Below are positions 1 through 64,000 of a stretch of DNA of 64,000 nucleotides, piece by piece. The stretch's first letter is position 1, and the number at the start of each line of letters is the position of its first letter. The DNA is from a virus. A model generated the notes under the pieces. The model saw nothing but the letters and a program-made list of their open reading frames with translations, ran no database searches and was not told where the DNA came from. The position numbers and the translations under genes were made by a program. The DNA lies in the IMG/VR virus record IMGVR_UViG_3300045993_000562, positions 1 through 64,000 of that record, one strand, 5' to 3'.

Positions 1-167
1 AACCTACTGTAACTGCTCCATAGTAACTATTATACATATAGGCCCGAGTATTAAAGGGCCCATACGTATAATGATTTATAGGTAGTCAGAATGAGTTTAA
101 ACTCTTACATAATAGCGTGCATAATAGGTCTTGTCTTACTGTTATACTTATATAGGAGATTTTAGTA

Positions 168-722
168 ATGCCTAGGATAGACACTCTTCACCCCTCTTTA
201 AAAGCTAAGTACCAAAAACTGGAGTACTTGGCAATGGAACGGTTTGGTATTCGTATCAAACTTACCCAAGCCCTACGTACAGATGAAGAGCAGTACGCTT
301 ACTGGTGTAAAGGTCGTCTACCTTTGCCTGACGTTAATGCTGCTATGAAGAAAGCTGGGCTGTATTACATTACGGAAAAAGAGAACATCATTGTAACTAA
401 GGCTAAGGACGCTACTCTATCCTTCCACGGTTATGGATTAGCCTTTGACATAGTTATTATAAATTCAGATGGTAAAACATGTATATTTGATCCACACGCT
501 GATACTAACAACGACGGTATTACAGACTGGGACCAGATAGGTTCACTAGCTGACGAGTGTGGATTGGAATGGGGTGGTAACTTCTCTAGTATCTCTGATA
601 AGCCTCACTACCAAGACCGCATGGGCTGGACTATAGCAGCCCTAAGAAACAACAAAATCCCAAGTGGCCTAATGTTTGCTGATGCAGGCTCACTTTTAAA
701 TAAAACTACAATGGTGGCTTAA
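168..722 (+). CDS. Endolysin, peptidase M15 family (L-alanyl-D-glutamate peptidase-like)
   Basis: Motifs R-T-x-E-E-Q, SFHGYGLAFD, LEWGG and DKPHYQ are typical of M15C phage endolysins; first gene of the lysis cluster. Confidence 0.9.
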   Translation: MPRIDTLHPSLKAKYQKLEYLAMERFGIRIKLTQALRTDEEQYAYWCKGRLPLPDVNAAMKKAGLYYITEKENIIVTKAKDATLSFHGYGLAFDIVIINSDGKTCIFDPHADTNNDGITDWDQIGSLADECGLEWGGNFSSISDKPHYQDRMGWTIAALRNNKIPSGLMFADAGSLLNKTTMVA

Positions 723-1052
723 ATGGACCTATCTTTCGTATTACCCTACACCCCTTTTCTAATAATACTAATTACTGTATTGACTTTACTTATAAGCGCC
801 CACCTGGCTGCACCCTCTAGTACCCCCTTTTCTATCTACGATCTTATACAGGATAAAGAAACAGGTAAAGGCTCACTAGAGAAGGTAGGGGTGTTACTAG
901 CCCTTCTGCTTGTGGCGTACTGGTTCTGTAACTTGATATATCTTGACAAAGCTAACTGGGAAGACGCCATAGCGGTGAGCGGTATTCTAGGTTTAGCCAA
1001 GTTTGCTAATACTTGGCTGGCGGCTAAGTACGTTAATTCACCTAAGGCGTAG
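723..1052 (+). CDS. Holin-like membrane protein
   Basis: 109 aa with ~3 hydrophobic segments, abutting the endolysin. Confidence 0.6.
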   Translation: MDLSFVLPYTPFLIILITVLTLLISAHLAAPSSTPFSIYDLIQDKETGKGSLEKVGVLLALLLVAYWFCNLIYLDKANWEDAIAVSGILGLAKFANTWLAAKYVNSPKA

Positions 1053-1060
1053 TCGCCCTT

Positions 1061-1525
1061 ATGTCAGTTAAAATTGTAATAATCCTAAATAAGGACAACA
1101 TTTTCGGCAGGTTAACCAAGTTCTTTACTGGCTGTCCTGCGTACCATATAGGATTTCTAGATGAAGCGTCTAATCGCTTTTATGATATGAATCTATTATT
1201 CCGCAGAAGGATATGGCCTGTGTATGTAGGAGACCAATACGAAATGTATGATTGTCCTATCTCACTTTCAGCTGCAGACTTAGAGAGACAATTAGAGACT
1301 GACTGGGATTACTATGGAGTTTTAGACTACCTATTTTTTGGTCTAAGAAAAATTCCACAGTTTTTTGGCTTTACCGTAAAGAACTATAAAGGATCTATAT
1401 GTTCCGAAAAGGTCAACCAGATATTAATAGATCATGGGTGGGACTCTCCATGGGGTCTACATGATATGCCCCCTAGCCCTTGCGACTGGAGAACTTACTT
1501 AATAGCTTCTAAAACTTCCGTTTAA
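1061..1525 (+). CDS. Permuted papain-like (NlpC/P60-type) protein
   Basis: His (YHIG) precedes Cys (ICSE), the permuted arrangement. Confidence 0.55.
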   Translation: MSVKIVIILNKDNIFGRLTKFFTGCPAYHIGFLDEASNRFYDMNLLFRRRIWPVYVGDQYEMYDCPISLSAADLERQLETDWDYYGVLDYLFFGLRKIPQFFGFTVKNYKGSICSEKVNQILIDHGWDSPWGLHDMPPSPCDWRTYLIASKTSV

Positions 1526-1550
1526 AATAGGAGGATCAAAGGAGTAGTTA

Positions 1551-1883
1551 ATGTCGGATCCACTAACAACAGCCGCAGGAATTTTGGCTACATTAAAAAG
1601 TAGTATGGCAGTTATAGTCGCAGGAATACTGGGAGCAACTTTGTCTCTTAGATTTGCATCTCAATCCTTATCAGTGTGGGAAAAGATAACGACAGTAGGT
1701 TCAGGGGCTACACTAGCCCACTTCTTAGCATCTCCAACATCCAACTATTTTGATCTAACCCTGTATAATGAAACCATAGGATTTCTAATAGGGTTATTTG
1801 GATTATCGTTATGTGCAGCAATTATTGATGCCATGAAAAAATTGGACCTAGCTAATATAATTAGGAAGAAACTAGGAGTTTAA
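1551..1883 (+). CDS. Holin-like membrane protein
   Basis: 3 TM segments (AGILGATLSL...GFLIGLFGLS) and a basic C-terminus. Confidence 0.65.
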   Translation: MSDPLTTAAGILATLKSSMAVIVAGILGATLSLRFASQSLSVWEKITTVGSGATLAHFLASPTSNYFDLTLYNETIGFLIGLFGLSLCAAIIDAMKKLDLANIIRKKLGV

Positions 1884-1884
1884 C

Positions 1885-2250
1885 ATGACTATTGATACGA
1901 TTATACACGTACTATCTAATATTATTATATTCACCGTATGTACGTGGGCAGTTCTATCTCACAAGATACATGACGGGTTAATAATTAAACTAGGATTAAC
2001 TTTAATGGCGTTTGCGTCATTGGCTGATCTCTCCATGACCACTATAACGCCGGCTGGACTAGTTATGGATATGGGGGCAAGTGTAATTTGTATGGGGGTT
2101 TTTCTACGAGTGGAAGTGTACCCCAGGTACTTCAAGAATATTACGTACCTTTGTAATATCTGTAGTGCAGTACCTTTCACTAATAAAAAACGAAGACAGT
2201 CTGACTATTCAATAGCTAAGGGTAATGATGCCAATTCTAGAACAACTTAA
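1885..2250 (+). CDS. Membrane protein (holin/antiholin-like)
   Basis: 3 hydrophobic segments and basic KKRR tail, between holin-like gene and spanins. Confidence 0.5.
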   Translation: MTIDTIIHVLSNIIIFTVCTWAVLSHKIHDGLIIKLGLTLMAFASLADLSMTTITPAGLVMDMGASVICMGVFLRVEVYPRYFKNITYLCNICSAVPFTNKKRRQSDYSIAKGNDANSRTT

Positions 2251-2614
2251 GGCCTATATACTGGGTGGCGTGGCTGCAGTTTTTATAACGTTATCATTAC
2301 TATGCTGGTATCAGCAGGGTAAAATCACTGAGTTAAAGAAAGACATAACTAAGCTAGAGTTAGATATGTTAACTAAGTCTGGTTTGTTGGAAAGTTGCTA
2401 CAAGAGTATTGAAGATTTTAACAAGGCTCAGGGTGACGTATCAGGTGATGCCAAGAAGGCTGTGGATAAGGCAAAAGAATACTCAAAGGGTAATTATGAG
2501 ACCAGTCGTGACTTCGGCAGTAAGCTGCCTAAGACTTCAAACGACTATAAAAACACCACAGATTTATTCAACCTATACATATCTAAACGCCAGGCAGAAA
2601 GGGTCGCAAAGTGA
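2225..2614 (+). CDS. i-spanin (Rz-like)
   Basis: N-terminal TM followed by coiled coil, upstream of a lipoprotein gene. Confidence 0.75.
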   Translation: MMPILEQLKAYILGGVAAVFITLSLLCWYQQGKITELKKDITKLELDMLTKSGLLESCYKSIEDFNKAQGDVSGDAKKAVDKAKEYSKGNYETSRDFGSKLPKTSNDYKNTTDLFNLYISKRQAERVAK

Positions 2615-2919
2615 AGGATTTACTGATTGTGTTATTCGTAGCTTTTCTATCACTTAGTGTTAGTGGGTGCTCTTGGATGTGCCCTAAACCTGAGATTGTT
2701 ATAGTAGAGAAGAAGGTCCCTGTGGCTGTCAAATGTGACGCTCCTGCTGTAAACACGCCTACAGAGTACCCCTTTGATAAAGCTAAAAAAGAGATGACGA
2801 CTTTTGAGAAGCTTAGACTGGCTATAGCCGAGCTTGAAATCTATCGTGGCTACACCAAAGAGTTAGTTGCCGTCAAAGATAAGTGCACGGCTGATCCTTC
2901 TACAACCAAGATTAAATAA
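2611..2919 (+). CDS. o-spanin (Rz1-like lipoprotein)
   Basis: Signal peptide with lipobox VSGC and Pro-rich mature region. Confidence 0.75.
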   Translation: MKDLLIVLFVAFLSLSVSGCSWMCPKPEIVIVEKKVPVAVKCDAPAVNTPTEYPFDKAKKEMTTFEKLRLAIAELEIYRGYTKELVAVKDKCTADPSTTKIK

Positions 2920-3314
2920 TGGCACAACAACAAACCTACCATATAGAGATTGACGAAGGCACTGACTACTCTCAGGTCTTTACCATGACTGACAATACCA
3001 CTGGACTGGCTCAGAACCTAACAGGGTATTCTGCTCGTATGGACGTTAGAGGCATAGGCTACAATTCTCAGTTCAGCGTTAATATCCCCATTGCGTATGA
3101 TAGCGCCACCAGCGTATCTACTAGGGGTATCTCCTTAGGTGGGGCTGCCGGAACAGTTACAGTTACTATACCTTATTCGGATACTCTAGCTGGGGGTTGG
3201 AACGGCGGTACTACTGGTACTTACGATATATTCCTTACCGATACTCTAGGAGTTAGGTCTAAGTTTATTAAAGGTTTTTTTACTATTAAGCCAAGTACTA
3301 CAAAGCTCGTTTAA
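2919..3314 (+). CDS. Beta-rich virion/baseplate-associated protein
   Basis: NLTGYSARMDVR...GTYDI...KGFFTI pattern seen in small phage structural Ig-like proteins. Confidence 0.45.
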   Translation: MAQQQTYHIEIDEGTDYSQVFTMTDNTTGLAQNLTGYSARMDVRGIGYNSQFSVNIPIAYDSATSVSTRGISLGGAAGTVTVTIPYSDTLAGGWNGGTTGTYDIFLTDTLGVRSKFIKGFFTIKPSTTKLV

Positions 3315-3594
3315 GCTAAAAGAAACGTATTAGCCCCGTTTCTCTATTTTTTATTTCTTCAAAGCACTTGCAATACTGCTGATAGAGGACTTAATCTCTC
3401 CTACAGAGCCTAACAGTGTTTCAACCAGATCTGGACTCTTAGAGGACAGAACTTCCTGAATCGTAGCGTTACTCAACGACTCAATCATCATCTTACCAGC
3501 TTCTTCGTTGGCACAGGGGAACATCAGCTCACCAGACATGAGGGGGTGCGTAATGATCATCTTATGCCCCTCCTGTGCGTACTCCACTTTTACC

Positions 3595-4281
3595 TTAAGT
3601 ACTGCCACGTTTTGTCTCCTTGACTTTCTCATACTCAACATACAAACGCCCCGTTAATAGCTCAGCGGTTAGCAGCTCAGGCTTGGTAGTTTCCACGATT
3701 GAAGTGAGAACTTGATTATCCTCAATCACTGTCTCCATATCAAACTTGTTAGAGTTCCAGTTCTTAATGTAAGTCCCGGCTTTGTAACCGTTATTCTGAC
3801 GGAAGATGTTCAGCACGTTCTTAGGTACGTATAGGTTATATACGTCTTCTAGTGTCATACCTACTGAAACTGTCAAGACGAAGATGTCGTCAAGAAGTTC
3901 TATATCTGAGCTACGTACAGAGTCTGAAATTACTTCCCTAAGAACATCACGTAAGGCTTCCTGATCCATGATAGGCAGGTCTCCCAGCTCATCCTCGGTC
4001 CATCTGCTATTCAGGATCTCCTCTGCAGTCATATCATTCTCGATTGCTATCGAGAGTATGAAATGCCAGATGTCGATAACTTCCAGCTTGATTTGACCCC
4101 AGTCAGGCTTTTTAGAAGTATCCTTCCACCACTTCCAACTGGTATGGTTAAAGGCCTCCGCCGCCTCCAACATGATGGCATCTCGCCAGTTGTAGTTAGC
4201 GTTCTTCCAATCAGGATTAACCAAGGCATTCATCGTGCCCTGGAGTTTCAACATGTCTTCTAATCGTTGTAGGTCGTTCAT
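3595..4281 (-). CDS. dut: Dimeric (all-alpha) dUTPase
   Basis: WKWWK, EVIDIWHF and KNVLNIFRQNNGYK motifs. Confidence 0.9.
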   Translation of the reverse strand: MNDLQRLEDMLKLQGTMNALVNPDWKNANYNWRDAIMLEAAEAFNHTSWKWWKDTSKKPDWGQIKLEVIDIWHFILSIAIENDMTAEEILNSRWTEDELGDLPIMDQEALRDVLREVISDSVRSSDIELLDDIFVLTVSVGMTLEDVYNLYVPKNVLNIFRQNNGYKAGTYIKNWNSNKFDMETVIEDNQVLTSIVETTKPELLTAELLTGRLYVEYEKVKETKRGST

Positions 4282-4616
4282 TATCTATTCACCCTTCCGC
4301 TTGTGTCAGCTTCTACCGCCGGCACTACTACCTTAGCTGACACACATTCACCAAGCAACCCACTGTATGCGGCCATATCCACATAATCGTCTCGGTTATA
4401 GTTACCCTGACGGCCACGCACCATCTTTAACAGAATCATGAACTCCCAACCCTCTGATTCCGTTAATTCTTTTCCAGTCAATGCGTTAAATGTACGCACA
4501 ATTGTAGCCATACTACGCTCACCCTCAGGTTTATCACGTAGGGTTGCACGTTGTTTCATTACCGTCCCAGCTTCTTCTAGGAACGAATGAGCCTTATCTA
4601 CCACTGCTTCTGCCAT
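4281..4616 (-). CDS. Phage protein, DUF6378-like
   Basis: MILLKMVR...DDYVDMAAYSGL motif. Confidence 0.7.
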   Translation of the reverse strand: MAEAVVDKAHSFLEEAGTVMKQRATLRDKPEGERSMATIVRTFNALTGKELTESEGWEFMILLKMVRGRQGNYNRDDYVDMAAYSGLLGECVSAKVVVPAVEADTSGRVNR

Positions 4617-4771
4617 ATTTGAAATCCTTCATTTTTATTGTTCTTTTTTGTTCTGCTGCACACAGCATACAATACCTATTGATAACGTACTGCCCCTTAC
4701 CTTTAGGTCTGTACACACTTTCAACTACACCCCAACCTGTCCAGAGGTGGAGGTGTAGCTTTTTCTTTAGG

Positions 4772-5647
4772 CTATAAAGCCAAGTCTTTAGACCCATTTA
4801 GAATCTTCTCCAGGATAGTTAGACTAGTCCTGCCTCCGGCGGCAGTGTGATGTCCACCACCACCAAAAACCTTTGCAAGTGCCGATACATCAAAGGCGTT
4901 CTCCTTACTACCGTCTGACCGGAATGACATTACCACGTCATTATGGGGTCCAATGAAGTAGGTCATAGTGAAGTCTAATGAAGGGTCTTTGGTGTACATA
5001 GCCTGATTTATCTCGGATACGTTTTCTGTGACGTTTAAAATACCCACCATGTAAGGCCTACCTTTGAATAACATAGTCACCTTACGTACCCTATCTGGTT
5101 TAGTAGTAGAGTCTACCTTTGAGTCAGTATACTCACAGAGCACCTCACCTACGGCCAGTAAATCATTGATCAGTGTAGAATCCCACAATAAGACACTACC
5201 ATTCAACGTAGAGAGCCCGGTAGTAATTTCCTTGGTCTTAGCAAGCTTCCACTGCCATAGATCACGGTCTTGGACGTGTAACAAGATTGCAGGAATTTTT
5301 TTCTTACCGTGGAAGTATTCCCAGGCTAGAACAGCACCAGACTTAGTCATGTCAAACACACAGTCTGGCATTCCTATAAGGTCAGCCTCTGCCGTCTTAT
5401 GGTGATCAATTACAGTCACAGACTTATGTTTAGCACGAAGACTTAACAGGATGTCCTTAGGATATGAGAAGTCCAATACAAATACAGTCAGGCCAGCAGA
5501 GTTTTCTACCTCAGGAGGTATAGAGTTATTCCCGTACTGTACTGGGATATATGTGGCCCTATCACCTAACTTCTTCCACGCCGCATACTTGGCACCAGTG
5601 CCGTCTAAACAGTTACCGTGGTATAGTACTACTGTCGTCATTACCAT
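4772..5647 (-). CDS. DHH/DHHA1 phosphoesterase
   Basis: YHGNCLDG, DFSY, IDHH and GGGGHHTAAG motifs. Confidence 0.9.
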   Translation of the reverse strand: MVMTTVVLYHGNCLDGTGAKYAAWKKLGDRATYIPVQYGNNSIPPEVENSAGLTVFVLDFSYPKDILLSLRAKHKSVTVIDHHKTAEADLIGMPDCVFDMTKSGAVLAWEYFHGKKKIPAILLHVQDRDLWQWKLAKTKEITTGLSTLNGSVLLWDSTLINDLLAVGEVLCEYTDSKVDSTTKPDRVRKVTMLFKGRPYMVGILNVTENVSEINQAMYTKDPSLDFTMTYFIGPHNDVVMSFRSDGSKENAFDVSALAKVFGGGGHHTAAGGRTSLTILEKILNGSKDLAL

Positions 5648-5919
5648 TTCTCCTTAAAGCTTTTAAAAAGTGTTTCCACGTTCTCCATCACGGAAACAAT
5701 GAAGATCATAATGGAGGAGAGGATGGCACCTACTAAGGGCATTGTTATGTTGAATGCTATCATGGCCGGCAGTGACGTTATCATCATAAATCTACGTAGT
5801 ACTTTGTTTTTAATGCTACTAATGAAGGTAGCTCGGTATATATTGGGGGGATCTGCTGGAATGTAGTTGTCTTCTGGCCTATGCATGTTCAGCCTCCTTT
5901 GATGTTGTGTGAGTTTCAA
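5641..5919 (-). CDS. Hypothetical membrane protein
   Basis: ORF with RBS and hydrophobic C-terminal half. Confidence 0.5.
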   Translation of the reverse strand: MKLTQHQRRLNMHRPEDNYIPADPPNIYRATFISSIKNKVLRRFMMITSLPAMIAFNITMPLVGAILSSIMIFIVSVMENVETLFKSFKEKW

Positions 5920-6119
5920 AATATGCTCCTATATCTAAATTAATCGTACCTACGTTATACCAAAACGAGGTCCTTAATTGAACTAAAAAAGAGCCTGTTG
6001 CCAGAACCCTTTTAAACACGTTTTAACAACGTTTAACTTATCTTGAACATTCGTCATGGCCCACCGGATTCCGAGAGCTCCTAGATATGTTATACGTCGT
6101 TTAAACATGGTTGGTTATA

Positions 6120-6955
6120 AAAATAGACCACGACAATCACTTCAAGTAGAGGATTGCTTAGTGTGGTCTAATGAGTCGTACAGGCGATTCCAACCCCCAT
6201 ACGTTATTGCTCAATTTTGTTCGTCTCATGTTTCTGACTCTGCTGGGATGTCTGCAGTAGATATCTCACCAGTAGCTGGTATCCGTAGTTTTTAGTATAA
6301 AAACGGAGGTAACCAGCGGTTGGTGAAAGTTAAAAGTATAGAGTTACTCTATACAGGAACTTTCTAGTTCCATACACGAACATGTTTCTACAACTGGTGT
6401 TGCTGTTGCTGTTCACCTCATGCGCTTCTGGGGCCCTCCGTCATCCGAACCGGGTCCGCAGCTGAAGAAACTACATGTCTTCTTCAGGATCCTGCGTGCA
6501 CTCAGTGCCGTCGTCGTAGACGACAATCTGAGTGAGTAAAGAGTTATAGAGCAGAGTTACTCTACTCACCTTTATATAGTAAGGTTCTTATACGTGAACA
6601 TGCGTGTTAAACAAAGGTCAGATCACTCACAGAATTTGGAATGCCGGATCCCGCGGTCCGCCCGGCACCGGTTGGACCACGGTCCCTGGAGACGTCCCAG
6701 TTTCTGTCGTTTTGCGATCTTCAGGTGGATACGTAGTAGACACCTTTCGGTCGCAGTAAACCTAGAGTAGAGTTTCTCTACTCCAATACTGCTCAGATTA
6801 CTAAACTGACCTTTGTTCATTTAAACCAAAAAAGAGCTTGGCGGGATCTGAGAGGGAGGTCTCAGACAAGGTGCGCTCTTAGGCCGAAGCCCATTCTTAC
6901 ACCCCACAGGAGTTGGACGCGCTATGATCAGAGCGCATCCACGACACCCGCCTTT
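6120..6955. ncRNA. Cluster of putative structured non-coding RNAs
   Basis: ~1 kb without a convincing CDS; many hairpins, closing stems (aacaaaggtcag/ctgacctttgtt; ggcggg/cccgcc) and a recurring AGAG-N3-CTCTA hairpin. Confidence 0.5.
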
Positions 6956-7213
6956 GTCGGTTTTCTATTACGACAACATTGCTACAGCTTCTCTGTATAG
7001 GTTACAAGACATTCGATTAGGAATGTTTGCGTGAACGTTAATAATGGGTAACTTCGATGGCTCAGATAACTCCACTATTTCATCATTACGAGAAAACAGA
7101 AATTTACCAATTGAGTCTTCGAGTATTACTACCTCGTCGTATTGAGCGATAACCTTAGTCATTTTGTCTCCCGGTGACATTGACGTTTAAGAAGGTATAG
7201 TTCTTTACACTAT

Positions 7214-7243
7214 ACTTATACCAAAAATAGAGCTTAAGTTGAC
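7214..7243 (-). promoter_or_regulatory. Example of a recurring phage promoter motif TCAAyT-N~14-TGGTATAA
   Basis: ttatacc recurs upstream of minus-strand units at ~5955, 7216, 7595, 13301, 18125, 22769, 26731, 29478, 36799, 39191, 44695, 47074, 50114, 52229, 53734, 60301. Confidence 0.7.
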
Positions 7244-7250
7244 CTTAATT

Positions 7251-7511
7251 CTACTTAAAGTTTAACTGCATGTTGGTGAATTCGTGCACTGTAACACGAG
7301 TTGCATTAGCAAGTTTGAACAACGTGCGATATGAAGGAACATAGTTCTTAGCACCTTCAATAGTGATTGCTTTTTCGATACGCTTGATTGTTGCTGGAGT
7401 CAGACCTACTCGTGCTGCCATGTGTTTAACGGTCAGGCCATTTTCAATACGAGTTACACGAGTGTTTTTTGCGAGTTGTCTTACATCAATAGCTAGTTTT
7501 GGAGTTTTCAT
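7251..7511 (-). CDS. XRE-family HTH regulator
   Basis: GLTVKHMAARVGLTPATIKRIE...PSYRTLFKLA. Confidence 0.85.
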   Translation of the reverse strand: MKTPKLAIDVRQLAKNTRVTRIENGLTVKHMAARVGLTPATIKRIEKAITIEGAKNYVPSYRTLFKLANATRVTVHEFTNMQLNFK

Positions 7512-7660
7512 TTATCTGAGTCTCACTGATATTTAATTCGCTACTACTTAGCCGGAGTATGTCTAGCGTAAAACATACGTAGTGTTACACGGTGTTATAC
7601 CAATGAAACTCAGAAAGTTGAATACCAGATACGTCTGGTATAATGTGCTAAAATATAGGT

Positions 7661-7850
7661 ATGATAAAAACAAACTTCTACTTCAGCAGAGAGATACTAG
7701 ACAGGCTTAGAGTCTACTGGCATTAAACATCATGTAGACCACATAGTACCGCTCAGAGGTAAGAACGTATGTGGCCTGCATGTGCATTACAACTTACAGA
7801 TTATCCCTGCTTCAGAAAATCTACGCAAGAGTAACTCTTTTGAAGGGTGA
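7661..7850 (+). pseudogene. HNH endonuclease remnant preceded out of frame by a short RHH-like ORF
   Basis: 7701-7850 encodes [39 protein letters not shown] with no start; 7661 starts [16 protein letters not shown] in another frame. Confidence 0.7.
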
Positions 7851-8443
7851 TCCTCACTTAATACTTGTTTTAGATTATTCCACAATCCCCAATCAAAGAT
7901 ATTAACCCCTCTGACATTGGTGTTGTAAGGCTGACTATACAAGAGCTGTATCCACGGAGGATTAGGATTTACCCCGGTTATACATGGGTGATCATCCACT
8001 AGCACAGTACATTCCTGAACCCCAATCAGCGTCTTATCAGGTGCCAATATAGTTCTCTTAGCCCAGAAATGTCCCAGGTTTTCCGCCACCCATTGAATCT
8101 TTTCTGAGTGACACAAGTACTCTTCATATCCTGAGCTTGGCTTAGTACAGATGAATGGCTCTATGAAGTCTAGACAGTTCTCTTCGATGTCCTGTAGTGC
8201 CAGTTGAGCCTCGACGTACGGAGTCAGCTTCCTATAGAAGCCCTTAGCTTCACAGATTGCATCGACGTATGTGTGATACTTCTTGTCGAATGAGTCTTCC
8301 CAGAAGTACGAGACCAAATCATGAACTGACGGAATCTCATCATTGGGGAATATCACTTTTAACTCACGGTATATCTGCCCATACCAGTCAGCACAGACTC
8401 CATCCAGGTCAATCAGTAATACTATTTTTTGTTGGTTTACCAT
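7787..8443 (-). CDS. 5'(3')-deoxyribonucleotidase (HAD, NT5C-like)
   Basis: [18 protein letters not shown] and VDD motifs. Confidence 0.85.
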
Positions 8444-8752
8444 CTTTCCAATACCCCTTGGTAACGAAGTGGCCTTCAGGGCCAAACTCTCCGGTGTTTG
8501 TTAATTTCTGGAAGAACCAAATTAGGTCTACCGCTGTGTGTTTGAAATGAAAGAAGAAGAAGTCTGACATGGCGTCTGTCATGTGTTCCCATACTTTCAT
8601 GTTTGCAATTTCGATGTCACCCAGCTCTAGGCATTGAGGGCAAGGTGTTTCAGTTGTGTGAATCCTACCGTGCATGCATTTCATTTCGTAATCCTTACTT
8701 CGTTTAAGAAGTAGAGAATATACCATGCCGGTAGGAGGTTTGCAAGAGCTGG

Positions 8753-9031
8753 TTAGAAATCGCTGTCAGTGATAATTGATGTATCACTATGGCTAGTACA
8801 ATTCTTGCCACAGCTGTGCACCTCGTTGATAGAGGTAGTATGGGAGTTAGGACATCGTACTATCCACAGCTCCTTGTATCCGTCACTAACGGTGAATGCC
8901 TTGCACCCTTTGAGTTCAGGTATGGTGTTCATGACTGTGTTGTGGTCGGTACTCTGTGAGGACTTAGGGCTGCATCCCAGTAGGACAATGAGTACTAGTA
9001 ATACTACTAAGGTGTTTCTGACGATTTTCAA
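8753..9031 (-). CDS. Lipoprotein
   Basis: Signal peptide with LLGC lipobox. Confidence 0.65.
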   Translation of the reverse strand: MKIVRNTLVVLLVLIVLLGCSPKSSQSTDHNTVMNTIPELKGCKAFTVSDGYKELWIVRCPNSHTTSINEVHSCGKNCTSHSDTSIITDSDF

Positions 9032-9099
9032 TTCAATTCTCCTTTATGTTTTAAACAACTCACAAAGGCCCCTGTCTCCAAGAGCCTTCATGTGTTACT

Positions 9100-10500
9100 T
9101 TACTTCTTCTCGATGTCCTGAGTACCACGTTTCATACTGAACTCGTCCGGTGCCAGATTCGGATACAGGTTCTTAGTGTATGCACTATCCATCTTGTCAA
9201 TACCCTCAAATACATCATGGAAGTACTTACGTAACGTAGGGTGCACAGTCTGACCTGTACGCAACTCCATCACATAAGCCATCTGTGGCAAGTCATACGA
9301 CAACACTGTAGGAACAATAGTCCCCATAGGCAGTACGTACTGGTTCTTCAACTTAGCTGAGTAGTTAGCTGCAGCAGCCTTCATGTCTTCTTCCTCAGTA
9401 CGTAGAGGGTTCTCCTCAGGAACTGTGGTAGTCAGAAATGCTGCAATCTTATCCATAAGGTTATTAGCCTCGGCCTTGACTGCATCCGGCAACCGATCAT
9501 AGTACCACTGATGGAAACCCGAGGTGTTGTCCACCAAAGGCATACTGCAGTATCCACCACGATGACGTTGTAAGTCACGGAAGGAACCGAAGTCGATCTC
9601 GGAGAACACATCGAAACGACGCAGCCTAGCCATAACTTCATGCTTGTGAAAAGCAGTCTTAGCTGGACGTTTTTCCATGTGGCCAATCTCGCCATCCATG
9701 ATGTAGACATCTGGTTCATCCACGTGACGTATGAAGTAGTTAGCGTCAAACTTGATCGGACGTTCAGCGTAGAAGTTGAAGTATGAGTAGTTGTAAGCAG
9801 TTACCGCCGTATCTTCAGCCTTCAGCACTGCCGGGAATGAAGATGGATACTTCTCAGTCAACTGAATGTAGGCATTACTAGCCAAATTGCGAATTTCAGC
9901 CAGAGGATGCATCTTCAACAAGTCCAAATGCTCACGTGCCTTACGTAGAGAAGTTGTCCAAGCTACATTAGTAGCAGCGCCGCATGGTAGGAAGCCACGC
10001 ATGATATCGAAGGTCTTGGCCATGATGGTCTTTTCATATACATTCATGTCTGTATCTTCTTTAGGCATGAATTGTCTACGAAGATGAGCCTTCACAGGTT
10101 CGATGCTGCTCACGTAGAACTTACGGATGTCGTCCAGAAGAACCTCAGCCGCCTCGGCCACTTCAGGGTTCTCATCGTCGGCGTACGGGTTGAAGAAAGG
10201 CTGTTCTGACCAGTCAATGTAACGGCTAGAACTTTCTTGGCCGTTGAACAAAGGGTTATCTTCAATAGCTTTAGCTGCCAGCATTGAGACACCTTCGAAG
10301 TAGATGGTGATGAAACCACAGTCGGCAATGGAGTTGTGACCATACCCAACGTAGTACTGTTCCATGAACTTACCTGAGCCTACCTCTTTGAGACGTTCCA
10401 AGTGTTGCAATACACTGTCTGCAGAACGGCTGTACAATGCTTGTAACATTGCGTTGTCTTCAGGATTCTGTTCGGTGTGGATGATGATGTTTGATTTCAT
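9100..10500 (-). CDS. thyX: Flavin-dependent thymidylate synthase (long ThyX form)
   Basis: YGHNSIAD, QESSSRYID and FGSFRDLQRHR motifs. Confidence 0.85.
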   Translation of the reverse strand: MKSNIIIHTEQNPEDNAMLQALYSRSADSVLQHLERLKEVGSGKFMEQYYVGYGHNSIADCGFITIYFEGVSMLAAKAIEDNPLFNGQESSSRYIDWSEQPFFNPYADDENPEVAEAAEVLLDDIRKFYVSSIEPVKAHLRRQFMPKEDTDMNVYEKTIMAKTFDIMRGFLPCGAATNVAWTTSLRKAREHLDLLKMHPLAEIRNLASNAYIQLTEKYPSSFPAVLKAEDTAVTAYNYSYFNFYAERPIKFDANYFIRHVDEPDVYIMDGEIGHMEKRPAKTAFHKHEVMARLRRFDVFSEIDFGSFRDLQRHRGGYCSMPLVDNTSGFHQWYYDRLPDAVKAEANNLMDKIAAFLTTTVPEENPLRTEEEDMKAAAANYSAKLKNQYVLPMGTIVPTVLSYDLPQMAYVMELRTGQTVHPTLRKYFHDVFEGIDKMDSAYTKNLYPNLAPDEFSMKRGTQDIEKK

Positions 10501-11081
10501 AATTTCCCCTGAACTAGTCGTTCGGCAAAGGCTGGGCTAAACCTGATCCAGTCTAAGTCGTGGTTGGTGTTGGTGTCCATTACACAGCGTTCAAGAGTAA
10601 TAGGTTCCACTGTAAAGGATTTACTGATCAACTCATGCATGGAGTGAACGTCTTCATGAAAATTCTTAACGTTAGGATGATACGACCGTAACGTCATTAT
10701 TTGATTAGTACCCCTCTTACTATAAATAAGGGAGTGCCTATGTTTATGAAGGAACATACACAGATTCTCAACCCCCTCAAGACTATCAGGAACCTCTACG
10801 TTAATGCGGCTCTCCATATATAACATGGGTAAACTAGACTCTATTGGAGCTTCAATCTTTTCCCGCAGGACAATAAACCCTTTCTTCTTAAAGAATTCAG
10901 AGATCTCTTTAACTTTATCGTGAGCGTCTTTCAAAGACCCGTCAATTACTGAAGAAGTAATAGAGTCAGTATGACCTATACCCTGAAGTAGGATACGTAA
11001 GGGTTTTACATCCAACTCCTCACATACCTCTTCAAACGCCGAACAATCCGTGTGATTAACTGTTACATGTAATTCAAACAT
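10497..11081 (-). CDS. Hypothetical protein
   Basis: ORF with GGAGG RBS before MFELHVTV. Confidence 0.6.
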   Translation of the reverse strand: MFELHVTVNHTDCSAFEEVCEELDVKPLRILLQGIGHTDSITSSVIDGSLKDAHDKVKEISEFFKKKGFIVLREKIEAPIESSLPMLYMESRINVEVPDSLEGVENLCMFLHKHRHSLIYSKRGTNQIMTLRSYHPNVKNFHEDVHSMHELISKSFTVEPITLERCVMDTNTNHDLDWIRFSPAFAERLVQGKL

Positions 11082-11312
11082 ACTTCCTCCTACATTATTG
11101 CTGGAAACGGCCAATTATTAGCCGCACGTTGTGGTTGTGTTAGTGAAGCTAATGGGACTGAGGGGTGGTGCTTTTTTAGGAATAGGTACCCACCACTACC
11201 TAGGTCCTCTACCTTAATCTCCTTTAGACCCCTGGCCATCTTTTGTTCCTGCTGTACTTCTAGCGTATCTTCCCGCCTTCTCCAGGCCAGCTCTTCTTGC
11301 ATTATTACATTG

Positions 11313-12365
11313 TCACTCATGTTTGAAACCTTTCTGTAATTCAAAGAAATCCTTAATAAAGTAGTCTACCTTCTCCTGAGTTTCAAGTTTAAGTACGTGA
11401 TCTTGAAGTGAACCCTCTAAGGAGTTATCTCCCCAGTTCTTCAGAGTCTTGATGAAGTTACCTAGCTCGAGATTCTCTAGTCCAGTGATAATCCTTATAC
11501 GTTCTCCATTGAACAGGGTTCTATATTGCTCGTACTTGTTGACCCTGAGACGTACTTCTTCGTACCTTTCTTGAAATCCTGGAAACTGAATGAACGCCTC
11601 CTGTAGAAATTCCACACTAGTCTTCCTACCGCCACACTCTTCCATCGAAGGCCACTTATATTCAGGCAGCCCGGACTTGTCTTTCATCCATTCAAGGAAC
11701 AGCCTATAGTTTTTCCTCTTCTTGTCACGAGTACGAGAAATGTGACTTCTATTCTCAAGAAGGAAAATCTCCTTGTTAAAGAAACGGCTTGTAGCTGCGT
11801 AGATAAAGACGTCTTCCAGTTCTTGGAACCCCCTACTCAACATACCAAAGTCATACCCTAGAAACCTGAGCACTACTGGCATATCCCTTGAGATGATTAT
11901 TTCTTCTACGACGTGATCATCCATAGCTCGGAATTGATACACCAGCCCTTGATGGCCGTACTTGAAACCCATCTTATGGGCTATACGCCCTATGAAGTTA
12001 CCTAAGTCGTTGAAAGCGAAGTAAATGTAGGTTGAGAAATACTCTACACTAGGCACCTTAATGACGTCAACCTGGAAGCCCTGGTACTCAGCGGAGATGC
12101 AGTTACCGTTGCTGACAACCTCCTTAGAGTTGAAGGCCTTCCGTATTTCTTCTTTAAGGTCAGTATAGTTAACATGTTCTATTATCTCAAACAGAACATC
12201 TAAGTCCCCGAAGTCTGGCTTGCTAGAGTAACTTCTAATAGGGTTAATCCTAGCATTTCTAAAGTTTAAGCCCCTGAGGATAGGGACAACATCAAAGACT
12301 ATCTTTTCGTAATCCACTGCTGAGACACGCCTCGTCTCACAGTTCTTAAGTGCATTCCCACCCAT
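11313..12365 (-). CDS. Pol-beta-like nucleotidyltransferase
   Basis: Starts MGGNAL; DFGDLDVL and FQVD acidic motifs. Confidence 0.55.
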   Translation of the reverse strand: MGGNALKNCETRRVSAVDYEKIVFDVVPILRGLNFRNARINPIRSYSSKPDFGDLDVLFEIIEHVNYTDLKEEIRKAFNSKEVVSNGNCISAEYQGFQVDVIKVPSVEYFSTYIYFAFNDLGNFIGRIAHKMGFKYGHQGLVYQFRAMDDHVVEEIIISRDMPVVLRFLGYDFGMLSRGFQELEDVFIYAATSRFFNKEIFLLENRSHISRTRDKKRKNYRLFLEWMKDKSGLPEYKWPSMEECGGRKTSVEFLQEAFIQFPGFQERYEEVRLRVNKYEQYRTLFNGERIRIITGLENLELGNFIKTLKNWGDNSLEGSLQDHVLKLETQEKVDYFIKDFFELQKGFKHE

Positions 12366-12393
12366 TATTGGTACCTCTAGGTTTGGTTGAATT

Positions 12394-12440
12394 TGGAGCG
12401 GGATAAGAGACTCGAGCTCTACCAACTGAGTTAATCCCGC
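12394..12440 (-). pseudogene. Internally deleted tRNA-Gly-like gene (no anticodon arm)
   Basis: GCGGGATTAACTCAGTTGGTAGAG joined directly to CTCGAGTCTCTTATCCCGCTCCA; 47 nt ending in CCA. Confidence 0.75.
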
Positions 12441-12451
12441 ATTGATTGAAA

Positions 12452-12910
12452 CTAAGATTTGTTACGTATTGAAGTCCAACGGTCTTTAACATCCAGAAAA
12501 ACCAACATAAACTTGTTAGTTAGTAATTCCACCCGTATCATTAGAATGTTAGTCACGTATATTATGGCCGGTACTAACGCCCAGTATATCAGGGAATACA
12601 CTGACTTAGTTTCAAATACTATAGAACACGCCCCTAGAACTGCAGCTATACCCATTAACAATATAGGGAGTCTGATCAGGGCTAAACTCAGATTGTAAAC
12701 CAGCCCATAGGTAGGGTTAGGGTTTTGTTCTATTAGTATAGCTATGTACGACGGGGTTAAGATGCTGATAAGTATCACCCCCCTATAACCTAGGTGATCC
12801 ATAACCACGTGGAACACCGTATATCCCGCTAAGGTTATTAGGTATATACCAATAGCGAATACAGTAAAAAGTAAAGTCATGGCGACTTTAGAGGGTTTTA
12901 TTGACGGCAT
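12452..12910 (-). CDS. Multi-pass membrane protein
   Basis: 4 hydrophobic segments. Confidence 0.6.
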   Translation of the reverse strand: MPSIKPSKVAMTLLFTVFAIGIYLITLAGYTVFHVVMDHLGYRGVILISILTPSYIAILIEQNPNPTYGLVYNLSLALIRLPILLMGIAAVLGACSIVFETKSVYSLIYWALVPAIIYVTNILMIRVELLTNKFMLVFLDVKDRWTSIRNKS

Positions 12911-12929
12911 ATATTCTCACTTAAACTAT

Positions 12930-13008
12930 TGGGGGGCCAGATAGGACTCGAACCTATATTGATCCAGTTACACGGCTACCGCTTAGAAGGCGGTTGTGAT
13001 ACTGACCC
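12930..13008 (-). tRNA. Atypical tRNA-Arg(TCT) lacking a canonical D-arm
   Basis: GGGTCAG/CTGGCCC acceptor, ACCGC-CTTCTAA-GCGGT anticodon arm, ATAGG-TTCGAGT-CCTAT T-arm, CCA. Confidence 0.7.
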
Positions 13009-13357
13009 ATACTCCAGGGTAGTTTAACCTTTAAGTAGCGCTATCTTACGACATTTAACCGTGAAGACCGGGATTCTACCGATCTCTCTATGAATGAACT
13101 TATCTTTACTGATGTCCCGATTCCTGGGACCTATCTTAATCAGATGTTGCACTTTCTTTTCAGCTTGTCGTTCTGCGTCACGGTGCTCCAACTCTTTACC
13201 AAACACCTTTGCTACCGCACGTCCGAACAATCCCATTTTATTCTTATGCATAAAAAACTCCCGTTGAGTTAAGTTAAGTTGCAGTGTTTACTGCACTTTT
13301 CTTATACCAATTAATGGGAGTTAAATTGAGCTAAAAAGAGGGTCCAGCCTCTTTATA

Positions 13358-13774
13358 CTACCACCTACCGCTAGTCTTAACCAGCGAAGGTTTTAGTAAG
13401 AGTTCATCAGAGAAGACGATGGTTTTAATACCCCGCTCAGTGAAGTATTCCTCAGTCATACCCATACGAGTAAGGTAATGCTGTGGGAGAATAACTACGT
13501 CGTCACCAACCTTGTCGTACTTATCGAACACAAGCTTCATGTCGTTAATCATGTATTGTGGTACTACGTCGTCATCTGCTTGCATCTCTTCCACTTCTAC
13601 AACTATATCCACGGGATCCAATGGATGTCCGTAAGCCATATCTACTGCACCCATAATGTTTCTATCCACCCACTCATCCATAGTGTCCCTTACGTAAGCT
13701 AGTCTGAAACTAAACCAGTCACGTATTGCCACATAGTATTGGGAAAGCGGCCACGCAGATGGCGTCTGCTTCAT
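13358..13774 (-). CDS. Hypothetical protein
   Basis: ORF in the minus-strand gene run. Confidence 0.5.
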   Translation of the reverse strand: MKQTPSAWPLSQYYVAIRDWFSFRLAYVRDTMDEWVDRNIMGAVDMAYGHPLDPVDIVVEVEEMQADDDVVPQYMINDMKLVFDKYDKVGDDVVILPQHYLTRMGMTEEYFTERGIKTIVFSDELLLKPSLVKTSGRW

Positions 13775-14267
13775 GATTATTCACTCCTTTCTCTAATTTA
13801 TCTAATCCTAATATACACGCTGCTGCGGCCATACTGAATTTTTTGTCAAGTAGCCCTGACGAACTTGGATTATCGAACCCCCTAGTCTTTACTAGGGTTT
13901 TTACCAAGGCAGTTTTCCACTCTATAGATCTTACTAATAAAACGCTAGGATCACTTTGGTTACTGTTAATTTTACCACGATAGTGTAAGATACCCAGTAT
14001 GGATCCGACTAAAATATTAATATCTTCTGCAACACTTGGAGAGGTTCCCCCGAAAGACACAAATCTTTCTAAAGTTACATAGTGAATGTCTTTACCCTCA
14101 GTGAAGGTGTTACATATGTAATCCGCACATGCTGACATGCTGGTAAAGGATGAAGTATCTAGAGTTTCTGCCTTAACCAATGAAAAGGTTTTATCCTCAT
14201 TAATCCTAAGTAGGGATATCCCACAATTAGTTTTACCGGGATCTACCCCTAAACACATTTTTATCAT
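13719..14267 (-). CDS. RuvC-like Holliday junction resolvase
   Basis: LGVDPG, LE and HEADAI acidic motifs. Confidence 0.8.
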   Translation of the reverse strand: MIKMCLGVDPGKTNCGISLLRINEDKTFSLVKAETLDTSSFTSMSACADYICNTFTEGKDIHYVTLERFVSFGGTSPSVAEDINILVGSILGILHYRGKINSNQSDPSVLLVRSIEWKTALVKTLVKTRGFDNPSSSGLLDKKFSMAAAACILGLDKLEKGVNNHEADAICVAAFPILCGNT

Positions 14268-14342
14268 ATAATGTACCTATACTGTGATAAAAGGGGGACC
14301 TCATCAAATATGAAGAGGTATCACTTGGATAAGTGTAAGTCC

Positions 14343-14580
14343 CTACTTACTAGCCCCATTAATCCTATTCAACACTTGTAACCTCTCATGTGGCTCATAT
14401 AGAGTCCACTCAGTTATTTCATCGCTTGTTCGCAGACAGCCCTCACATACTCCACCTCTCAACACACACCTACCTTGACAAGGAGAATCCTCCCTACCAA
14501 GTGATAATAGGTTTATAGGAGGCAGTTCCAGGTCTGGCCAGGCTATAGAATTAGCCGCATTTGCTGCTTCCACAGTCTGC
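14343..14580 (-). CDS. DUF1289-like small Cys-rich protein (start uncertain)
   Basis: SPCQGRC...CEGCLRTSDEITEW. Confidence 0.65.
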
Positions 14581-17160
14581 GCACTTCTGGCATCCTTCGC
14601 TGTAGATAATGTTACTAGATTCGCATACCTCACACTTTTGACCCTCCGCTTTCTCACCATCTTTAATAAGGGTAGATAGGAACTTCTTAATTTGGAATAG
14701 GAAAGATCCCACAAAGATATCCTCCACCTGATCCAGGGTATGAACAATGTTCCTTATCAGAATACCATGTCTTAGACACATGCTTATAACTCTGGCTATC
14801 TTAGTGGCATTACTATCTGCCCCGCTCTTATCCATTGTTGCCTCAATGTGTCGTTCGGGAATACCCTTACGTCTAGCTAGCTCTACTAAGTGCTCCATAG
14901 CACCAGTAGTAGTTACACTCTTTTCATGGCTATTGGTGTGCACAAATAATGCGAAAGGTCTAGTCTGTTCCTCATTCCAGATAATCGTCAAGTACCACTT
15001 ACGATCTTCTGCTTTAAGGATCTTCATAGTTGCAGGGGAGCTATCAGGCAACTTAACATCACTAAGGATTATCTCCTCATCAGTAGATTCAGCGTTAAGC
15101 TCATCTTTAGCAGCCAATACTGAGGTCATAGTTCCAGACCGGTAGGTAGTTACGCCCTTCACATAATTAGACTTATACGCATCTAAGTAGATGTCACCAA
15201 AGGATGTGAACGGATACTCATTAGGCACGTTAACCGTCTTGCTCATAGCGGAATCAATCCACTTAGCAAATCCGGTCAGGTCATTGACGTGGTCGTTTAC
15301 TGACATACTAACAGTGGTAGCTGCCCAGTCTGCCGTAGGATCCCACTCACCAATACGCTTCATGAATCGGACTCCGTAGTCCTCACACAGAACCTCTTTA
15401 GTTAATCCGCGGTTCTTGTCTATCTTATAAACAATCCCATTAGGGTCAATACCACGGAGGATTTCCTCATCACCCTCTTTTGCAAGTTTGAACATCTCTG
15501 TCTCAAACCACTCCCCCTCAAACCACCTAGGGGTTACTTTAGATATGTGATCTGGCATAGCGTTAACTATAACAGTGCGGATATACTCATGCATGAAAAC
15601 CGGCTCTAAACCTCCGGACACTACGTTTGCAAATATGGAAGTGTTTCCAGTAGGCTGTATAGACAGTAGAGAGCTGTTGCGGATACCAGTCTTTCCCATT
15701 CTATCCAATACTGATTGAGGTAGTCCTAGACTCTTAACAAAAGCCCCGGCTACGTGTTTCTCAGGTTGACATAATGGGAACATGCCTTTTTCTTCTGCAA
15801 GGGTTACGGAATACGTGTAGGAGGTTTGGGCTATAGTCCTCATAAGGTCTTCACGAATAGTGTTTGCTTTTTCAGACCCCAGTCTCGTCTTGAGCATATA
15901 CAATGCTGAGCCCCACCCAAGAATACCAACCCCAATGCGTCTTTTGTTGCGCATGGAGAACTCGTACTCAGGTAATGGAGCCTTAGATAAATCACTTACG
16001 TTATCTAAGAATCTTACCAGGTATTCAGTGTACATCTTTACTTTTTCCAGATCAAAACCAGTTCTTGTGTTGTTCAAGAAGTGTACAAGGTTTAGTGAAC
16101 CCAAGTTACATACGTTGCCTGGGGACAATGTTTGCTCTCCGCAAGGATTCGTAGCAAATATGGTTTCTAGGTAATTCAAAGGGCCATAGTAATTAGCACG
16201 GTCAAGGAACAATATACCAGGTTCCGCCCTATTGTAGGTGGACTCCATGATCAGGTTCCACAACCACTTTACAGAAACCGTGTTATGGATAACCACAGGA
16301 TATCCTTTAGATTTCCACAGGCCTATATCCCCGTTCCACTCTTGTTTATACTTTTCAAAAGTAGTTTCAGGGAACATTAAGTCCCACTTATCTAATTCCT
16401 GGATTTCTGCTGCACTATCGTTTACGCTAGATTCAAGTTCAGAAATACGTACCACTCTATCCATGAACTCATCCGTACAATTAACGGAGATATTAAACTT
16501 AGACAGGCGGCCGGGTTGCTGTTTAGCAGTAATGAATTCTACAAGGTCAGGGTGCCAGCAGTCTAAAACTCCCATCATTGCGCCTTTACGGATCTTACCC
16601 TTAGCTCTTTTATTTGAAGATTTCTTACCAGACCCAGAGGTGATGATATCGGAAGCCCTATCAAACAGCTCCATGTACTTAACTGCCCCGGGGGACTCAA
16701 CTCCAATACCATGAATGAAGGATCCTCTAGGACGTATGTAGCTAAAGTTCTCCCCCCAGCCACCCTCTGATTTAAGGGTGTTAGCCTGATCATTCAGAGT
16801 CTTCATTATGTTGTTAAGGGAGTCAATATCGTGTGAGGCCCTTGGAGCAACATAACAATTCATAAGAGTAGTAGACTTCCACTCAGTTCCCGCGTTAGCA
16901 TAAATGCGTCCGCCAGAAGTGGCTTTGAATCCACTAAGTAGGTCGTAGAACTTATCCGTCCACTCCCTCTGTAAATCTGATGTTTTTTCCATTGATGCGA
17001 CGGCGGTGGCTACTCGCAACATCGTATCATTTACATCTTTATCGTTGTGGTCTTTATAAGTAGAGGCCCAGATTTCTTCTGAGAATCCGTCTTCAAAAAC
17101 TGTTTGTGAAGTTGATTGTACTGCCTGAGTTGTATCTCGTTGTTCTATTATCATTTCCAT
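14551..17160 (-). CDS. nrdJ: Class II (B12-dependent) ribonucleotide reductase
   Basis: GGRI, NC, TNPCGEQ, QPTGNTS, GLEP, KGVTTYR and C-terminal CxxC..EGCxxCxxCG.SKC; no nrdB partner in window. Confidence 0.9.
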   Translation of the reverse strand: MEMIIEQRDTTQAVQSTSQTVFEDGFSEEIWASTYKDHNDKDVNDTMLRVATAVASMEKTSDLQREWTDKFYDLLSGFKATSGGRIYANAGTEWKSTTLMNCYVAPRASHDIDSLNNIMKTLNDQANTLKSEGGWGENFSYIRPRGSFIHGIGVESPGAVKYMELFDRASDIITSGSGKKSSNKRAKGKIRKGAMMGVLDCWHPDLVEFITAKQQPGRLSKFNISVNCTDEFMDRVVRISELESSVNDSAAEIQELDKWDLMFPETTFEKYKQEWNGDIGLWKSKGYPVVIHNTVSVKWLWNLIMESTYNRAEPGILFLDRANYYGPLNYLETIFATNPCGEQTLSPGNVCNLGSLNLVHFLNNTRTGFDLEKVKMYTEYLVRFLDNVSDLSKAPLPEYEFSMRNKRRIGVGILGWGSALYMLKTRLGSEKANTIREDLMRTIAQTSYTYSVTLAEEKGMFPLCQPEKHVAGAFVKSLGLPQSVLDRMGKTGIRNSSLLSIQPTGNTSIFANVVSGGLEPVFMHEYIRTVIVNAMPDHISKVTPRWFEGEWFETEMFKLAKEGDEEILRGIDPNGIVYKIDKNRGLTKEVLCEDYGVRFMKRIGEWDPTADWAATTVSMSVNDHVNDLTGFAKWIDSAMSKTVNVPNEYPFTSFGDIYLDAYKSNYVKGVTTYRSGTMTSVLAAKDELNAESTDEEIILSDVKLPDSSPATMKILKAEDRKWYLTIIWNEEQTRPFALFVHTNSHEKSVTTTGAMEHLVELARRKGIPERHIEATMDKSGADSNATKIARVISMCLRHGILIRNIVHTLDQVEDIFVGSFLFQIKKFLSTLIKDGEKAEGQKCEVCESSNIIYSEGCQKCADCGSSKCG

Positions 17161-17317
17161 CTCGTTATTATTATGTGGGTACTTCTACTACCAAAAACAT
17201 ACCAGAATTTTTCAGTGAACTGTTATGTTAATACAAATTTATCTAAAAAACAAGGTTTTAAAATCCAATGAAATCAACAGGATGCGTGTAACATCCTGTT
17301 GACATTGAAGAAAATAT

Positions 17318-17692
17318 TTAGCTAATTACGATTGTTCCAGAATCGTTAGTTGCTTCTACTTCTGCTGACTCACCCTCTTCGTTCACTGGAGTAGCGTTGA
17401 AATCCGGGTTTGAAGCCCAAAGCCATTTACCAGCCGTACGTTGAGTTTTGTCCAAAGTTTCCGAAGGACAACTACTTCTCATGATAATGTTACATGAATC
17501 TACACGTGAATCCCTACAGTAACACATGCGGGTTCTAATCCAGCGAGGCCTGCCGTATCTATCCTCGACAGGATTTGAAGGGGCGTTGAGTTCCTTCTTT
17601 GACATAACAGGGTTAACCATTATTATCTCTTGATCAATCTCATCTACGCCTTCTACTATGCGGTCGATGAATTCTGCAGTTTCTTCAGACAT
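17318..17692 (-). CDS. Hypothetical protein
   Basis: ORF with AGGAG RBS. Confidence 0.55.
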   Translation of the reverse strand: MSEETAEFIDRIVEGVDEIDQEIIMVNPVMSKKELNAPSNPVEDRYGRPRWIRTRMCYCRDSRVDSCNIIMRSSCPSETLDKTQRTAGKWLWASNPDFNATPVNEEGESAEVEATNDSGTIVIS

Positions 17693-18479
17693 GCGTACTC
17701 CTGGTTAAGTTAAAAATCTAATGCCTTTTCTCATCATGCCTTATGCACATCTCGAGCACGGCCCGGACAACCCCTAGGTTGGTAGGGACGTTCTCAGCTG
17801 ATGTGCGCAATCCAAGTATAGAGTAGCTCTATACGACGTGCGTACACGTACAAAATACAAAAGGTGAAACTTTGAAACTTGTGTGTATACTGATTTCCGA
17901 TAGGAAATTGGTTTAGCTCTTCGAAGCTTATCAATAGTATAAGTACTAATAGATCTCGAGCTCGCTCTCCACCTGCTGCTACCAATGACGAAGGAAATTG
18001 GTAGTGCTTTGATGAAGAGTGGTAACCGTAAAGTGTAACACTTCACTCACCACCGATACCTTTAACACCACTAGTCGAAACTATGGGCCTTAGATAAGTG
18101 GATATATACTATACTCACAAATTTCTTATACCGCAAATATTCGTATTATTGAGATGGTTGCAACGGGTGTCTATGATTGAAATCACCCTTGGCCTCATGT
18201 TTCTGGTAAAAGTCAATCATCTTTGAAATGACCTTCTCTCCGTCAAAGACCCGACGTAGTAAGGACTGAGAAGCACCCTTGTGCCCACGCTCTTCGATGA
18301 ATGAGCAGTATTGACTCAGGTAGTCAAAGCACTCCGGTCGTAAAATTTCTCCAGTGTCTCCATCTACTAGACACTTCTCTTTTAAGTTCACATGAATCAT
18401 GTTATCTCCTTTCAGTTAGTTTTAGTGTTACCTAGTCAAACCCCTGAGTAAACAAGGGCCTGACGAAGTGCACTTACTG

Positions 18480-20960
18480 TTACAAACGTGGATCCAGACC
18501 TTTTTCCTTACCCAGCTCAGCAATCATCTTAACCATGAGTTCGGTTCTACGTTCACCTTTGTCGCTCAGCAAAGCCAAGGTCAATTCGTGCTCCTTGATA
18601 GAAGTACGCATTTTACCATTAGTTTTTTTCTGTTCGCAAAGCTTATCGTAACGTAGCCAAAAATCATAACCGTAGACAATTGTGAGGTAGGATTTGTTCC
18701 GAACCTTCATGTACGGTGCAACTTCCGGCTTGTAGTAACGAGGCTTAACTACGATGCCCTCCATACCTTCGGCTGTAGTCTTCTTATTGAAGAACTCCTG
18801 AGCTTCCAGCAAACCTACTGCAGTGTTTACAACGATAAACTCATCGTCAGAGACCTTGCTGTAAGCCTCATCTGCACTCATGGTTGTAACCTGCTCCACC
18901 CCATCAATACTAAGTATTGAGAATGGTTTAGCGTGAGGCTCCCCAACTTCCCCATACAACGCCAACTGTTGAAAGAAGACATTGAGGAACTCTTGACGTT
19001 CATCCAGTTTCAACTCTTTATGCAACGTGAGTTTAGCTAGCTCTTCATCATGATCCAAATCAGTCAGCTCATTGAGAACCAGATCACCGTAAGCCTGAAA
19101 GTCTCTATTAATGAGACCAGCACCCAGTAGAGACCAAGGCATCAGCTCACAGTCTAGGATCAACTCGCTTTTCCAGAAGTCTAGTTTAACGAATTTATCG
19201 AAGGCGTCACTGATCAGCTTCTGAATACCATCCTGGTGAACTACATACCCATTACGAGACACAGCGAAAGACTTCTCAGGAGTATCACGATACAGATAGA
19301 GTTGGCCACGAGAGCCCATGTACTTAGGCTCAATGACAACCTCCTCAACACCGTAGTCCTTGAAGTACTTCAATGCCTCTTCTAGGGACTCGATGTCATC
19401 CTTGGTAGAACGAGCCGGAGCCATTGTACCAGACACGTACTGCACTCGTGAGTTTTCCAACCTGCGCAGAGTCTTCAAGTCGTCATCCGACAAGTCATAC
19501 TGTTTCAAACTGAACTCTTGTTCCACTTTGATCGGAGTTACTGCATCGGTACGAAGAGCCTTTTCCTCGTACTCAAACAGTTTTTCACAATCAACTTGAA
19601 TCAAACGGTCTTGTTCAGCCATGATCACCATTGCCGATAACTTACCTCCGTAGACGGCACCAGTATCCAGCATATACTTGTTCTTATAGTTGATCCGCTG
19701 AGAACAATGAGCTACATGGCCCATTATGTGCATAGGGTGGTTACCCTTAGCTTCAGTGAATAAGAACTCATAATGAGGGCGGGCATCATCAGCCATAAAC
19801 CTACGCAAGTTACGTTGTTCACGTTGGGCGAAGTCTGACACCTTGCCGATGAACTCGTTCTTGCATGGTGCGTGAGTTACGTACACGGTTGGAGCGTTGA
19901 TACGAGTTAGCTTCAAGTAAGGTACGGAACGTGCCCATATCTCTACCACCTTATCAGCGTACTCTTGGTTTTCCGGCTTGAGCAAGAATCCTAATGAACT
20001 GAAGGATTTAGCTTCTAAGTCCAAGTTGGGATCAATCTCACCGAGGATACGTTTCACAACGTAGTTCTCATGATTGGCACGCACTACTATGGCACCCCTG
20101 GCGTTTACCAGAGTCCACACCGTGTCAACTATCTCCTTAGTGAAACCACCTTTGTCCAAGTAGTCACCGATCAGTACTATACGCACATTGTCATGAGTAT
20201 AGGTTGAGTCTACAATCCGTAACATATCCATCAGAGCGGTGTTATGTTCGTGGACGTCACCTACTATCACAAACGTATCATCACCCTCCAGAGTGTAGTT
20301 AGGTAACATGGCCAACCCGTTAGAATCAACGGTTACAACAAAGCCGCCTTCCACGTTAGGACTCTGATTGATACGATGACGCATACGATATACAGCGTCG
20401 TAGTCTTTAGAACGGGTAGATGGCATCACCTCAGTCTTGAATCGTTTTGCTTGAGCTGCAATAACAACACGATACTTGTGCTCACGGCCTTCCGGTATAG
20501 CGTCATAAAACTCAGAATGAGGCAGGTCAAACAGGACTAGTTGCACATGGTAACATGCATCCTTGGCAATCCTAGATACTTCATTGCGGAACCAAGGATC
20601 CAATCCCGTCGTGTCCACAATGACGTATGGAGTATTGACGGGGAAAGAGGTGAAGGCCTTTAACTCTGCGAACAGAAGTTGGAAAGCTTGCTCAGACAGT
20701 TCCTGCATCTCAGTAGTACAATAACTAGGGGTTTCCTTACCGGTAAGCACACTGCGGTAAGCATCACTAGTAAGAACAGAGACTGGACGCAGGCCTACCT
20801 TAATCTCATTAAACAGCTTCAGATATCCCTTCTCCAACTCAGCCGCCAAGTTCCAAGCGAATGTAGTCTTACCACAACGAGAAGGTCCAGCCAGAATGAA
20901 CACCGTGTTTAATGGCGCTGAGATCTGAACTTGACTCTTTTTCAAAGCAACGGCGGTCAT
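18480..20960 (-). CDS. pnkp: Polynucleotide kinase-phosphatase-ligase (Pnkp)
   Basis: P-loop GPSRCGKT; metallophosphatase GDVH/GDYLDKG/NHE; ligase motifs EPKYMGSR and EGIVVKP. Confidence 0.9.
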   Translation of the reverse strand: MTAVALKKSQVQISAPLNTVFILAGPSRCGKTTFAWNLAAELEKGYLKLFNEIKVGLRPVSVLTSDAYRSVLTGKETPSYCTTEMQELSEQAFQLLFAELKAFTSFPVNTPYVIVDTTGLDPWFRNEVSRIAKDACYHVQLVLFDLPHSEFYDAIPEGREHKYRVVIAAQAKRFKTEVMPSTRSKDYDAVYRMRHRINQSPNVEGGFVVTVDSNGLAMLPNYTLEGDDTFVIVGDVHEHNTALMDMLRIVDSTYTHDNVRIVLIGDYLDKGGFTKEIVDTVWTLVNARGAIVVRANHENYVVKRILGEIDPNLDLEAKSFSSLGFLLKPENQEYADKVVEIWARSVPYLKLTRINAPTVYVTHAPCKNEFIGKVSDFAQREQRNLRRFMADDARPHYEFLFTEAKGNHPMHIMGHVAHCSQRINYKNKYMLDTGAVYGGKLSAMVIMAEQDRLIQVDCEKLFEYEEKALRTDAVTPIKVEQEFSLKQYDLSDDDLKTLRRLENSRVQYVSGTMAPARSTKDDIESLEEALKYFKDYGVEEVVIEPKYMGSRGQLYLYRDTPEKSFAVSRNGYVVHQDGIQKLISDAFDKFVKLDFWKSELILDCELMPWSLLGAGLINRDFQAYGDLVLNELTDLDHDEELAKLTLHKELKLDERQEFLNVFFQQLALYGEVGEPHAKPFSILSIDGVEQVTTMSADEAYSKVSDDEFIVVNTAVGLLEAQEFFNKKTTAEGMEGIVVKPRYYKPEVAPYMKVRNKSYLTIVYGYDFWLRYDKLCEQKKTNGKMRTSIKEHELTLALLSDKGERRTELMVKMIAELGKEKGLDPRL

Positions 20961-22237
20961 GCTATTACCTCCTTTTTCTTAAAATGTAACAGGATAGAGG
21001 AATGGATACCGTCTACGCTGTCACCAATTCCACGTAGGTCATCTGGGAGGATGCCATGCTGAGTCAGTACCTCACTAAACTTACTAGTACCGAGTTCCCA
21101 CTTATGGTCGCTGTGACGAGAGCCTTCTTCTGAGATGTCATAGTTGACGTTGAAGTCCTTATTAGGAACGGTGATTACAATCTGGTTGTAGTCGGTTTTC
21201 AACAGGGCTCGAAGTAACGACATGGCTTGATCCAATTCCATGTGCTCAATCACTTCAGTGAGTAAGATATCCGCCCCTTCTAGCATATAAGCAGCCGTAT
21301 CAACATATCCTGCATTGATCTCCTCACAGGTAACTACAACGTTTTCCAGCCCCCAACCTTTAGCTTTTCCAGTGCTGTCTTCTGCCACCACTGGATCAGC
21401 ATCAAATGCATCTACCATGCCATACTTTTTAGCTAGGCGTTTGGAGAAGAACAACTCTCCACATCCAACGTCTACTAAACGCTCTCCACCTTTTAGTATC
21501 TCGGCCACTGCATCAAAGCGGTGTCTGCGAGTGTCACCATAATTCATCACAGTGCCGGCTAGTTGCATACTTTCACGATACGTGTTGAACGTATGCTTAT
21601 CCGAGAACACGGTGCGGTTGAACAGGTAACGGATGAAGTACGGTGCATTGACACGGTTCAGCGCACGAATGTAGAACTCGATTGCAGAAGCGTTCATGTC
21701 AATGTAACACTCTTTATCGTACATAGCCTGAATGAGACAGAATACAACCATCACGTTCAGAATAGTCTGTACCGAGTTACCCTCGATATGTATGGTGTAC
21801 ATTTGTCCGGATAGAATCCCCATCTCGATTTTAGCCATGTTCACGAAGTGACGAGCACAAGCTGAAGCAATCTTAGGGTTTGAAACCTTGATTACTGTCT
21901 CAACGTAGCTAGTGAATTCCGGTGTATCAAACTCACTCTCTTTCTTGAGAGCTGAGGCTAATGCAGTAGTCACCATGCCTATTGGGAGATATGGGCTGCT
22001 GTACCTGGTTTTATCAAGGTATTCCCATTCGCTAAAACTTACAAAAGAGACTTCAGTGTCTGAATCCTTAAATAGGAGTTTGAACTCTGAATCATCTGCT
22101 TTATTAAACCAACCATATAGTTTTCCTTTACGAAGATCTCTTGTAAAAGGCTCCAGCGAGGTGCGGATGGTTGCTGGATTTTTGGACAAAATAAAAGACA
22201 ACTTGGGGTTATTAGACCCTACTTTCAATATAGACAT
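20957..22237 (-). CDS. hen1: Hen1-like RNA 2'-O-methyltransferase
   Basis: N-terminal LSFILSKNP ligase-activating domain; DVGCGE, EVIEH, TVPN.DFN and RHSDHKWE motifs; overlaps the pnkp start. Confidence 0.88.
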   Translation of the reverse strand: MSILKVGSNNPKLSFILSKNPATIRTSLEPFTRDLRKGKLYGWFNKADDSEFKLLFKDSDTEVSFVSFSEWEYLDKTRYSSPYLPIGMVTTALASALKKESEFDTPEFTSYVETVIKVSNPKIASACARHFVNMAKIEMGILSGQMYTIHIEGNSVQTILNVMVVFCLIQAMYDKECYIDMNASAIEFYIRALNRVNAPYFIRYLFNRTVFSDKHTFNTYRESMQLAGTVMNYGDTRRHRFDAVAEILKGGERLVDVGCGELFFSKRLAKKYGMVDAFDADPVVAEDSTGKAKGWGLENVVVTCEEINAGYVDTAAYMLEGADILLTEVIEHMELDQAMSLLRALLKTDYNQIVITVPNKDFNVNYDISEEGSRHSDHKWELGTSKFSEVLTQHGILPDDLRGIGDSVDGIHSSILLHFKKKEVIA

Positions 22238-22256
22238 TGAAGTCTCCCTACGTTCG

Positions 22257-22736
22257 TTAAACTACTATGGTCACTTTGTGTTTCGCAGCTAACATCCTCA
22301 TTGTGGCAAGGTCGGCCTCCCTATCTTTAGCAACTTTCTTAACCTTAGCTTTTGCTGCAGCTATTCTGCGTTTCTCAGCAGTCTGCTCCTTCCTCTCCTT
22401 TTGAACCATGCGAGTTCTGTATTCATCATCAGACTCTAAAGTAAACACTTGAATGTTTGCGAAACCCTCGTATTCATAGAACTCCTCTACCACGTATTTC
22501 ACTGAGGTGGGGTTAGGGTACTCTGACGTACTAATATCACTAGTCAACTGATTCCACACGTCAGCTACGATAGCCCGAATCATATCTACGTAGGATTCAA
22601 TTAACTCCCCGATAGGGTTATCGTTAGTGTCTAAATACAGATTAGGAGACTCTCCTATCTGTAGTACCGGTTCTGGAACACTAAAGTTAATAGTCTCCAT
22701 ACCTCTAAGTACGTATCTTCTGTCATCCATCATCAT
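22257..22736 (-). CDS. Hypothetical protein
   Basis: ORF downstream of a phage promoter motif. Confidence 0.55.
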   Translation of the reverse strand: MMMDDRRYVLRGMETINFSVPEPVLQIGESPNLYLDTNDNPIGELIESYVDMIRAIVADVWNQLTSDISTSEYPNPTSVKYVVEEFYEYEGFANIQVFTLESDDEYRTRMVQKERKEQTAEKRRIAAAKAKVKKVAKDREADLATMRMLAAKHKVTIVV

Positions 22737-22955
22737 TCTCCTAAGTTAATAAAAGGTCCTACTATTTCTTATACCAATAATCAGACCTCACATTGACGGA
22801 TGATAACATCCACTATCTTCTCTATTTCTAACATACGAACTCTATCTAAAGAGGCCGGGTTCTCCTCACTGGACAGACCTGCTCTACTCAACTCGTCACA
22901 GAACTCTACATTGTTAGATAGGCCTTCATATTCTAAAAACAGGCTACGCAATTCT

Positions 22956-23612
22956 TCAAACGGTTTCGAGGCCATCAATAATCTCCTGAATCTCTAGGTT
23001 ACATTGTTCGATTAACTCCTCTGCTGAGGCCGAAGTGTCTTCATCTAATCCTCTTTCAATAAGGTCCGAGATAGACCTTTGCAAGGAAGAGAGTTTGTTT
23101 GTACACGATTTGAGCGTAGGTAACAATGCTGACATGGAAGCATTGTCTACTAATCGTAGTATATCCCCCTCTAGCTCCTCTATCAAACCCTTCTCTATTA
23201 CAACTATCTCAGAGTTTGGCCGTATATTGGCTGTACGCCTAGTGCTACTTATCATCTCTATCCTTATAGAGAGACCCTCCCTACCTCTGAAGGTTTGGGT
23301 AGTGGGCACCCCACCAGGGGCCAGATACCTCATATCGGACATCCTGCCATCATCCCTATAGTCAAGGTTAAACACTTGCCCACTGAGACATGCGGGCCCC
23401 TCGAAGAACTTATCAGTAATGCTCTTAATAGAACACTCTAGGGTATTACTCTTCGTAGTAAAAGGCTTCTGTTCTTTATTTACGTAAGGCTGATTGAAAC
23501 TCTGCTGCATCAGCGCCCTGTTGTATAAATCCCTAGTCATTGCCCCTTCAAAAGGCGAGTTTGGAACCGCCTGGGCTCCAATCCCCCTACTAGTGGTTGC
23601 GGTTATAGCCAT
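22956..23612 (-). CDS. Hypothetical protein
   Basis: 218-aa ORF with GGAG RBS. Confidence 0.6.
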   Translation of the reverse strand: MAITATTSRGIGAQAVPNSPFEGAMTRDLYNRALMQQSFNQPYVNKEQKPFTTKSNTLECSIKSITDKFFEGPACLSGQVFNLDYRDDGRMSDMRYLAPGGVPTTQTFRGREGLSIRIEMISSTRRTANIRPNSEIVVIEKGLIEELEGDILRLVDNASMSALLPTLKSCTNKLSSLQRSISDLIERGLDEDTSASAEELIEQCNLEIQEIIDGLETV

Positions 23613-23655
23613 CGTTTCTCCGATCTATTAAAGGAAAAGCCGGTTATTAGCCGGC

Positions 23656-25251
23656 TTATTGTTTTGTTAAGATGATTGCTTCAATCTCTGCTTGGGTTAC
23701 ACCTCTATGTACTACTTCGGCGTTACCCCAAGAGGTTCCTATCTCAGCTTCAACTCCGATTGGAATATCTAACCATGGGAAAAACTCCATAGGCCAATCG
23801 TTCATGTATTTGAATCCAGCCTCTACTGCTGCTGCTGCATTGTGGAGAGGAACCTCCCATTCACAGCTGTCGAAAACAGTGCATATTGCCTTACCTCCTA
23901 ATGGCTTCATTCCACTGTTATTCAATTCAGCGAATGCCACCAAACCTAGCGTGGATGTGGGACTTTGAATGTATGCGTTTTGGGAATTTCTCAAGGCTGC
24001 GTTATAGGCTGCAGTCTTTCGAAAGCAATCTAGAGTCCCATACTCTTGCCTCCTTTGACCGAATGGTGTAACTATTCTCTGATTAAGTTTAGCCTGCATA
24101 TGTACAGTCTCAATAAAGGTCTTTACCTTTGGAAACTTATCAAAGTATAGGTTTATCAGCCCCTTAGCCTCATCCTCTGAAATGTTCAGGCCTACTGCAA
24201 TACCTTTGGCACTAGATCCATAGACTATACCGAATCCAACAGCCTTAGCACCCTGCCTTAGTTGTTTATACCTAGAGTTTTCCTTGGCCGTCTTATCTTT
24301 TAGTACAGCCTTAAACTCATCATATGGCACACCCAACATTGATGAGGCCGTAAAGGTATGGAAGTCGAAACCTTTAAAACAGGCCTCTTTCATGGCATCA
24401 TCTCCAGATAAACATGCTAGAATTTTCATTTCAGCACTGGAGAAATCGAACAATATCATTACGTTACCTGGCTCTACATCGTAACAATCACGGATGTTGT
24501 ACCCGTGTTTAGGTCTAGGTATCTGAGTAAGGTTGGGTTCCCCACCAGTTATCCTAAAAGAACTGGTACCATGTAAGAAGTAGCCGGGGTGCAGTCTAGA
24601 ATCATGTTTTACGAAGTCGTCAATGTAGTTCGTAATGAACATGTTTTTTGAGGAGTTGATATCTTTTAACTTCGCTAGCCATGCTAGATATTGATGATCT
24701 GGGTTCTTGGGTATGTAATTACCAGGCTCTTTAGGGTCTATGCCTGCTAGAAGTAGGAGGGCGTCCCCATCGGTACTAGGTTCACCGGAGGTTGTTGTAT
24801 ATGGGGCTATAAAGTTCTTCTCGCCGTATAAGAACTTCTGCATTTCTATCCCAGAAGAGTAGTTTATCTCTCTACCTATCATTTTGAAAACCCCATCCTC
24901 TAGTATGGCAATTTCTTCAGCCATACTAGTATTGATTCTACGGTTCTCAGCCTTGTTGTAGTGTAATCCATTGATCTCTAAATCTAAAATGTAATCCAGA
25001 GTTTTCAACGTCACATCTTCATTAACATCAATAAGGGCTGGCATGTTGACCTTGTTAAAGGTATCCCCACTTACACTCTCAATGAACTCAGGCCTCTCTA
25101 TCAACCTAGGAAACACTTTAGAAAGCAACCTGCTGGTCGCTATACAATCTAGCCCAGCATAGAGGTTCAGCTTATCGTATTCGAAATCCTCATACGTCCT
25201 ATAGACTGGTTTGGTTTCAGCTTTCGCTTCCCCCGTTTGAATCACTGCCAT
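23656..25251 (-). CDS. polA: Family A DNA polymerase, ExoIII plus polymerase domain
   Basis: YAGLD (ExoIII), PNLTQIP, DFSSAE, RQGAKAVGFGIVYG, TVFDS; own AAGGAG RBS before ATG at 25251. Confidence 0.9.
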   Translation of the reverse strand: MAVIQTGEAKAETKPVYRTYEDFEYDKLNLYAGLDCIATSRLLSKVFPRLIERPEFIESVSGDTFNKVNMPALIDVNEDVTLKTLDYILDLEINGLHYNKAENRRINTSMAEEIAILEDGVFKMIGREINYSSGIEMQKFLYGEKNFIAPYTTTSGEPSTDGDALLLLAGIDPKEPGNYIPKNPDHQYLAWLAKLKDINSSKNMFITNYIDDFVKHDSRLHPGYFLHGTSSFRITGGEPNLTQIPRPKHGYNIRDCYDVEPGNVMILFDFSSAEMKILACLSGDDAMKEACFKGFDFHTFTASSMLGVPYDEFKAVLKDKTAKENSRYKQLRQGAKAVGFGIVYGSSAKGIAVGLNISEDEAKGLINLYFDKFPKVKTFIETVHMQAKLNQRIVTPFGQRRQEYGTLDCFRKTAAYNAALRNSQNAYIQSPTSTLGLVAFAELNNSGMKPLGGKAICTVFDSCEWEVPLHNAAAAVEAGFKYMNDWPMEFFPWLDIPIGVEAEIGTSWGNAEVVHRGVTQAEIEAIILTKQ

Positions 25252-26557
25252 CTTCACTTTCTCCTTCTTCGTTTTCATCCTCACCCTCAGTTGTTCCAGG
25301 GGCAGTACTTCTACCTTTGGTCAACTTTGGTAATAGATTTTCATATCCGCCAATACTTAGTTCGGGGGCGAAATCCCAAATTGCAGTTTTAAGAGAGAAC
25401 GTCCCTTGGGCACCGCTATCCAAATCATGCAAAAGAAGCATGGTATCGAACTTTACCCCTTGTAGTCTTATACCCGTAGTATGGAAAATCATTAAAATAT
25501 CAAACTTGATATTATGACCAACCTTATACATAAGAGGATCTAAAAGAACTGGTGCCAATAAAGCCCAAGCTTCATCAGGGTCATAGTAGGTGTTACCACT
25601 ATGCCATAATGGAATTACCACTGCTTTATAGATAGGCTCACCATTCTTGTCGCAGCTAGTACCGTCCCTCCAACCGAATTGAATAGTCAGAAGCTTAGCG
25701 TCTATAGCCATAGGATCCAAACCATTCGTCTCCGTGTCAATCGAGGTTATAGATCCAGTACCGCTGAAACTGGCCAACTTCGCAACAGCTTCACGAACGT
25801 CTTCAATGCTTTGACATATTGAGATATTCCGAACCTGAGCCTGTACGCCTTCCTCCAACGTCAGTAACTTCAAATCGCCACGTGCAAGCCTGGCTGCCTT
25901 CTCGAAGTCTCTACGAATTACCTCGAAGTAGTCATAGCTCCACATAGCCCCAGATGCGTTCTGACGAATCATTGTCAGTGCTTTAGGATGTAGTGTGATA
26001 ACTACTTGACTACCCAATGCATTAGTAATCTCTCCTCGGTTACCGGTATTAGAATGCTTCAACAATCCTAAGGCCTTAGTTACAGCCGTAGTTAGGCTGA
26101 TGATCACTTTAGGTTTAGTGCGTTCAATCTCACCTAAAAGATAAGGCCTACACTTCATCAACGTTCTCTGTGATGGAGACTTTCCTTTAGGGAAGTTCTT
26201 TAAGTCATTAGGACACTTAAGCAAACTTACTACTTGATACGTTAATTGTCCAAACCCAGCCTTATCGGCTAACGTCTGAATGATACCTTTGTTAATTATC
26301 TCTCTTTGATCGTCTCTATAGTCGTACTTACCTCTGAGTTCAGGATGGTCCTGGATTATCAGAATGTCAACCGGCTTATTCAAAAGGGAAACCTTGGAGG
26401 GATTCTTACATGGGAGAATACATACCTTCTCACAGTAAGTCTTAGATAAAGAAGAGAAGTCTTCCTTAGCTAATATTGCAATCTCCACCGATGGCGTCAT
26501 CTTAGGTTTAGCGTACAACTCGTCTAGAGGCAAATCTTTCGTTGTTAATCTTGCCAT
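25217..26557 (-). CDS. Family A polymerase N-terminal subunit: UDG-like plus 3'-5' exonuclease (ExoI/II)
   Basis: KC..CRPYLLGEIERTKPKVIISL..TLHP (UDG family 4-like); DTETNGL, GHNIKFD, DTML; acidic tail. Confidence 0.85.
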   Translation of the reverse strand: MARLTTKDLPLDELYAKPKMTPSVEIAILAKEDFSSLSKTYCEKVCILPCKNPSKVSLLNKPVDILIIQDHPELRGKYDYRDDQREIINKGIIQTLADKAGFGQLTYQVVSLLKCPNDLKNFPKGKSPSQRTLMKCRPYLLGEIERTKPKVIISLTTAVTKALGLLKHSNTGNRGEITNALGSQVVITLHPKALTMIRQNASGAMWSYDYFEVIRRDFEKAARLARGDLKLLTLEEGVQAQVRNISICQSIEDVREAVAKLASFSGTGSITSIDTETNGLDPMAIDAKLLTIQFGWRDGTSCDKNGEPIYKAVVIPLWHSGNTYYDPDEAWALLAPVLLDPLMYKVGHNIKFDILMIFHTTGIRLQGVKFDTMLLLHDLDSGAQGTFSLKTAIWDFAPELSIGGYENLLPKLTKGRSTAPGTTEGEDENEEGESEDGSDSNGGSES

Positions 26558-26773
26558 TATTAGACTCCATTTAATTAAAAAGAGGGTACCCAAATCGCCA
26601 TGACTTGGATACCCCGAGGCTCTCATTGCTCTAGGAGGAGATTTTGAGCCAGTTGCTTTTTCCGGAAATCCAGATCTGCAACATGAAGACATTTGCCGTT
26701 GGGAGAAACAGCATCCTTCTTCACACTATACTTATACCACAAAACCACTACTTTGTTTAACCAAAATAAGGCT

Positions 26774-27309
26774 TCCGCACTTTCTACGCACTTCCTTCCG
26801 CACTTTTTATTTGAGCTTTTTCTTTATAATCAAACACTTAACACTTTCTTCCGCACTTTATTTGAATTCTCCGCACTTTTTATTTATGGTTAAGTATTTG
26901 ATTTGATTAAAGAAAAGACCCTTTTTCCGCACTTCCGCACTTTTTTGGAGAAAAATACATAACAATAGTATTTTATTAAATAATAAAAAATATGGGTTAA
27001 AACCTTGTAAATGCCTATATTTATATATCTGGTTTTTTAAAAAGTAGGTATATATAAGGGATATGTTTAAAACACCCACACCTTTTACTGATTTTCTTGG
27101 GTTTTTAAATAATACTATTGTTATATATTTTTCTCCAAAAAAGTGCGGAAGTGCGGAAAAAGGGTCTTTTCCTGTTTGTATTCAAATACTTAAGTGAAAA
27201 TAAAAAGTGCGGAGAATTCAAATAAAGTGCGGAAGAAAAGGTTAAGTGTTTGATTATAAAGAAAAAGCCTAAATAAAAAGTGCGGAAGGAAGTGCGTAGA
27301 AAGTGCGGA
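26774..27309. repeat. Long imperfect inverted repeat with CCGCAC iterons, putative replication origin
   Basis: ~199-bp arms 26774-26972 and 27111-27309 around a ~138-bp AT-rich spacer; six CCGCAC plus one ACGCAC per arm. Confidence 0.85.
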
Positions 27310-27329
27310 GACGAATCTCCACACCTTTA

Positions 27330-28220
27330 TCACCCATTCACTATTTCATTTTCAAGAGCCAGCATGCTCCTTAAGAACTCCTCACTCAGGTTAGACCTTG
27401 TTAAAGGGTTGTTCTCCCTATTATTGCGCAAGGCCGGATACATATTAATGTTTATATCAGTGGAGTTCTCTACTACCATGAGCAAGAAGGTCTTTGAGCT
27501 GAATACTTCAGTGGAATCTACTCTACTGTTATTCACTACTACTCGAGTATGCGGGTCTATAACTCTTACAGTCTCACTAACTAACACTTGGATATTCACT
27601 GCCGCTACCGTCTTATGCTTATTGAATATCCCTGCTGTACTCCTATGCACATCAAACCTTAGAGTTGAAGCAATGTTAGAACCATCAATCCTAGCGGCCT
27701 TCTTACGGTTAGCCTCCTTAATAACTTCCTCTCTACAGATACTCTTAAGCAAGTCATTAAGCTTCTCACTATGATTGAGGGAATCAGCGTCCTTACCTAT
27801 GAACACTCTACGAAGGTTTATGTTATCCTCCCCGTCGTCTTCGAAGATCAATCCTGTAAATTCCTTTTTCACAGCTACCTGTAAAGGTGGTGCGTTTTCA
27901 GGAACTACAGTTTTAACTAGTGTCAACGGTGGGGCTGCTACTTCTACAACCGGAGTCTTCTCAACTTTTACCAGAGGTGGAGGGCCGGCAGGCTCAACTT
28001 TAGTCAGGGGTGGAACATCAGCTTTCGGTACTGGTGTAAGCGGTGGTACAGAATCCCCTTTAGAATCGTTTTGAGGCACCTTAGACGCGTTAACTTGTGT
28101 CAACCCAGGTGCCACTACCTTAACTAATTCTGGAGCGTTTAAAACAACCTTTTCTACCTTTTGTAAAACCGGCACTGACCCTTGAGTAGAGCCATTACCT
28201 TCTACGAGTATAGTACTCAT
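27330..28220 (-). CDS. Hypothetical protein with PPL repeats
   Basis: Five x-P-P-L-x-x-V repeats in the N-terminal half. Confidence 0.65.
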   Translation of the reverse strand: MSTILVEGNGSTQGSVPVLQKVEKVVLNAPELVKVVAPGLTQVNASKVPQNDSKGDSVPPLTPVPKADVPPLTKVEPAGPPPLVKVEKTPVVEVAAPPLTLVKTVVPENAPPLQVAVKKEFTGLIFEDDGEDNINLRRVFIGKDADSLNHSEKLNDLLKSICREEVIKEANRKKAARIDGSNIASTLRFDVHRSTAGIFNKHKTVAAVNIQVLVSETVRVIDPHTRVVVNNSRVDSTEVFSSKTFLLMVVENSTDININMYPALRNNRENNPLTRSNLSEEFLRSMLALENEIVNG

Positions 28221-28236
28221 AACAACTCCTTTAGTT

Positions 28237-28470
28237 TCAGTGGGTTATAGACGGTCCGGAAGGTTCCACCGGTACGCTGATCATTTCCATGCTAGCTACG
28301 TCCTTATAACAGGAGGTGCAGCGAAGTTTGGCACTACCTACTTCACCAATGATGGCTATGAAGTGAAAGTTGCCACACCCTTCACAACTCATAAGACTTT
28401 CGTCCTTGCCCCACGGTGCTCTTCTCCATTTGAAACCTGGAGCTTTAAAGATATCAAATATGTTCCCCAT
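28237..28470 (-). CDS. Small zinc-ribbon protein
   Basis: CEGC...CTSC. Confidence 0.55.
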   Translation of the reverse strand: MGNIFDIFKAPGFKWRRAPWGKDESLMSCEGCGNFHFIAIIGEVGSAKLRCTSCYKDVASMEMISVPVEPSGPSITH

Positions 28471-28525
28471 GTCTACTCCTGTGTGTGAGAAAAAACGGGG
28501 CTTAGAATACGCCCCGTTGTGTTAC

Positions 28526-29425
28526 TTACTTGGTCAGTTCGGTTATACGAGCCAGGTTCTTACGAATATCCGTAAGACTATTGACCAGCACAACTTTACT
28601 CTTGAGACCGCGGTTATCCAAAGCCTTAGTCATAGCATGGCTGCAGTGCTTCTGCCACACCAGGATGTGCTCCATGTTTTGGACACTGTCCACCGCACGC
28701 TTTGTGTTCTCATTCTTGATGAATCGAACGTACAGTTTGCTACTAAGGGTCTTCTTGATATCGCTAGCCTCACGATCCAACAGTCCCACTATACCCACTG
28801 TATGTATTAATGGATGTGCTGTTACCTGTACAACCTTTCCAGCCTGTGGGAGGTTGGGTAGCTCTGAACTAGCAGCATCCTGATGAATCCCCTCAACGGA
28901 CATGGGGAAGAAATTGATCTTCCTCGGTTGAGTCTGAAGATTCACAACTCGGGATCTCAGCTCAGCTTCAAGCGTCTCAGACGCCTTACGTACTGGTGAT
29001 AGGATGTTCTCTATTTCCGTTTTGATGTACGTTGCTAAGTACTCTTCCAGAGACGGCATCTTACCACTGAGTGAAGCTCTTTCTTCAGCAATCAGAGCCA
29101 TGTCCTTAACCGTCAGGTCTGCTACAGCTGTAACGCTCACTGGAGTAACAGCCAGTGGACCAACTTCTACCGGTGTTGCTGCTGGAGAGGTTTGCACTAC
29201 TTCAACTGGATTAGAATCCATCCAGTCTCTGATAGCGTATACCGCACCTTGTGTCTTACGGCGGTCTGCTGATAGGACATCTTGGCATTGCTTTGTAGCA
29301 GCAGCCCTGCCGTGGTAACCAGAGTCCAAGGCTAGCAGCCTCAGATACTCTGCATGGACCAGTGCTCTTTCTGCCGGGTTCCAAATTACGCATATCTTGC
29401 GCATCGGTGTTTGTACTTGTGTCAT
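28526..29425 (-). CDS. Hypothetical protein
   Basis: 299-aa ORF with AGGAG RBS after a phage promoter motif. Confidence 0.65.
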   Translation of the reverse strand: MTQVQTPMRKICVIWNPAERALVHAEYLRLLALDSGYHGRAAATKQCQDVLSADRRKTQGAVYAIRDWMDSNPVEVVQTSPAATPVEVGPLAVTPVSVTAVADLTVKDMALIAEERASLSGKMPSLEEYLATYIKTEIENILSPVRKASETLEAELRSRVVNLQTQPRKINFFPMSVEGIHQDAASSELPNLPQAGKVVQVTAHPLIHTVGIVGLLDREASDIKKTLSSKLYVRFIKNENTKRAVDSVQNMEHILVWQKHCSHAMTKALDNRGLKSKVVLVNSLTDIRKNLARITELTK

Positions 29426-29520
29426 GATTCACTCCTGTTAGAGTAGTTATGTAAAACGATATTGTTCTACATAATACTTATACCAAGAGGTGACGCCTAA
29501 GTTGAACTAAAAAAGACCTA

Positions 29521-30030
29521 CTAGTAGTAGATCTTTCCTTCCAACTTATCTTTCTCCATCTGATCATACCTAGCTTTGAGCTCGGCGTTCTCATCATAGG
29601 AAAGTCCCAACACTTGCATCATCTTCTTCTTAACTAGCACGTTAGGTATTCTTACCCCCCTCAGCAAGTTAAACCCCATCAGTGATGCTACCTCAGCCAC
29701 GGCACCTGAGCGACAGATACCGGCATGACAGTGAACTACGACGTTCATGTTCTGGGATTTAGCTAAGTCAAGAGCTGCCACTATGGCCAACGCTTGGCTA
29801 TCCGTAATAGTAAACTCCCCGTATACGGGATGGTCAGCATTATCACAATCAAAGAACTGGAACTGACGTACTTCCTTGAACTTATGTGCAGGTTTGGGGA
29901 ATCCATCAGTTGAGAAGAACGACGCATTACCTGGGTCGGTTATCTGAATGAGCATTGCATTATCGCCGCAATCGAAGTGAACTCCTTCTCTTACGGCTTC
30001 TGCACTTACGTTTTGTATGAATGGGGTCAT
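29521..30030 (-). CDS. Tyrosine/dual-specificity phosphatase-like protein
   Basis: VHCHAGICRS P-loop. Confidence 0.85.
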   Translation of the reverse strand: MTPFIQNVSAEAVREGVHFDCGDNAMLIQITDPGNASFFSTDGFPKPAHKFKEVRQFQFFDCDNADHPVYGEFTITDSQALAIVAALDLAKSQNMNVVVHCHAGICRSGAVAEVASLMGFNLLRGVRIPNVLVKKKMMQVLGLSYDENAELKARYDQMEKDKLEGKIYY

Positions 30031-30165
30031 ATTATTTGACCGCGGTTGTGTTTTTGTGTTTCAAGGATTTACGCAGTAACTTGAGCCAAGTAGCTTTCTC
30101 CCCTTCCACATCCTTAGCCACACACTTCCCGTACAGCTTTTTAATCAGTTCCTTCACTTTCATTT

Positions 30166-30906
30166 TTAGACCCCCCAGTAAATTATGCTCCAAGTGCCGT
30201 CTTCAGCTTCTACTAATGCTGAACACGACTCAACCCAATCTCCGTCGTTCATATAGATTACCCCTTCAATAACCTTGATTTCAGGAGTATGGATATGCCC
30301 ACAGATAATACCATCATAGTTGTGATGCTGACAGTATCTGACTAGAGTTTTTTCGAACTCAAATATAAAGCTAACAGCCTTCTTCACATTGTGCTTCAAG
30401 TACTTACTGAGACTCCAGTACCCGAACCCTAGCTTATGCCTGAACCAATTGAACTTACCGTTCACCCATAACAGTACGTCATACGCCTTATCCCCAAGTA
30501 TACCGATCCACGGAGCAAGCCTGGTTATTCCATCGAACATATCACCATGAGTTATTAACAGGAGGTTACCGTCAGTATCTCTGTACTCAGCGTGGTTGAC
30601 TACTTGGATGTTACCAAACATCAGTTGAGAGATGAATGGCCTGAGGAATTCGTCGTGATTACCTGTGACGTAGGTCACCCTTACACCCTTACCGGCCATC
30701 TTCAGAACTTTGCTGATGACTTTAGTGTGAGACTTTTTCCACCGGAGTTTGTTCTGTTGAATCTTCCAGCCGTCAATGATATCCCCGACTAGAAAGAGAT
30801 TGTCACACGTGTGATTCTTTAGGAAGTCCAACAATATATCAGCCTGACAATCGTTGGTACCTAGATGGAGATCCGAAATGCAGATCGTTTTAAAATGAGT
30901 CTTCAT
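30166..30906 (-). CDS. LpxH-like calcineurin metallophosphoesterase
   Basis: SDLHLG, GDIIDGW, GNHD, HGD, CGHIH and NDGDWVES motifs. Confidence 0.85.
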   Translation of the reverse strand: MKTHFKTICISDLHLGTNDCQADILLDFLKNHTCDNLFLVGDIIDGWKIQQNKLRWKKSHTKVISKVLKMAGKGVRVTYVTGNHDEFLRPFISQLMFGNIQVVNHAEYRDTDGNLLLITHGDMFDGITRLAPWIGILGDKAYDVLLWVNGKFNWFRHKLGFGYWSLSKYLKHNVKKAVSFIFEFEKTLVRYCQHHNYDGIICGHIHTPEIKVIEGVIYMNDGDWVESCSALVEAEDGTWSIIYWGV

Positions 30907-30925
30907 CAGACCTCCTATCATTAAG

Positions 30926-31234
30926 TTACTTACACGTGTAAGTGTAAACCACACGCTTGTTGCCACGACCTGTCACACAGGTACGGTTAGCCTTACCATT
31001 ACAGGTCGTGTAAGGGAAGTTGTTAGCCGTAGCCTTGGAATCATTGCGCCACGAGGCACGCTGATCCTTGTTATCCTTGCTACGGGCCCACGCACCGGAC
31101 TTGTGATCCTTGGTTGTTTTGCCTGTACGAGGCTTGATCTTGCTCTCACCAGAGTTAAGCTTTGGTGATTCAAAGTGACGAGCAAAACGGTTGTCTTTAG
31201 CTTGTGCTACCGGTGCTACTACTGCTTTTGCCAT
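30926..31234 (-). CDS. Small basic hypothetical protein
   Basis: K/R-rich ORF with AGGAG RBS. Confidence 0.6.
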   Translation of the reverse strand: MAKAVVAPVAQAKDNRFARHFESPKLNSGESKIKPRTGKTTKDHKSGAWARSKDNKDQRASWRNDSKATANNFPYTTCNGKANRTCVTGRGNKRVVYTYTCK

Positions 31235-31282
31235 AATACTCTCCTTTGGTTAACGACGGATGAAACGAATGTACTACAAATT

Positions 31283-31357
31283 TGGTCGGTTAGGTAAGAC
31301 TCGAACTTACATGCTCCTGGCCCCAAACCAGGCGACTCACCTTTAGCCTACTAACCG
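31283..31357 (-). tRNA. tRNA-Pro(TGG)
   Basis: Cloverleaf, CCTGG-TTTGGGG-CCAGG, CCA. Confidence 0.9.
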
Positions 31358-31542
31358 AAATACCCTGATCTAATGCTAATCTGTAACTTTACCCAGAACA
31401 ACATCACTTCAATTCTTCTGACTTCAATTAGCTCCCCTGGAGTTTTAGAGGCCATACTACATCTATAACAGCATACAGCTGGTAGTATGAAGAATGCTGC
31501 GCTTCTTTTAAAGAATGTTAGTTCCATACATACTCCGTTGAT

Positions 31543-31617
31543 TGGCGCCCAATGTCTGATTCAAACAGACGACCTACCGCTTACAAGGCGGTTGCTCTAT
31601 CACTGAGCTAATCGGGC
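31543..31617 (-). tRNA. tRNA-Thr(TGT)
   Basis: ACCGC-CTTGTAA-GCGGT, CCA. Confidence 0.9.
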
Positions 31618-31622
31618 AAAAC

Positions 31623-31708
31623 TGGTGGGTAGGCCAGGACTCGAACCTAGATAGCCGGAGGCGACAGATTTACAGTCTGCTGATTTAACCATATTTACCA
31701 TCCTACCC
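31623..31708 (-). tRNA. tRNA-Tyr(GTA)
   Basis: GCAGA-CTGTAAA-TCTGT, long variable arm, CCA. Confidence 0.9.
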
Positions 31709-31715
31709 TCAATTT

Positions 31716-31791
31716 TGGCTCCCCGACGTGGACTCGAACCACGGACCTAAGCATTAACAGTGCTTTGCTCTACCGACTGAGCTATCGAGGA
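31716..31791 (-). tRNA. tRNA-Asn(GTT)
   Basis: AAGCA-CTGTTAA-TGCTT, CCA. Confidence 0.92.
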
Positions 31792-31800
31792 ATACAACTA

Positions 31801-31835
31801 TAAAACAAAAACCCCAGATTTTTAGGCCTGGGGTC
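31801..31835 (-). terminator. Intrinsic terminator (attenuator) before the tRNA cluster
   Basis: ACCCCAG-gcctaaaaat-CTGGGGT followed by TTTTGTTTT. Confidence 0.8.
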
Positions 31836-31860
31836 GGATTCTTTGGAACTACGAAACGTT

Positions 31861-31947
31861 CTAACTAATCTTAACCCCGAGCACGGTCGAGTTATCCTGT
31901 GAAGGATTACTTGTTGGTGTGTAATAGGAGTTATAGATCGGTTTCAT
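31861..31947 (-). CDS. Putative attenuation leader peptide MKPIYNSYYTPTSNPSQDNSTVLGVKIS
   Basis: 28 codons; 10 of codons 3-15 are Pro/Tyr/Asn/Thr; overlaps the antiterminator arm. Confidence 0.7.
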   Translation of the reverse strand: MKPIYNSYYTPTSNPSQDNSTVLGVKIS

Positions 31948-31954
31948 AGTGAGT

Positions 31955-31983
31955 ATATTAACTCAGAACCAGGAGAGTTGCAA
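31955..31983 (-). promoter_or_regulatory. Sigma70-type promoter for the leader/tRNA operon
   Basis: TTGCAA-17 nt-TAATAT, with the ATG 7 nt downstream of the -10 box (leaderless). Confidence 0.65.
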
Positions 31984-32015
31984 GCCTATTTTCATAAACT
32001 TGCAACTTTACCCCT

Positions 32016-32408
32016 TTACAACGCTTCGATCATTTCCTTGATTTCTTCAGGCGTCTTGTTTGCCAGTGCTTCACCTTCTTTGGCAGCCAAGATAGACAAG
32101 AGATACTGCTTCTTAGTCTTATTAGCCACTGCGTTAGCAGAAGCTTCATCTTCAGCCAGGCGAGTATCAATCACATGCTTGATGATGTCAAACTTCAACT
32201 GAGTCGTAGTGCTGACCTCAGTTTTCTTCGTTACGAACGAAATCTCGTTACCAGATTTTAACTCCTGGTACAGAGGTTTGATCATATCGTCCAGATTTAC
32301 AGAACCAGCACGGCCTGAAAGTGGAACGTCAAAGAGGTCTTCTACTACCAACGAGCCCTTAGGCGTGTCGAAGCGAAGTTTAGCACGAGCTGCTTTTTCG
32401 AATAACAT
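32016..32408 (-). CDS. Conserved phage protein
   Basis: MLFEKAARAKLRF...G.L.VEDLFD pattern, recalled as partner of the upstream large protein. Confidence 0.65.
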   Translation of the reverse strand: MLFEKAARAKLRFDTPKGSLVVEDLFDVPLSGRAGSVNLDDMIKPLYQELKSGNEISFVTKKTEVSTTTQLKFDIIKHVIDTRLAEDEASANAVANKTKKQYLLSILAAKEGEALANKTPEEIKEMIEAL

Positions 32409-32421
32409 GGCTGTTCCTTTC

Positions 32422-34437
32422 TTAGAACACTACTTTAACTACACGATTGAAGCTACCCTTAACGCGGCACAGAACACTGTTGCGCTGAGTAGAGGAGAAC
32501 CCGATGCCGCTTAGTTGGTGATCAGAATTGTCCGTTTTCATCTTGGACCCTACGACCTCCAATACCTTACGGTGGGGGGTTAGCTCTTCAGCCAGGAACT
32601 CATTGAAGAATCCACGGGCTTGGCCATCATTGACACATCCGTCCAACATGAACATGTAATGCTTATTACCAACTACCTTGTCGTCCCAGTGGTTTGGAGA
32701 CAGCATGACTACGGAAGCCTTGTGGAAAGACTCTGTAGAAACACCCCAAACTTCCTTAGATGACTTAGAGGAAGGTAACGACTCAACGATCTCAAATCCA
32801 CTGGCGTGAGTGTACTTGATCTTGGCTACGGTGACGGTGACGCCATTAGGTACCGCCTTAGCGTAGTGAATACTGTGGATGATTCCATCGTACTCAATCT
32901 CAATGTCAAAACCAAAGTCCACGTTCTCACGTTTACTGAAGTTATGGACCTCAAGACGGTAATTACCCTCTTTCATGTTACGGCGATTTGGATAGCAGAT
33001 ATTCTCTACTGGAGTGCGGGTCGAACCGTGCCCAGCATTCATATCTACGTCTAATACCCCCCTGGTTGAAGCACTATGTTTACTACGGAAGCAGATTTCG
33101 TTACCGCCAGGCTCCATCATGTGCAAGTCCAAGTCATCGTGGTTGAACCAAGACAACGAGCAACGTAGGTCTCCATCAACCTTACCACCAGCCTGTTTGA
33201 CACGCTCTTTGATGGAGTCTGCAACTTCACCGATATACGACCAGGAGAAGTTGTTAGGCCACTTAAGCATACACTTAGCTGAAGGGTCAACTGGTGCAAT
33301 GAGACTGACGAGGTTACTAGTATGGCGATTCTCCACAAACACTTCTATGGATTCAGCCTTAGGCAAGACGTTATGCAAGAAGGTGTCAATGTTGATTTCT
33401 TCCACCTTGTCAAAGTTCTTGACGTTCTCGGTAACGCCACTTGCAATCACATCGAATACGTCCTTAGACATCTTCTTCTTGGCTTCACGATCTGCAAACA
33501 GAATGTTGTTCACAGTGATGTCGTCGATGGTAGCGTATCTGCGCTCCAGGGCCGTATCCAAGCCTAGCTCGTGTATTGTAGCTTTGGCTTTTTCCACCAT
33601 CGCTTTAGTTACTAGAGCTGTAGGTCGCTTGTAGTTAGTAGGGGCCACCATGGCTTCAAATGACTTTACAGCGTGTTCCAGGTCCTTACCTTCTGATAGG
33701 TCGACCATCAATGTTCCAATGGAGGAATTACGGATCTTACATACCGCCCCACCAGCCTTGATCTTGGACCAGCAGAAGACATCCCGATCAACATCAGTGA
33801 CTAAGCCACTGAATATGATTTTCAGAACCTTAAAGGCCTTAACGAGACCTTCATGTTCTTCCCCACGATACAGAGACTTTTGGCCAATTAGCTCCAGAAC
33901 GGTATTGATGGAGTCCTCGGTTATCTCTGTGAGACTACGTAACAACACGTCCTTAGACGAACGAGCCTCAGAAAGACGTGGTCCGATCTCCTTACCGTCA
34001 ATTACATTGGCGGCAGGAATCTGAGCGAAGAAGTGATTCCATGTTATGGTCTCTACGGCTGTAGCTTCATAGTTCTTGTCGAGGCCGGCCATATTCTCCG
34101 TATGGAAAAAGGGCTCTTCGATGACGCTAGCTTTGATTAGGGCTGACATGGCACCTGCTACTACTTGGTAGAATCCTTCAGCCTTAACATCCCACACACT
34201 GATGAGCTTACCGTCAACCACGGCTACTACGTCACCTACATCACGGATGAACTTCCTGCAGCACTGGCAATCATGCTCTGTGCGTTCACGGAACTTTGGG
34301 TTGGTACCTTCTGGAAAGCTATTGAGATACGTGTTCCACAAGACGTCCTTCGCTAGACGCACTCGAAACAGGTCCATACCTTTCATGCTGTTGAACTGAT
34401 TAGTTACAGCAGCTTTTAAACTCAAAAACTGTGACAT
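32422..34437 (-). CDS. Large phage protein with YfaP/DUF2135-like domain
   Basis: HDCQCC near the N-terminus; SLSW..DDLDLH...LDVDMN...PVENI. Confidence 0.65.
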   Translation of the reverse strand: MSQFLSLKAAVTNQFNSMKGMDLFRVRLAKDVLWNTYLNSFPEGTNPKFRERTEHDCQCCRKFIRDVGDVVAVVDGKLISVWDVKAEGFYQVVAGAMSALIKASVIEEPFFHTENMAGLDKNYEATAVETITWNHFFAQIPAANVIDGKEIGPRLSEARSSKDVLLRSLTEITEDSINTVLELIGQKSLYRGEEHEGLVKAFKVLKIIFSGLVTDVDRDVFCWSKIKAGGAVCKIRNSSIGTLMVDLSEGKDLEHAVKSFEAMVAPTNYKRPTALVTKAMVEKAKATIHELGLDTALERRYATIDDITVNNILFADREAKKKMSKDVFDVIASGVTENVKNFDKVEEINIDTFLHNVLPKAESIEVFVENRHTSNLVSLIAPVDPSAKCMLKWPNNFSWSYIGEVADSIKERVKQAGGKVDGDLRCSLSWFNHDDLDLHMMEPGGNEICFRSKHSASTRGVLDVDMNAGHGSTRTPVENICYPNRRNMKEGNYRLEVHNFSKRENVDFGFDIEIEYDGIIHSIHYAKAVPNGVTVTVAKIKYTHASGFEIVESLPSSKSSKEVWGVSTESFHKASVVMLSPNHWDDKVVGNKHYMFMLDGCVNDGQARGFFNEFLAEELTPHRKVLEVVGSKMKTDNSDHQLSGIGFSSTQRNSVLCRVKGSFNRVVKVVF

Positions 34438-34499
34438 ATTCCCTCCTTAGGGGTATGTTGATTAAAAACAAACCCAGATTACTCCAGGTTTGTTCCGCG

Positions 34500-35384
34500 T
34501 TACTTGCCGCCAGTAAACATTGGCCAGTAGGACACTTTTGCGTTTGGCTTGATCTCGTTCCACTTCGGATGGTTACCCGTTGTTTCACGTAGCTCGTCTA
34601 TATGACTTGCAATACAGGCCTTCAGCTTAGCCAGGTTCTTGATCTTCTCCGCAGACTTATAGTTATACGTTACCAAGTTGATCTGAACGGCCACTGACGG
34701 AACAGTAGTTTGGCTCAGGTTTGGATAGCGTAAGTTAGTCTGTGAGTAGGAACCTAGTTTGCCCAGTACGTCCATGCGGTCGAACGGGACCAGTTTGTAC
34801 GTTGCACTAGTCAAGTCCTTGGCCCAACTTGCAGGCTGACCTGCTACAATCATGATGGCGTCAACTTGACCGGCCTTCAACGCTTGCAAGGCACCGGCTT
34901 CATTGTCAAACTGGGTCAACGAGAATGGACGGATGTTAGCAGCACCGAACAGGATACGGGAAGTAATGTAACCACCGCCGTAAGCTCCTACCTTCTTCTG
35001 GAACAAGTCCGAGAAGCGGTTGATGTTTGGGTTGCTACTAGAGGCAACGATATGCAACTCAGAGTTGAACAGGGGCATGAATATACGCACGTTATCAACC
35101 ATCGGGTCGTTTTCGATCATCTTACGACCGAGTACGACGTCTGACTGGACGAACGCCAAGCTTGCTTCATTGTTCAACAGACCGTCGAGTGCCTGAATGG
35201 AGCCGGCTGCTGGAGACTCCAATAGCACTGGGGACTTGCAGACTTCGGTCATCTGAGCAAACAGCTTGCTGTACACGCTGTTAGAACTTGATCCAGTCTT
35301 GACGACCAGGTCGATCTTTGGAGCCACTTCTGCATGTGCAAAGGTAGCGAAGAGTAGTGCGATTGTGAAGAATAGCTTTTTCAT
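34500..35384 (-). CDS. TAXI-family periplasmic solute-binding-like protein
   Basis: Signal peptide; TGS...GSI..L...LAFVQSD, ELHIVA, ALKAGQVDA. Confidence 0.75.
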   Translation of the reverse strand: MKKLFFTIALLFATFAHAEVAPKIDLVVKTGSSSNSVYSKLFAQMTEVCKSPVLLESPAAGSIQALDGLLNNEASLAFVQSDVVLGRKMIENDPMVDNVRIFMPLFNSELHIVASSSNPNINRFSDLFQKKVGAYGGGYITSRILFGAANIRPFSLTQFDNEAGALQALKAGQVDAIMIVAGQPASWAKDLTSATYKLVPFDRMDVLGKLGSYSQTNLRYPNLSQTTVPSVAVQINLVTYNYKSAEKIKNLAKLKACIASHIDELRETTGNHPKWNEIKPNAKVSYWPMFTGGK

Positions 35385-35393
35385 GTTATCCCC

Positions 35394-35597
35394 TTACTTG
35401 TCTTGCGGTTGTGGTGCCGGCGCAGAGTAGGATCCATAAGGATCGTTGTTATTCTGAGCTGGGACTTGTTGCTGAGGTTGATCTGCCGCTACGCCTTCCG
35501 GTGCACGACCCTCTTGATAGTACTTGAGACCTACCAGTGCAGCGACCAGGACGATAGCCCCGATTACGCCCATGATGATGTTTTTCTTGCCTTCCAT
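35394..35597 (-). CDS. Small single-TM protein
   Basis: N-terminal TM and Q/P-rich tail. Confidence 0.6.
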   Translation of the reverse strand: MEGKKNIIMGVIGAIVLVAALVGLKYYQEGRAPEGVAADQPQQQVPAQNNNDPYGSYSAPAPQPQDK

Positions 35598-35608
35598 TTG
35601 TGTTTCTC

Positions 35609-36346
35609 CTAGTGTCTAACTGGTTGTAGTTGAACAACCTGAACTGCCGGAACGTACTCTCCGGATCCGAATGCCGGCAAAGTCATTGGTGTCTTACGGC
35701 TCAGAATTACGTTGAGCTTGGACTGTGACTCGGCCAACTGCTTTTGTACTTCATTGATAGCGACACGTGCACCTTCCGCTTCTTTACCGGACTTCTGGTT
35801 GAAAGTGAAAGCACCGAGTGCCGATTTGAAAGCCTGTCCAATCTTGTATTGGGCTTCTGCTTTCTGCACTTCACGCTGGAACGTTTCGTGATCTTTCAAT
35901 GATTGGTTACGTAGATTGATCATTTCGATACCAGCACCTTTTAGCATACTGATCTGGTTAGACCAATCTGCTAATTCTTCAGGAGACAGTGTTCCCCTAT
36001 GTTCCTTGAGCAAGTTATCCAGTTGCATAACTTGAGCGTTGGACTCTGCAATACGCTTTTCTGTATTAGCAATCTGATCTGCATGGTTACGCAACTCACG
36101 TTTCAGTTTGGCAATAGGGTCAACCCTGATAGCCATTTCCCACATGCGATAGCTCAGTTGAGCCATAGCTTCGGAAATTGCCGGCAAGAAAAACCATAGT
36201 GACATGAAGAACAATCCACAGAGAGCAATAGTGACCATGTTAAGGGCCATACTTGCTAGGATTGGCAATGCGTAGAAACCGATACCGCCAGCTAGGGCGA
36301 GACCGATTACCCACTTAAGGTTCTTCACCTTATTTGGATCGTCCAT
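35609..36346 (-). CDS. Membrane-anchored coiled-coil protein (PspA-like)
   Basis: 2 TM segments, then DPIAKL and a long coiled coil. Confidence 0.5.
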   Translation of the reverse strand: MDDPNKVKNLKWVIGLALAGGIGFYALPILASMALNMVTIALCGLFFMSLWFFLPAISEAMAQLSYRMWEMAIRVDPIAKLKRELRNHADQIANTEKRIAESNAQVMQLDNLLKEHRGTLSPEELADWSNQISMLKGAGIEMINLRNQSLKDHETFQREVQKAEAQYKIGQAFKSALGAFTFNQKSGKEAEGARVAINEVQKQLAESQSKLNVILSRKTPMTLPAFGSGEYVPAVQVVQLQPVRH

Positions 36347-36372
36347 ACTTTACTCCTTGTTTGTTTAGAAAA

Positions 36373-36457
36373 TGGTGCCCGGAAGAGAATTCGAATCTCC
36401 ACACCTCACGGCGACCCGCCCTAAACGGGTTGCGTCTACCAGTTCCGCCATCCGGGC
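36373..36457 (-). tRNA. tRNA-Leu(TAG)
   Basis: GGCGGAACTGGTAGACGC D-arm, ACCCG-TTTAGGG-CGGGT, CCA. Confidence 0.9.
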
Positions 36458-36831
36458 CGATACTTTAAGACTTGATGATCACAACTTCACTGCCTGGAAG
36501 ATGAACGATTTGGATACCGATTACAGCCAGAGCCTGAACAACGTCGCCCAGGTCCTTTTGTGCCGCAGCCAATTTACGTGCTGAGTCTTGTACACCCAAC
36601 GTTAGAATTTGGTGTACGTCTTCCAAAGCTTGGACGTGGAGATGTGCTTCATCACGTTCGATACTGTACTTAACACGCTTAACGTCGTTCATTGTGTAGC
36701 GTTCCATGAGGATGTCGTACATGTCCTTAGGGATGGTTACTTCTGTTCTTGGATCTGGCATTTGAATCTCCTGTTGTGTTTAAAATGTCCTACACTTACT
36801 TATACCAAATTATACACTCGAAACTTAACGG

Positions 36832-37455
36832 CTACAAGTTAACATTTGAGAAAGAAGTATGTAGGTCCAAGACAGTACTATCCCCATCAATCTTGTCAAG
36901 ACTAGTACCCATCCACGCCTCAAATTTGTCATCTCGATGTACGAACATCTCGATAGCTATTTGAGTGAGTAGAGGTTTGGCCATATCCAAGAACGGTATT
37001 ACCTGACCATCAGGAACGTATACGAACCGTTTCAGTAGTTGGTAGTACCCACCTTGACAGATGCTGACGTGAGTGTTACTGGCACATGCAAATCCATCAC
37101 CACGAAAGTTCCTCTTTTCAGGAATGCTCTCTATGGCTGTAACGGCAGTAGCCAGTCGTTCCAAAGCCAACTCACGACCCTGAGACTTGATAAATGGAAA
37201 CCTCCCTTTAGGAACTTCCAGATCGGCAGGGAACGAATCCAACCCCATATGGGAGTCGATAGTTTCAGTCACTACCGCCTCTTGGGGATGAGGGACGGCA
37301 ATAGCTGCAGCCAGGTGTTGTAGTCCTTCAAGGTCTTGAACAATCTTGAAGGCCAGTGTCACAGTGCTGCTACGCATACTGACTACGCCCAACTCATTTC
37401 TCTTTGTGACTATACGCTGATTTGGCAGGTATATTACTGATGGGTGATTACGCAT
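36832..37455 (-). CDS. Hypothetical protein
   Basis: 207-aa ORF. Confidence 0.55.
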   Translation of the reverse strand: MRNHPSVIYLPNQRIVTKRNELGVVSMRSSTVTLAFKIVQDLEGLQHLAAAIAVPHPQEAVVTETIDSHMGLDSFPADLEVPKGRFPFIKSQGRELALERLATAVTAIESIPEKRNFRGDGFACASNTHVSICQGGYYQLLKRFVYVPDGQVIPFLDMAKPLLTQIAIEMFVHRDDKFEAWMGTSLDKIDGDSTVLDLHTSFSNVNL

Positions 37456-37464
37456 AAAAGCCTT

Positions 37465-38685
37465 TCAGAGCATGTGTTCGTAGGAGTATTCTCTAGTAGG
37501 CTGGCGGGTGACGTTAACTACTACACCATTCTTCCTATAGATAAACATACCCGCCGCAGCGTCCATTTTCTCCATGTCAAATGGGGTAATTGTTAAAGTC
37601 TCCACCACTACACGATTAGTATCGTACTTTGGTTTAAGACCATTGCCGACAGAGGATCCGAAGATATTAAGGCTTTTAGATACCTCACCCAGTTCTAGAT
37701 CCAACATACTCCCCTCGCCTTCTACTGCCCCATCCTCTATCACCAGGATATTGAAAGAGCTACAAGTAGGGTTGAGATTCATCGTGGAGGTGCTAATCTT
37801 CAATTTCTCCTGCCCGCGGTACGCCTCCACCACACAAAGTGAGGTACCTTCACTCATAGGCTTGGCATTTAAGAACTTGATTACCTCCGCTGCGGTTTCG
37901 TTGTAGCGGTTCATTTCCTCTACTATGGCCTGCAACATATCGAAGTTGAACTTAGAAAACAACGCCCCAGCCTTGCACACGGATTCTGTGTTACTAGCGT
38001 TAATCAGATTCACCTTGCAGTAGTCAATGATGAACTCGTTATCCAGACCCTTATAGTCTAGGGAGTAGAAGAATCGACCGGGCCTATTGATCATGTGGTC
38101 ATCAATCTTGCTTACGTCATTACACGTAATGATGAACATACGCTTCTGCTGGAATACACCGTCGAACAGAGTTAGGATGCTTTCCTGAGGATTAATCTGT
38201 TCGGCATCGTCGTAACCTTTTCTGTAAGTCTTTTCAAACTCATCAAAGATGACACAAAGGGGTTGCTGAATACTGCTCAGAAACGTGTTGAAGGCTTCAC
38301 CGTGGTATGGTGAGGTAATGAGTATGGTAGGCATGTTCAAATGATCAGCAAGATCTATCGAAAGAATACGAGCCAACAAGGTTTTACCACAACCCTTTTC
38401 CCCGGTAAGCATAACGCCGGTGTTGTTTGGTCTCTGAGTAAACGTATTGATAATACGGTCACGAGTCTGGGCCGCATTACCGTACAGCTTCGATTGTTTG
38501 AAAGGTTCTACCGCCTGTAGGTAATACCCCAGTTTTTCATCGTACACTACGATGTAGTTACAAGGAGGCAGTAGTTCATGTACTACCGGTAAAGTGGGCA
38601 TATCACCCCGTTTAATTACCATAAGGTTACTTCCCTTCGCTACAAATATTGTATCCGAAGGAAGTTTTTCAATCAGTTGATTCAT
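37465..38685 (-). CDS. AAA+ ATPase
   Basis: GEKGCGKT, IFDEFEK, ITCN and NRPGR motifs. Confidence 0.9.
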   Translation of the reverse strand: MNQLIEKLPSDTIFVAKGSNLMVIKRGDMPTLPVVHELLPPCNYIVVYDEKLGYYLQAVEPFKQSKLYGNAAQTRDRIINTFTQRPNNTGVMLTGEKGCGKTLLARILSIDLADHLNMPTILITSPYHGEAFNTFLSSIQQPLCVIFDEFEKTYRKGYDDAEQINPQESILTLFDGVFQQKRMFIITCNDVSKIDDHMINRPGRFFYSLDYKGLDNEFIIDYCKVNLINASNTESVCKAGALFSKFNFDMLQAIVEEMNRYNETAAEVIKFLNAKPMSEGTSLCVVEAYRGQEKLKISTSTMNLNPTCSSFNILVIEDGAVEGEGSMLDLELGEVSKSLNIFGSSVGNGLKPKYDTNRVVVETLTITPFDMEKMDAAAGMFIYRKNGVVVNVTRQPTREYSYEHML

Positions 38686-39149
38686 TTCACACTCCTAGTG
38701 TTTTCAGTTAAAGGTCCAATGTACTTCACGAATGCTCGTTCCCAGCCAGTACCCATTTCAATCTGAGCCTGACGTAGTGGTACTTTTCCAGCGCATACCT
38801 GATCATGAAGCTCCTCTTCTAAAAGGTTCTTCATCCAGGCGTTACTAGGTCCCTTCCACTCTTGGAGTTGAAGGTTATCAGAGTCAAGCCAGTTGCCACC
38901 TAGACTGGTAGGTATAATGTGGTCCAGCTCATACTGACTTCTTGCGTGTTTAGAAAGATCTAGTTTTTCCATCAAACGGAACTTCTCAGATTCTAATTGA
39001 GCGTACGTAGGATGATTCTCCTCCAGCCACTCATTGGAGCAGATTTGTTCTAAAGTTATGGATACGTCTACGGACCCATCTGCCAACGCTGGGGTAGGGG
39101 TACATGAGAACAAGGTCGCGGTTAAGAATAGTGTAAAGAGTTGTTTCAT
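38682..39149 (-). CDS. Secreted HNH-like protein
   Basis: Signal peptide; ELDHIIP.SLGG...NL...KN.LE..LH..VC. Confidence 0.7.
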   Translation of the reverse strand: MKQLFTLFLTATLFSCTPTPALADGSVDVSITLEQICSNEWLEENHPTYAQLESEKFRLMEKLDLSKHARSQYELDHIIPTSLGGNWLDSDNLQLQEWKGPSNAWMKNLLEEELHDQVCAGKVPLRQAQIEMGTGWERAFVKYIGPLTENTRSVK

Positions 39150-39199
39150 AGATCCCTCGGCTAAGTTAAATAAGCATCTGCTACACTATTCTTATACCA

Positions 39200-39439
39200 C
39201 TATGACGTTACGTAATTGACTATCCCATATATCCAAGCTCCAGCGAAAAAGAAGCAGGATATGAATACACCCCATTGCTTAGCCTTATACGTTATATAGA
39301 ACCAGAAGGGCTGAGCTACTAGCCCTACTATAGCGCCGTAGAACCTGCTCTCAGCTGACACCCCGTTAACCAACCACATGGCCGTAACGCTAGTAATAGG
39401 GATGACTACTTGTGCTATCTTCCCCCAGTTCCAGCTCAT
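39200..39439 (-). CDS. Short PnuC-like membrane protein
   Basis: 3 TM segments, G..VG...QPFW...QWG...YG; lies next to NAD genes. Confidence 0.5.
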   Translation of the reverse strand: MSWNWGKIAQVVIPITSVTAMWLVNGVSAESRFYGAIVGLVAQPFWFYITYKAKQWGVFISCFFFAGAWIYGIVNYVTS

Positions 39440-39927
39440 ACCATCCTCTGATTGATTCTCTTCCAGTCTTTAGCCTTCTTTTTAACCTCAGCAGCTAACT
39501 CCTCGATAGTGTCAACCTGTCTGATTCCATAGCGCTTACAAGTGATGTCTACGTTACCTTTACGCCAGTATCCCTCTGGGCAACACACGACTACGTCATC
39601 GTTGGCGTGCAGGCCAAGTTCCAGCAGGGTGATTGGGGATTTGGTTTCTTTATCGAAGTAAAAGACTACTAGGTGGGCTAAATCAGTGTTATCAAGCTCC
39701 CACTCTACCTGTTCTCGGAACTGCTTATTTTCAATTTCCTGTTTCCATGTCGAGTCCCAGTCATTTCTACGTGGATTCATTATTACTATATCTTCGTTTT
39801 CTAGCAGACGAACGAGTTTTTCTTGCCATCTTTCAGCGGTGTCCCCTTCAATGGATCCCGCTGTGAAAATACGAAATTTGTAGAAAGCTTCGGTAGGGAT
39901 CGGGTTTGGTGCTTTTATTTGAATCAA
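39436..39927 (-). CDS. Nucleoside 2-deoxyribosyltransferase-like protein
   Basis: FTAGSI, WQ, NPRR.DWD, QVEWE and SPITLLELG motifs. Confidence 0.85.
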   Translation of the reverse strand: MIQIKAPNPIPTEAFYKFRIFTAGSIEGDTAERWQEKLVRLLENEDIVIMNPRRNDWDSTWKQEIENKQFREQVEWELDNTDLAHLVVFYFDKETKSPITLLELGLHANDDVVVCCPEGYWRKGNVDITCKRYGIRQVDTIEELAAEVKKKAKDWKRINQRMV

Positions 39928-40184
39928 TTTGAACCTCCTTTAAAAATATGGTAAACTGTTTAAATGATTAATAGTACTGAGGTGAGAAAATGTTCTGTTG
40001 ATCCTGATACTTACGTTCATGTCTTACCTTGACGTAAAACAAAGCCCAGATTACTCCAGGCTTTGTTTGTTGTTAACTACATACGGCCTTCAGTGTTAGA
40101 AGCGACACTACAGACGAGATAGCACTGATAACTACTACGACTACTATCATCATTATCAACACCTGAGTTTCTGTACTCCCAACT

Positions 40185-41876
40185 TTACGCTTGTATTCCA
40201 TCGTACTCCTCCATCAATCGTCCACGGATTTGAGCCAACGTCTGTTCTTTAACCAGTACGCCGTCCTTGAAGACTACCTCCAAGCAACCTTGAGCTTCTT
40301 GCTCCCAAGTCTGTTGGTCGTACAGAACGTACTTACCGTCCTCACGTTCAACACGGAGTAAACCCTTGGCGGATTTCTTCATGCCGTCATCAGTCTTTGG
40401 ATCTTTGAACAACTCACGGAACTCACCATCAACAATAGCCGCTGTGGCTTTAACTGCCATTCCATAAGAGTCTCTCGTAACAAATTGGTACGAAAAGCTA
40501 CCGACGCCATACACGGAATTACCACTAGAGAAGCCTTTTCCAGCCAATATAGCACAAATTTCTTCTGCACGACTGACGGTTATAGAGTCACCGTAGATAA
40601 GTCCTACACGTTCATGTAGTTGCTTGAATCCCTTATCGGTAATAGTGCCCCCAAATATACCCCATAAACATTCGACTGCACCTACAGCTTCAGGTACAGA
40701 GATTTGACGACCGTACGTCATTACTAGGCTGTCGTCCTCATAGTCACCAAGGGCTGAGGCCGTATGGTATATACCTCTATTCTTCACGGCTTCATAGCAG
40801 TTCTCCCAGAACTTAACTACGTTGGAATATACTTCAAGACTACCATCTATTGAAGTATTCCACACTTTATGACCACATAGTATCTTTACAGGATCACCAC
40901 TATCTGGGCGGAATACTACCTTTGCCATACCAAGTGCATTCACTGGGCGGTTCAGAATCACTTCCTTAAGCTCATGGGCCGTGATGGTGATGACCTTCCA
41001 GAAGTCCCAAGTATCCGACACTACCGAGACAATACCTGATGGGGTAACTTCTGTAATCAGGCGACGAATGGTTTCTACTTCATTCTCGTTCCCACCAGCG
41101 CAGATTACACTATGCTCGCTGGCCGGAACACTACCTCCTACCATCTCTTTTTCCGCATCGGCACCATAGAAATTCTCGGCGTAGTCAATAGCCGCTATGG
41201 TATCTGTACCGAAGAAAGAAATTAGGTGACCTAATCCGGATTGAGAAGCATCATGTAAACCAGAAAGCCCACGCTCACTAAAGTCGTGAGCTTGCCACTT
41301 GACGAAGTCGGGATGAACACCGGTCAACTCTGCATACTTGCGCAGAATCTTGTAGTACTCAAATGCAGTAGTAGCACTAGTGATAGTCTTCCAAGTTTCG
41401 CAAGACAGGGACGTCTCTAGATAATTAGTCAACCAGAAGAAATCAGGATGCGTATTCTTGATAGTGTAGACAGGAACCCGCATAGGAACCAAACTACCTT
41501 CAGGCAATGCCTTTATCTCAATAGGCATATATCCTAGATCGTGTAGGGCTTCAAATCTGGCCATAGAGACCGAGTCGGGACCTAGTGCCGCATCCATACG
41601 ACGTTTGTACTTTGCGACTACCTCATCCTTTGGTTGACTGAAGAACTCTTGATTCCAGCAGTCTATGAGGAACCATTTGATAAAACCTTGTAGTCCTGCA
41701 AAGACCACCGTCTCTGGGCATCCGTCATCAGATCTAATGTGCTCCGAACGACTAGCCGAACGCGGTGTCATATTTGAGTAGATCATTTCAGTACCTTTGG
41801 GGTACATTTCCGCATGTGAGACTTTGTAGAAATCACATGCTGTCAGGGGGTTTATTGGGAAATACGATTTTGACAT
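40185..41876 (-). CDS. Nicotinamide phosphoribosyltransferase-like (NARP1 Namat candidate)
   Basis: DFYKVSH, HDFSERG, ASEHSV, SVVSDTWD, RPDSGDP and KKSAKG motifs. Confidence 0.9.
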   Translation of the reverse strand: MSKSYFPINPLTACDFYKVSHAEMYPKGTEMIYSNMTPRSASRSEHIRSDDGCPETVVFAGLQGFIKWFLIDCWNQEFFSQPKDEVVAKYKRRMDAALGPDSVSMARFEALHDLGYMPIEIKALPEGSLVPMRVPVYTIKNTHPDFFWLTNYLETSLSCETWKTITSATTAFEYYKILRKYAELTGVHPDFVKWQAHDFSERGLSGLHDASQSGLGHLISFFGTDTIAAIDYAENFYGADAEKEMVGGSVPASEHSVICAGGNENEVETIRRLITEVTPSGIVSVVSDTWDFWKVITITAHELKEVILNRPVNALGMAKVVFRPDSGDPVKILCGHKVWNTSIDGSLEVYSNVVKFWENCYEAVKNRGIYHTASALGDYEDDSLVMTYGRQISVPEAVGAVECLWGIFGGTITDKGFKQLHERVGLIYGDSITVSRAEEICAILAGKGFSSGNSVYGVGSFSYQFVTRDSYGMAVKATAAIVDGEFRELFKDPKTDDGMKKSAKGLLRVEREDGKYVLYDQQTWEQEAQGCLEVVFKDGVLVKEQTLAQIRGRLMEEYDGIQA

Positions 41877-41884
41877 TTATACTC

Positions 41885-42721
41885 CTAAATCTCTATATGT
41901 TTAACAATTTTTGAATCCAACTTAGCCTCATCGAAGCAATGATGATAGTACAACTCATCTATTATTCCGTCAAGAACAGAAGTTCCGTACCCAGCAATGA
42001 GATGAGTTACATATAACATAACTTTACCATTAGTTAAGGGTTTTAATTTTTTCCCTAATTCGACGTAGGTTTTCAATCCGTCCCCCACGTCATCTACAAT
42101 GAAGAAGTCCTTATCCCCAATGTGTTCCGAGTATACGACGGTATCGGTTATTTTACCAGTAGCAACGTCCCGCACCTTATCAGCACGAACCACCTCTTTG
42201 ACGTTCATGGCTTTAGCCACTTCCAGCACCTTTTTATTGGCACCAGCATCAGGAGAGACTAGAACTAAGTTATTCCTGGCGTCAAGGGACATACGTGTAG
42301 TTGCATGAAACCCCAATATCAAAGAGGCCTTTTGTACGGTGCAATTGTCAAGCAACGCTGGAGTAACATCACTATGAGGGTCTGTTATCCAAACACCGTG
42401 TAACTTCATAGAGTTAATTAAGTCACAGAATACCTTTATGGAAAAGGACTCTCCTTCCGAACAGACCCTATCCTGCCTCCCGTATGGGACATACGGCAGC
42501 TCTAAGCATATTGGCCCAGACCCCATACGGCGCAAAGCATCTACTACCATTAGAAGTCTCATTACTCCGGCTGAGTCGTATAGGTACGCAATGATATGTA
42601 TGCTATAGCTAATAATTACTTGCTTGTTATCATCAATACGTACGTACTCTTCTCCCCCAGGAAACTTAGAGTATTTCATGGCTATAGGTCTACCACCAAC
42701 TAATACTTCTATCTTCGACAT
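41885..42721 (-). CDS. Ribose-phosphate pyrophosphokinase-like (NARP1 Adps candidate)
   Basis: FPGGE, PYVPYGRQDR, DPHS, VSPDAGA and IVDDV motifs. Confidence 0.88.
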   Translation of the reverse strand: MSKIEVLVGGRPIAMKYSKFPGGEEYVRIDDNKQVIISYSIHIIAYLYDSAGVMRLLMVVDALRRMGSGPICLELPYVPYGRQDRVCSEGESFSIKVFCDLINSMKLHGVWITDPHSDVTPALLDNCTVQKASLILGFHATTRMSLDARNNLVLVSPDAGANKKVLEVAKAMNVKEVVRADKVRDVATGKITDTVVYSEHIGDKDFFIVDDVGDGLKTYVELGKKLKPLTNGKVMLYVTHLIAGYGTSVLDGIIDELYYHHCFDEAKLDSKIVKHIEI

Positions 42722-43097
42722 ACCTTCTCCTCAAAATAACGACACAGCACTTTCGACTTGAGGGGCATCTTTGGGATGCATCTCTCCGGGGCTACGAGTG
42801 ACGTAGTAAGACTCATCAGGCACAGCAGTAACCTGAACACTATCCATAGTACAACAAAATGGATCGGTAGGGTTAGCGTACTTGATTATCGTACAAGCAG
42901 TCTTGTCACCGGCTTTGAATCGCTCAACCTTAGATAATAACGCTCTAAGGTTTCTTTCAGACAGATAAATGTGTTCCATCTCTATTCTCCCATATCATCA
43001 ATGTGACGTTCACCCTTAAGACCGGGGAACCTTGGCAAACCGCCCGGTTTAACTGGGCTCCTAAACTTGTAGGTGTAAATCTTACTTTTGAAGTTTT

Positions 43098-43565
43098 CTA
43101 TAAAGCCTCTAGATATATAACTCTCAACCACTCAGCGAATTGATGTTCCCTAAGATTCACGTACTGCTTCCTGACTTCATTTAATGTTTGGACGTCAGCA
43201 CTTAGTTTGTATGAGTTCACTTTTACTCGAAGCTCGTTACGCTCCTGTACTAACTGATGAACAGCTTCATGTAGCTCGTAATCTGCGTCACTATTAGCCA
43301 AGTCAGGCATGTGCTCCCAACAACGCTTAGCATCCGAGGCGTACAGGTCTCGTTCTGTTTCAGCCAGATGGAGCCTCTTCTCTAACTCCGTATCTGCACC
43401 CATTAACTCCTGTGGCATCTTACTCTCGATAAACCCTCTGGCGTCCTTATTTGCAAAAGGATTGTGCTCGATAGGGTACGTTCCAAGTTCATCATCGGCT
43501 TTCGGGAAGTGGATGATCCTACAGTTGTTCCAGAGCCATTCAAGTTGTTTGTTAGTTGTAGTCAT
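43098..43565 (-). CDS. Hypothetical protein
   Basis: ORF in the gene run. Confidence 0.5.
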   Translation of the reverse strand: MTTTNKQLEWLWNNCRIIHFPKADDELGTYPIEHNPFANKDARGFIESKMPQELMGADTELEKRLHLAETERDLYASDAKRCWEHMPDLANSDADYELHEAVHQLVQERNELRVKVNSYKLSADVQTLNEVRKQYVNLREHQFAEWLRVIYLEAL

Positions 43566-44365
43566 TATGTAGCATCTTTATGAGGTAACTTTCTAAAGCT
43601 CCATTTATTGAAGCCGTGTTGTTGAATACGATCTTTCTCTGTCAGCTCTGTAACTTCCTTCTCAGGACTACCCAGCACACCCCCGATGAACATAGAGATT
43701 TCCTGGAACGCAGTGTAAGGATCTACCATGCGTTGAAACTGTAAGTCTTTAAGATTAACGTTAGTCTCAATGATGTTGGTGACATGGATGATAGGAGACG
43801 CTACCGCACGGTGTAAATCAAGAATAACGTTCTTGCTCCACCTATCACCCAACGGAAGTACTCTCTTAGAGTGATCGAAGTCTTTAACCATTCTACGTAT
43901 GCGTTCAAGTTCGTAACCACGTTCAAGTTCTTTATCCACGACAAACTTGTATGCAGTTAAAATCGCTGAATTAGCAGAGGCGTTTTCATAGAAGGTTTCC
44001 CATTTCTGTCCCAAGAAGTCGTTAGTTTCCAATGGCACTCTTACTTTGCAGTATGGATATACTTTACCGCAGAACAGAATTACTCCACGAGTCAGTATAG
44101 CGGTATTGACGTTGAAAGAGTTAAACCTGGGAAACTTTAGTCCCCCTACATCCAACTCAAACTCAGTACCGTTTGGGAGTACCACTGACGGCTTATAAGG
44201 TTCAGTCTTAACCTCTACGAACTTAGTAGGAAGGTCTTCACTACGTAAGGTAGGTAGGACCTTTTGATGAAACGTCCTAATCAACCTCTTGTACACGATA
44301 GTCTTGTCAATACCAGCGTGTACTACACCGTCGTAATAGTCATGATGTTTGCTCAATATAAGCAT
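43565..44365 (-). CDS. Conserved phage hypothetical protein
   Basis: M.I.SK.HDYYD start and DPYTAFQEI...HGF..SFRK end. Confidence 0.65.
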   Translation of the reverse strand: MLILSKHHDYYDGVVHAGIDKTIVYKRLIRTFHQKVLPTLRSEDLPTKFVEVKTEPYKPSVVLPNGTEFELDVGGLKFPRFNSFNVNTAILTRGVILFCGKVYPYCKVRVPLETNDFLGQKWETFYENASANSAILTAYKFVVDKELERGYELERIRRMVKDFDHSKRVLPLGDRWSKNVILDLHRAVASPIIHVTNIIETNVNLKDLQFQRMVDPYTAFQEISMFIGGVLGSPEKEVTELTEKDRIQQHGFNKWSFRKLPHKDAT

Positions 44366-44666
44366 TTGGATCCTCCAAGTATTGTTTAGCCAGGTCAAGC
44401 TCAGCTTGTAGTAGATTTTTACCAAAAACGGTGGTCTCGGGAAGAGCCTTCCCAGTCATATTAACAAAAGACCATATCTGATCCCCACTGATCCTGAAAT
44501 AACCTACCCTACCGTGTCCAGGTATAGTTAAGTAAGCGTCCTTGTCTACCCATAAAATAACGGTCCCATCCTGAGCTGATATACAGGTACCATCAGTCTC
44601 GGTATCTATAGTGTGGGAGTATATTGTGTCGTTTACACGAAACATCTTTAGAATAGTTATTGCCAT
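44340..44666 (-). CDS. Hypothetical protein
   Basis: AGGAG RBS after a phage promoter motif. Confidence 0.55.
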   Translation of the reverse strand: MAITILKMFRVNDTIYSHTIDTETDGTCISAQDGTVILWVDKDAYLTIPGHGRVGYFRISGDQIWSFVNMTGKALPETTVFGKNLLQAELDLAKQYLEDPNAYIEQTS

Positions 44667-44884
44667 TTGAATCTCCTTTAATTGTCTACATAATCTTATA
44701 CCACCAAAGTTGGACTTTATTTAGCTAAAAAAACCAACTTGAAAAACCTATTTAAAGCATCCTAAGTGCAGAGTCTATGTCCAGGAAAGGAGGGCAACTA
44801 GACACAGACAACTCAGGACGCTTTAAATAGTACCCTTATTCTAAATCGCTATAGTAACGAGGGTACTACGTACATTTGTACAAC

Positions 44885-45054
44885 ATACAAACTTACTCAA
44901 CCGGGTTCAGGTTTAATTATAATGATGTTAAATCCACGCTCTACCGCTGAGCTACCCCAGTATTAACCGCCCTATTCTAAGGTAGTTAGCACTGGGAACG
45001 GGATTTGAACCCGCGCCTTGGATTAATAGTTGTATAGCCGAAGAGTGTTTGTAC
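44885..45054 (-). ncRNA. Circularly permuted tRNA-like RNA, unit 2 (YrlA-like topology)
   Basis: AATCCA stem > T-arm GCGGG-TTCAAAT-CCCGT > loop-closed acceptor helix > D-arm GCTC-AGCGGTA-GAGC > TGGATT; outer TACAAAC/GTTTGTA stem. Confidence 0.8.
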
Positions 45055-45069
45055 GTTTTTTACATTTAC

Positions 45070-45265
45070 GATGTGTGGTAATACGATGATTATGACTATA
45101 AGTGCATACAATAATACCCGACGTCTGAATGCGTCTACCAATTCCGCCAACCCCAAGCTAACTACATTACTATGCAGTTAATTTGGAGTCCTGGAATCGA
45201 ACCAGGAAAACTTCAGACGGAGTACATCCTATGCGTCATGATAACGATAACGATGACCACAAATC
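45070..45265 (-). ncRNA. Circularly permuted tRNA-like RNA, unit 1 (YrlA-like topology)
   Basis: CGTCTGAA > T-arm CCTGG-TTCGATT-CCAGG > loop-closed acceptor helix > D-arm GCGGAATTGGTAGACGC > TTCAGACG; outer GATTTGTGGT/ACCACACATC stem. Confidence 0.8.
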
Positions 45266-45366
45266 TTCAATGCTGTACTACGAATTTAATGCCTAACTTG
45301 CCAGAATTCTCTTGGTACTCAAGGCACTGGACATGACCAACAAGTCAGGACTTTACCCTACCAGCC

Positions 45367-46158
45367 TTACCGAACGCCCACGTTAGTGGACTGCTCGTTC
45401 AGGGGAGCTAGAATACGCGAAATCAGCGTATCACCAATGGAGTCTTCTACAGCAACAGAAGTGTTAGCACGCATGCGGGCCTTTTTCACTTCACCGATCA
45501 GCTCGTCCACATTACGCAGAACTTGAGCCTTCTGTAGAGAGGTAGCTGCACCGCTATACGAGATAGTGGTATTTGTACCTACAACTACGTCCTGATTGAT
45601 CTCTTTGATCTGAGCAGGATGTTTGTCGGTTGCTTCGTAGAGTACTACTGGTGTCGTCTTCTTCTCTGTCTTGGTAGTGACATCAGGATTACGGGCCTTC
45701 CAGGCTGTACGGCCGGTGGAGGTATCCGCGTCCCACACTTTGGATGCGTCAAGTGTAGGCATCTGTGTCAACATACCGCGTAGATTAGTCAGACGAACTT
45801 CTAACCCCAGCAACTCATCAACAGGTACTTCACGGGCAATTACTGCGCCACCGAAGTACAAGTCAGAAGCTGCTGACTGGTTTGTTTTGTTCTTGCGGAA
45901 GATGATGTCTTCAGCTTTTGCCCAATGTTCAGCGTAGTATTCCAAAGTCTCTACTACTGTAGTTGGCAAAGCTTTGAACTCAGTGTTGGATACTTCCAAC
46001 GCCTGGTTCTCAGGGCTATCCGCAATCATCTTCAAGGTCTTGTTGTGGCCTTTGAAGAATTGTTCTTTCTGGAACTTACCAGCAGTATCTGCGGTAAGAA
46101 CAGACAATTGAGTTAGTAGACCCTTCTCAACTGCCAATAATTCGTGTAGCTGTGCCAT
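45367..46158 (-). CDS. Conserved uncharacterised coiled-coil protein upstream of the tRNA-like RNAs
   Basis: MAQLHELLAVEKG...P.LD...EATDKHPAQ...SGA...KKARMRAN; resembles (from memory) the DUF7873-type family. Confidence 0.7.
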   Translation of the reverse strand: MAQLHELLAVEKGLLTQLSVLTADTAGKFQKEQFFKGHNKTLKMIADSPENQALEVSNTEFKALPTTVVETLEYYAEHWAKAEDIIFRKNKTNQSAASDLYFGGAVIAREVPVDELLGLEVRLTNLRGMLTQMPTLDASKVWDADTSTGRTAWKARNPDVTTKTEKKTTPVVLYEATDKHPAQIKEINQDVVVGTNTTISYSGAATSLQKAQVLRNVDELIGEVKKARMRANTSVAVEDSIGDTLISRILAPLNEQSTNVGVR

Positions 46159-46159
46159 G

Positions 46160-46477
46160 TTAAGCTCCTTGTAGGTTATTCAAACGACGTGCGATCTCTT
46201 GTTTACCCTGATGTGGGGAGTACTTGCTAGATCCCTTCAGGAACTTCTGAATACGATTAGCCATGTTAGCTATCGCCAAGTTCAGGTCCCAGATTGGACG
46301 AACAATACCATACTTCTCTTTCAGTGTGTTATTAACACCCTGTTCGTGACGATGGTACCCTGTCAGCTTTTCCTCTTGAGCTGCAACGTCTGTGAATTGG
46401 TAGTCTGCATCACGACCAGACTGAGCTCGTTGTTCACGACGAGTAGCTTTTTGTTTCAATGTGTTACGTGCACTCAT
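46160..46477 (-). CDS. Small basic hypothetical protein
   Basis: AAGGAG RBS; abuts the coiled-coil gene. Confidence 0.6.
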   Translation of the reverse strand: MSARNTLKQKATRREQRAQSGRDADYQFTDVAAQEEKLTGYHRHEQGVNNTLKEKYGIVRPIWDLNLAIANMANRIQKFLKGSSKYSPHQGKQEIARRLNNLQGA

Positions 46478-46544
46478 TTTCCGCTCCTTAAAATAACGAT
46501 GAAAGAAAGGCCGGGATCTGCACCCGGCCCTCCAGTTTGATCAC

Positions 46545-46964
46545 TTAGGCTACTGTAGGAGTCCAATCCTTAGGAACGGACTTCAGTTCAGCCCTGGTAC
46601 CGGCTGGGATGCCCAGACCGATAGCAGATGCCAGAGGCAAGAAGTTGTTAGATGAAGCGCCGTATTGACGTGCACGTGCAACGCCTGCACATACTTTGTC
46701 GATGCCAGAGATCTGTTCCAACAGAGCTTGTTTTGCTTGAGCTTGTGTTGCGATGAAGCCGTCAGCGTTTTGGCTGAGGTTCAAGATTTCGTTTGCTGCT
46801 GCTTTCACAACTGCTGCTTTACGTTCTTGAGCTTCAGAACGCAATGCTGCTGCCAAGTCAGCGTTAACGCCCATGCCACCGAAGTCGGTAACTGCTTGTT
46901 CTACGTTAGCGTCAGCCAAACGAGCGATAGTTGCGATGTTTACTAATGTGCCTACATTTGCCAT
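46545..46964 (-). CDS. Ala-rich hypothetical protein
   Basis: Strongly biased codon use; followed by a terminator hairpin. Confidence 0.6.
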   Translation of the reverse strand: MANVGTLVNIATIARLADANVEQAVTDFGGMGVNADLAAALRSEAQERKAAVVKAAANEILNLSQNADGFIATQAQAKQALLEQISGIDKVCAGVARARQYGASSNNFLPLASAIGLGIPAGTRAELKSVPKDWTPTVA

Positions 46965-47904
46965 TTTGTTTATTCCTAGGAAAAAATGAAAGAAGATGTA
47001 CCTCAACCTAAAGAAGAAGTACCTTTTACAGCCTCTGTACAGAGGTATGAGAGTGTTTATGTCCCATACTGTGTTATACCACCATACATAGGAATATTGA
47101 ATTAAGAAACGAGTTGTTCTGAAGCGATTTTGATTAGTTGAGGTATGGACGCTATTGAATCTATGACCTCCAGTACGGCTCCGTCTGTCATATACACTAC
47201 AGTTCCTTTACCAGAGCCCTTAATAGGTGCCATAGCCCTCAATATATGATCAGTGTTAATCAGGAACGCTTCTCCTCCTACTAAATGCATAGTCACCAGC
47301 ATGTTACTCTCCTAATGCAAGCTCAGCCACTCTGGCGAAAGCTTTATCTACGTTATGTTTAACCTGCTCATCCGTAAGCTCACCGTTACCTCTACGGTGT
47401 GAATACGACCAATTACCTATGGCGTCCAGAATCTCCACAATCTTAGCTGGATGCAGACTCACCTCTCGGTAAAGCTGTATTCTGTGCATCAAACCCTCTA
47501 GCACAGAGTTATGGTATTTCAGTTCTTCTATGTCTAGTCCCATGTTTAACCCTTTTAACTAAAAGAAGATGTTAGTCAGCCACGATGTTCTGTGGCCGCC
47601 TCAGCCTGGCTTATGGATTTCCAGCGTCCGCCCAATAGTCGCAACACAACTGGATTCGTTAACAATAAGGTTCGTCGCCTTCCTCGTCAGGTTTCGTCGG
47701 CGTGAAGAATGACAATTTTACCAGAAAGACTAGAGCAGAGATGACCAGAACTGACACTACTACGGCTAGAACTATATGTCTAGTGCTGAGATCCCAAGTA
47801 GCCATCCATACAGCTACTATGAAAGCTACTAGTAGTCCTAGTAATACTCTGGCTCCTTCTTGGGTACTTTCATAAATCGGTTCCATATATTTCTCCTAAA
47901 TTTA

Positions 47905-48231
47905 GAGTGACGAAGGTGTGCTATTACGCCAAAAAGCTCTAAGGGTCTCTACCGGCATCCCCCACTATTACTCTGCTGCTACCCTATAGTGAAGTTAAGT
48001 ATTTATGCAAATGTTCCGCTCGGTTGCTAGATCCACCGACCAAACCGGTAAAACTGTATAGATGCTAACTTTGTCCGCTTGCGCTGGCGAGTTAGTACCA
48101 TATCCTTCCCCCGCAGTTATACGATGGTATATCAGCCGTGATATTATCCCCCGTCGAGGTATCTTACCCCATACGATCTGCTTGCTACTCATTAAAGATG
48201 GCTGCCTCTAAGCCAACTACCTACGCCACTC
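47905..48231 (-). ncRNA. RNA mimicking 23S rRNA helices 43-44 (L11/GTPase-associated centre)
   Basis: GTTGGCTTAGAGGCAGCCATCTTTAA...GCGTAATAGCACAC enclosed by the GAGTGGCGTAGGT/ACCTTCGTCACTC stem. Confidence 0.75.
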
Positions 48232-48279
48232 ACGTAAATACCTTGGAGTACTTACGTGAGTAGTGTGTTATTAAAAATC

Positions 48280-48580
48280 AAATGGGCCGGGATCATTATC
48301 ACCCAGCCCACTCTATTCTAGCTCTGGTTAGAAACCGCTAGACAGGTTCCGCTTAGGCTTGTGCAGCCCATGCTCCTTGCGAGTCGTTTGCAGGTATTTT
48401 ACTTTTGCCATTTACGTCGGTCAACTGACGATTCCATCGAATGTTAGTAATACTAGATCGAGTCTGTATCTGGCCCATTAAGAAGACCCCTTGGTAAGAG
48501 TCTTTTTGGTGGACCGGCCGGGGTACTGCCCCCCGGGTCTCCAATATCTTTCGCATTCAATGCTTTACAGGTTACCCTGT
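48280..48580 (-). ncRNA. ssrA: Permuted (two-piece) tmRNA, tag ANDSQGAWAAQA (outer ends approximate)
   Basis: Acceptor 3' piece ...CCGGGGGGCAGTACCCCGGCCGGTCCACCA (CCA at 48507-48509) precedes 5' GGGCCAG (48476); G3-U70 pair; tag ORF 48353-48391. Confidence 0.85.
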
Positions 48581-48698
48581 GAATTCTTCTTAAATAGAGG
48601 GCCTATTCTACCTCTACGTAGTTGTAAGTCCAGCTTGTATTTTAACACAAGGGCGGAATCGAATCTATGTGTATAAGACTTATTTTGTAACACTGAGT

Positions 48699-49181
48699 TT
48701 AATCCACAATCTTAACCGGCTTGCAAACCCCGTCTAGATAGTCACGTATGTGGTCTCTTACATCAGTCTCGGGTAACAGACGCATCATGGCTTTAAATCC
48801 TCGAATAATTCCCGGTATGAGGTATATCACAACGATAAACGCAATTCCAAGAAGACCGCCACCTATGTATATCGATGCCCCAAATAATAGGAGCACACGG
48901 ATAAATGGGGACATAGTCCTAATGAATTCTGTTGCTTCATTAGGCATACCTAAACTGATTAATCCTAGTATGGAGAAAAGCAGGACTCCTATGGAGAAAA
49001 GCAGAATAATAACTGCTTTAGCCAAAGCCATTAGGATACTGCTAATAACTTCGCAGGAGCTTTTAGTATCCTGTACATACTCACCAGAGTTATCCCAATG
49101 GAAGGTTGACTCTCTAAACCCACCAAACACTGCCAATTTAAACCAGAAGCTGCTGCGTGAAATAATCATTTTATCAAACAT
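48699..49181 (-). CDS. Membrane protein
   Basis: 2 long hydrophobic segments. Confidence 0.6.
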   Translation of the reverse strand: MFDKMIISRSSFWFKLAVFGGFRESTFHWDNSGEYVQDTKSSCEVISSILMALAKAVIILLFSIGVLLFSILGLISLGMPNEATEFIRTMSPFIRVLLLFGASIYIGGGLLGIAFIVVIYLIPGIIRGFKAMMRLLPETDVRDHIRDYLDGVCKPVKIVD

Positions 49182-49214
49182 TCTTCTCTCCTGAAATTAA
49201 GGGTTAAATTAATT

Positions 49215-49900
49215 AACATCCCTCAATCAAATACCACAGTCCATCTCGTTAGAGTAAGGAAAGATCAACACACCTGAATTCATGAAGTAGTTACCGAAGT
49301 CCCTAAAGGACCGGCCACTAACAGGTGTTGCACTTTATACTAGTGTTGATAAAGTAAGTGATTGAAGGCTGCTAACTTACGGTTAAGTGGGAGTTTGGCC
49401 CTATGCCTTACTACTCGGGGGAGTCCGCCACTATGAGGTCATTTCTATATGTTTCCACACGTACTTCTTCCTGACCTACCGCCTCGAAACAACTTCCTAG
49501 ACTGGTTGCACCCAGTACTAGGCTTAGGATTCGTTATGGAGTTTTGCTGCAATACTCATCCATAACTCCGTTATCGCTTATCAGGCGACCCTTACATCCT
49601 TAGGTAGGGGATTTGAAAATCAGCATCAATAGCTACGCCTTTCGACTAACTATCAGGAGTCGTTCTCACTCCTGTTCCGTCTTTACGGCGGCTGCGGTTT
49701 AATATTGTATCCGCTCTTTTTTGAACTCAACGTAGTCTTGACTCAAAGGGGATAAGAGACAAGGCGTACTATTGATGCTGACTAGTCCATGGTTTCGCAA
49801 TCATTGTAATGGGTGTGGAGTTGTAACCACCACTAACGATTACGACTTATTCACAGGAGAGACGCATGACCGTCCTACCACAGCCGGGCTTATCCACCAC
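49215..49900. ncRNA. Cluster of putative structured ncRNAs
   Basis: No CDS; long closing stems such as tcagcatcaatag-tacgcctt/aaggcgta-ctattgatgctga (49620-49781). Confidence 0.5.
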
Positions 49901-50605
49901 GAGTTTCACCGGTTTTGTATCTTTAAAACAACTTCTGCTGAATCATAGGCTTCGTCGTCAGTGCAACCCTCAGCTTTTGGAATATTGCTATCCCTAATTG
50001 CTTAGAAGGTCGTGACTTCATAACCGATGACATCTTGCTTATTTGCTTGAATCTTGGATCCAGTATCGTTGCCATTTCAACCTCATGTTAAAGTGTTGTT
50101 CATTGCAAGATACTTATACCAAGACTAGGGGTGAAAATTTAATCCAGATTAGAGGGGTATGACGGAGGGACAAATGTTCCCTTTAATTCTGTGCCCTTCA
50201 ACACTTTCCCAATACTCTCCAGCACCTTACCCATCTCCTCATAAGAGGTAGGTACATTTGCACTGAAACCAATTTGCATACCGGCGATGGAGATTTTCCA
50301 ACGCACGGTCTCATCCACCTTGATGTTGAGATCAGGTAGATAAGAGTTGATGCGGCGGTTGATTATCACTGATAACAATTGTAGGACTTTCATGTCGAAC
50401 CATTGCGCCAGTCTCTTTGCTAAATTGCCCATAGGCTCTCCTATACATTGCCATTGCAAACGTTTCGTTGTCAGGGATACACAGTCTCCTGTGTAACTCC
50501 TGCTCTTCTCTTTTGTGCCCCTCTAAAATATCTAGATGTAAAATAAAGAGTTTCTTAATACCTTGACTAGCTATACTGTGTGTCATTGTTTATACCTCTG
50601 AAGTG

Positions 50606-50687
50606 TGCCGGGGACAGGATTCGAACCTGCATGCCAAAAGGCGACGAGGCTTAAACTCGTTGCGTCTACCAGTTCCGCCACCCCGGC
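50606..50687 (-). tRNA. tRNA-Leu(TAA), CCA not encoded
   Basis: ACGAG-TTTAAGC-CTCGT with Leu-type D-arm and variable arm. Confidence 0.88.
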
Positions 50688-51149
50688 ATTGATTCGGTTA
50701 CAAACAGTTCCCAGCAGCTTTACACTGGTAAATAGCAGATTCCTTCCAGGTGTCCACTACTGTGAGTACTGGTTCTACCGGCATAGATTCTACCCACAGC
50801 CAGATAAACGCCATAGCCACTAGTAATACTAGCGTCATTTTTGAATCTTCCATGTCAGAACTCCACTCCTAATGTAACGGCATCCGTCTCTACTCTTTTA
50901 AATGCCCGGTTAAAAATACCCTGCAAAGCTGCAGCATCCTCTTGGGATAGGACGAGAGTAGCACTGAAACCATCAGAGTTTTTCTGCCCCTCTTTAGGTT
51001 TGAAGGCTATTGCTACTTCATGCCCTGCGGCTACCTTTACTGCACATGATGATAAGAATTGGCAATCGTTAACCAATCGTGCAGCTGTGTTTATTACTTT
51101 TGCTTTCATCGAGCCTCCTATTATCCACTTTAGTTTCCGCGTTGTTTAA

Positions 51150-51224
51150 TGGTGTCCTCGACGGGAATTGAACCCATACCTAGCCCTTAGGAGGGGCTTG
51201 TTGTATCCATTCAACTACAAGGAC
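51150..51224 (-). tRNA. tRNA-Arg(CCT)
   Basis: AGCCC-CTCCTAA-GGGCT, CCA. Confidence 0.88.
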
Positions 51225-51257
51225 GTTGTTTAAATGTTGCTTATTCAAAGCCAATCC

Positions 51258-51906
51258 TGGGCGGTACTGGACTTGAACCAGTGACCAAAGGATTCGTACC
51301 ACTTCGTCTTTCGACGCCAACACTCCAAACTCCACCTTAGACTATATATCACCATCAGCGAGCTTCATTTCCTTTTAAGGATTATTGTTCGTGGTCTGGA
51401 CTATGCTATCACCGTATTTACCCTTTAATACCTACTACTCTTCAATCGAGGCGTGGTCTATTTCGTAAACTTAGGCATTCCGTCTCTAGTCTCTACACCT
51501 TCCTTAAATCAGATTAGACACCTATTCGCTCCGTAGAGGGTGTTCTGGAAATCTGCACCACGGGATACAACTATTGTTTAAACCTTCATAATACAAGGTC
51601 TCCCAATTAAGGCTTGGCTCGGCGTTGGCATTCTAATTACAGGTACACCCCTCTCTCATAGTCATGACGGAGTGTTTAAGTTTAGTGACTAACCTATTAT
51701 TAGTGAAGCGTCCGCCGAATTTACGGAAATTCATCTAGCGTCTTTCGATTGAGTTGTTACGCCAGTGTCCCGTGGAATGCCGTTACCGACAATTGCTTGA
51801 CGGGAAAGGGGGCTTAGACTCACAGTAAAGACTACCAACTCATTTTTCACTAGCGCACAATTTTACTGATGAGTCCTCTGCTCTAAACCAACTGAGCTAA
51901 CCGCCC
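51258..51906 (-). tRNA. tRNA(CAT), probably Ile2, split by a group I intron
   Basis: 5' exon 51869-51906 ends GAGGACTCAT; 3' exon 51258-51294 is AATCCTTTGGTCACTGGTTCAAGTCCAGTACCGCCCA. Confidence 0.85.
51295..51868 (-). mobile_element. Group I intron (IC3-like), no homing ORF seen
   Basis: Inserted after U, ends in G; core elements AAATTCGGCGGACGC, CCGAGCCAAGC, GAAGGTGTAGAGACTAG and ATAGTCC. Confidence 0.85.
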
Positions 51907-52439
51907 AGGATTGACTTTGAATGTACTGATTTTTAGTGCTTCTGACCAGTCACCTGTGCAACAAACAGAGTGAGTTCCCCGTCAACGGAACGGTCAGTCT
52001 TCTTGATACCGAGGTGGTGTTTGACACCTTCCAAGGTCTTGAACGCAGCATGAGGAGCTTGACCCTTGCTGACGTTTTCCTTTACAGCACTTGCAATCCC
52101 ACCTTTACTGAAAAATTTGGTGAAATTGCGTTGTGTAGCTTCATCGTACTTTTGTTGTACAGACTTCATAGCTTTCTCCTAATTGAGTTGAATGGTTTGG
52201 TCTCGCAAGTCTTAATTCCTTACAACTATCTTATACCACAGTTACTTCAGGTAATTGACCTACGCTAGGCTCTTCCCCGCTGAACAAAACACCAGCCAGG
52301 TTGAGTATGGAAGTAGCCTTAGGTAGGTTCATTAGCCTCACTTCCGAACGTAGTACCAGGGGCCATACTTCATCCCACACCCATAGAAACTCCTTACGCA
52401 ACATAACTACCTGTCGTCTAAGGTCCTCCATCTCTTTTA

Positions 52440-52835
52440 CTAAGCTTTTATCAGGCATTGCATCTCCTTCGGAATTTCTACTTCATAACCCAGTTTACCT
52501 GCTACAAAACATCTCATAGCGGCGATAAGCACAGTAGGCCCATCACCAATGGGTAAATACCCGCTCTCTATGTAGCACTGCCATCCTATAACCTCCAATT
52601 TTTCATTACGGAACACGTTACTTTGTATTCCCTCTTTTTCGATGATCGGATATGACTCTGTAGGGTCGGTAGAGTACTGTGGTACACGGAAATCCTCATT
52701 ACTGCTCTCCCAAGTCTCCTCGAAATAGCACGGCTTACCCATACAGGTCCCTACTCGTTTACCCAGAGCTTTAGCTACAAGCCAATCTAGTATCTGGCCG
52801 TCTACTTCTTGGACGTTAACTTTGATGGTTTCCAT
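52440..52835 (-). CDS. NinX/DUF2591-like phage protein
   Basis: LDWLVAKA...YSTD...PIIE...G.T.LIAAMRCFV..KLG.EVEIP. Confidence 0.75.
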   Translation of the reverse strand: METIKVNVQEVDGQILDWLVAKALGKRVGTCMGKPCYFEETWESSNEDFRVPQYSTDPTESYPIIEKEGIQSNVFRNEKLEVIGWQCYIESGYLPIGDGPTVLIAAMRCFVAGKLGYEVEIPKEMQCLIKA

Positions 52836-53273
52836 AGAGGTATCTCCTAAATTCTACACAGCTAAGGATAAACCTCCACCTGTACTCCGGTAAGGTTGCG
52901 TGGTGGGGCTTTTCATGGCCCCGTTTTCTACTTTGCATCAGACTTCGACGGTAAGTGCTGTACGTAGTTTTAACAAACTCCATACAAGCCTCCTTCCCGT
53001 CACGGCCTTCAACGAAGGGTATTCTGACCTGTTCAGAATTGAACGGATTTGTAGATGTCATATACTCAACCTTTTCTTCCATTGTTTAACGTCCTTTTTC
53101 CCATCTCCCTTTCCAGTTCCAATATCCACTGTTTTAGGATAGGCTTCATCCTCTCTGTCCTAGAGTAGCTACTATCAAAAACTTTAGCCTCAAAAAGCTC
53201 AGACTCCAATTGGTATATTCCCCGTTTAGAGTAGTAAGCCTCAGCATTCCACTTGACAGGAGTATACGCCATA

Positions 53274-53690
53274 CTAGGGAATAACGGAGTTAACACAGTT
53301 AGCCGTATCTGGCACTGGTGGGATTGAGGCGCTTATCTTTCTTTCTACTCTATCAATGCAGTAAGGGCACGTAGCAGCTGAGCCTGTCTTTATTGATACA
53401 TGGACCCACATGAGGTTAGATACTGCATCTACTCCGCCACAGGCTAAAGGTATTACATGATTCATCTGCCATCCAGGGCATTTGCCTGTTGGTAGTCCAG
53501 TTGACGGACATGGGTGTATCTTTTGAAAGGCTTTAAGAACATCAGCCCTACGGATAATGTCTCCACTTGCATTCCTCTTCACTACGTCGGTGTACCTGGT
53601 CTCAATCAAAGGATCTGCCAGCTGACCTGAATGACTAGAACATGCTAATAGACTGAGTATTAGTGCTACGATCATTACTATGTATTTCAT
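53274..53690 (-). CDS. Lipoprotein with HNH-like domain
   Basis: LLAC lipobox; F...HPCPSTG...CPG...HVIPLACGG.D...NL.W. Confidence 0.7.
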   Translation of the reverse strand: MKYIVMIVALILSLLACSSHSGQLADPLIETRYTDVVKRNASGDIIRRADVLKAFQKIHPCPSTGLPTGKCPGWQMNHVIPLACGGVDAVSNLMWVHVSIKTGSAATCPYCIDRVERKISASIPPVPDTANCVNSVIP

Positions 53691-53807
53691 AAGTTTCTCC
53701 TAAATGTGTATTTTAAGTCTTGTTCTCTTTAGTCTTATACCATCTTTAAGCACAAATAATTAAGGCCTCCGAAGAGGCCCTAATTTAATTACTACGTACT
53801 GGCTGCT

Positions 53808-54071
53808 TTAGATTTCAAGGTTGCTAGACTGACGAATACGGATAGTCTTTTTAGCAGGGATCTGCAAAGCCGCACCGGTGTTAGGATTACGGCCCATACG
53901 AGCTTGGCGGCTAACAACCTTCAATTTACCAATTCCAGACAGTGTTACATCGTCCCCGCTCTTAAGAACTGCTGAGATGACGTCAAGAAAGTGATTTAAC
54001 CTACGTTCTGCCTCCGCTTTAGAAATATCCCCAGTTTTTGCCAATGCTGCTACGATTGCTTGCTTGTTCAT
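53808..54071 (-). CDS. hup: HU-like DNA-binding protein
   Basis: MNKQ...LSGIGKL..RQARMGRNPNTG..LQIPA. Confidence 0.92.
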   Translation of the reverse strand: MNKQAIVAALAKTGDISKAEAERRLNHFLDVISAVLKSGDDVTLSGIGKLKVVSRQARMGRNPNTGAALQIPAKKTIRIRQSSNLEI

Positions 54072-54083
54072 GTTTGTTCTCTC

Positions 54084-54108
54084 TTATTATTATTATTATT
54101 ATTATTAT
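54084..54108. repeat. (TTA)8 microsatellite, (AAT)n in the hup leader
   Basis: ttattattattattattattattat. Confidence 0.9.
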
Positions 54109-54511
54109 GGTGTTATTTCAAAGGCTCTAGAACCGCAATCAAACCGAACGTCTGATTAACTGGAGCTAGTTGCTTACTGTATGCTTCACGTACTGCATAG
54201 AACTCGTCGTCTGCGTACACAATGCCCAGTGAAGGTTTAGGACCCCACTTCTTTACGTTCCATCCAGAGTCTGGGTAGATGTAAAATCTTGCATTACCGT
54301 GACCATAGAAGTTACGGTAGTTTTGGATTCCTTGAGGCTTACGATTAACCCAAGGCTTCTTCTTTGTTGCCACTGCTACTACTGGTGTTACACTTTTCGC
54401 TTCGCTCATTTTCCCGTCTCCGGTGTTGTTGTTGAGGATTGAATTATGAATGAAGCTAAAAAAGAAGTCAAGCGAAATTGAAGAAATACCCTCAATTTCG
54501 CCACGACATCA

Positions 54512-57418
54512 CTACCTATCGTTTAACCCTGCTATGTTTCTGATACAGTTAGGTGCTTTACTGGCATCTATCTGCAAGACTTCTCGCCTATGTAATCCTA
54601 ATATTGCAGTAGCCCTATCCTTTATGTAGTAAGGCTCATCACGAATAGCTGCAAGTACGGCATTACGAGAGAACGGGAAATTCCTTCCACAAGAGTCATC
54701 CACTGCTTTATACACAGCTGAAAACCACACATTCAAAGTGGTACCATTCACACTTACATGATTCTCGTTGATGGTTCTAGCGTTACCCTCTTTAGCCATC
54801 AAATGCTCCACTTCTTCAAAGAACTGAGCCACGGTAGACTCACTTTTCTGAGCAGAACTATCTATGGTAGAGGCCTCATACAAGTACTTGCGCATATCAA
54901 ATTCAGGCAGATACTTCTCAGCTAGCCTTATTGCAAAGATGCCCACTATAGACCAACTTTTAGACTTACGAGCAGAGCCTTTAGTAGCTTCACGTATCTC
55001 CTTGTCAAGCTTCCGCATTTCACCCTTCAAAGCTTCATGGTCTTCGTTGACTGACTCCAGTATCCACTTATATCCGACAGAGGATAGTAGATCACGGTTA
55101 TCATCAAACCATCTAAATGACTTGTCTGTTTCACGACCCTTGCCTTCCATGTTCTTCAAGCGTACTACTAGACAACGTTCCTTAGTAGCTGGATCGGTAA
55201 ATTGATCCTCACCGGAGAACATCATACAACATCTGATCACTCGCTCTTTAATAGTATGACCATCCTTAGTACCTAATGGCCTACTACCCCTATCAAAGAA
55301 ATCCCGTAATGCACTTTGATGCTCGGCTGTTTCCTTATCTGCACGAATCTCATCTACCCACAGAGGCAGGGATGCGTAGTACCCGGCCTTAAGAGCCAAC
55401 CCAACACCGGTCTTTATCTGAGCCACTGCAGTTCTGGTTCTAGCCAAGTCATACAAGTCCATTATCCATGAGCATACCGAACCTTTACCCTGTCCAGCAG
55501 TACCCCACACGAACAACATAGGGAAGTTACGGTTCATTTTGAAGACGGTATTTGAGTACGCACACGCATTCATCCAGCCTAGCATTATAAGTGCTTCACC
55601 AGGATCATTCAGGTTGGCTACCAGGTTCTTAACAACATTACCGGTAAACTCGTCTCGTTCTTCCTTGGTCAACTCGTCATTTAAGTAAGGGAGATTCATG
55701 TCCTCACCGTCTACATGATTACTAACGTTGATGGACTCTGGTTTTATTCCTGAAGTCTTGCCACTTAACCAAGTGATACCGTTGTCGTCAGGTTTAATTA
55801 TAGACCCAGTATCGGATATGAACATGTTCCTAAAAATCCAACCACGCTGTCTATCCACCCTACCTACCCATCGAGTAGTTTTGACTTCGTTTTCACCCTT
55901 AGCGAACACCAACTCCCAGGTAACTATAAGGTCATTGTCTGTGCCCCAGAAATCGCCATCAACTGCATTTGCAAGTAAGGTCCTAAACGAACGGATAGAA
56001 GTCTTAATATCGGATTTAACCTCAACAGGCTCGCTTATCTTACCTGTCTCCTTAATGATCCTTACTTCCCTCTTGCGGTCACCATCATTATCCACGAACA
56101 CATTAAGGAGTCTGATTACACAGTTACTTATCTTCTTGTAAGAAGGTACCCCCTCCTTAAACACCATCTTATAGTAGCATCCGTCCTTCTCCATAATAGG
56201 ACTGCTACCCTCTGGCTCGTTACCTTCTGATCCTGAATCCCCTTCTACTTTCACTTGACCCATAATGGGAACTTGGGCGGTAGAGGTAATTCCAGAGGAG
56301 ATGATGATGGATGAGCTAGCTTTAACGGTAGTTACGTTGTCATTCAAGAACTTAACGATATCCACTCCACCCGCTGCCAGATGGTCATCTATGTCCTTAC
56401 CTTCCGGTGGCAATACATGAGTGAGACTCTTAAAGTTACCCTTAATCTTCTCCAGTTTCTCACGATACTTATCTCCAGCAGCATCCGGATCGAACGCAGT
56501 TACTATATGCTTAGAGCTGAGGTTCTCACGCAGCCAGTCTAACTGACTACCGCTGATCTGACCTATAGTGCCGATGACCGACAACTTTGCAGGGTCTGAG
56601 TTCTCCCAAGAACTGATCACGTCATTCTCACCCTCTACTAGAAGTACCGAGTCAGCTAGACGGGTTGAGTCCTGACCATAGAAGGTTGCGCCGTTAAGCA
56701 CGAACTTATTAGGTAGCTGGTACGCAATCTTCTTATTAGGATCCTTAAAGGTAAAGTGACTAGGTCTACCTTTACTCATGTGTGGATAGATGAAGCAGTC
56801 GTTAGGTAAGAAGTCCTTACCTGTCTTAGTGTGTTTAAGACCTGCCTCCAGCAACAGCTCAGGATCGTATCCTAGGCTCTCTAGATACTCGATGAGGCCA
56901 CCATCTGACCAACCGATGTGAAAGTGTTCTAGGGCCCTTACAGAGTGTTTACGGACCCTTGTCTGATACTCTATAGGTGTCATACCACTCAGTTTCTTCT
57001 GAGGAGAGTTACATGACTCCATGAAGCATACCCTATAGTAGTTGGCAGCAGCAGTGAATACGTCTTGAATAGGATTGAAATCACGTGGAAGTTGGATGGA
57101 GTATTCCTTAGCCAGCTCTTTAGCCGCTTCTACTAACGAGATCTTCTTACGCTCTGCTCTCCACTGGATTACATCTCCATGTGAGTCGCAGCTAAAGCAA
57201 TGGTAGATGTTGTCTGAATAGTCTTCAGAGTTACGACTGCTCTTGATCTTGAAGCAATCCATATGTCCGCAGAATGGACATCCACCCTGATCTTGCTCAT
57301 CTACTATGGCAAAAGTATCTGTACCTGCCTCTTTTAAATCTAAATCTAAATCTTTGGAAATGACTTCTAACAAGTCAACTTTTGACTTTACTGTATTAAA
57401 CATTGTTTGGTTCCCCAA
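54512..57418 (-). CDS. DNA primase-helicase (CHC2 Zn finger, TOPRIM, C-terminal P-loop domain)
   Basis: CPFC..HCFSC..GDVI; VEGENDV, FDPDAAG, KDIDD; GTAGQGKG and WVDE. Confidence 0.85.
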   Translation of the reverse strand: MGNQTMFNTVKSKVDLLEVISKDLDLDLKEAGTDTFAIVDEQDQGGCPFCGHMDCFKIKSSRNSEDYSDNIYHCFSCDSHGDVIQWRAERKKISLVEAAKELAKEYSIQLPRDFNPIQDVFTAAANYYRVCFMESCNSPQKKLSGMTPIEYQTRVRKHSVRALEHFHIGWSDGGLIEYLESLGYDPELLLEAGLKHTKTGKDFLPNDCFIYPHMSKGRPSHFTFKDPNKKIAYQLPNKFVLNGATFYGQDSTRLADSVLLVEGENDVISSWENSDPAKLSVIGTIGQISGSQLDWLRENLSSKHIVTAFDPDAAGDKYREKLEKIKGNFKSLTHVLPPEGKDIDDHLAAGGVDIVKFLNDNVTTVKASSSIIISSGITSTAQVPIMGQVKVEGDSGSEGNEPEGSSPIMEKDGCYYKMVFKEGVPSYKKISNCVIRLLNVFVDNDGDRKREVRIIKETGKISEPVEVKSDIKTSIRSFRTLLANAVDGDFWGTDNDLIVTWELVFAKGENEVKTTRWVGRVDRQRGWIFRNMFISDTGSIIKPDDNGITWLSGKTSGIKPESINVSNHVDGEDMNLPYLNDELTKEERDEFTGNVVKNLVANLNDPGEALIMLGWMNACAYSNTVFKMNRNFPMLFVWGTAGQGKGSVCSWIMDLYDLARTRTAVAQIKTGVGLALKAGYYASLPLWVDEIRADKETAEHQSALRDFFDRGSRPLGTKDGHTIKERVIRCCMMFSGEDQFTDPATKERCLVVRLKNMEGKGRETDKSFRWFDDNRDLLSSVGYKWILESVNEDHEALKGEMRKLDKEIREATKGSARKSKSWSIVGIFAIRLAEKYLPEFDMRKYLYEASTIDSSAQKSESTVAQFFEEVEHLMAKEGNARTINENHVSVNGTTLNVWFSAVYKAVDDSCGRNFPFSRNAVLAAIRDEPYYIKDRATAILGLHRREVLQIDASKAPNCIRNIAGLNDR

Positions 57419-57470
57419 TTGGTTTTGCTAACCCAATTATAACAGGGTCAGGGTTTAAAGTGTAGTGCTG

Positions 57471-57731
57471 TTAACATAGCTTGCCAGTATGACAAGTAAT
57501 ATCGTATGGCCAAGTGTAAGGAGCTCCAGTTACATGGACAGGAAGTATGGGTGGCCATGCATCAACAGGCTTACGTGGAATGTACTCATCCAATTTTACA
57601 TCTGGCGTTACTTTAGTGAACACTAACTTGAGATGATTCCTTATTACTTCTAATTGTGCAGCAGAAAGCTCCTTCGAGTCTGTTAACTCGAAGAAGCCCT
57701 GAAGCCAGTATGCAAATGCTTCTGGGGTCAT
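57471..57731 (-). CDS. Conserved small phage protein
   Basis: MTPEAFAYWLQGFFE...HLKLVFTKVTP. Confidence 0.65.
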   Translation of the reverse strand: MTPEAFAYWLQGFFELTDSKELSAAQLEVIRNHLKLVFTKVTPDVKLDEYIPRKPVDAWPPILPVHVTGAPYTWPYDITCHTGKLC

Positions 57732-57732
57732 A

Positions 57733-58692
57733 TCATTCCACTTTCTTGATAGTAAAGTACTTTTTAGTACTAGATTCATTTTCTTTCAAAAGTCCAGCCT
57801 TGCATTCTTCATCGAACTCGCAATACTGGCACTGGCTACCACGAACGTGCTTAAAGAACCCTTTCTCTTTGGTGCTATCAACTGCACCATTGATTCTCCA
57901 GTCCAAGTCTACACGCAGGTCTTTCTCAATCATTGCACGGTCTTTGTAGTCACCCCAAATCAACTTACCTTCTTTGATGAAGTGAATACCTGATTGTGCT
58001 CCAGTAACTGGCTCGATGCCATGATGGAACAATACCTTATACGTATCTAACTGAGGCTGGTAGTTCTTGGTAGTGTTATTAAACTCACCACCACCGTGCT
58101 TGTGGTCAATGATAAGCAGATCTGATGATTTAGGATCAGAGACTTCTAACTGAATGATTAAGTCAATGATACCCCTAAAGTATACGTCGTCACCGAAGAA
58201 TCCAGTAGGTTCGTAATCTTTAGTAATGCCAAGCTTCAACTCAGTATGGACACGTTTAACCTTAAGGTTAGTGTGCATTGTATCCATTCTCCTAGCAAAG
58301 TCACCGATGCTGCCTACCAGTGTTTCGATACGTTCATTCCACTGTTCTTGAGTAAGAGAGGCTTTACCGAAACCTCCGGCTTTAGCTCCTACGATCTCTT
58401 TCTCAGCTTCTTTCATAGCGGAGGTTACGTCTTTGCCTCTCATCACCAACTCAAGCACCCTATGGGCGCTAGTACCTATGTCAGAGATAAGCGTGTCACG
58501 AGTTAGGTAATCACGCTTAACCTTAAGTATGTACTTTAAGTAGAATTGATAAGGGCATTGCTTAAGCATTTTTAACTTAGAGAACGACCAAGGACCGAGC
58601 GCATACTTATCCAGAAGTATGTCTGTAATCTTAGACTCAGCTACCTTTACGTCGTCTATAAGTCTATCTACAGGAGTTAAAGTTTTACTCAT
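57733..58692 (-). CDS. PD-(D/E)XK (RecB/Cas4-like) exonuclease
   Basis: SFSKL..CP, G...H, GIID, IDHK, QL..Y and C..C.....C motifs. Confidence 0.85.
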   Translation of the reverse strand: MSKTLTPVDRLIDDVKVAESKITDILLDKYALGPWSFSKLKMLKQCPYQFYLKYILKVKRDYLTRDTLISDIGTSAHRVLELVMRGKDVTSAMKEAEKEIVGAKAGGFGKASLTQEQWNERIETLVGSIGDFARRMDTMHTNLKVKRVHTELKLGITKDYEPTGFFGDDVYFRGIIDLIIQLEVSDPKSSDLLIIDHKHGGGEFNNTTKNYQPQLDTYKVLFHHGIEPVTGAQSGIHFIKEGKLIWGDYKDRAMIEKDLRVDLDWRINGAVDSTKEKGFFKHVRGSQCQYCEFDEECKAGLLKENESSTKKYFTIKKVE

Positions 58693-59189
58693 TAATGAAC
58701 CGTTATATTTCCAGTCCCTACTATTGAAGGGCTTATTGTTTGAGCATTGGGTGCGCTGTAGTTCAATGACTGTCCAGTTAATGAACTCATCAATTCCAAC
58801 GTACCGTTAACTCTTTCTTCCGTCATGTAATCTGGCAACAACTTAGAGCCAGCTTCAGACAGGTAATCCAGATATAGAAACCTGAACTTGTGGGATACTA
58901 CAGTGACTAGAGCTACAGATGCTTTTAATACTCTGATTACAGATGAGTCGTACAGTGGATCCACTTCAATGTCACTATCTGGAGTAGGTCTGACCATTCT
59001 CGCTGGAGCTCCGACTAAAAAAGAGTCTTCAGTTTCTAGGATAGCTACACCGAAAACAACCTTGCCGTCTACTAGATAGAAACACCTGCACTTAGGGTAT
59101 TTGTCACTTTGAAAATTATCTGATAACTCAACAATCTGCTTCATGTGAAGCGGTAATTTGTCGAAGTCTATTTTATCCCTATTTGCCAT
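58692..59189 (-). CDS. Hypothetical protein
   Basis: ORF in the replication cluster. Confidence 0.6.
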   Translation of the reverse strand: MANRDKIDFDKLPLHMKQIVELSDNFQSDKYPKCRCFYLVDGKVVFGVAILETEDSFLVGAPARMVRPTPDSDIEVDPLYDSSVIRVLKASVALVTVVSHKFRFLYLDYLSEAGSKLLPDYMTEERVNGTLELMSSLTGQSLNYSAPNAQTISPSIVGTGNITVH

Positions 59190-59243
59190 ATTGTTATTAT
59201 TGTTGTCTTTAAACGGGACCGCACTAGGCGGCCCCTTGGCTTA

Positions 59244-60107
59244 TTACACTGAATACTTCTTAGCTGAATCAGACACTACGCCTTCTGTAGTAACTGAAAT
59301 GTTAGCAGCAGGAGTTGACTGAGGCGCAATCAACACAGGGATTATATCCCCACGTGCACGCTTGTCCATGATGCCCTTATGGAAGATGTCCAGCATCTCC
59401 TTACGATCACCGTTAACACCCTTAAAGATCTCATAAACGAAATCCTTATACTCAGCTGGTACGTCACGTTGTTTAGGCTCATTGTAGTACTCGATAGCGT
59501 ACGACTCTACTTGTTTGTACTTAGCGTTAGTTTTAGTGCTAACACCATACTTACGAGAATACAACTGAGTACCTGAATCCTTGATTTTACCAAACCACTC
59601 TTTACCGATGGCGTAGTTAGTCTTAGAGAACGAAATTTTGAATACGTCACTCAAGTCCGCTTTGATGACCATGAATTCATAGGTGATACCACATTCCGAA
59701 CGTTTAGTTTCTTCACTCCACTGAGAGTGAGGACATACCTTACAATCGTTACCGATGTAACCTACTTTTGCGTCTGGGCTGGAGCAAATCAACTTTGCTT
59801 CGTTTTGGTCAGGCGACCAGAACTGACGACCATTCCAAACACCTAGAGGGATAACATCCAGCGGTTGAGCTACTACCGAATCTCCCAAGATAAGACTACC
59901 GATAGATGCGCCTTTTGGTAGCTTAGTACGATCTGTTGTTGCTTGCACCAACTTGACATTAGTTGGCCTCCAACGAGCACGTTCTGGATCATCACCCAAA
60001 CCCTCAATGACTGATGTCATCTTAGTAACCAATGCCAATGCATTAGCTTGTACTTCACGAGGTAAGGCTGCTGCCAGTTTTTCTAATTTTTCTACGTCTG
60101 CTGTCAT
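59244..60107 (-). CDS. Putative ssDNA-binding/recombination protein
   Basis: KLVQ, CSSPD and C..CP..W.....C Zn motif, next to exonuclease and primase. Confidence 0.5.
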   Translation of the reverse strand: MTADVEKLEKLAAALPREVQANALALVTKMTSVIEGLGDDPERARWRPTNVKLVQATTDRTKLPKGASIGSLILGDSVVAQPLDVIPLGVWNGRQFWSPDQNEAKLICSSPDAKVGYIGNDCKVCPHSQWSEETKRSECGITYEFMVIKADLSDVFKISFSKTNYAIGKEWFGKIKDSGTQLYSRKYGVSTKTNAKYKQVESYAIEYYNEPKQRDVPAEYKDFVYEIFKGVNGDRKEMLDIFHKGIMDKRARGDIIPVLIAPQSTPAANISVTTEGVVSDSAKKYSV

Positions 60108-60793
60108 TTTGATATTTCTCTTTTTATAGTTATAGTTTTGTGTAAGATCCACTTTCGACAATCTCCCGAAGTTCACTTAAAGTCAAACCCCAGTTGTCGT
60201 AGATCCTTTGTGATACATTGCCAGAATTGTACTCTTTCAAATCCTCATCTGTCAAGGTAATAGTACCGTTTTTTTCAAGCATGATACTCTTCCCAATTTG
60301 TTATACCAAAGACTAGGAGTTTAATGAACCTAGATACTCTGGAATTTCCACCTTAGAGAACCTAATATTGTTACTCATAGGGTCCTCCAGCATAGGAGTA
60401 GCTATGTTACCCACTACGTCCTTCAGCATGACTTCCTTGTCCTTATCGACTCTCAATACGGACAATATAACTATAGCATCTTTTAACACTCTGATGCTAG
60501 TAGTTTCGCTAATGCCGCTGTCAGAGCCTAGCTCAGTTATTACTAAGTCCAGCTCAGTAGACACTAATTCTGTTATTCTATGACGGATACTCAAATTCCA
60601 CCTCCACCAGGGTTTACTTCAATAACCAAACGGTTACTATTAATGTACCCACCACGTTTAGGGTGTTGCCCCATAATGGCTACACGGAGGTTATCTATAA
60701 CATTTAAGTCATCCTTACTGCCATTACTAGACTCGAACGCAAAAGCCAACACTCCACTCTTTTCGTCCTCTTGCATTTCCACTTTTACCATAA

Positions 60794-61036
60794 TTATATT
60801 CCCATAGGACGTACATTGAGTCCTTTTTCCGCTAGAACAGCACCTATGTCGTCTATATGTAAACAGTCACACATACAGGCATAGTCATTTAAAGGTTGGA
60901 CCATTGCTATGTTACCATTAATGAACTCGTTACCTTGTACTGCGCTGTGTAGTACACCAAAGGAGACGATAATACCCCCCTCTAGTCTTACTACCTTATC
61001 CCCATTTTTTGCTATCCTACCATTGCGATAATGCAT
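60794..61036 (-). CDS. Small Cys-containing protein, paralog 2
   Basis: MHYRNGR.AKNGD...ACMCDCLH.DD. Confidence 0.7.
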   Translation of the reverse strand: MHYRNGRIAKNGDKVVRLEGGIIVSFGVLHSAVQGNEFINGNIAMVQPLNDYACMCDCLHIDDIGAVLAEKGLNVRPMGI

Positions 61037-61070
61037 TTTTTAGTTACCTCGTTAGTTTTATTTAGTTTTA

Positions 61071-61319
61071 TTATTTTGATGCTGGACGTTTGTCTAGCCC
61101 TTTTTCCTTAAGCATCGCTGAAATATCATCCATATGAAGGCAGTCGCACATACAGGCTTCACTAAAAGACTTTGCCCTATCATCGGCTATAATACCATTA
61201 CAATAGTCATTACCGGGGACTGCCCGCATTAGTACCCCAATGTGAGTGATCTGTCCTTTATCATTAAGTTGAACTATTTCGTCGCCGTTCTTTGCTTCTC
61301 TCAAATTTCTGTAATGCAT
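61071..61319 (-). CDS. Small Cys-containing protein, paralog 1
   Basis: MHYRNLREAKNGD...ACMCDCLHMDD. Confidence 0.7.
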   Translation of the reverse strand: MHYRNLREAKNGDEIVQLNDKGQITHIGVLMRAVPGNDYCNGIIADDRAKSFSEACMCDCLHMDDISAMLKEKGLDKRPASK

Positions 61320-61322
61320 GAT

Positions 61323-61889
61323 TTACATTTCCTCTTTAGTTATATACATCTCTGTAATTACGCTATCCACGTTCTCCTGCAACGCTCTAGCTAAATAGAA
61401 GTTAGAGAACCTCTTATCTTCAGTGACTTCCAATTTAGAAAATACTGGAGGTTTGAAATTGAGATAATCTTCTTCAGACTTAAACTCCACTTCCCCTACG
61501 ATCAACCCTGAATGCCTACCGGAGAATACATCCACCTCTAGTAGGTGCCCCGCTTCTCCCAGGTTAAGATAGTACCTATCCTTAGATATAGTATAGCGAC
61601 ATGAGTTAATGAGATCCTCAGCATCCGAGAAGGGTATCTCGTATTCATACTCAGGAACCCCAATTGATCCCTCTACTCTACTAAGTTTTATGGTTAAGTA
61701 TCCGAATTTTGATGAGGAGACTGAACGTTGGGCCGAATCCATATAAGTAGTAGTGCAAAGTCTGACTCTAACTACGCTACCTAAAGACTCACTAAGGTAC
61801 CCTTGGTTAATCTTCTGTGCCATTATGTAAGGCCTATCATTCATAAACCCTTGGGGCAGTATGAACTTACGTTCCATCTCTATAGGCAT
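61323..61889 (-). CDS. CYTH-domain protein
   Basis: EMERKF, QGYL, RVR, EYEYEIP, K.RY and EVEF motifs. Confidence 0.9.
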   Translation of the reverse strand: MPIEMERKFILPQGFMNDRPYIMAQKINQGYLSESLGSVVRVRLCTTTYMDSAQRSVSSSKFGYLTIKLSRVEGSIGVPEYEYEIPFSDAEDLINSCRYTISKDRYYLNLGEAGHLLEVDVFSGRHSGLIVGEVEFKSEEDYLNFKPPVFSKLEVTEDKRFSNFYLARALQENVDSVITEMYITKEEM

Positions 61890-62476
61890 CCAGAAGCCTC
61901 CTCTACTATCTTGCCTACAATCATGTCCTCAGTCTCACTATCGTACTGCCCGTACGAGTAATAAAACGGAAACGATCCTGGCCAGTGTTCAATCTCCTCT
62001 GTAACAGACGCTATACGCTTAGACACATAGTCCAATAAGTTTGGCGTTATTGTTACTCCTAAAATATCCCTGGCTAGAATCCTACGAACCAACGTCTCTA
62101 GCTCACCACCAATGTACACAGGGATTAGACGAATGTCGTTGTCCTTGCAGTACTGACTGATCTGTTTAAGCCCATTAGGCTCTACTACAATTACTGGTGT
62201 TGCGTTGCTACTGTGGATGCCATCCACTTCTTCCGTGGATAACCCATAATAGCAGTTGTTAAACGAAACATGCTCTACGAACTTCCACTCTTTGAGCATT
62301 TGTTTGAACTCCTGCTCAGAGACGAAATAGTAGCTCTCTCCATCTGCCTCACCATGTCTAGGCTTACGAGTAGTGTGGCTTACTACGTTTTTGAACCCGT
62401 GTTCGTTAACCAATCTATTAGCCAGAGTTGATTTACCGCTTCCACTAGGTCCAGTTATTGTTACAATCGTTTTCAT
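61880..62476 (-). CDS. gmk: Guanylate kinase
   Basis: GPSGSGKST, SHTTRKPR.GE.DG..YYFVS, YG. Confidence 0.9.
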   Translation of the reverse strand: MKTIVTITGPSGSGKSTLANRLVNEHGFKNVVSHTTRKPRHGEADGESYYFVSEQEFKQMLKEWKFVEHVSFNNCYYGLSTEEVDGIHSSNATPVIVVEPNGLKQISQYCKDNDIRLIPVYIGGELETLVRRILARDILGVTITPNLLDYVSKRIASVTEEIEHWPGSFPFYYSYGQYDSETEDMIVGKIVEEASGCL

Positions 62477-62511
62477 TAAAACCTCTATTACATTGAAGAA
62501 ATGAGAGTGTA

Positions 62512-63270
62512 CTACGTTCTACGTGATTGGTCAACTAGTTCACGCCACCTAGTCCAAAGTAACATAGCGTAGTCTCGATGAGAACAGGTACCTCGGTAAT
62601 AACCTAAAGCCCACCCATCATTAACCTCTACTAAAGCCGTCTTACCGTTATCAAGGACTCCGAAGTCCAAGGAGTATCCCGACGGACAGGCTACGTCACT
62701 GGAAATTCCCAACGTCCTAATGGCGGAGGTTACTACTCCTATATCAGGCGTAGGTCCATCGTCAGGGCCATCATCATACCTACCATATCCAACTATCTTG
62801 CCGTTTAGTACGTAGTACCTAACTTCCGTAGTGAACTTAACAGGGTCAGAGATCCAAACTGGATAACCTTCATTAGGAGTAGATATACATACTGAACCAC
62901 GTATCCCAGTACCATACAACTCACGCTTCAAGCACCCAGTAAACCCCTTTACGTCAAACCTAGGCTTAACGAACTGGTTAAGCTTAGCATCCCTCAGAGT
63001 GCCTGGGCCCAGTGCACGATGTAGAAAGGTATCATTGCGTAGTAACGAAGGGTATGACATGGAGGTGGGTAGGTTTACTCCACATATCTCAGCCCACCTT
63101 TTAACAAACTCCACGGTGCCAACTGGGCAGTATTTTGCCACTGGGCTTAGTGACCCCAATCCTTCCAGTGTAGCCATTTGAACTTCTACGTCGTCCATTA
63201 TCATTGCTGCTGAACGGACGGCTCTCTTTTCCATTAGAGAAACTTCGTCAGATTGAATTAGGAACTTCAA
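62512..63270 (-). CDS. ATP-grasp protein (R2K/DUF4343-like)
   Basis: PVGTVEF, FVKP, K.FTG, EVRYYV, LDFG and EVND motifs; GGAGG RBS before TTG at 63270. Confidence 0.8.
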   Translation of the reverse strand: MKFLIQSDEVSLMEKRAVRSAAMIMDDVEVQMATLEGLGSLSPVAKYCPVGTVEFVKRWAEICGVNLPTSMSYPSLLRNDTFLHRALGPGTLRDAKLNQFVKPRFDVKGFTGCLKRELYGTGIRGSVCISTPNEGYPVWISDPVKFTTEVRYYVLNGKIVGYGRYDDGPDDGPTPDIGVVTSAIRTLGISSDVACPSGYSLDFGVLDNGKTALVEVNDGWALGYYRGTCSHRDYAMLLWTRWRELVDQSRRT

Positions 63271-63324
63271 GTAACCTCCTGTTTTCAGTTGTAATTTAAA
63301 AAATCCTATGATAGAATCAGCTTC

Positions 63325-64000
63325 ATGACAAATTCTCTCTCGCACTACTATGAACAAATCTGCAAGGCCCCTATGCTTAAACGTGAGGAGGAGTATGATC
63401 TATTCCTAGAACTCCAGGACGCTGGGGTCCCTGAGTCACAGAAGGTTAAGATAAGGGAGAGGATAATCAAGGCAAACCTTAGATTTGTGTTTAAACGTGC
63501 TAAATACTTCTCCAAGAACGAACCAGACTTGTTCAAAGAGCTGATAGCAGCAGGGAACGAAGGATTATTAGTAGGGCTTCACAAGTATATACCTTCAATG
63601 CAAGTAAAGTTCCTATCCTACGCCGGTTGCTGGGTTGATCAGAGGATAAAAAGTCATATGTCACATATGAGAATAGTTTCACTACCTATATGGAAACAGC
63701 AGTTAGCCGCTAGAATTCAGAAGTTTACAAATACCTTAGATCATGAACCCACCATACCTGAGCTAAAAGAAGAATTTCCAGAAGTCCCAGTAAAACATTT
63801 AGAAGATCTACATAAAACAAAGTACCTTACGTTCTATCTTGAAGACATGAACAGTGAGGACCCCTCTTTTCAAATCGACCCCATCGGAACTGAGGTGGAG
63901 TCGAGACTTGATAAAGAGAGGTTATATGCCATTATACAAGAGCTACCATCTCCACAGCGTGAAGTTATAGAGCTCTACTACGGATTGTCTGTAAACTCTG
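63325..64000 (+). CDS. Sigma70-family RNA polymerase sigma factor (partial, runs off window)
   Basis: Own translation: ...EEE..L...IIKANLRFV..AK...LIAAGNEGL.....Y....KFLSYA..WV...RIVSLP...REVIELYYGL. Confidence 0.88.
   Translation, partial: MTNSLSHYYEQICKAPMLKREEEYDLFLELQDAGVPESQKVKIRERIIKANLRFVFKRAKYFSKNEPDLFKELIAAGNEGLLVGLHKYIPSMQVKFLSYAGCWVDQRIKSHMSHMRIVSLPIWKQQLAARIQKFTNTLDHEPTIPELKEEFPEVPVKHLEDLHKTKYLTFYLEDMNSEDPSFQIDPIGTEVESRLDKERLYAIIQELPSPQREVIELYYGLSVNS

Follow-up and report, generated by a model that had tools for sequence, protein, structure and literature searches.

Introduction

Among described regulators, the closest to the unit reported here are the enterobacterial leaders thrL (Thr, Ile), ilvL (Leu, Val, Ile), trpL and hisL. 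The resemblance lies in a short, promoter-proximal open reading frame (ORF) with an apparent enrichment in codons for several candidate amino acids, in 2:3 and 3:4 helices and a putative 1:2 helix with an intrinsic terminator ahead of the regulated genes, and in the placement of the stop codon, which allows a terminating ribosome to cover segment 2. The phage unit departs from these leaders in that the genes under control would be phage tRNAs and not biosynthetic enzymes, the putative signal being the supply of tRNA rather than of amino acid; moreover, its ORF lacks a Shine-Dalgarno sequence, its codon runs are weaker (three codons for each of four amino acids) and there is no sequence homology.

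Short sensory ORFs that are leaderless are established: examples are the polycysteine sORFs of mycobacteria (bioRxiv 10.1101/834739) and the leaderless ilvL, leuL and metL of Streptomyces (PMC8079986). In these Actinobacteria the transcript begins with the sensing ORF, and stalling of the ribosome remodels the RNA downstream, as we predict for the phage. The mycobacterial sORF, however, unmasks a ribosome-binding site and thus controls translation, whereas the phage leader carries a terminator; hosts and regulated genes also differ. A further parallel is found in M. abscessus, where cleavage of a tRNA by the toxin VapC5 reportedly causes codon-specific stalling, which turns on leader-controlled genes (PMC10287673). 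The route from tRNA loss via stalling to a switch in expression is the one proposed for the phage; the VapC5 circuit is nonetheless bacterial and is not known to control tRNA genes, unlike what is proposed for the phage leader.

Two other systems share part of the logic. T-box riboswitches also report on a specific tRNA through a choice between terminator and antiterminator, as proposed for the phage, but they do so by binding the uncharged tRNA directly and carry a conserved specifier loop and T-box sequence; the phage antiterminator is without the UGGN bulge. The PR′-tR′ region of phage lambda, with its 6S RNA and Q, is alike in having a phage promoter and a short terminated transcript ahead of an operon whose expression needs read-through. 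The lambda system relies on a protein that modifies RNA polymerase and has neither leader ORF nor antiterminator helix, whereas the phage leader has both.

The tRNAs encoded by phages are usually explained as supplements to codon usage or as substitutes for host tRNAs destroyed by defence nucleases. To our knowledge, next to nothing is known about the control of their expression. The original prediction knew of no account of attenuation of this kind for a phage tRNA operon, and our search of the full-text literature likewise found no published description of a leader-peptide attenuator before phage tRNA genes. Here we argue, from sequence comparison and RNA folding, that the unit is a translation-coupled transcription attenuator of the leader-peptide type positioned before a phage tRNA cluster, a reading to which we give a probability of about 0.5.

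Results

The window – the whole 64,000-nucleotide stretch of DNA that was analysed – derives from an uncultured wetland phage. The leader unit lies on the minus strand throughout and consists, in order, of a promoter, a 28-codon ORF, an intrinsic terminator and tRNA genes for Asn, Tyr, Thr and Pro; this is the right order of parts for a leader-peptide attenuator, and every element that the original prediction had listed is present in the sequence. Rfam identifies the tRNAs behind the leader as Asn(GTT) at 31716..31791, Tyr(GTA) at 31623..31708 (32.6 bits), Thr(TGT) at 31543..31617 and Pro(TGG) at 31283..31357, all on the minus strand and all with the anticodons previously assigned to them. A gene for a 102-aa protein (31234..30926), with its own Shine-Dalgarno sequence, is next after tRNA-Pro. 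The unit sits between two gene modules, with a pair of genes encoding 671-aa and 130-aa proteins upstream and the tRNAs, phosphoesterases and a polymerase downstream.

Other features of the genome bear on possible function. The same phage encodes Pnkp/Hen1 RNA repair genes and a permuted tmRNA; its other tRNAs are placed between genes and are without a leader. The permuted tmRNA hints at Alphaproteobacteria as the host group, and leaderless mRNAs are frequent in Alphaproteobacteria (PMC4117421). The stretch is present in four wetland or pond DNA sequencing runs, and no RNA-derived run is among the listed runs that contain it. The contigs from the DNA runs are identical over the leader and thus offer neither population variants nor ends of transcripts.

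Relatives were sought by protein and by DNA pattern in viral contigs, and also in metagenome and genome contigs; across all of these the leader was found only in L006 and L007, which represent a metagenomic phage that has the leader unit at the same site and whose adjacent gene product is 71% identical in amino acids. Comparison of the leader thus involves two lineages and three sequences (the window, L006 and L007). A covariance model of the leader (R1) detected no second copy in the window, in the rest of the 76-kb contig or at 35 other loci, and blastn against GenBank phages matched the tRNAs only. Two candidate identities for the leader were tried and rejected: there is no Rfam match to the T-box, even at E up to 10, and a weak match to a family of toxic sRNAs (E = 3.1) was discounted.

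The sigma-70-like promoter (31955..31983, minus strand) comprises the -35 hexamer TTGCAA at 31983..31978, a spacer of 17 nt and the -10 hexamer TAATAT at 31960..31955, the motif originally given. The pattern TTGCAA-N16-18-TANNAT has a single match in the 64 kb; at least one match was nevertheless obtained in 49 of 100 shuffles of the sequence, and the motif alone thus proves nothing. In the relative, TTGCAA-16-TAAAAT occurs at the same place with TGT immediately upstream, the -10 being kept between lineages although the spacer sequence diverges. The -35 hexamer is itself contained in the 3′ arm of a 14-bp RNA hairpin with a GAAA tetraloop (31976..32007, minus strand), an inverted repeat directly 3′ of the stop codon of the 130-aa gene; in the alignment fold with L006 and L007 two of its pairs are changed on both sides and several G-U pairs have become A-U or G-C. 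Between the terminator and the tRNAs neither the window nor the relative has a conserved promoter, from which it follows that both phages need read-through into the tRNAs.

The leader ORF (31947..31861, minus strand; 28 codons, stop counted) translates to MKPIYNSYYTPTSNPSQDNSTVLGVKIS. Its ATG at 31947 is 7 nt past the -10, as the original prediction had it, and coincides with the predicted transcription start. No Shine-Dalgarno sequence precedes the ORF in either the window phage or the relative, unlike the remaining genes of the phage, which use such sites. The ORF would thus be translatable only as a leaderless mRNA, and its translation hinges on a start of transcription exactly at the AUG; the distance of 6–7 nt from the -10 to the ATG, found in both phages, is compatible with leaderless initiation from the predicted start. 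In L006 and L007 the ORF has 29 codons; it too opens with an ATG at the predicted +1 and closes at the same TAG. Although no alignment is possible for the N-terminal parts, which differ in length by 6 nt, and an indel further inside is of 3 nt, the frame stays open; for each phage, the probability of such an open frame arising by chance is about 0.005.

Conservation over the leader has the character expected of an RNA. The whole 150-nt stretch is better conserved than the neighbouring genes: identity to the relative is 82.6% at the nucleotide level, against 70–76% for the flanking genes (only 52–54% at third codon positions) and 58–79% for the tRNAs. Mismatches within the ORF are spread equally over the three codon positions, which argues for selection on the RNA rather than the peptide.

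The codon content of the leader appears biased toward the tRNAs that lie behind it. A recount gave Pro, Tyr, Asn or Thr at 10 of the 13 codons from 3 to 15, in agreement with the original figure, a count reached by only one of 650 short ORFs in the window. Over the entire leader these four amino acids account for 12 of 28 codons, whereas their share in phage genes is 17.9% (binomial P = 0.0013), and they crowd into the first 12 positions (8/12 versus 4/16 in the rest, P = 0.03). Dinucleotide shuffles of the window leader gave P = 0.03 for the count and P = 0.001 for the best 13-codon stretch. The L006 leader has 9 such codons in 29, with P = 0.05 (binomial) and P = 0.10 and 0.006 (shuffles). 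The match between leader codons and downstream tRNAs is therefore modest (P = 0.001–0.03 in the window, 0.006–0.1 in the relative), and enrichment is smaller when composition is held fixed (P = 0.03 and 0.10 for the window and L006, respectively, by dinucleotide shuffling). Furthermore, Ser is enriched to the same degree as the four (5/27, P = 0.03) and there is no tRNA-Ser behind the leader. In favour of a specific match is a two-point covariation: the relative is without tRNA-Tyr and has a single Tyr codon in its leader, compared with three in the window. For the proposal that the leader senses exactly the four downstream tRNAs, the arguments are this modest enrichment and the Tyr codons; the parallel enrichment in Ser counts against it.

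Two mutually exclusive helices give the leader the form of a switch. Segment 2, GGGGUUAAGAUU (31867..31878, codons 24–27), pairs with segment 3, AAUC.CGACCCC (31830..31840), in an antiterminator; segment 3 can pair instead with segment 4 in the intrinsic terminator (31801..31835; all minus strand), which has a stem of nine pairs and a loop of 8 nt (hairpin 31835..31810) followed by a U-run, and ends 10 nt before tRNA-Asn. Both helices, including the hairpin enclosed by 2:3, fold as the original prediction described. The antiterminator is the stronger of the two, with folding energies of -17.0 (window) and -18.4 kcal/mol (L006), compared with -13.2 and -14.1 for the terminator. In L006 the 2:3 helix shows a paired insertion (GAUU/AAUC to GAAUU/AAUUC) and a change of U-G to C-G, and the RNAalifold consensus of the alignment is this helix, though with two lineages covariation is thin; the terminator is likewise kept in L006 and L007, with a G-U to A-U change.

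The 1:2 helix fared differently. The pairing originally proposed, TAACTCGA with TCGGGGTTA, can be drawn, but it is absent from the minimum-energy fold and is not conserved in the relative. In its place the minimum-energy fold pairs segment 2 with segment 1, GAUCU.AUAACUCC (31927..31939, minus strand, codons 4–7), and when the N-terminal part was shuffled 400 times, pairing as good arose in 6 cases. The partner of segment 2 in L006 is another sequence, at codons 6–9, and here the evidence is weak (equalled in 65/400 shuffles). Of the trp/his-type architecture that was claimed, therefore, the ORF and the 2:3 and 3:4 helices hold and are conserved in a second lineage, while 1:2 is replaced by another pairing.

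Two smaller hairpins complete the leader. Hairpin A (AUCCU-UCAC-AGGAU, 31894..31907, minus strand) is identical in the relative and may serve as a pause hairpin. Hairpin B (GAAC-N8-GUUC, 31861..31846) falls within a block of 27 nt (31843..31869, minus strand) that is invariant between the two lineages and comprises the stop codon, the two codons before it and the hairpin itself; the attenuator model neither accounts for nor needs this invariance of sequence. In both phages a gap of 3 nt separates segment 2 from the stop codon, a spacing that fits masking of segment 2 by a terminating ribosome.

Folding of the free full-length leader RNA yields 1:2 together with 3:4 (-37.4 kcal/mol, z = -2.5). 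When a ribosome footprint is masked at codons 2–11 of L006, the minimum-energy fold switches to the antiterminator; in the window the terminator stays the equilibrium fold at whichever codon the ribosome is placed. Before the 3′ arm of the terminator is made, the naked RNA already favours 2:3, and the default state of the switch would thus rest on kinetics.

The original prediction looked for conservation of the leader and its codon bias in related phages, and for similar leaders at phage tRNA clusters generally. The leader is indeed kept in L006 and L007, with a weaker codon bias (P = 0.006–0.1). Further relatives of the 130-aa protein exist at 67%, 57% and 55% identity (P0004–P0006). In a small survey of other tRNA clusters, neither the distant relatives with tRNAs behind the same gene pair (L026, L027, L029 and L030) nor the tRNA clusters of Stenotrophomonas phage Piffle and Variovorax phage V45v66 have a promoter-ORF-terminator unit, the gaps at these other clusters holding HNH genes or nothing comparable.

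Discussion

That a related phage keeps the same layout suggests that the unit is probably a translation-sensing switch for the tRNAs. On this model the sigma-70-like promoter would give rise to a leaderless mRNA that starts at or beside the AUG, and segment 2, at the end of the ORF, would have a choice of partner: segment 1 or segment 3, the latter doubling as the 5′ arm of the terminator. A ribosome that reached the stop codon would bury segment 2, leaving the 3:4 terminator free to form, and a transcript of about 145 nt would be released. Were the ribosome delayed within the first dozen codons, segment 1 would be covered, 2:3 would pair, the terminator would be blocked, and RNA polymerase would proceed to tRNA Asn-Tyr-Thr-Pro and the genes behind them.

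Because eight of the first twelve codons in the window specify one of these four amino acids, slow decoding of codons read by the downstream tRNAs is the likely signal, and sensing of this kind would create a self-limiting loop. That the leader senses these particular tRNAs is, however, a suggestion that we advance only tentatively. It is similarly possible, though we would hesitate to call it probable, that the phage gauges its supply of Asn, Tyr, Thr and Pro tRNAs by stalling on the leaderless ORF and makes replacement tRNAs (possibly with the products of the genes behind) only when decoding is slow, for example under attack by a host anticodon nuclease, in a response that would work alongside Pnkp/Hen1 and the tmRNA. 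The presence of those genes means that the anticodon-nuclease idea fits its genomic context, a circumstantial argument.

The most serious competitor is a small RNA gene in its own right, about 145 nt long and equipped with a promoter and a terminator, perhaps acting in trans via the invariant block at hairpin B; the tRNAs would then be expressed by leakage through that terminator or from transcripts begun upstream, and the reading frame would be incidental or secondary. The RNA-like rather than protein-like pattern of conservation is what such a gene would show; invariant blocks of 27 and 21 nt contain hairpin loops, as would a seed or a protein-binding site, and sRNAs usually end in a hairpin with a U-tail. 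Trans-acting RNAs derived from attenuators are, moreover, known (PMC6614838). We nonetheless consider this explanation rather unlikely. It leaves unexplained that both phages have an ATG at the predicted +1 and that all length changes keep the frame open to the same stop (chance about 0.005), as well as the pairing of segment 2 with the 5′ arm of the terminator, again in both; in addition, the tRNAs lack a promoter of their own, no Rfam family matches the leader, and a search for targets of the invariant block in the window gave nothing above chance, the best complement being 11 nt (0.26 expected).

A promoter-proximal terminator might alternatively act as a temporal gate, overcome by an antitermination factor of phage or host in the manner of lambda PR′-tR′ and Q, or by a put-type RNA, in which case the invariant blocks would be sites of factor recognition or pausing. 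A strong-looking promoter and a short terminated transcript ahead of an operon reproduce the layout of the lambda late genes, the unit is positioned between two gene modules, and the invariant blocks exceed what pairing alone needs. Against this, such a gate requires neither a conserved ORF nor a 2:3 helix, yet both exist, and no antiterminator gene was identified, albeit without a systematic search; we regard it as improbable.

That the locus is an ordinary gene for a protein of 28–29 aa, complete with promoter and terminator and with the peptide as the functional product, is very improbable. In favour of it are the conservation of the ORF up to the same stop and the retention of the C-terminal pattern VL(F)GV[KR]IS; mismatches are nevertheless not focused on third codon positions, the N-terminal third is unalignable between lineages, and the peptide has neither a Pfam or PHROG match nor a hydrophobic segment. 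Equally remote is the notion of a mere terminator of the upstream operon joined by chance to a promoter-like motif and an ORF: read-through transcripts of the 130-aa gene would end here and the promoter motif is no rarer than in shuffles, but the 150-nt stretch is more conserved than adjoining genes, the -10 is retained despite divergence of the spacer and the ORF recurs in a second lineage.

Should the leader-peptide attenuator prove correct, it would give a classic regulatory device a new kind of output, tRNA genes, with the ribosome serving as a direct gauge of tRNA supply. For the phage it would amount to a simple feedback loop in the service of counter-defence, and one that is open to testing.

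Results

The leader and its tRNA cluster lie on the minus strand of a viral contig from IMG/VR. The contig is 76 kb long, has an estimated completeness of 43% and occurs in metagenomes from wetlands and ponds; the window comprises its first 64 kb. First in transcript order is a 671-aa gene (phrog_1735, 34437..32422), followed by a 130-aa gene (phrog_2018, 32408..32016), both of unknown function. Directly 3′ of the latter stands a 14-bp hairpin with a GAAA (GNRA) tetraloop (32007..31976) that, having no U-run, more likely serves to stabilise the 3′ end or mark it for processing than to terminate transcription; its 3′ arm contains the −35 hexamer of a TTGCAA-17-TAATAT promoter (31983..31955), a motif not significant by itself. 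The ATG of a 28-codon ORF (31947..31861) lies 7 nt past the −10. Next come a GAAC-N8-GUUC hairpin (hairpin B, 31861..31846), an intrinsic terminator (31835..31810, U-run to ~31801) and – starting 10 bases past the U-run – tRNAs Asn(GTT), Tyr(GTA), Thr(TGT) and Pro(TGG), in this order. A 102-aa gene with a normal Shine-Dalgarno sequence follows tRNA-Pro, and a 58-aa ORF with a GGAG site sits between Thr and Pro. Every element listed in the original prediction is present on this strand. Upstream of the leader ATG there is no Shine-Dalgarno sequence, in this phage or in the relatives described below; if the promoter is real, transcription would begin at the AUG or next to it, and ribosomes would have to initiate on a leaderless mRNA.

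By blastn, GenBank phages have nothing in common with the window here beyond tRNAs. A protein search gave relatives of the 130-aa protein at 71%, 67%, 57% identity and lower, and a metagenome scan yielded L006 and L007, which belong to the 71% lineage, both with a promoter-ORF-terminator unit at the same site. In these contigs two pairs of the GAAA-tetraloop hairpin are altered on both sides relative to the window (compensatory changes), the promoter reads TTGCAA-16-TAAAAT, and ATGATG stands 6 nt past the −10. The ORF has 29 codons (MMNTNINSAIYTPSNPSQDDGVLFGVRIS) and ends at the homologous TAG; hairpin B, a terminator with U-run and tRNA-Asn follow. The cluster comprises Asn, Thr, Pro and Val, to which L007 adds Asp and Gln; tRNA-Tyr is missing, its place taken by a 61-aa ORF, and an HNH-like C-terminal remnant lies between Thr and Pro. 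Spacers within the clusters are mosaic (window 31351-31527, minus strand, versus L006 4698-5114). No additional carriers of the leader were found in the viral, metagenome and genome contig collections searched, and a covariance model detected no second copy in the window, the remaining contig or 35 other loci.

The site downstream of the 671-aa/130-aa pair is a recurrent home of tRNAs in very distant phages (34-37% identity), one of them N4-like: tRNA genes lie 3′ of the pair in L026, L027, L029, L030 and L037 (Stenotrophomonas phage Piffle, MZ326857.1), in each instance without any leader. In L002 and L003 the site holds RtcB, not tRNAs.

Nucleotide identity across the two lineages is 82.6% for the leader, 70-76% for the flanking genes (third positions only 52-54%) and 58-79% for the tRNAs. 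The leader contains invariant blocks of 21 nt and 27 nt, the latter (31843-31869, minus strand) spanning the last two codons, the stop codon, hairpin B and CCAA. Mismatches within the ORF are spread evenly over codon positions 1, 2 and 3, a pattern that points to selection on the leader RNA, not on its peptide. The N-terminal thirds of the ORF are unalignable, yet differ in length by 6 nt; an indel further in measures 3 nt. Both phages have an ATG at the predicted +1, with the frame open through to the same stop, an outcome seen in ~0.5% of trials per phage when the non-conserved stretches were shuffled and their length left free. The frame was first noticed in the window, so L006 provides a fair replication of it. 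Nucleotide-level constraint on an RNA that has to remain translatable, together with a drifting peptide, is what marks a regulatory leader ORF.

Two of the alternative helices expected of an attenuator, 3:4 and 2:3, are retained in both lineages. The terminator (3:4; −13.2 kcal/mol in the window, −14.1 in L006) is kept with one G-U to A-U change, and the antiterminator (2:3; −17.0 and −18.4 kcal/mol) through U-G to C-G and a paired insertion, GAUU/AAUC to GAAUU/AAUUC; 2:3 is also the RNAalifold consensus of the two-lineage alignment. Both helices had been part of the original prediction, and both fold in the window. The 1:2 helix proposed with them, TAACTCGA/TCGGGGTTA, is absent from the minimum-energy fold, and L006 has nothing equivalent. 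In its place, window codons 4-7 pair with segment 2 (31867..31878, codons 24-27) over 12 base pairs, which 6 of 400 shuffles equalled; in L006 codons 6-9, of unrelated sequence, pair with segment 2 less convincingly (65/400). Left free, the full-length RNA adopts 1:2 together with 3:4 (−37.4 kcal/mol, z = −2.5). Masking a ribosome footprint at codons 2-11 makes the antiterminator the equilibrium fold of L006. The window RNA keeps the terminator whatever position is masked; the outcome there would have to be kinetic, as in the trp leader, where 3:4 is likewise the stabler helix. In naked RNA lacking the terminator 3′ arm 2:3 is already favoured in both phages, and a ribosome-free transcript might therefore also read through.

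Some features of the window lie apart from the leader. A long non-coding stretch 5′ of tRNA-Arg(CCT) (51230-51900, minus strand) contains a tRNA-like 3′ half (GGTTCAAGTCC...CCA-like end) called as a gene by no tool. A 563-aa NAMPT/NAPRTase-family protein (40185-41876, minus strand) fits an NAD-salvage counter-defence module. A strong terminator-like hairpin (26583-26615, minus strand; 14 pairs and a T-run) lies inside the 5′ part of ORF 26692..25217 (UDG-like and exonuclease domains), and the true start of that gene may thus be further downstream than listed.

Discussion

On the reading that fits these data best, to which we give roughly even odds, the phage's tRNA cluster is gated by a conserved attenuator with a leaderless leader ORF. 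The stop codon of this ORF starts 3 nt past segment 2, so a ribosome finishing the ORF would bury that segment and the terminator would form; a ribosome stalled in the first ~12-14 codons would cover segment 1, freeing segment 2 to pair with segment 3 and block the terminator. Neither lineage has a conserved promoter between terminator and tRNA-Asn, and both would thus need read-through to obtain tRNAs from the leader promoter. The original interpretation is supported in part: the unit recurs in a second lineage, its frame is kept open, and helices 2:3 and 3:4 are retained.

Alternatively, the leader could be a small RNA gene in its own right, with the terminator forming its 3′ end. This accounts for the invariant blocks better than attenuation does, but leaves the maintained frame and the 2:3 helix unexplained; the leader may also do both, acting as an attenuator and releasing an RNA with its own function, which would explain why the 27-nt block is invariant. 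Antitermination by a dedicated factor, as at lambda PR′-tR′, would fit the layout but has no need of the ORF or of 2:3. The substitution pattern contradicts a small protein gene, and the conservation of the leader contradicts pure chance.

Whether the attenuator senses the codons of the downstream tRNAs specifically is a separate and more doubtful matter, for which the evidence is suggestive, not strong. The match originally noted is real in that Asn, Tyr, Thr and Pro make up 12 of the 28 codons, compared with a share of 17.9% across the long ORFs of this phage (binomial P = 0.0013); among 650 short window ORFs only the leader has 10 such codons in a 13-codon run, and its alternative frames have 6 and 4. 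By standard wobble rules the four tRNAs can read all ten that fall in codons 3-15. These codons are concentrated early, in the window (8/12 versus 4/16, P = 0.03) and in L006 (7/14 versus 2/15, P = 0.04), with codon windows chosen after the folds were seen. L006 and L007, without tRNA-Tyr, have one Tyr codon to the window's three (Asn codons, 4 versus 3), and the non-homologous N-terminal part of the L006 ORF is again Asn/Thr-rich (4/10, P = 0.04). Against sensing, enrichment weakens with dinucleotide composition fixed (count, P = 0.03; best 13-codon window, P = 0.001), and Ser is similarly enriched (5/27, P = 0.03) with no tRNA-Ser downstream; the peptide can therefore also be seen simply as a polar, low-complexity sequence. 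Covariation cannot be established from two lineages, and the remaining tRNAs of the phage – Leu(TAG), Leu(TAA) and Arg(CCT) – lie between genes without a leader.

On the same strand are a bacterial-type RNA repair-and-methylate pair (18480-22237), comprising Hen1 (20957..22237; Hen1_N, E = 1.7e-46, plus a methyltransferase domain) and the adjoining Pnkp (18480..20960; kinase, metallophosphoesterase and PNKP ligase domains), and a permuted, two-piece alpha-type tmRNA (48359-48580; Rfam 73 and 62.8 bits, above the gathering score, not called by ARAGORN). Behind the tRNA cluster and the 102-aa gene (29521-30966, minus strand) are a calcineurin-like metallophosphoesterase (266 aa) and a dual-specificity-phosphatase-like protein (169 aa), which might be end-healing enzymes. 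Together with RtcB at the site in relatives, this context fits, circumstantially, a phage preoccupied with translation damage.

An Rfam search gave no T-box match, ruling out a T-box riboswitch, and full-text literature searches found no description of an attenuator for tRNA genes, phage or bacterial. A leaderless start, as predicted for the window leader, is also a feature of sensory short ORFs in Actinobacteria (bioRxiv 10.1101/834739; PMC8079986); leaderless mRNAs are likewise common in Alphaproteobacteria (PMC4117421), and the alpha-type tmRNA hints at an alphaproteobacterial or similar host. In its action the leader would resemble the multivalent leaders thrL and ilvL of enterobacteria, here placed before a phage's tRNA genes.

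What the first reader, a model, noticed from the sequence alone, without database searches (positions are those of the whole stretch)
44885..46477. Coiled-coil gene followed by two tandem circularly permuted, anticodon-less tRNA mimics with periodic single-stranded flanks
Seen: downstream of 45367-46158 are two units ordered stem > T-arm (TTCGATT / TTCAAAT) > acceptor helix closed by a hairpin > D-arm (GG-containing) > stem. The cores are at 45122-45219 and 44931-45024. There is no anticodon loop and no CCA. The 'anticodon' stem opens into long loops with ~6-nt periodicity (CATCGT TATCGT TATCAT; TAGTCA TAATCA TCGTAT) closed by an outer stem. Known: this topology matches bacterial YrlA Y RNAs, which partner Ro60/Rsr, but no Ro/TROVE gene is in this window and I see no clear Ro-binding helix. 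Inference: a Ro-independent ribonucleoprotein in which the coiled-coil protein polymerises on the periodic repeats and displays tRNA elbows, perhaps as a decoy for tRNA-targeting defences or a ribosome/RNase modulator.
Basis: partly seen in the sequence, partly recalled or inferred. Interest (0 to 1): 0.9.

Follow-up and report, generated by a model that had tools for sequence, protein, structure and literature searches.

The report
Phage tRNA-mimic RNA beside DUF7873 gene
Right after a phage gene of unknown function (DUF7873) lies a folded RNA of about 380 bases built from two back-to-front tRNA look-alikes, and this gene-RNA pair recurs in very different phages that lack the Ro60 protein such RNAs normally serve, so it probably marks an undescribed RNA-protein system tied to phage tRNA biology.

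Summary
On the minus strand, downstream of the DUF7873 gene (45367-46158), lie two circularly permuted tRNA bodies at 45216-45125 and 45023-44932. Neither has an anticodon loop or a CCA.

- **Significance.** My covariance model scores them at E 3e-7 and 1e-19.
- **Conservation.** All 80 viral contigs with DUF7873 homologues (down to 34% identity) have a match in the same place, 75 of them at 40 bits or more. So do four cultured phages of Gordonia, Vibrio, Rhizobium and Arthrobacter. 19 of 21 base pairs show compensatory changes. The flanking genes are not conserved.
- **New here.** Two thirds of related units encode N-CCA after a 7-bp acceptor stem, often with U at -1. This suggests RNase P cutting into a two-piece RNA, as in M. 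smegmatis YrlA. The module sits in phage tRNA/tmRNA clusters. AUCGU motifs are about 8-fold enriched in the flanks.
- **Ro60.** No TROVE gene is in the contig or in complete phiRSL1, and none scored above cut-off in 201 Burkholderiaceae genomes. The Ro-binding motif is absent.
- **Limits.** The protein's fold matches nothing informative. Binding, expression and function are untested. A few such RNAs occur without DUF7873.

This scan has found the same module before in many other genomes.

The parts
45367..46158 (-). DUF7873 protein gene (263 aa), the only protein gene conserved with the RNA
   Evidence: Pfam PF25283 E 1.2e-68. 692 homologues. AF2 pLDDT 87. Flanking ORFs have no homologue in about 90 related loci.
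45256..45260 (-). 5' strand of the outer closing stem of unit 1 (GUGGU)
   Evidence: Pairs with 45075-45079. RNAalifold on an unguided alignment recovers it with compensatory changes. Also present in the minimum-energy fold.
45244..45254 (-). Two AUCGU motifs (45254-45250, 45248-45244) in the internal loop 5' of unit 1
   Evidence: Conserved as CAUCGUUAUCGUUA in relatives. The pentamer is 8.6-fold enriched in RNA flanks.
45125..45216 (-). Unit 1: permuted tRNA body with a tRNA-Leu-like D arm (3 bp, 11-nt loop), A73, no CCA and an acceptor closed by a 26-nt hairpin
   Evidence: Descriptor hit. R1 31.6 bits, E 3e-7. The rod-like fold has z -4.6.
45068..45087 (-). Two further AUCGU motifs (45087-45083, 45072-45068) flanking the 3' strand of the outer stem (ACCAC, 45079-45075)
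   Evidence: Conserved as UAUCGUAUU plus stem in relatives. Enrichment.
44932..45023 (-). Unit 2: permuted tRNA body of the ancestral, family-wide type (D arm GCUC-AGCGGUA-GAGC, T loop UUCAAAU), no CCA
   Evidence: R1 70.3 bits, E 1e-19. Rfam YrlA 24.3 bits, below the gathering score of 69. Consensus with covariation.
44883..45055 (-). Outer stem of unit 2 (45055-45042 pairing with 44898-44883), which marks the 3' edge of the roughly 380-nt RNA
   Evidence: Minimum-energy fold. Not tested for covariation.
44727..44830 (-). Long hairpin (44830-44811 with 44766-44747) followed by U tracts: likely terminator of the DUF7873-RNA unit
   Evidence: Read from the sequence and the fold. The simple terminator scan missed it, since stem and loop exceed its limits.

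Best explanation
This is a two-part phage module: the DUF7873 gene and, 100-250 nt downstream on the same strand, a stable non-coding RNA. The RNA is made of one (ancestral) or two (phiRSL1-like clade, as here) circularly permuted tRNA bodies.

Each body keeps what makes the tRNA elbow: U8, A14, G18G19, the T loop UUCRANY, a 7-bp acceptor and a 5-bp anticodon-type stem. The anticodon loop is replaced by an A/U-rich internal loop and a closing stem, which is the layout of a Y RNA.

Inferred steps:
1. The RNA is transcribed with the gene and the neighbouring tRNAs.
2. It is recognised by tRNA enzymes. In most relatives RNase P cuts at +1 and the encoded N-CCA is exposed, giving a two-piece RNA like M. 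smegmatis YrlA or a two-piece tmRNA. The window's own copies have lost the CCA and probably stay in one piece.
3. It works in trans with DUF7873 as a Ro60-independent RNP. The RNP presents tRNA elbows and acceptor ends to host or phage tRNA-handling factors during the fight over the tRNA pool.

Shown: the structure, its conservation, the gene-RNA coupling and the absence of Ro60. Inferred: processing, binding and the biological role.
For: - **Structure.** 97% of cells paired, 19 of 21 pairs with compensatory changes, covariation score 1.0 against 0.19 or less for slid controls. Unguided RNAalifold recovers the T arm, acceptor, D arm and closing stems.
- **Coupling.** R1 matches at the same place after the gene in all 80 viral loci (75 at 40 bits or more; homologues down to 34% identity) and in Gordonia, Vibrio, Rhizobium and Arthrobacter phages. 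Median gap from the stop codon is 151 nt. No flanking ORF is conserved.
- **Reverse test.** Of 10 permuted units found by pattern alone, 7 have DUF7873 directly upstream, against 2 of 114 ordinary tRNA junctions.
- **RNA survives separation.** The RNA is kept when homing-endonuclease genes or a tRNA separate it from the gene. This argues for action in trans.
- **Processing signals.** N-CCA in 51 of 80 units, with U at -1 common. A 7-bp acceptor was the determinant of RNase P cutting of YrlA (PMC4201824).
- **Context.** tRNA or tmRNA genes lie within 2.5 kb in 38 of 60 loci. A true permuted tmRNA and tRNAs lie 3-6 kb upstream here.
- **No Ro60.**
Against: - There are no expression, processing or binding data. 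No RNA-seq run holds the stretch.
- DUF7873 is near-neutral (median pI 6.0) and has no recognisable RNA-binding fold.
- Family-grade permuted units (52-57 bits) exist in two near-complete phage records (359 kb and 105 kb) that lack DUF7873, so the RNA does not always need the protein.
- The window's own units lack the CCA.
- The AUCGU motif is clade-specific.
- An earlier check in this scan priced direct binding at 22 in 100.
Confidence: 0.42

Rival explanations
1. The element acts in cis as a processing and stability signal. The permuted tRNA body is 'punctuation' that lets RNase P and 3' trimming enzymes separate the DUF7873 mRNA from the downstream tRNAs. This leaves the mRNA with an exonuclease-resistant, tRNA-like 3' end. 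No RNP forms with DUF7873.
For: Always on the same strand and just 3' of the gene (median 151 nt). Encoded N-CCA, 7-bp acceptor and U at -1. Embedded in tRNA arrays that are matured by the same enzymes. A terminator follows.
Against: The RNA is retained at full score when an opposite-strand endonuclease gene, a tRNA or 500-960 nt of other DNA lies between it and the gene. It occurs in arrays without the gene. Conserved closing stems and AUCGU loops are not needed for punctuation. It is unclear why only this gene would need such a signal across such distant phages.
Confidence: 0.2
2. The RNA is an autonomous tRNA decoy or sponge. It acts alone on a host factor that reads the tRNA elbow or acceptor end, such as RNase P, PNPase, tRNA-modifying enzymes or toxins that act on the CCA end. 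DUF7873 is a separate tRNA-related protein that merely travels with it.
For: Orphan units exist without DUF7873. The tertiary-contact nucleotides are conserved. CCA ends in relatives. Phage tRNA arrays are known counter-defence loci (PMC7824862). The protein is not basic.
Against: DUF7873 was never seen without a model match downstream in 84 loci. This asymmetry is typical of a protein that depends on its RNA. No other gene is co-conserved.
Confidence: 0.2
3. It is an ordinary YrlA Y RNA serving a Ro60/Rsr protein encoded elsewhere in the phage or in the host.
For: Same topology, and weak Rfam YrlA matches (24 and 32 bits). Only 43% of this phage genome is in hand.
Against: No TROVE in complete phiRSL1. 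None of 201 Burkholderiaceae genomes scored above cut-off. The GNCGAAN0-1G motif is at background frequency. Scores are far below the YrlA gathering score of 69.
Confidence: 0.03
4. It is a true circularly permuted tRNA gene. The ends are joined (circular intermediate, phage RNA ligase) and the acceptor spacer is removed to give a working tRNA.
For: The order 3' half, N-CCA, spacer, 5' half is that of permuted tRNA genes of algae and archaea. The origin is plausibly the junction of a tandem tRNA duplication. Unit 1 looks like tRNA-Leu with A73.
Against: The bases next to the 5-bp stem show no U33 or purine-37 pattern, and extension pairs are at chance level. The flanks instead form conserved closing stems. 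The window's units lack CCA.
Confidence: 0.03
5. These are decayed tRNA genes or the junction of two tandem tRNAs, with no function of their own.
For: Tandem tRNA junctions do give R1 matches of 18-47 bits.
Against: No complete tRNA overlaps the units. The acceptor and closing stems pair 94-100% with compensatory changes across phages of distant hosts, which junctions do not show (acceptor unpaired).
Confidence: 0.02

Closest known systems
YrlA-class bacterial and phage Y RNAs with Ro60/Rsr (Rfam RF02553; Chen et al. 2014, PMC4201824), especially M. smegmatis YrlA
   Same: Permuted tRNA module (T arm, acceptor-like stem-loop, D arm) on a stem with an internal loop and a closing helix. Often in tandem. 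M. smegmatis YrlA has a 7-bp acceptor, is cut by RNase P and gains CCA, giving a two-piece RNA. Most relatives of this RNA carry the sequence signs of that fate.
   Different: No Ro60 in the phage or its likely host family. No GNCGAA Ro-binding motif. Scores are far below the Rfam threshold. The constant neighbour is DUF7873. It has a long acceptor spacer hairpin and AUCGU-rich loops, and it lies in phage tRNA arrays.
Two-piece (circularly permuted) tmRNA (Rfam RF04321, RF01849, RF01850)
   Same: A permuted gene order of T arm, acceptor 3' strand with CCA, spacer, then acceptor 5' strand, matured by tRNA enzymes into two base-paired pieces. A genuine one lies 3 kb upstream in this window (48359-48580, 73 bits).
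   Different: A true D arm is present. There is no tag reading frame or pseudoknots (ARAGORN finds none). There is no G3:U70 pair. tmRNA models score 14 bits or less here.
Circularly permuted tRNA genes of Cyanidioschyzon, green algae and Thermofilum (from my own knowledge; not read here)
   Same: The 3' half precedes the 5' half, with the acceptor ends linked by a short spacer that starts with the discriminator base and CCA.
   Different: Those genes keep both halves of an anticodon loop and mature into working tRNAs through a circular intermediate. Here the anticodon loop is replaced by conserved internal loops and a closing stem.
Phage T4 stable RNAs rnaC and rnaD in the tRNA cluster
   Same: Small stable RNAs of unknown function encoded in a phage tRNA cluster.
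   Different: R1 gives only 17 bits on rnaC, and the other T4 matches are tRNA junctions. T4 did not appear among the 75 phage records with DUF7873 (60 of them listed).

Membership tests
YrlA / Ro60-associated Y RNA (Rfam RF02553) | Scores at or above the Rfam gathering threshold (69 bits) | tested here: not met
   Unit 2 scores 24.3 bits (E 0.054) and unit 1 has no match. The phiRSL1 homologue scores 32 bits.
YrlA / Ro60-associated Y RNA (Rfam RF02553) | Permuted tRNA-like module: T arm, acceptor-like stem-loop and D arm, closed by a stem | tested here: met
   Descriptor and covariance model. Covariation in all four helices.
YrlA / Ro60-associated Y RNA (Rfam RF02553) | A Ro60/Rsr (TROVE) gene adjacent or in the same genome | tested here: not met
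   None in the 76-kb contig (43% complete), in complete phiRSL1 or in a 112-kb relative. None above cut-off in 201 Burkholderiaceae genomes.
YrlA / Ro60-associated Y RNA (Rfam RF02553) | Ro60-binding helix with the GNCGAAN0-1G motif (PMC4201824) | tested here: not met
   Absent from both units of the window. Present in 4 of 80 5' flanks, which equals the background rate of 0.05 per 80 nt.
Two-piece (permuted) tmRNA | Match to tmRNA covariance models, a tag reading frame and the G3:U70 alanine identity pair | tested here: not met
   beta_tmRNA scores 13.8 bits against a gathering score of 84. ARAGORN finds no tmRNA. Position 3:70 is G:C in unit 1 and U:A in unit 2. The real permuted tmRNA of this window passes at 73 bits.
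Functional (permuted) tRNA gene | Anticodon-loop halves next to the 5-bp stem (U33, purine 37) that could be joined | tested here: not met
   No conserved bases after the stem, and extension pairs at chance level. Flanks form closing stems instead. No tRNA called by ARAGORN or Rfam.
DUF7873 (Pfam PF25283) | Scores above the Pfam gathering threshold over the full length | tested here: met
   231.9 bits against 27, residues 1-249 on profile positions 1-241 of 244.
Ro60-independent RNP of DUF7873 and the tRNA-mimic RNA (proposed) | Physical binding of the protein to the RNA | not testable with these tools
   Only genetic linkage is shown. No RNA-binding fold is recognised and the median pI is 6.0.

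The most novel reading that the evidence does not exclude
DUF7873 and this RNA form a new, phage-specific ribonucleoprotein. Its RNA is cut by RNase P into a two-piece tRNA mimic with a genuine CCA acceptor end, possibly even aminoacylated (unit 1 carries tRNA-Leu identity features). The particle protects or manages the phage's tRNA supply, for example as bait for host toxins and nucleases that act on the tRNA body or acceptor end, or as a platform for tRNA repair. It would be the functional counterpart of Ro60-Y RNA built on an unrelated protein.
Probability: 0.25. Interest if true: 0.85.

Novelty: new variant of a known kind. Interest (0 to 1): 0.72.

Why it matters
tRNA-mimicking Y RNAs are so far understood only as partners of Ro60. 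Here a Y-RNA-like tRNA mimic is locked to a different, unstudied protein in phages of Proteobacteria, Actinobacteria and Cyanobacteria, and it sits inside their tRNA clusters. That points to an unknown player in the phage-host conflict over tRNAs. It also gives DUF7873 its first functional lead, and it offers cultured phages (phiRSL1, Klebsiella FBKp24, Gordonia Fryberger, Arthrobacter Mimi) in which to test it. The encoded CCA and the RNase P-type junction further suggest that natural two-piece tRNA-like RNAs are more common than tmRNA and one mycobacterial Y RNA.

Tried and rejected
- **Fold searches.** I searched with the full DUF7873 model and with residues 96-240 alone (Foldseek PDB and VIA-align wide). 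They returned only generic helical-hairpin matches and 3kdq (unknown function, Z 9.2, rmsd 7.8).
- **Sequence and family searches.** PDB sequence profile search, PHROGs, NCBIfam and PADLOC and ESM Atlas gave nothing usable. The search for longer, fused forms found none.
- **Expression.** No RNA holder is listed for the stretch.
- **Promoter and terminator scan.** Nothing on the minus strand. The terminator-like hairpin was read by eye.
- **Direct repeats on both flanks.** As a family-wide feature the effect is only marginal (longest shared word 6.3 nt against 5.6 nt when shuffled), so I kept AUCGU as a clade-specific motif.
- **T4 rnaC/rnaD as members.** Rejected.
- **Literature.** No hit for DUF7873 and nothing on permuted tRNA-like RNAs in phage tRNA clusters.
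- **Bacterial genomes.** The genome-contig scan found only 6 MAG contigs, and DUF7873 was found in none of 299 other genomes sampled from the class. I treat the family as essentially phage-borne, but the peptide patterns used reach only close relatives.
Full report
**Setting.** The window is part of a 76-kb viral contig, estimated 43% complete. Wetland and pond metagenomes hold it. It is related to the Ralstonia jumbo phage phiRSL1. All features discussed lie on the minus strand.

**Observation.** The ORF at 45367-46158 is a full-length DUF7873 protein (PF25283, 231.9 bits).
- Unit 1 spans 45216-45125 and unit 2 spans 45023-44932.
- ARAGORN and the Rfam tRNA model find no tRNA there.
- A strict descriptor hit only these two places in 128 kb of window sequence, counting both strands.
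- Rfam's YrlA model aligns unit 2 end to end, but at 24 bits against a threshold of 69.
- Neither unit has an anticodon loop or CCA.
- Unit 1's D arm (GCGGAAUUGGUAGACGC) and its A73 are those of a tRNA-Leu.

**Conservation.** I collected 80 viral contigs with DUF7873 homologues of 34-56% identity and four cultured phages of Gordonia, Vibrio, Rhizobium and Arthrobacter.
- The descriptor found a permuted unit downstream, on the same strand, in 77 of 84 sequences.
- I built covariance model R1 from 24 units with a structure I wrote by hand. On that MAFFT alignment 97% of cells pair and 19 of 21 pairs show changes on both sides. The covariation score is 1.0, against 0.19 or less for slid controls. 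The sequences had been chosen by a descriptor that demands pairing, so the percentage paired is partly circular. The variety of compensatory pairs is not.
- R1 then scored 75 of 80 viral loci at 40 bits or more, at the expected place. The other five scored 19-32 bits at the same place, mostly because their spacers are long.
- The window scores 70.3 bits (unit 2) and 31.6 bits (unit 1). Unit 1 belongs to a second type that was not in the model.
- Junctions of ordinary tandem tRNAs give 18-47 bits, but with unpaired acceptors.
- RNAalifold on unguided alignments of the phiRSL1-like clade recovers the arms and the outer closing stem of unit 1 with covariation.
- Distant relatives have one unit, of the unit-2 type. 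The phiRSL1-like clade and Arthrobacter phage Mimi have two.

**The pair is the unit of conservation.**
- The ORFs flanking the module in the window have no homologue in about 90 related loci. Elsewhere the neighbours are neck genes, a metabolic gene, homing endonucleases or tRNAs.
- The gap from stop codon to unit has a median of 151 nt. In 12 loci 500-960 nt intervene, including an opposite-strand NUMOD3 endonuclease gene (L041) and a tRNA (L056), yet the RNA keeps its score.
- In a reverse test I scanned viral contigs for a sequence pattern that fits both tRNA junctions and permuted units. Of 124 matches, 10 were permuted units. Seven of these had DUF7873 directly upstream, against 2 of the 114 junctions.
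- The other three units score 52-57 bits. Two of them lie in near-complete phage records (359 kb and 105 kb) with no DUF7873 anywhere.
- So the protein always comes with the RNA, but the RNA does not always come with the protein.

**New details.**
1. In 51 of 80 non-redundant units the acceptor 3' strand is followed by N-CCA, where about 1 in 64 is expected by chance. Short spacers usually end in UAU just before +1. Long spacers pair the CCA with a UGG. Together with the 7-bp acceptor, these are the features that made M. smegmatis YrlA a substrate of RNase P and of CCA addition in vivo (PMC4201824). I therefore expect most family members to become two-piece RNAs. The window's units read ATTA and GCTA at that place and may stay whole.
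2. The nucleotides that build the tRNA elbow are kept: U8 in 76 of 80 units, A14 in 60 of 80, GG in the D loop, and the T loop UUCRANY.
3. The anticodon-type stem is 5 bp and does not extend regularly beyond that. Extension pairs are at chance level.
4. In the two-unit clade the loops carry AUCGU motifs (CAUCGUUAUCGUUA on the 5' side, UAUCGUAUU on the 3' side, and a third copy after unit 2). The motif is 8.6-fold enriched over the rest of the loci. Other clades have other flank sequences.
5. The module lies in phage RNA islands. 38 of 60 loci have tRNA or tmRNA genes within 2.5 kb on the same strand. In the window a genuine permuted tmRNA (48359-48580, 73 bits) and tRNAs lie 3-6 kb upstream.
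6. A long hairpin with U tracts (44830-44727) probably ends the transcription unit.

**Ro60.**
- TROVE is absent from the contig, from the complete phiRSL1 genome and from a 112-kb relative.
- None of 201 genomes of Burkholderiaceae scored above cut-off. That family is the likely host group, because the bacterial contigs that carry close homologues are Burkholderiales MAGs.
- The Ro-binding motif GNCGAAN0-1G occurs at background frequency.

**The protein.** DUF7873 is found in 75 GenBank phage records, from Ralstonia, Klebsiella, Rhizobium, Vibrio, Arthrobacter, Gordonia, Rhodococcus and cyanobacterial hosts. In the annotated records it is always called hypothetical.
- It is rare in bacterial genomes.
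- AF2 gives confident models (pLDDT 87 for the whole protein, 92 for residues 96-240) with four long helices and long beta-hairpins. No informative structural or family match was found.
- No fused forms were found.
- Invariant residues include the motifs GLE, W, HPAQ, KTEK and ARxRAN.
- The family is near-neutral (median pI 6.0), which does not favour a simple electrostatic RNA binder.

**Interpretation.** The structure, its conservation, the gene-RNA coupling and the absence of Ro60 are shown. The rest is inference.
- My preferred reading (0.42) is a Ro60-independent, Y-RNA-like RNP. Its RNA presents tRNA elbows and, in most relatives, a processed CCA end. It acts in the tRNA-centred conflict between phage and host.
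- The main rivals are a cis-acting processing and stability signal (0.2) and an autonomous decoy with DUF7873 only co-travelling (0.2).
- An ordinary YrlA, a true permuted tRNA gene and tRNA debris are each unlikely.
Factors that read the elbow or the acceptor end are better candidates.

**Earlier work.** This scan has flagged the same DUF7873-RNA module in many other genomes. Those follow-ups reached the same structural conclusion. A later check priced direct binding at 22 in 100. I found no publication describing it.

Noticed in passing
window 48359-48580 (-): A genuine circularly permuted (two-piece) tmRNA gene: Rfam tmRNA_permuted scores 73 bits (gathering 47) and alpha_tmRNA 62.8 bits. 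ARAGORN did not call it.
   Followed up: partly
window 12933-13008 (-): The Rfam tRNA model matches at 36.7 bits where ARAGORN reports no tRNA.
   Followed up: no
L003 3875-3998 (-) = phiRSL1 NC_010811 about 188801-188924: A 124-nt stretch matches the whole Rfam tRNA model (41.3 bits) between ORF268 and ORF269. It is unannotated, and the record lists RNA1 and RNA3 but no RNA2. It may be a tRNA with an insertion or intron.
   Followed up: no
L182 2251-2322 (+), L213 682-756 (-), L124 1997-2076 (+): Permuted tRNA-like units of family grade (52-57 bits) sit inside phage tRNA arrays without DUF7873. Two are in near-complete records of 359 kb and 105 kb. The 359-kb record has a weak TROVE-like ORF (20-24 bits). 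The L213 unit is flanked by direct repeats of about 50 nt.
   Followed up: partly
L002 2283-3011 (+) and 3729-4445 (-): NUMOD3 homing-endonuclease genes are inserted on both sides of the DUF7873 gene. One lies on the opposite strand between the gene and its RNA.
   Followed up: partly
L010, L015, L025, L007, L012 unit 2 spacers (alignment A7, columns 141-175): The hairpin that closes the acceptor of unit 2 has a conserved sequence (RCAUUC...GAGUGY) in many relatives. The window's copy differs.
   Followed up: no
L022 3486-3569 and L023 4211-4295 (+): ARAGORN calls a tRNA-Asp with the unusual anticodon ATC between the DUF7873 gene and its RNA.
   Followed up: no
window 40185-42721 (-): An adjacent NAMPT-like gene (PF04095) and PRPP-synthetase-like gene (PF13793). 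This pair is typical of phage NAD+ salvage against NAD-depleting defences.
   Followed up: no

Follow-up and report, generated by a model that had tools for sequence, protein, structure and literature searches.

A phage RNA family that reproduces the GTPase-associated centre of 23S rRNA: candidate off-ribosome mimics of the uL11-binding site

The GTPase-associated centre of 23S rRNA, which consists of the top of H42 together with H43 and H44 (E. coli 1051-1108), represents the 58-nt domain that binds uL11 and thiostrepton. Activation of RelA needs uL11, and binding in vitro to oligonucleotides that copy this domain has been reported for EF-G, which is as abundant as ribosomes. Regulation through mRNA leaders that imitate rRNA is known, an example being the L10_leader (RF00557), which imitates the rRNA of the stalk base to bind L10(L12)n. 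Known phage genes for translation, in turn, specify tRNAs, tmRNA and a small number of ribosomal proteins, and the joint presence of tRNA genes, RNA ligase and CCA-adding enzyme is typical of phage-directed repair or replacement of translation components.

At the level of single nucleotides, the RNA interface of the C-terminal domain of uL11 encompasses positions 1058-1060, 1062-1065, 1075-1083 and 1088, and thiopeptides bind to the cleft formed by A1067 and A1095 (PMC1802607). In addition, H44 is modified by the toxin Tre23, which ADP-ribosylates 23S rRNA at ~1095-1098 and impairs the GTPase activity of EF-G (PMC8661411). The present analysis concerns an element in the DNA of an uncultured wetland phage, of which a stretch of 64,000 nt (positions 1 to 64,000 of IMG/VR record IMGVR_UViG_3300045993_000562), hereafter the window, was investigated. 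The original prediction, made from the letters of this stretch, held that a structured RNA copies the GTPase-associated centre to which uL11 binds (E. coli 1051-1108), in a form that is split by an insert and closed upon itself; the sequence, the covariation among homologues and the match to a family model all bear this out.

Architecture of the element in the window

The ncRNA element comprises 327 nt of the minus strand (48231-47905) and was delineated as a free-standing, insert-bearing mimic of the 23S centre both by reading the sequence and by a match of the family covariance model R1, described below, at 47904-48228. On rereading, the minus strand contains GGUAGUUGGCUUAGAGGCAGCCAUCUUUAAUGAG at 48221-48188 and GGCGUAAUAGCACAC at 47930-47916, and the strings and coordinates quoted in the original prediction turned out to be exact. 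In minus-strand order, the element consists of the closing strand GAGUGGCGUAGG, UA, the 21-mer GUUGGCUUAGAGGCAGCCAUC, UUUAAU, GAGU, an insert of 252 nt, UUUUG, GCGUAAUAGC, ACA and the second closing strand CCUUCGUCACUC. The closing helix, equivalent to the top of H42, is formed by the 5' strand GAGUGGCGUAGG (48220-48231) and the complementary 3' strand CCUUCGUCACUC (47905-47916), which pair at 11 of 12 positions. With ten Watson-Crick pairs, one G-U pair and one U-U mismatch, it falls slightly short of the 13-bp stem that had been proposed.

The closing helix leads into the H43 mimic at 48196-48219 (E. coli ~1057-1080), which carries the A1067 loop GGCUUAGAGGCAGCC. Its 21-mer GUUGGCUUAGAGGCAGCCAUC is the equivalent of E. 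coli 23S 1059-1079, including H43 with the A1067 loop, and fits the pattern GTTGGCTTAGARGCAGCCATC, which also matches true 23S genes. The subsequent junction, UUAAU plus GAGU at 48187-48195 (E. coli ~1082-1090), is 1 nt shorter in the subclass to which the window element belongs, according to a tabulation of junction classes; GAGU itself, at 48190-48187, corresponds to 1087-1090. Between the equivalents of U1090 and G1091 lies the insert domain (47935-48186), the base of which is a helix of AGC (48186-48184) with GCU (47937-47935) that covaries in the family. The 252 nt between GAGU and the UUUUG linker agree with the insert of ~250 nt that had been announced, and 264 nt separate the last nucleotide of the H43 21-mer from the 3' motif. 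The linker UUUUG (47930-47934), for which the family consensus is UUUG and which is conserved in the set anchored on the 5' motif, connects the insert to the H44 hairpin GCGUAAUAGC (1091-1100) and the following ACA (1101-1103). The latter two occupy 47917-47929 and are recognized by family conservation at 1093, 1094, 1095, 1098 and 1101. The AGC/GCU base helix, the UUUUG linker, GCGUAAUAGC and ACA are all features of the family at large that recur in the window element. The insertion site is located at the base of H44 beside the helix junction and away from both loops, and the insert domain would presumably obstruct neither the uL11 face nor the loop cleft.

A single copy of the 15-mer GGCTTAGARGCAGCC is present in the window, where 0.13 copies would be expected even with two mismatches allowed. 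Because of this rarity, and because the element is the sole match of R1 in the 64 kb, the match in the window is not attributable to chance. The plain minimum-free-energy z-score, which says nothing useful about a multi-domain RNA, is -0.2.

Several other identities were considered and rejected. The element is no 23S gene or pseudogene: the flanks are unrelated, with neither the CCAGG...CUGG of H41/H42 nor H45, and H44 is interrupted by 257 nt. A group I intron within an rRNA exon was dismissed likewise, as Intron_gpI gave no match at E<=10 and the supposed exons form a self-closed domain of 70 nt. A protein-coding reading fails on stop-free stretches of 33-70 codons, which lie in inconsistent frames across the insert subfamily of the window element. 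The original prediction had further suggested a possible identity with RAGATH-18, which found no support, since no Rfam family matches the element at E<=10. When the window was searched with Rfam 15 at gathering thresholds, the tmRNA and the tRNAs alone were retrieved and nothing was found for the element; at E<=10, the region 47700-48400 yielded only chance-level fragments of snoRNA and RAGATH-12, located outside or across the element.

A phage RNA family under selection for structure

At least 147 distinct elements of this kind were extracted from IMG/VR by two motif scans, and the window element is confirmed to belong to a large family of phage RNAs. The H43 21-mer was found at 114 IMG/VR loci, three of which continue as true 23S, while the others continue with the junction, GAGU and a variable insert. 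A second scan, anchored on the 3' motif UUGGCGUAnnAGCACAC alone, gave at least 119 loci, and nearly all of its new loci were matched by R1, mostly over the full length. Insert lengths range from 53 to 377 nt among the 147 elements, and the independent phage contigs with an element number in the hundreds. A pattern for genome contigs, which also fits 23S of the Gram-positive type (AAAGAGU GCGUAA), gave 120 matches, all of them true rRNA genes. With a GAP32-type element as the sole query, blastn found no match in 5,426 E. coli genomes and, in plasmids, only rRNA-like pieces of 39 nt.

Unannotated, intergenic copies reside in a number of cultured phages, namely Cronobacter phage GAP32, Pectobacterium phage CBB, Serratia phage BF and several jumbo phages of Erwinia and Yersinia, as well as Xanthomonas phages XacN1, XbC2 and XaC1, Aeromonas phage 4_4572, Paenibacillus phage Pd_22F, a Vibrio phage, and Pseudomonas phages pf16, Astolliot, Milchi and UNO-G1W1. 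Searches of the whole genomes of GAP32, XacN1 and 4_4572 gave one model match each. As judged by DNA polymerase, the nearest cultured relatives of the window phage are Salmonella phage Arash (48% identity) and Vibrio phage D69, in both of which the model detected no element. Hence, the element is an accessory gene of patchy distribution. As a widespread and strongly selected free-standing copy of an rRNA domain, the family has no entry in Rfam 15, and no description of it was found in the literature searched, which included the 224-motif paper that defines the RAGATH motifs.

R1 was derived from a MAFFT alignment (A2) of 40 diverse members, none of which belongs to the subclass of the window element. 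It matches the window element over its full length (model positions 1-178) with 65.4 bits and an E-value of 2.5e-20. Since R1 also finds true 23S centres, as 70-nt matches of 45-62 bits, the fold is common to the phage family and the rRNA domain. In alignment A2, 93.5% of the cells are paired, compared with 70.1% in shuffles, and compensatory changes occur at 18 of the 25 pairs. The covariation score reaches 0.594 versus 0.144, a value equalled by none of 500 shuffles, and slid controls remain at or below 0.175. The structure is thus under selection. Covariation across homologues, the lack of which the original prediction had named as grounds for abandoning it, is strong, so that the prediction is not refuted on this count.

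The individual pairs were inspected by counting pair types in the 122 elements with a standard junction. In these, pairing along the nine positions of the closing helix amounts to 84-100%, and all four Watson-Crick types are represented at most of them. In a separate test, 7.96 of 10 closing-helix positions are paired versus 4.94 with shuffled partners. Pair 1057-1081 exchanges A-U for C-G, while pair 1058-1080 occurs in all four pair types. Across a 3-nt turn, 1082-1086, a known tertiary pair of the rRNA domain, appears as U-A (60), C-G (42) or A-U (14), and 1056 covaries with it, being G with U-A and A with C-G. The base helix of the insert extends over 3-5 bp in the family, its first three pairs being 96-100% paired with all pair types represented, and has a mean of 4.1 consecutive pairs versus 2.4 in a matched control.

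The conservation of the family was compared with that of 92 distinct true 23S sequences. In unbiased sets, nucleotides 1059, 1060, 1063, 1071, 1072, 1075, 1077, 1079, 1084, 1085 and 1087-1089 are ~99-100% conserved, and all of them are kept in the window element; UAA 1083-1085 and GAGU 1087-1090 are invariant in the family. For the nucleotides of the uL11 interface, conservation lies mostly at 88-100% (U1078 lower), or else all changes are covarying ones, and the nucleotides that build the tertiary fold behave alike at ~88-100%; within the H43 mimic, both groups reach ~100% in an unbiased set. In the set anchored on the 5' motif only, G1093, U1094 and A1098 are 99-100% conserved and the linker nucleotides U, U, U and G reach 99, 99, 92 and 91%, respectively. 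Relaxed positions line the pocket on the H43 side, with A1067 at 83%, G1068 at 68% and A1070 at 79%. On the H44 side, A1095 is kept in 94%, position 1096 is A in 65% and G in 33%, and 1097 is free; A1096 is present in 100% of the 92 true 23S sequences. The family also has hallmarks of its own: the UUUG linker is absent from these 92 sequences, and A1101, present in 100% of the family, creates a U1090-A1101 pair where U1090 faces U1101 in true 23S. Taken together, the conservation pattern is more readily reconciled with selection on the fold and on the binding of uL11 than with selection on factor contacts. A site for L10(L12)n is unlikely, because the family does not conserve the helix through which rRNA continues to the L10 site. 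The original prediction had included a uL10 site, and this part is not sustained, the H42-like closing helix having no conserved sequence where true 23S keeps CCAGG/CUGG.

Within the family, the window element represents a distinct junction subclass. Its junction is 6 nt long (UUUAAU) versus 7 nt in the standard form, H43 lacks one pair, and a +1 register displaces the closing helix so that the equivalent of G1056 pairs with C1104. The +1 register is found in 10 of the 147 elements, almost always together with the short junction, and in the window subclass the triple G/U/A is replaced by U/U/U. The short junction and the shifted register are read as one coordinated junction variant.

The insert of the window element likewise belongs to a subfamily, which it shares with XacN1, CBB, GAP32, BF and several uncultured phages. 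The common traits are a base helix of 3 bp, the motif GGGGAAGGA, and RYRCAGU followed by a long-range helix of 8-11 bp, whose partner strand directly precedes GACCCUUAGAG. In the window, the 5' strand of this helix, UUUACCGGU (48044-48052), directly follows the conserved UACAGU and forms 9 bp with the 3' strand GCCGGUAGA (47948-47956). Equivalent helices of 8-11 bp exist in 10 of 12 subfamily members with differing sequences, including XacN1, CBB, GAP32 and BF. The signature of the subfamily is the motif ACCCUUAGAGC (47936-47946), identified by pattern match and alignment, and the pattern GACCCTTAGAG...TTGGCGTA occurs at 12 IMG/VR loci, among them those of CBB, GAP32 and BF. A further motif, GGGGGAAGGA (48103-48112), corresponds to GGGGAAGR, which is present in 10 of the 12 members; constrained folding yields two G-runs as alternative partners of ACCCU. 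Compared with its relatives, the window insert has extra hairpins inside the domain. Other rRNA-like segments were sought in the inserts and flanks of the family, where matches occurred at chance level only. What this analysis adds comprises the junction subclass with shifted register, the insert subfamily common to cultured jumbo phages, the relaxation of the pocket as measured against true 23S, and the finding that the carrier genomes have no uL11 genes of their own.

The genomic surroundings of the element are dominated by genes for stable RNAs. Upstream on the same strand, at 48359-48568, lies a permuted (two-piece) tmRNA gene (Rfam tmRNA_permuted, 73 bits, E 4e-12), and at a distance of 128 nt the element is indeed situated just downstream of the tmRNA, as had been stated. 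Further upstream, tRNA genes follow on the minus strand at 50605-50687 and 51150-51224. Proximity to tmRNA was rejected as a trait of the family, tmRNA being present at only 5 of the 147 loci; the general context is that of tRNA arrays. A tRNA is found within 500 nt of the element at 82 of the 147 loci, and 864 of the 865 tRNAs in the loci of the family share the strand of the element. The strand assignment and the identity as a stable RNA are well supported by this same-strand tRNA-array context. Some loci also contain CCA-adding enzyme and RNA ligase. No conserved neighbouring protein emerged from the 147 loci, the top cluster being HNH-like and present in 11 of them. Neither uL11, bL12 nor a RelA/SpoT homologue was detected in the record of the window (76 kb, 43% complete), nor a uL11 gene in five carrier genomes, all complete or nearly so; hence, any uL11 bound by the element would be that of the host. 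Among sequencing runs on record as RNA, none was found with the stretch. A wastewater contig of 151 nt from a library labelled RNA-Seq cDNA matches the insert at 48022-48171 with four differences, which is a weak hint of expression that may reflect DNA carry-over and reveals neither the ends nor the strand of a transcript.

Candidate functions of the element

The best explanation, to which a probability of roughly 0.55 is assigned, is that the element yields an RNA which, away from the ribosome, binds host uL11 and thereby competes with, or imitates, the ribosomal stalk base. In this reading, the element is a gene for a stable ncRNA that would be transcribed together with the stable-RNA genes of the phage (tmRNA and tRNAs). 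Its two ends, joined by the private closing helix, fold into a free-standing copy of the 58-nt domain to which uL11 binds in rRNA, and the variable extra domain sits within the 5' strand of H44, close to the helix junction and remote from the loops. By binding host uL11 away from the ribosome, such an RNA could constitute a competing copy of the stalk base, and the phage might benefit from blunted uL11-dependent signalling, for instance RelA activation, or from the absorption of something aimed at this site. On the other side of the balance, uL11 is not readily displaced by a free RNA from assembled ribosomes, which number in the tens of thousands, so that sponging up free uL11 alone would be of uncertain benefit. 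The UUUG linker, A1101 and the additional junction helix might modify the site for uL11 or introduce a different one, and the rearranged junction of the window subclass likewise weighs against this reading.

Moreover, the large conserved insert suggests a further function beyond that of a uL11 competitor. A tentative elaboration, given clearly less weight, envisages a mini stalk base that is loaded with host uL11 and whose insert intercepts a factor or effector, be it in signalling of the RelA type or a toxin aimed at the site, in the service of counter-defence.

A related proposal dispenses with uL11 and regards the element as a decoy or sink for an attacker of the ribosomal centre, i.e. a toxin of a defence system or a competitor that modifies or cleaves RNA, or a thiopeptide, with ribosomes being spared by an excess of target. 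It is possible, though unlikely. A natural toxin for exactly this site exists in the form of Tre23 (PMC8661411), the A1067/A1095 cleft is the target of thiopeptides (PMC1802607), and the elements keep company with genes for tRNAs, RNA ligase and CCA-adding enzyme. Yet the target positions form the least conserved part of the mimic, with 1096 and 1097 free and A1067 at 83%, and the literature searched contained no anti-phage system aimed at this site. Given enzyme turnover, a substrate decoy would protect only in proportion to its excess, and thiopeptides hardly enter the Gram-negative hosts that many of the carriers infect.

It is also conceivable, if rather improbable, that the centre module, with or without uL11, merely provides a stable nuclease-resistant scaffold or an address tag for the inserted domain, which would do the actual work. 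The insert subfamily of the window, with its own conserved motifs and its covarying long-range helix of 8-11 bp, speaks for such a division of labour, as do the different conserved modules of other subfamilies, e.g. CACCCCGUAAnUGGUAAGG, and the constant insertion point. What is constant in the family, however, is the mimic of the centre, whereas the inserts are unrelated between subfamilies and vary between 53 and 377 nt; furthermore, a mere scaffold need not preserve rRNA-specific tertiary covariation and loop sequences so exactly.

Alternatively, the element might titrate a factor that docks at the stalk base, such as RelA, EF-G or another translational GTPase, away from ribosomes. This finds some backing in the retention of both cleft loops in most members (A1067 83%, A1095 94%), in the reported binding of EF-G to copies of the domain and in the need of RelA for uL11. 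The positions of factor contact are nonetheless relaxed relative to rRNA, the affinity of the factors rests on far more of the ribosome than this domain, and titration of EF-G is implausible at its ribosome-like abundance. A sarcin-ricin-like hairpin of the AGUACGAGAGGACC type was found neither in the window element (<=4 mismatches) nor in the 147 elements (<=2 mismatches), which speaks against a combined mimic of the centre and the sarcin-ricin loop in this set. On balance, a factor decoy appears very improbable.

Regulation in cis is scarcely tenable. The element would then be the 5' UTR of a 75-codon ORF (47886-47659) and exert control through the binding of uL11. This ORF, which encodes a membrane-type protein, does start 19 nt after the closing helix, with an AGGAG ~10 nt past the element, and rRNA mimicry in mRNA leaders provides a precedent. 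On the other hand, the downstream neighbour is mostly a tRNA or an unrelated ORF, with a tRNA at most 300 nt downstream at 54 of the 147 loci, no protein cluster is present at more than 11 of the 147 loci, and no leader family of Rfam matches. A ribosomal-protein leader in the strict sense was rejected, there being no L11 or L12 gene in the record and the downstream ORF encoding a 75-aa protein of the membrane type. Finally, a functionless, decaying fragment of captured host 23S rRNA, possibly with an intron, could account for ~50 nt of near identity to 23S rRNA but is refuted by the strong covariation and the family invariants absent from rRNA (A1101 and the UUUG linker), and it is equally at odds with a closing helix that is free in sequence rather than CCAGG/CUGG, with inserts and flanks devoid of further rRNA-like sequence, and with the occurrence in hundreds of independent phage contigs.

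Comparison with known RNA systems

With RAGATH-18 and other orphan motifs of Rfam, the family shares the character of structured RNAs of unknown function in mobile elements; it differs from RAGATH-18 in that the latter has no match to 47700-48400 at E<=10 (Rfam 15). A second comparison concerns the leaders of ribosomal-protein mRNAs such as the L10_leader (RF00557), which also imitate an rRNA protein site off the ribosome, presumably for the same protein. These leaders, however, act in cis within cellular ribosomal-protein mRNAs and bear a loose likeness to rRNA, whereas the phage element is located in tRNA arrays, follows rRNA nearly letter for letter, precedes no ribosomal-protein gene and matches no Rfam family.

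The tRNA arrays and tmRNA of phages resemble the element with respect to neighbourhood, strand and the provision of a copy of a host translation component in large lytic phages. In contrast, phage tRNAs and tmRNA are complete working molecules, while the element corresponds to one domain of a 2.9-kb rRNA and is unusable in a ribosome. Phage tRNAs that replace cleaved host tRNAs offer an analogy for a putative counter-defence by imitation of a ribosomal centre.

Another counterpart is the 23S centre itself, with which the element has in common the loop and stem of H43, the UAA junction, GAGU, the H44 hairpin GCGUAAUAGC and the covariation of 1082-1086 in step with 1056. Unlike the rRNA domain, the phage element stands alone outside any rRNA gene, and its closing helix is free in sequence, whereas 23S has CCAGG/CUGG continuing into H42. 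Between 1090 and 1091, where 23S has no insert, the window element accommodates a domain of 252 nt plus UUUUG. In addition, U1090-A1101 replaces the U.U of 23S (A-U in E. coli), positions 1067, 1068, 1070, 1096 and 1097 are relaxed, and in the window element the junction is shortened by 1 nt and the closing register shifted. If uL11 is bound, or an agent aimed at the stalk base intercepted, the family would open a new viral route to manipulate translation or the stringent response, a proposition directly testable in the cultured, tractable phages GAP32, CBB, BF and XacN1, which possess the insert type of the window. In structural terms, the element would offer a naturally occurring four-way-junction form of an RNA-protein domain that ranks among the best studied.

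Hairpins at the 5' side of the element

Immediately 5' of the element, the putative RNA that mimics the GTPase-associated centre of 23S rRNA, the minus strand features a perfect 10-bp hairpin (48228-48261) with the arms ACUCACGUAA and UUACGUGAGU. Because the 3' arm of this hairpin overlaps the start of the closing helix, which joins the two ends of the element, and comprises its first four nucleotides (GAGU), only one of the two structures can use GAGU at a time. The hairpin may be a site of processing or act as a switch in folding. Downstream of the tmRNA gene, a GC-rich hairpin, GGGCUGGG...CCCGGCCC, is followed by AUUUGAUUUUU (48274-48303, minus strand), an arrangement that looks like an intrinsic terminator separating the tmRNA from the element; this terminator-like hairpin is absent from the list of the consensus scan.

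Insertions and neighbouring genes in the family

In some members of the family of phage centre-mimic RNAs (L122, L144, L153, L170, L171, L173, L194, L202, L203 and L342), the 3' strand of H43 carries a further hairpin after GCAGCCA as a second insertion, the loop of this hairpin often being of the UGAGCAA type. The domain can thus accommodate additional sequence at two positions. In a subfamily other than that of the window, including L001, L005, L011, L016, L017, L078, L086, L089, L100, L103, L333 and others, the insert ends in a conserved CACCCCGUAAnUGGUAAGG module, within which CC-GUAAnU-GG forms a hairpin with a hexaloop, similar to the H44 loop.

In Xanthomonas phage XacN1 (L332), the gene immediately upstream of the element (2331-2981) is annotated as 2'-5' RNA ligase and its product matches Pfam RNA_ligase (E 6e-26). 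A CCA-adding enzyme is encoded about 110 nt downstream of the element in all five loci of the L025 group.

Environmental relatives and the polymerase of the window

A 151-nt contig from a wastewater library labelled RNA-Seq cDNA is 97% identical to the interior of the insert (48022-48171), and a similar piece is present in a freshwater metagenome; thus, close relatives of the window's element occur in other waters. The family A DNA polymerase of the window is split between two overlapping ORFs (23656-26692). Salmonella phage Arash and Vibrio phage D69, its nearest cultured relatives, likewise encode the enzyme in pieces, with small ORFs between them.
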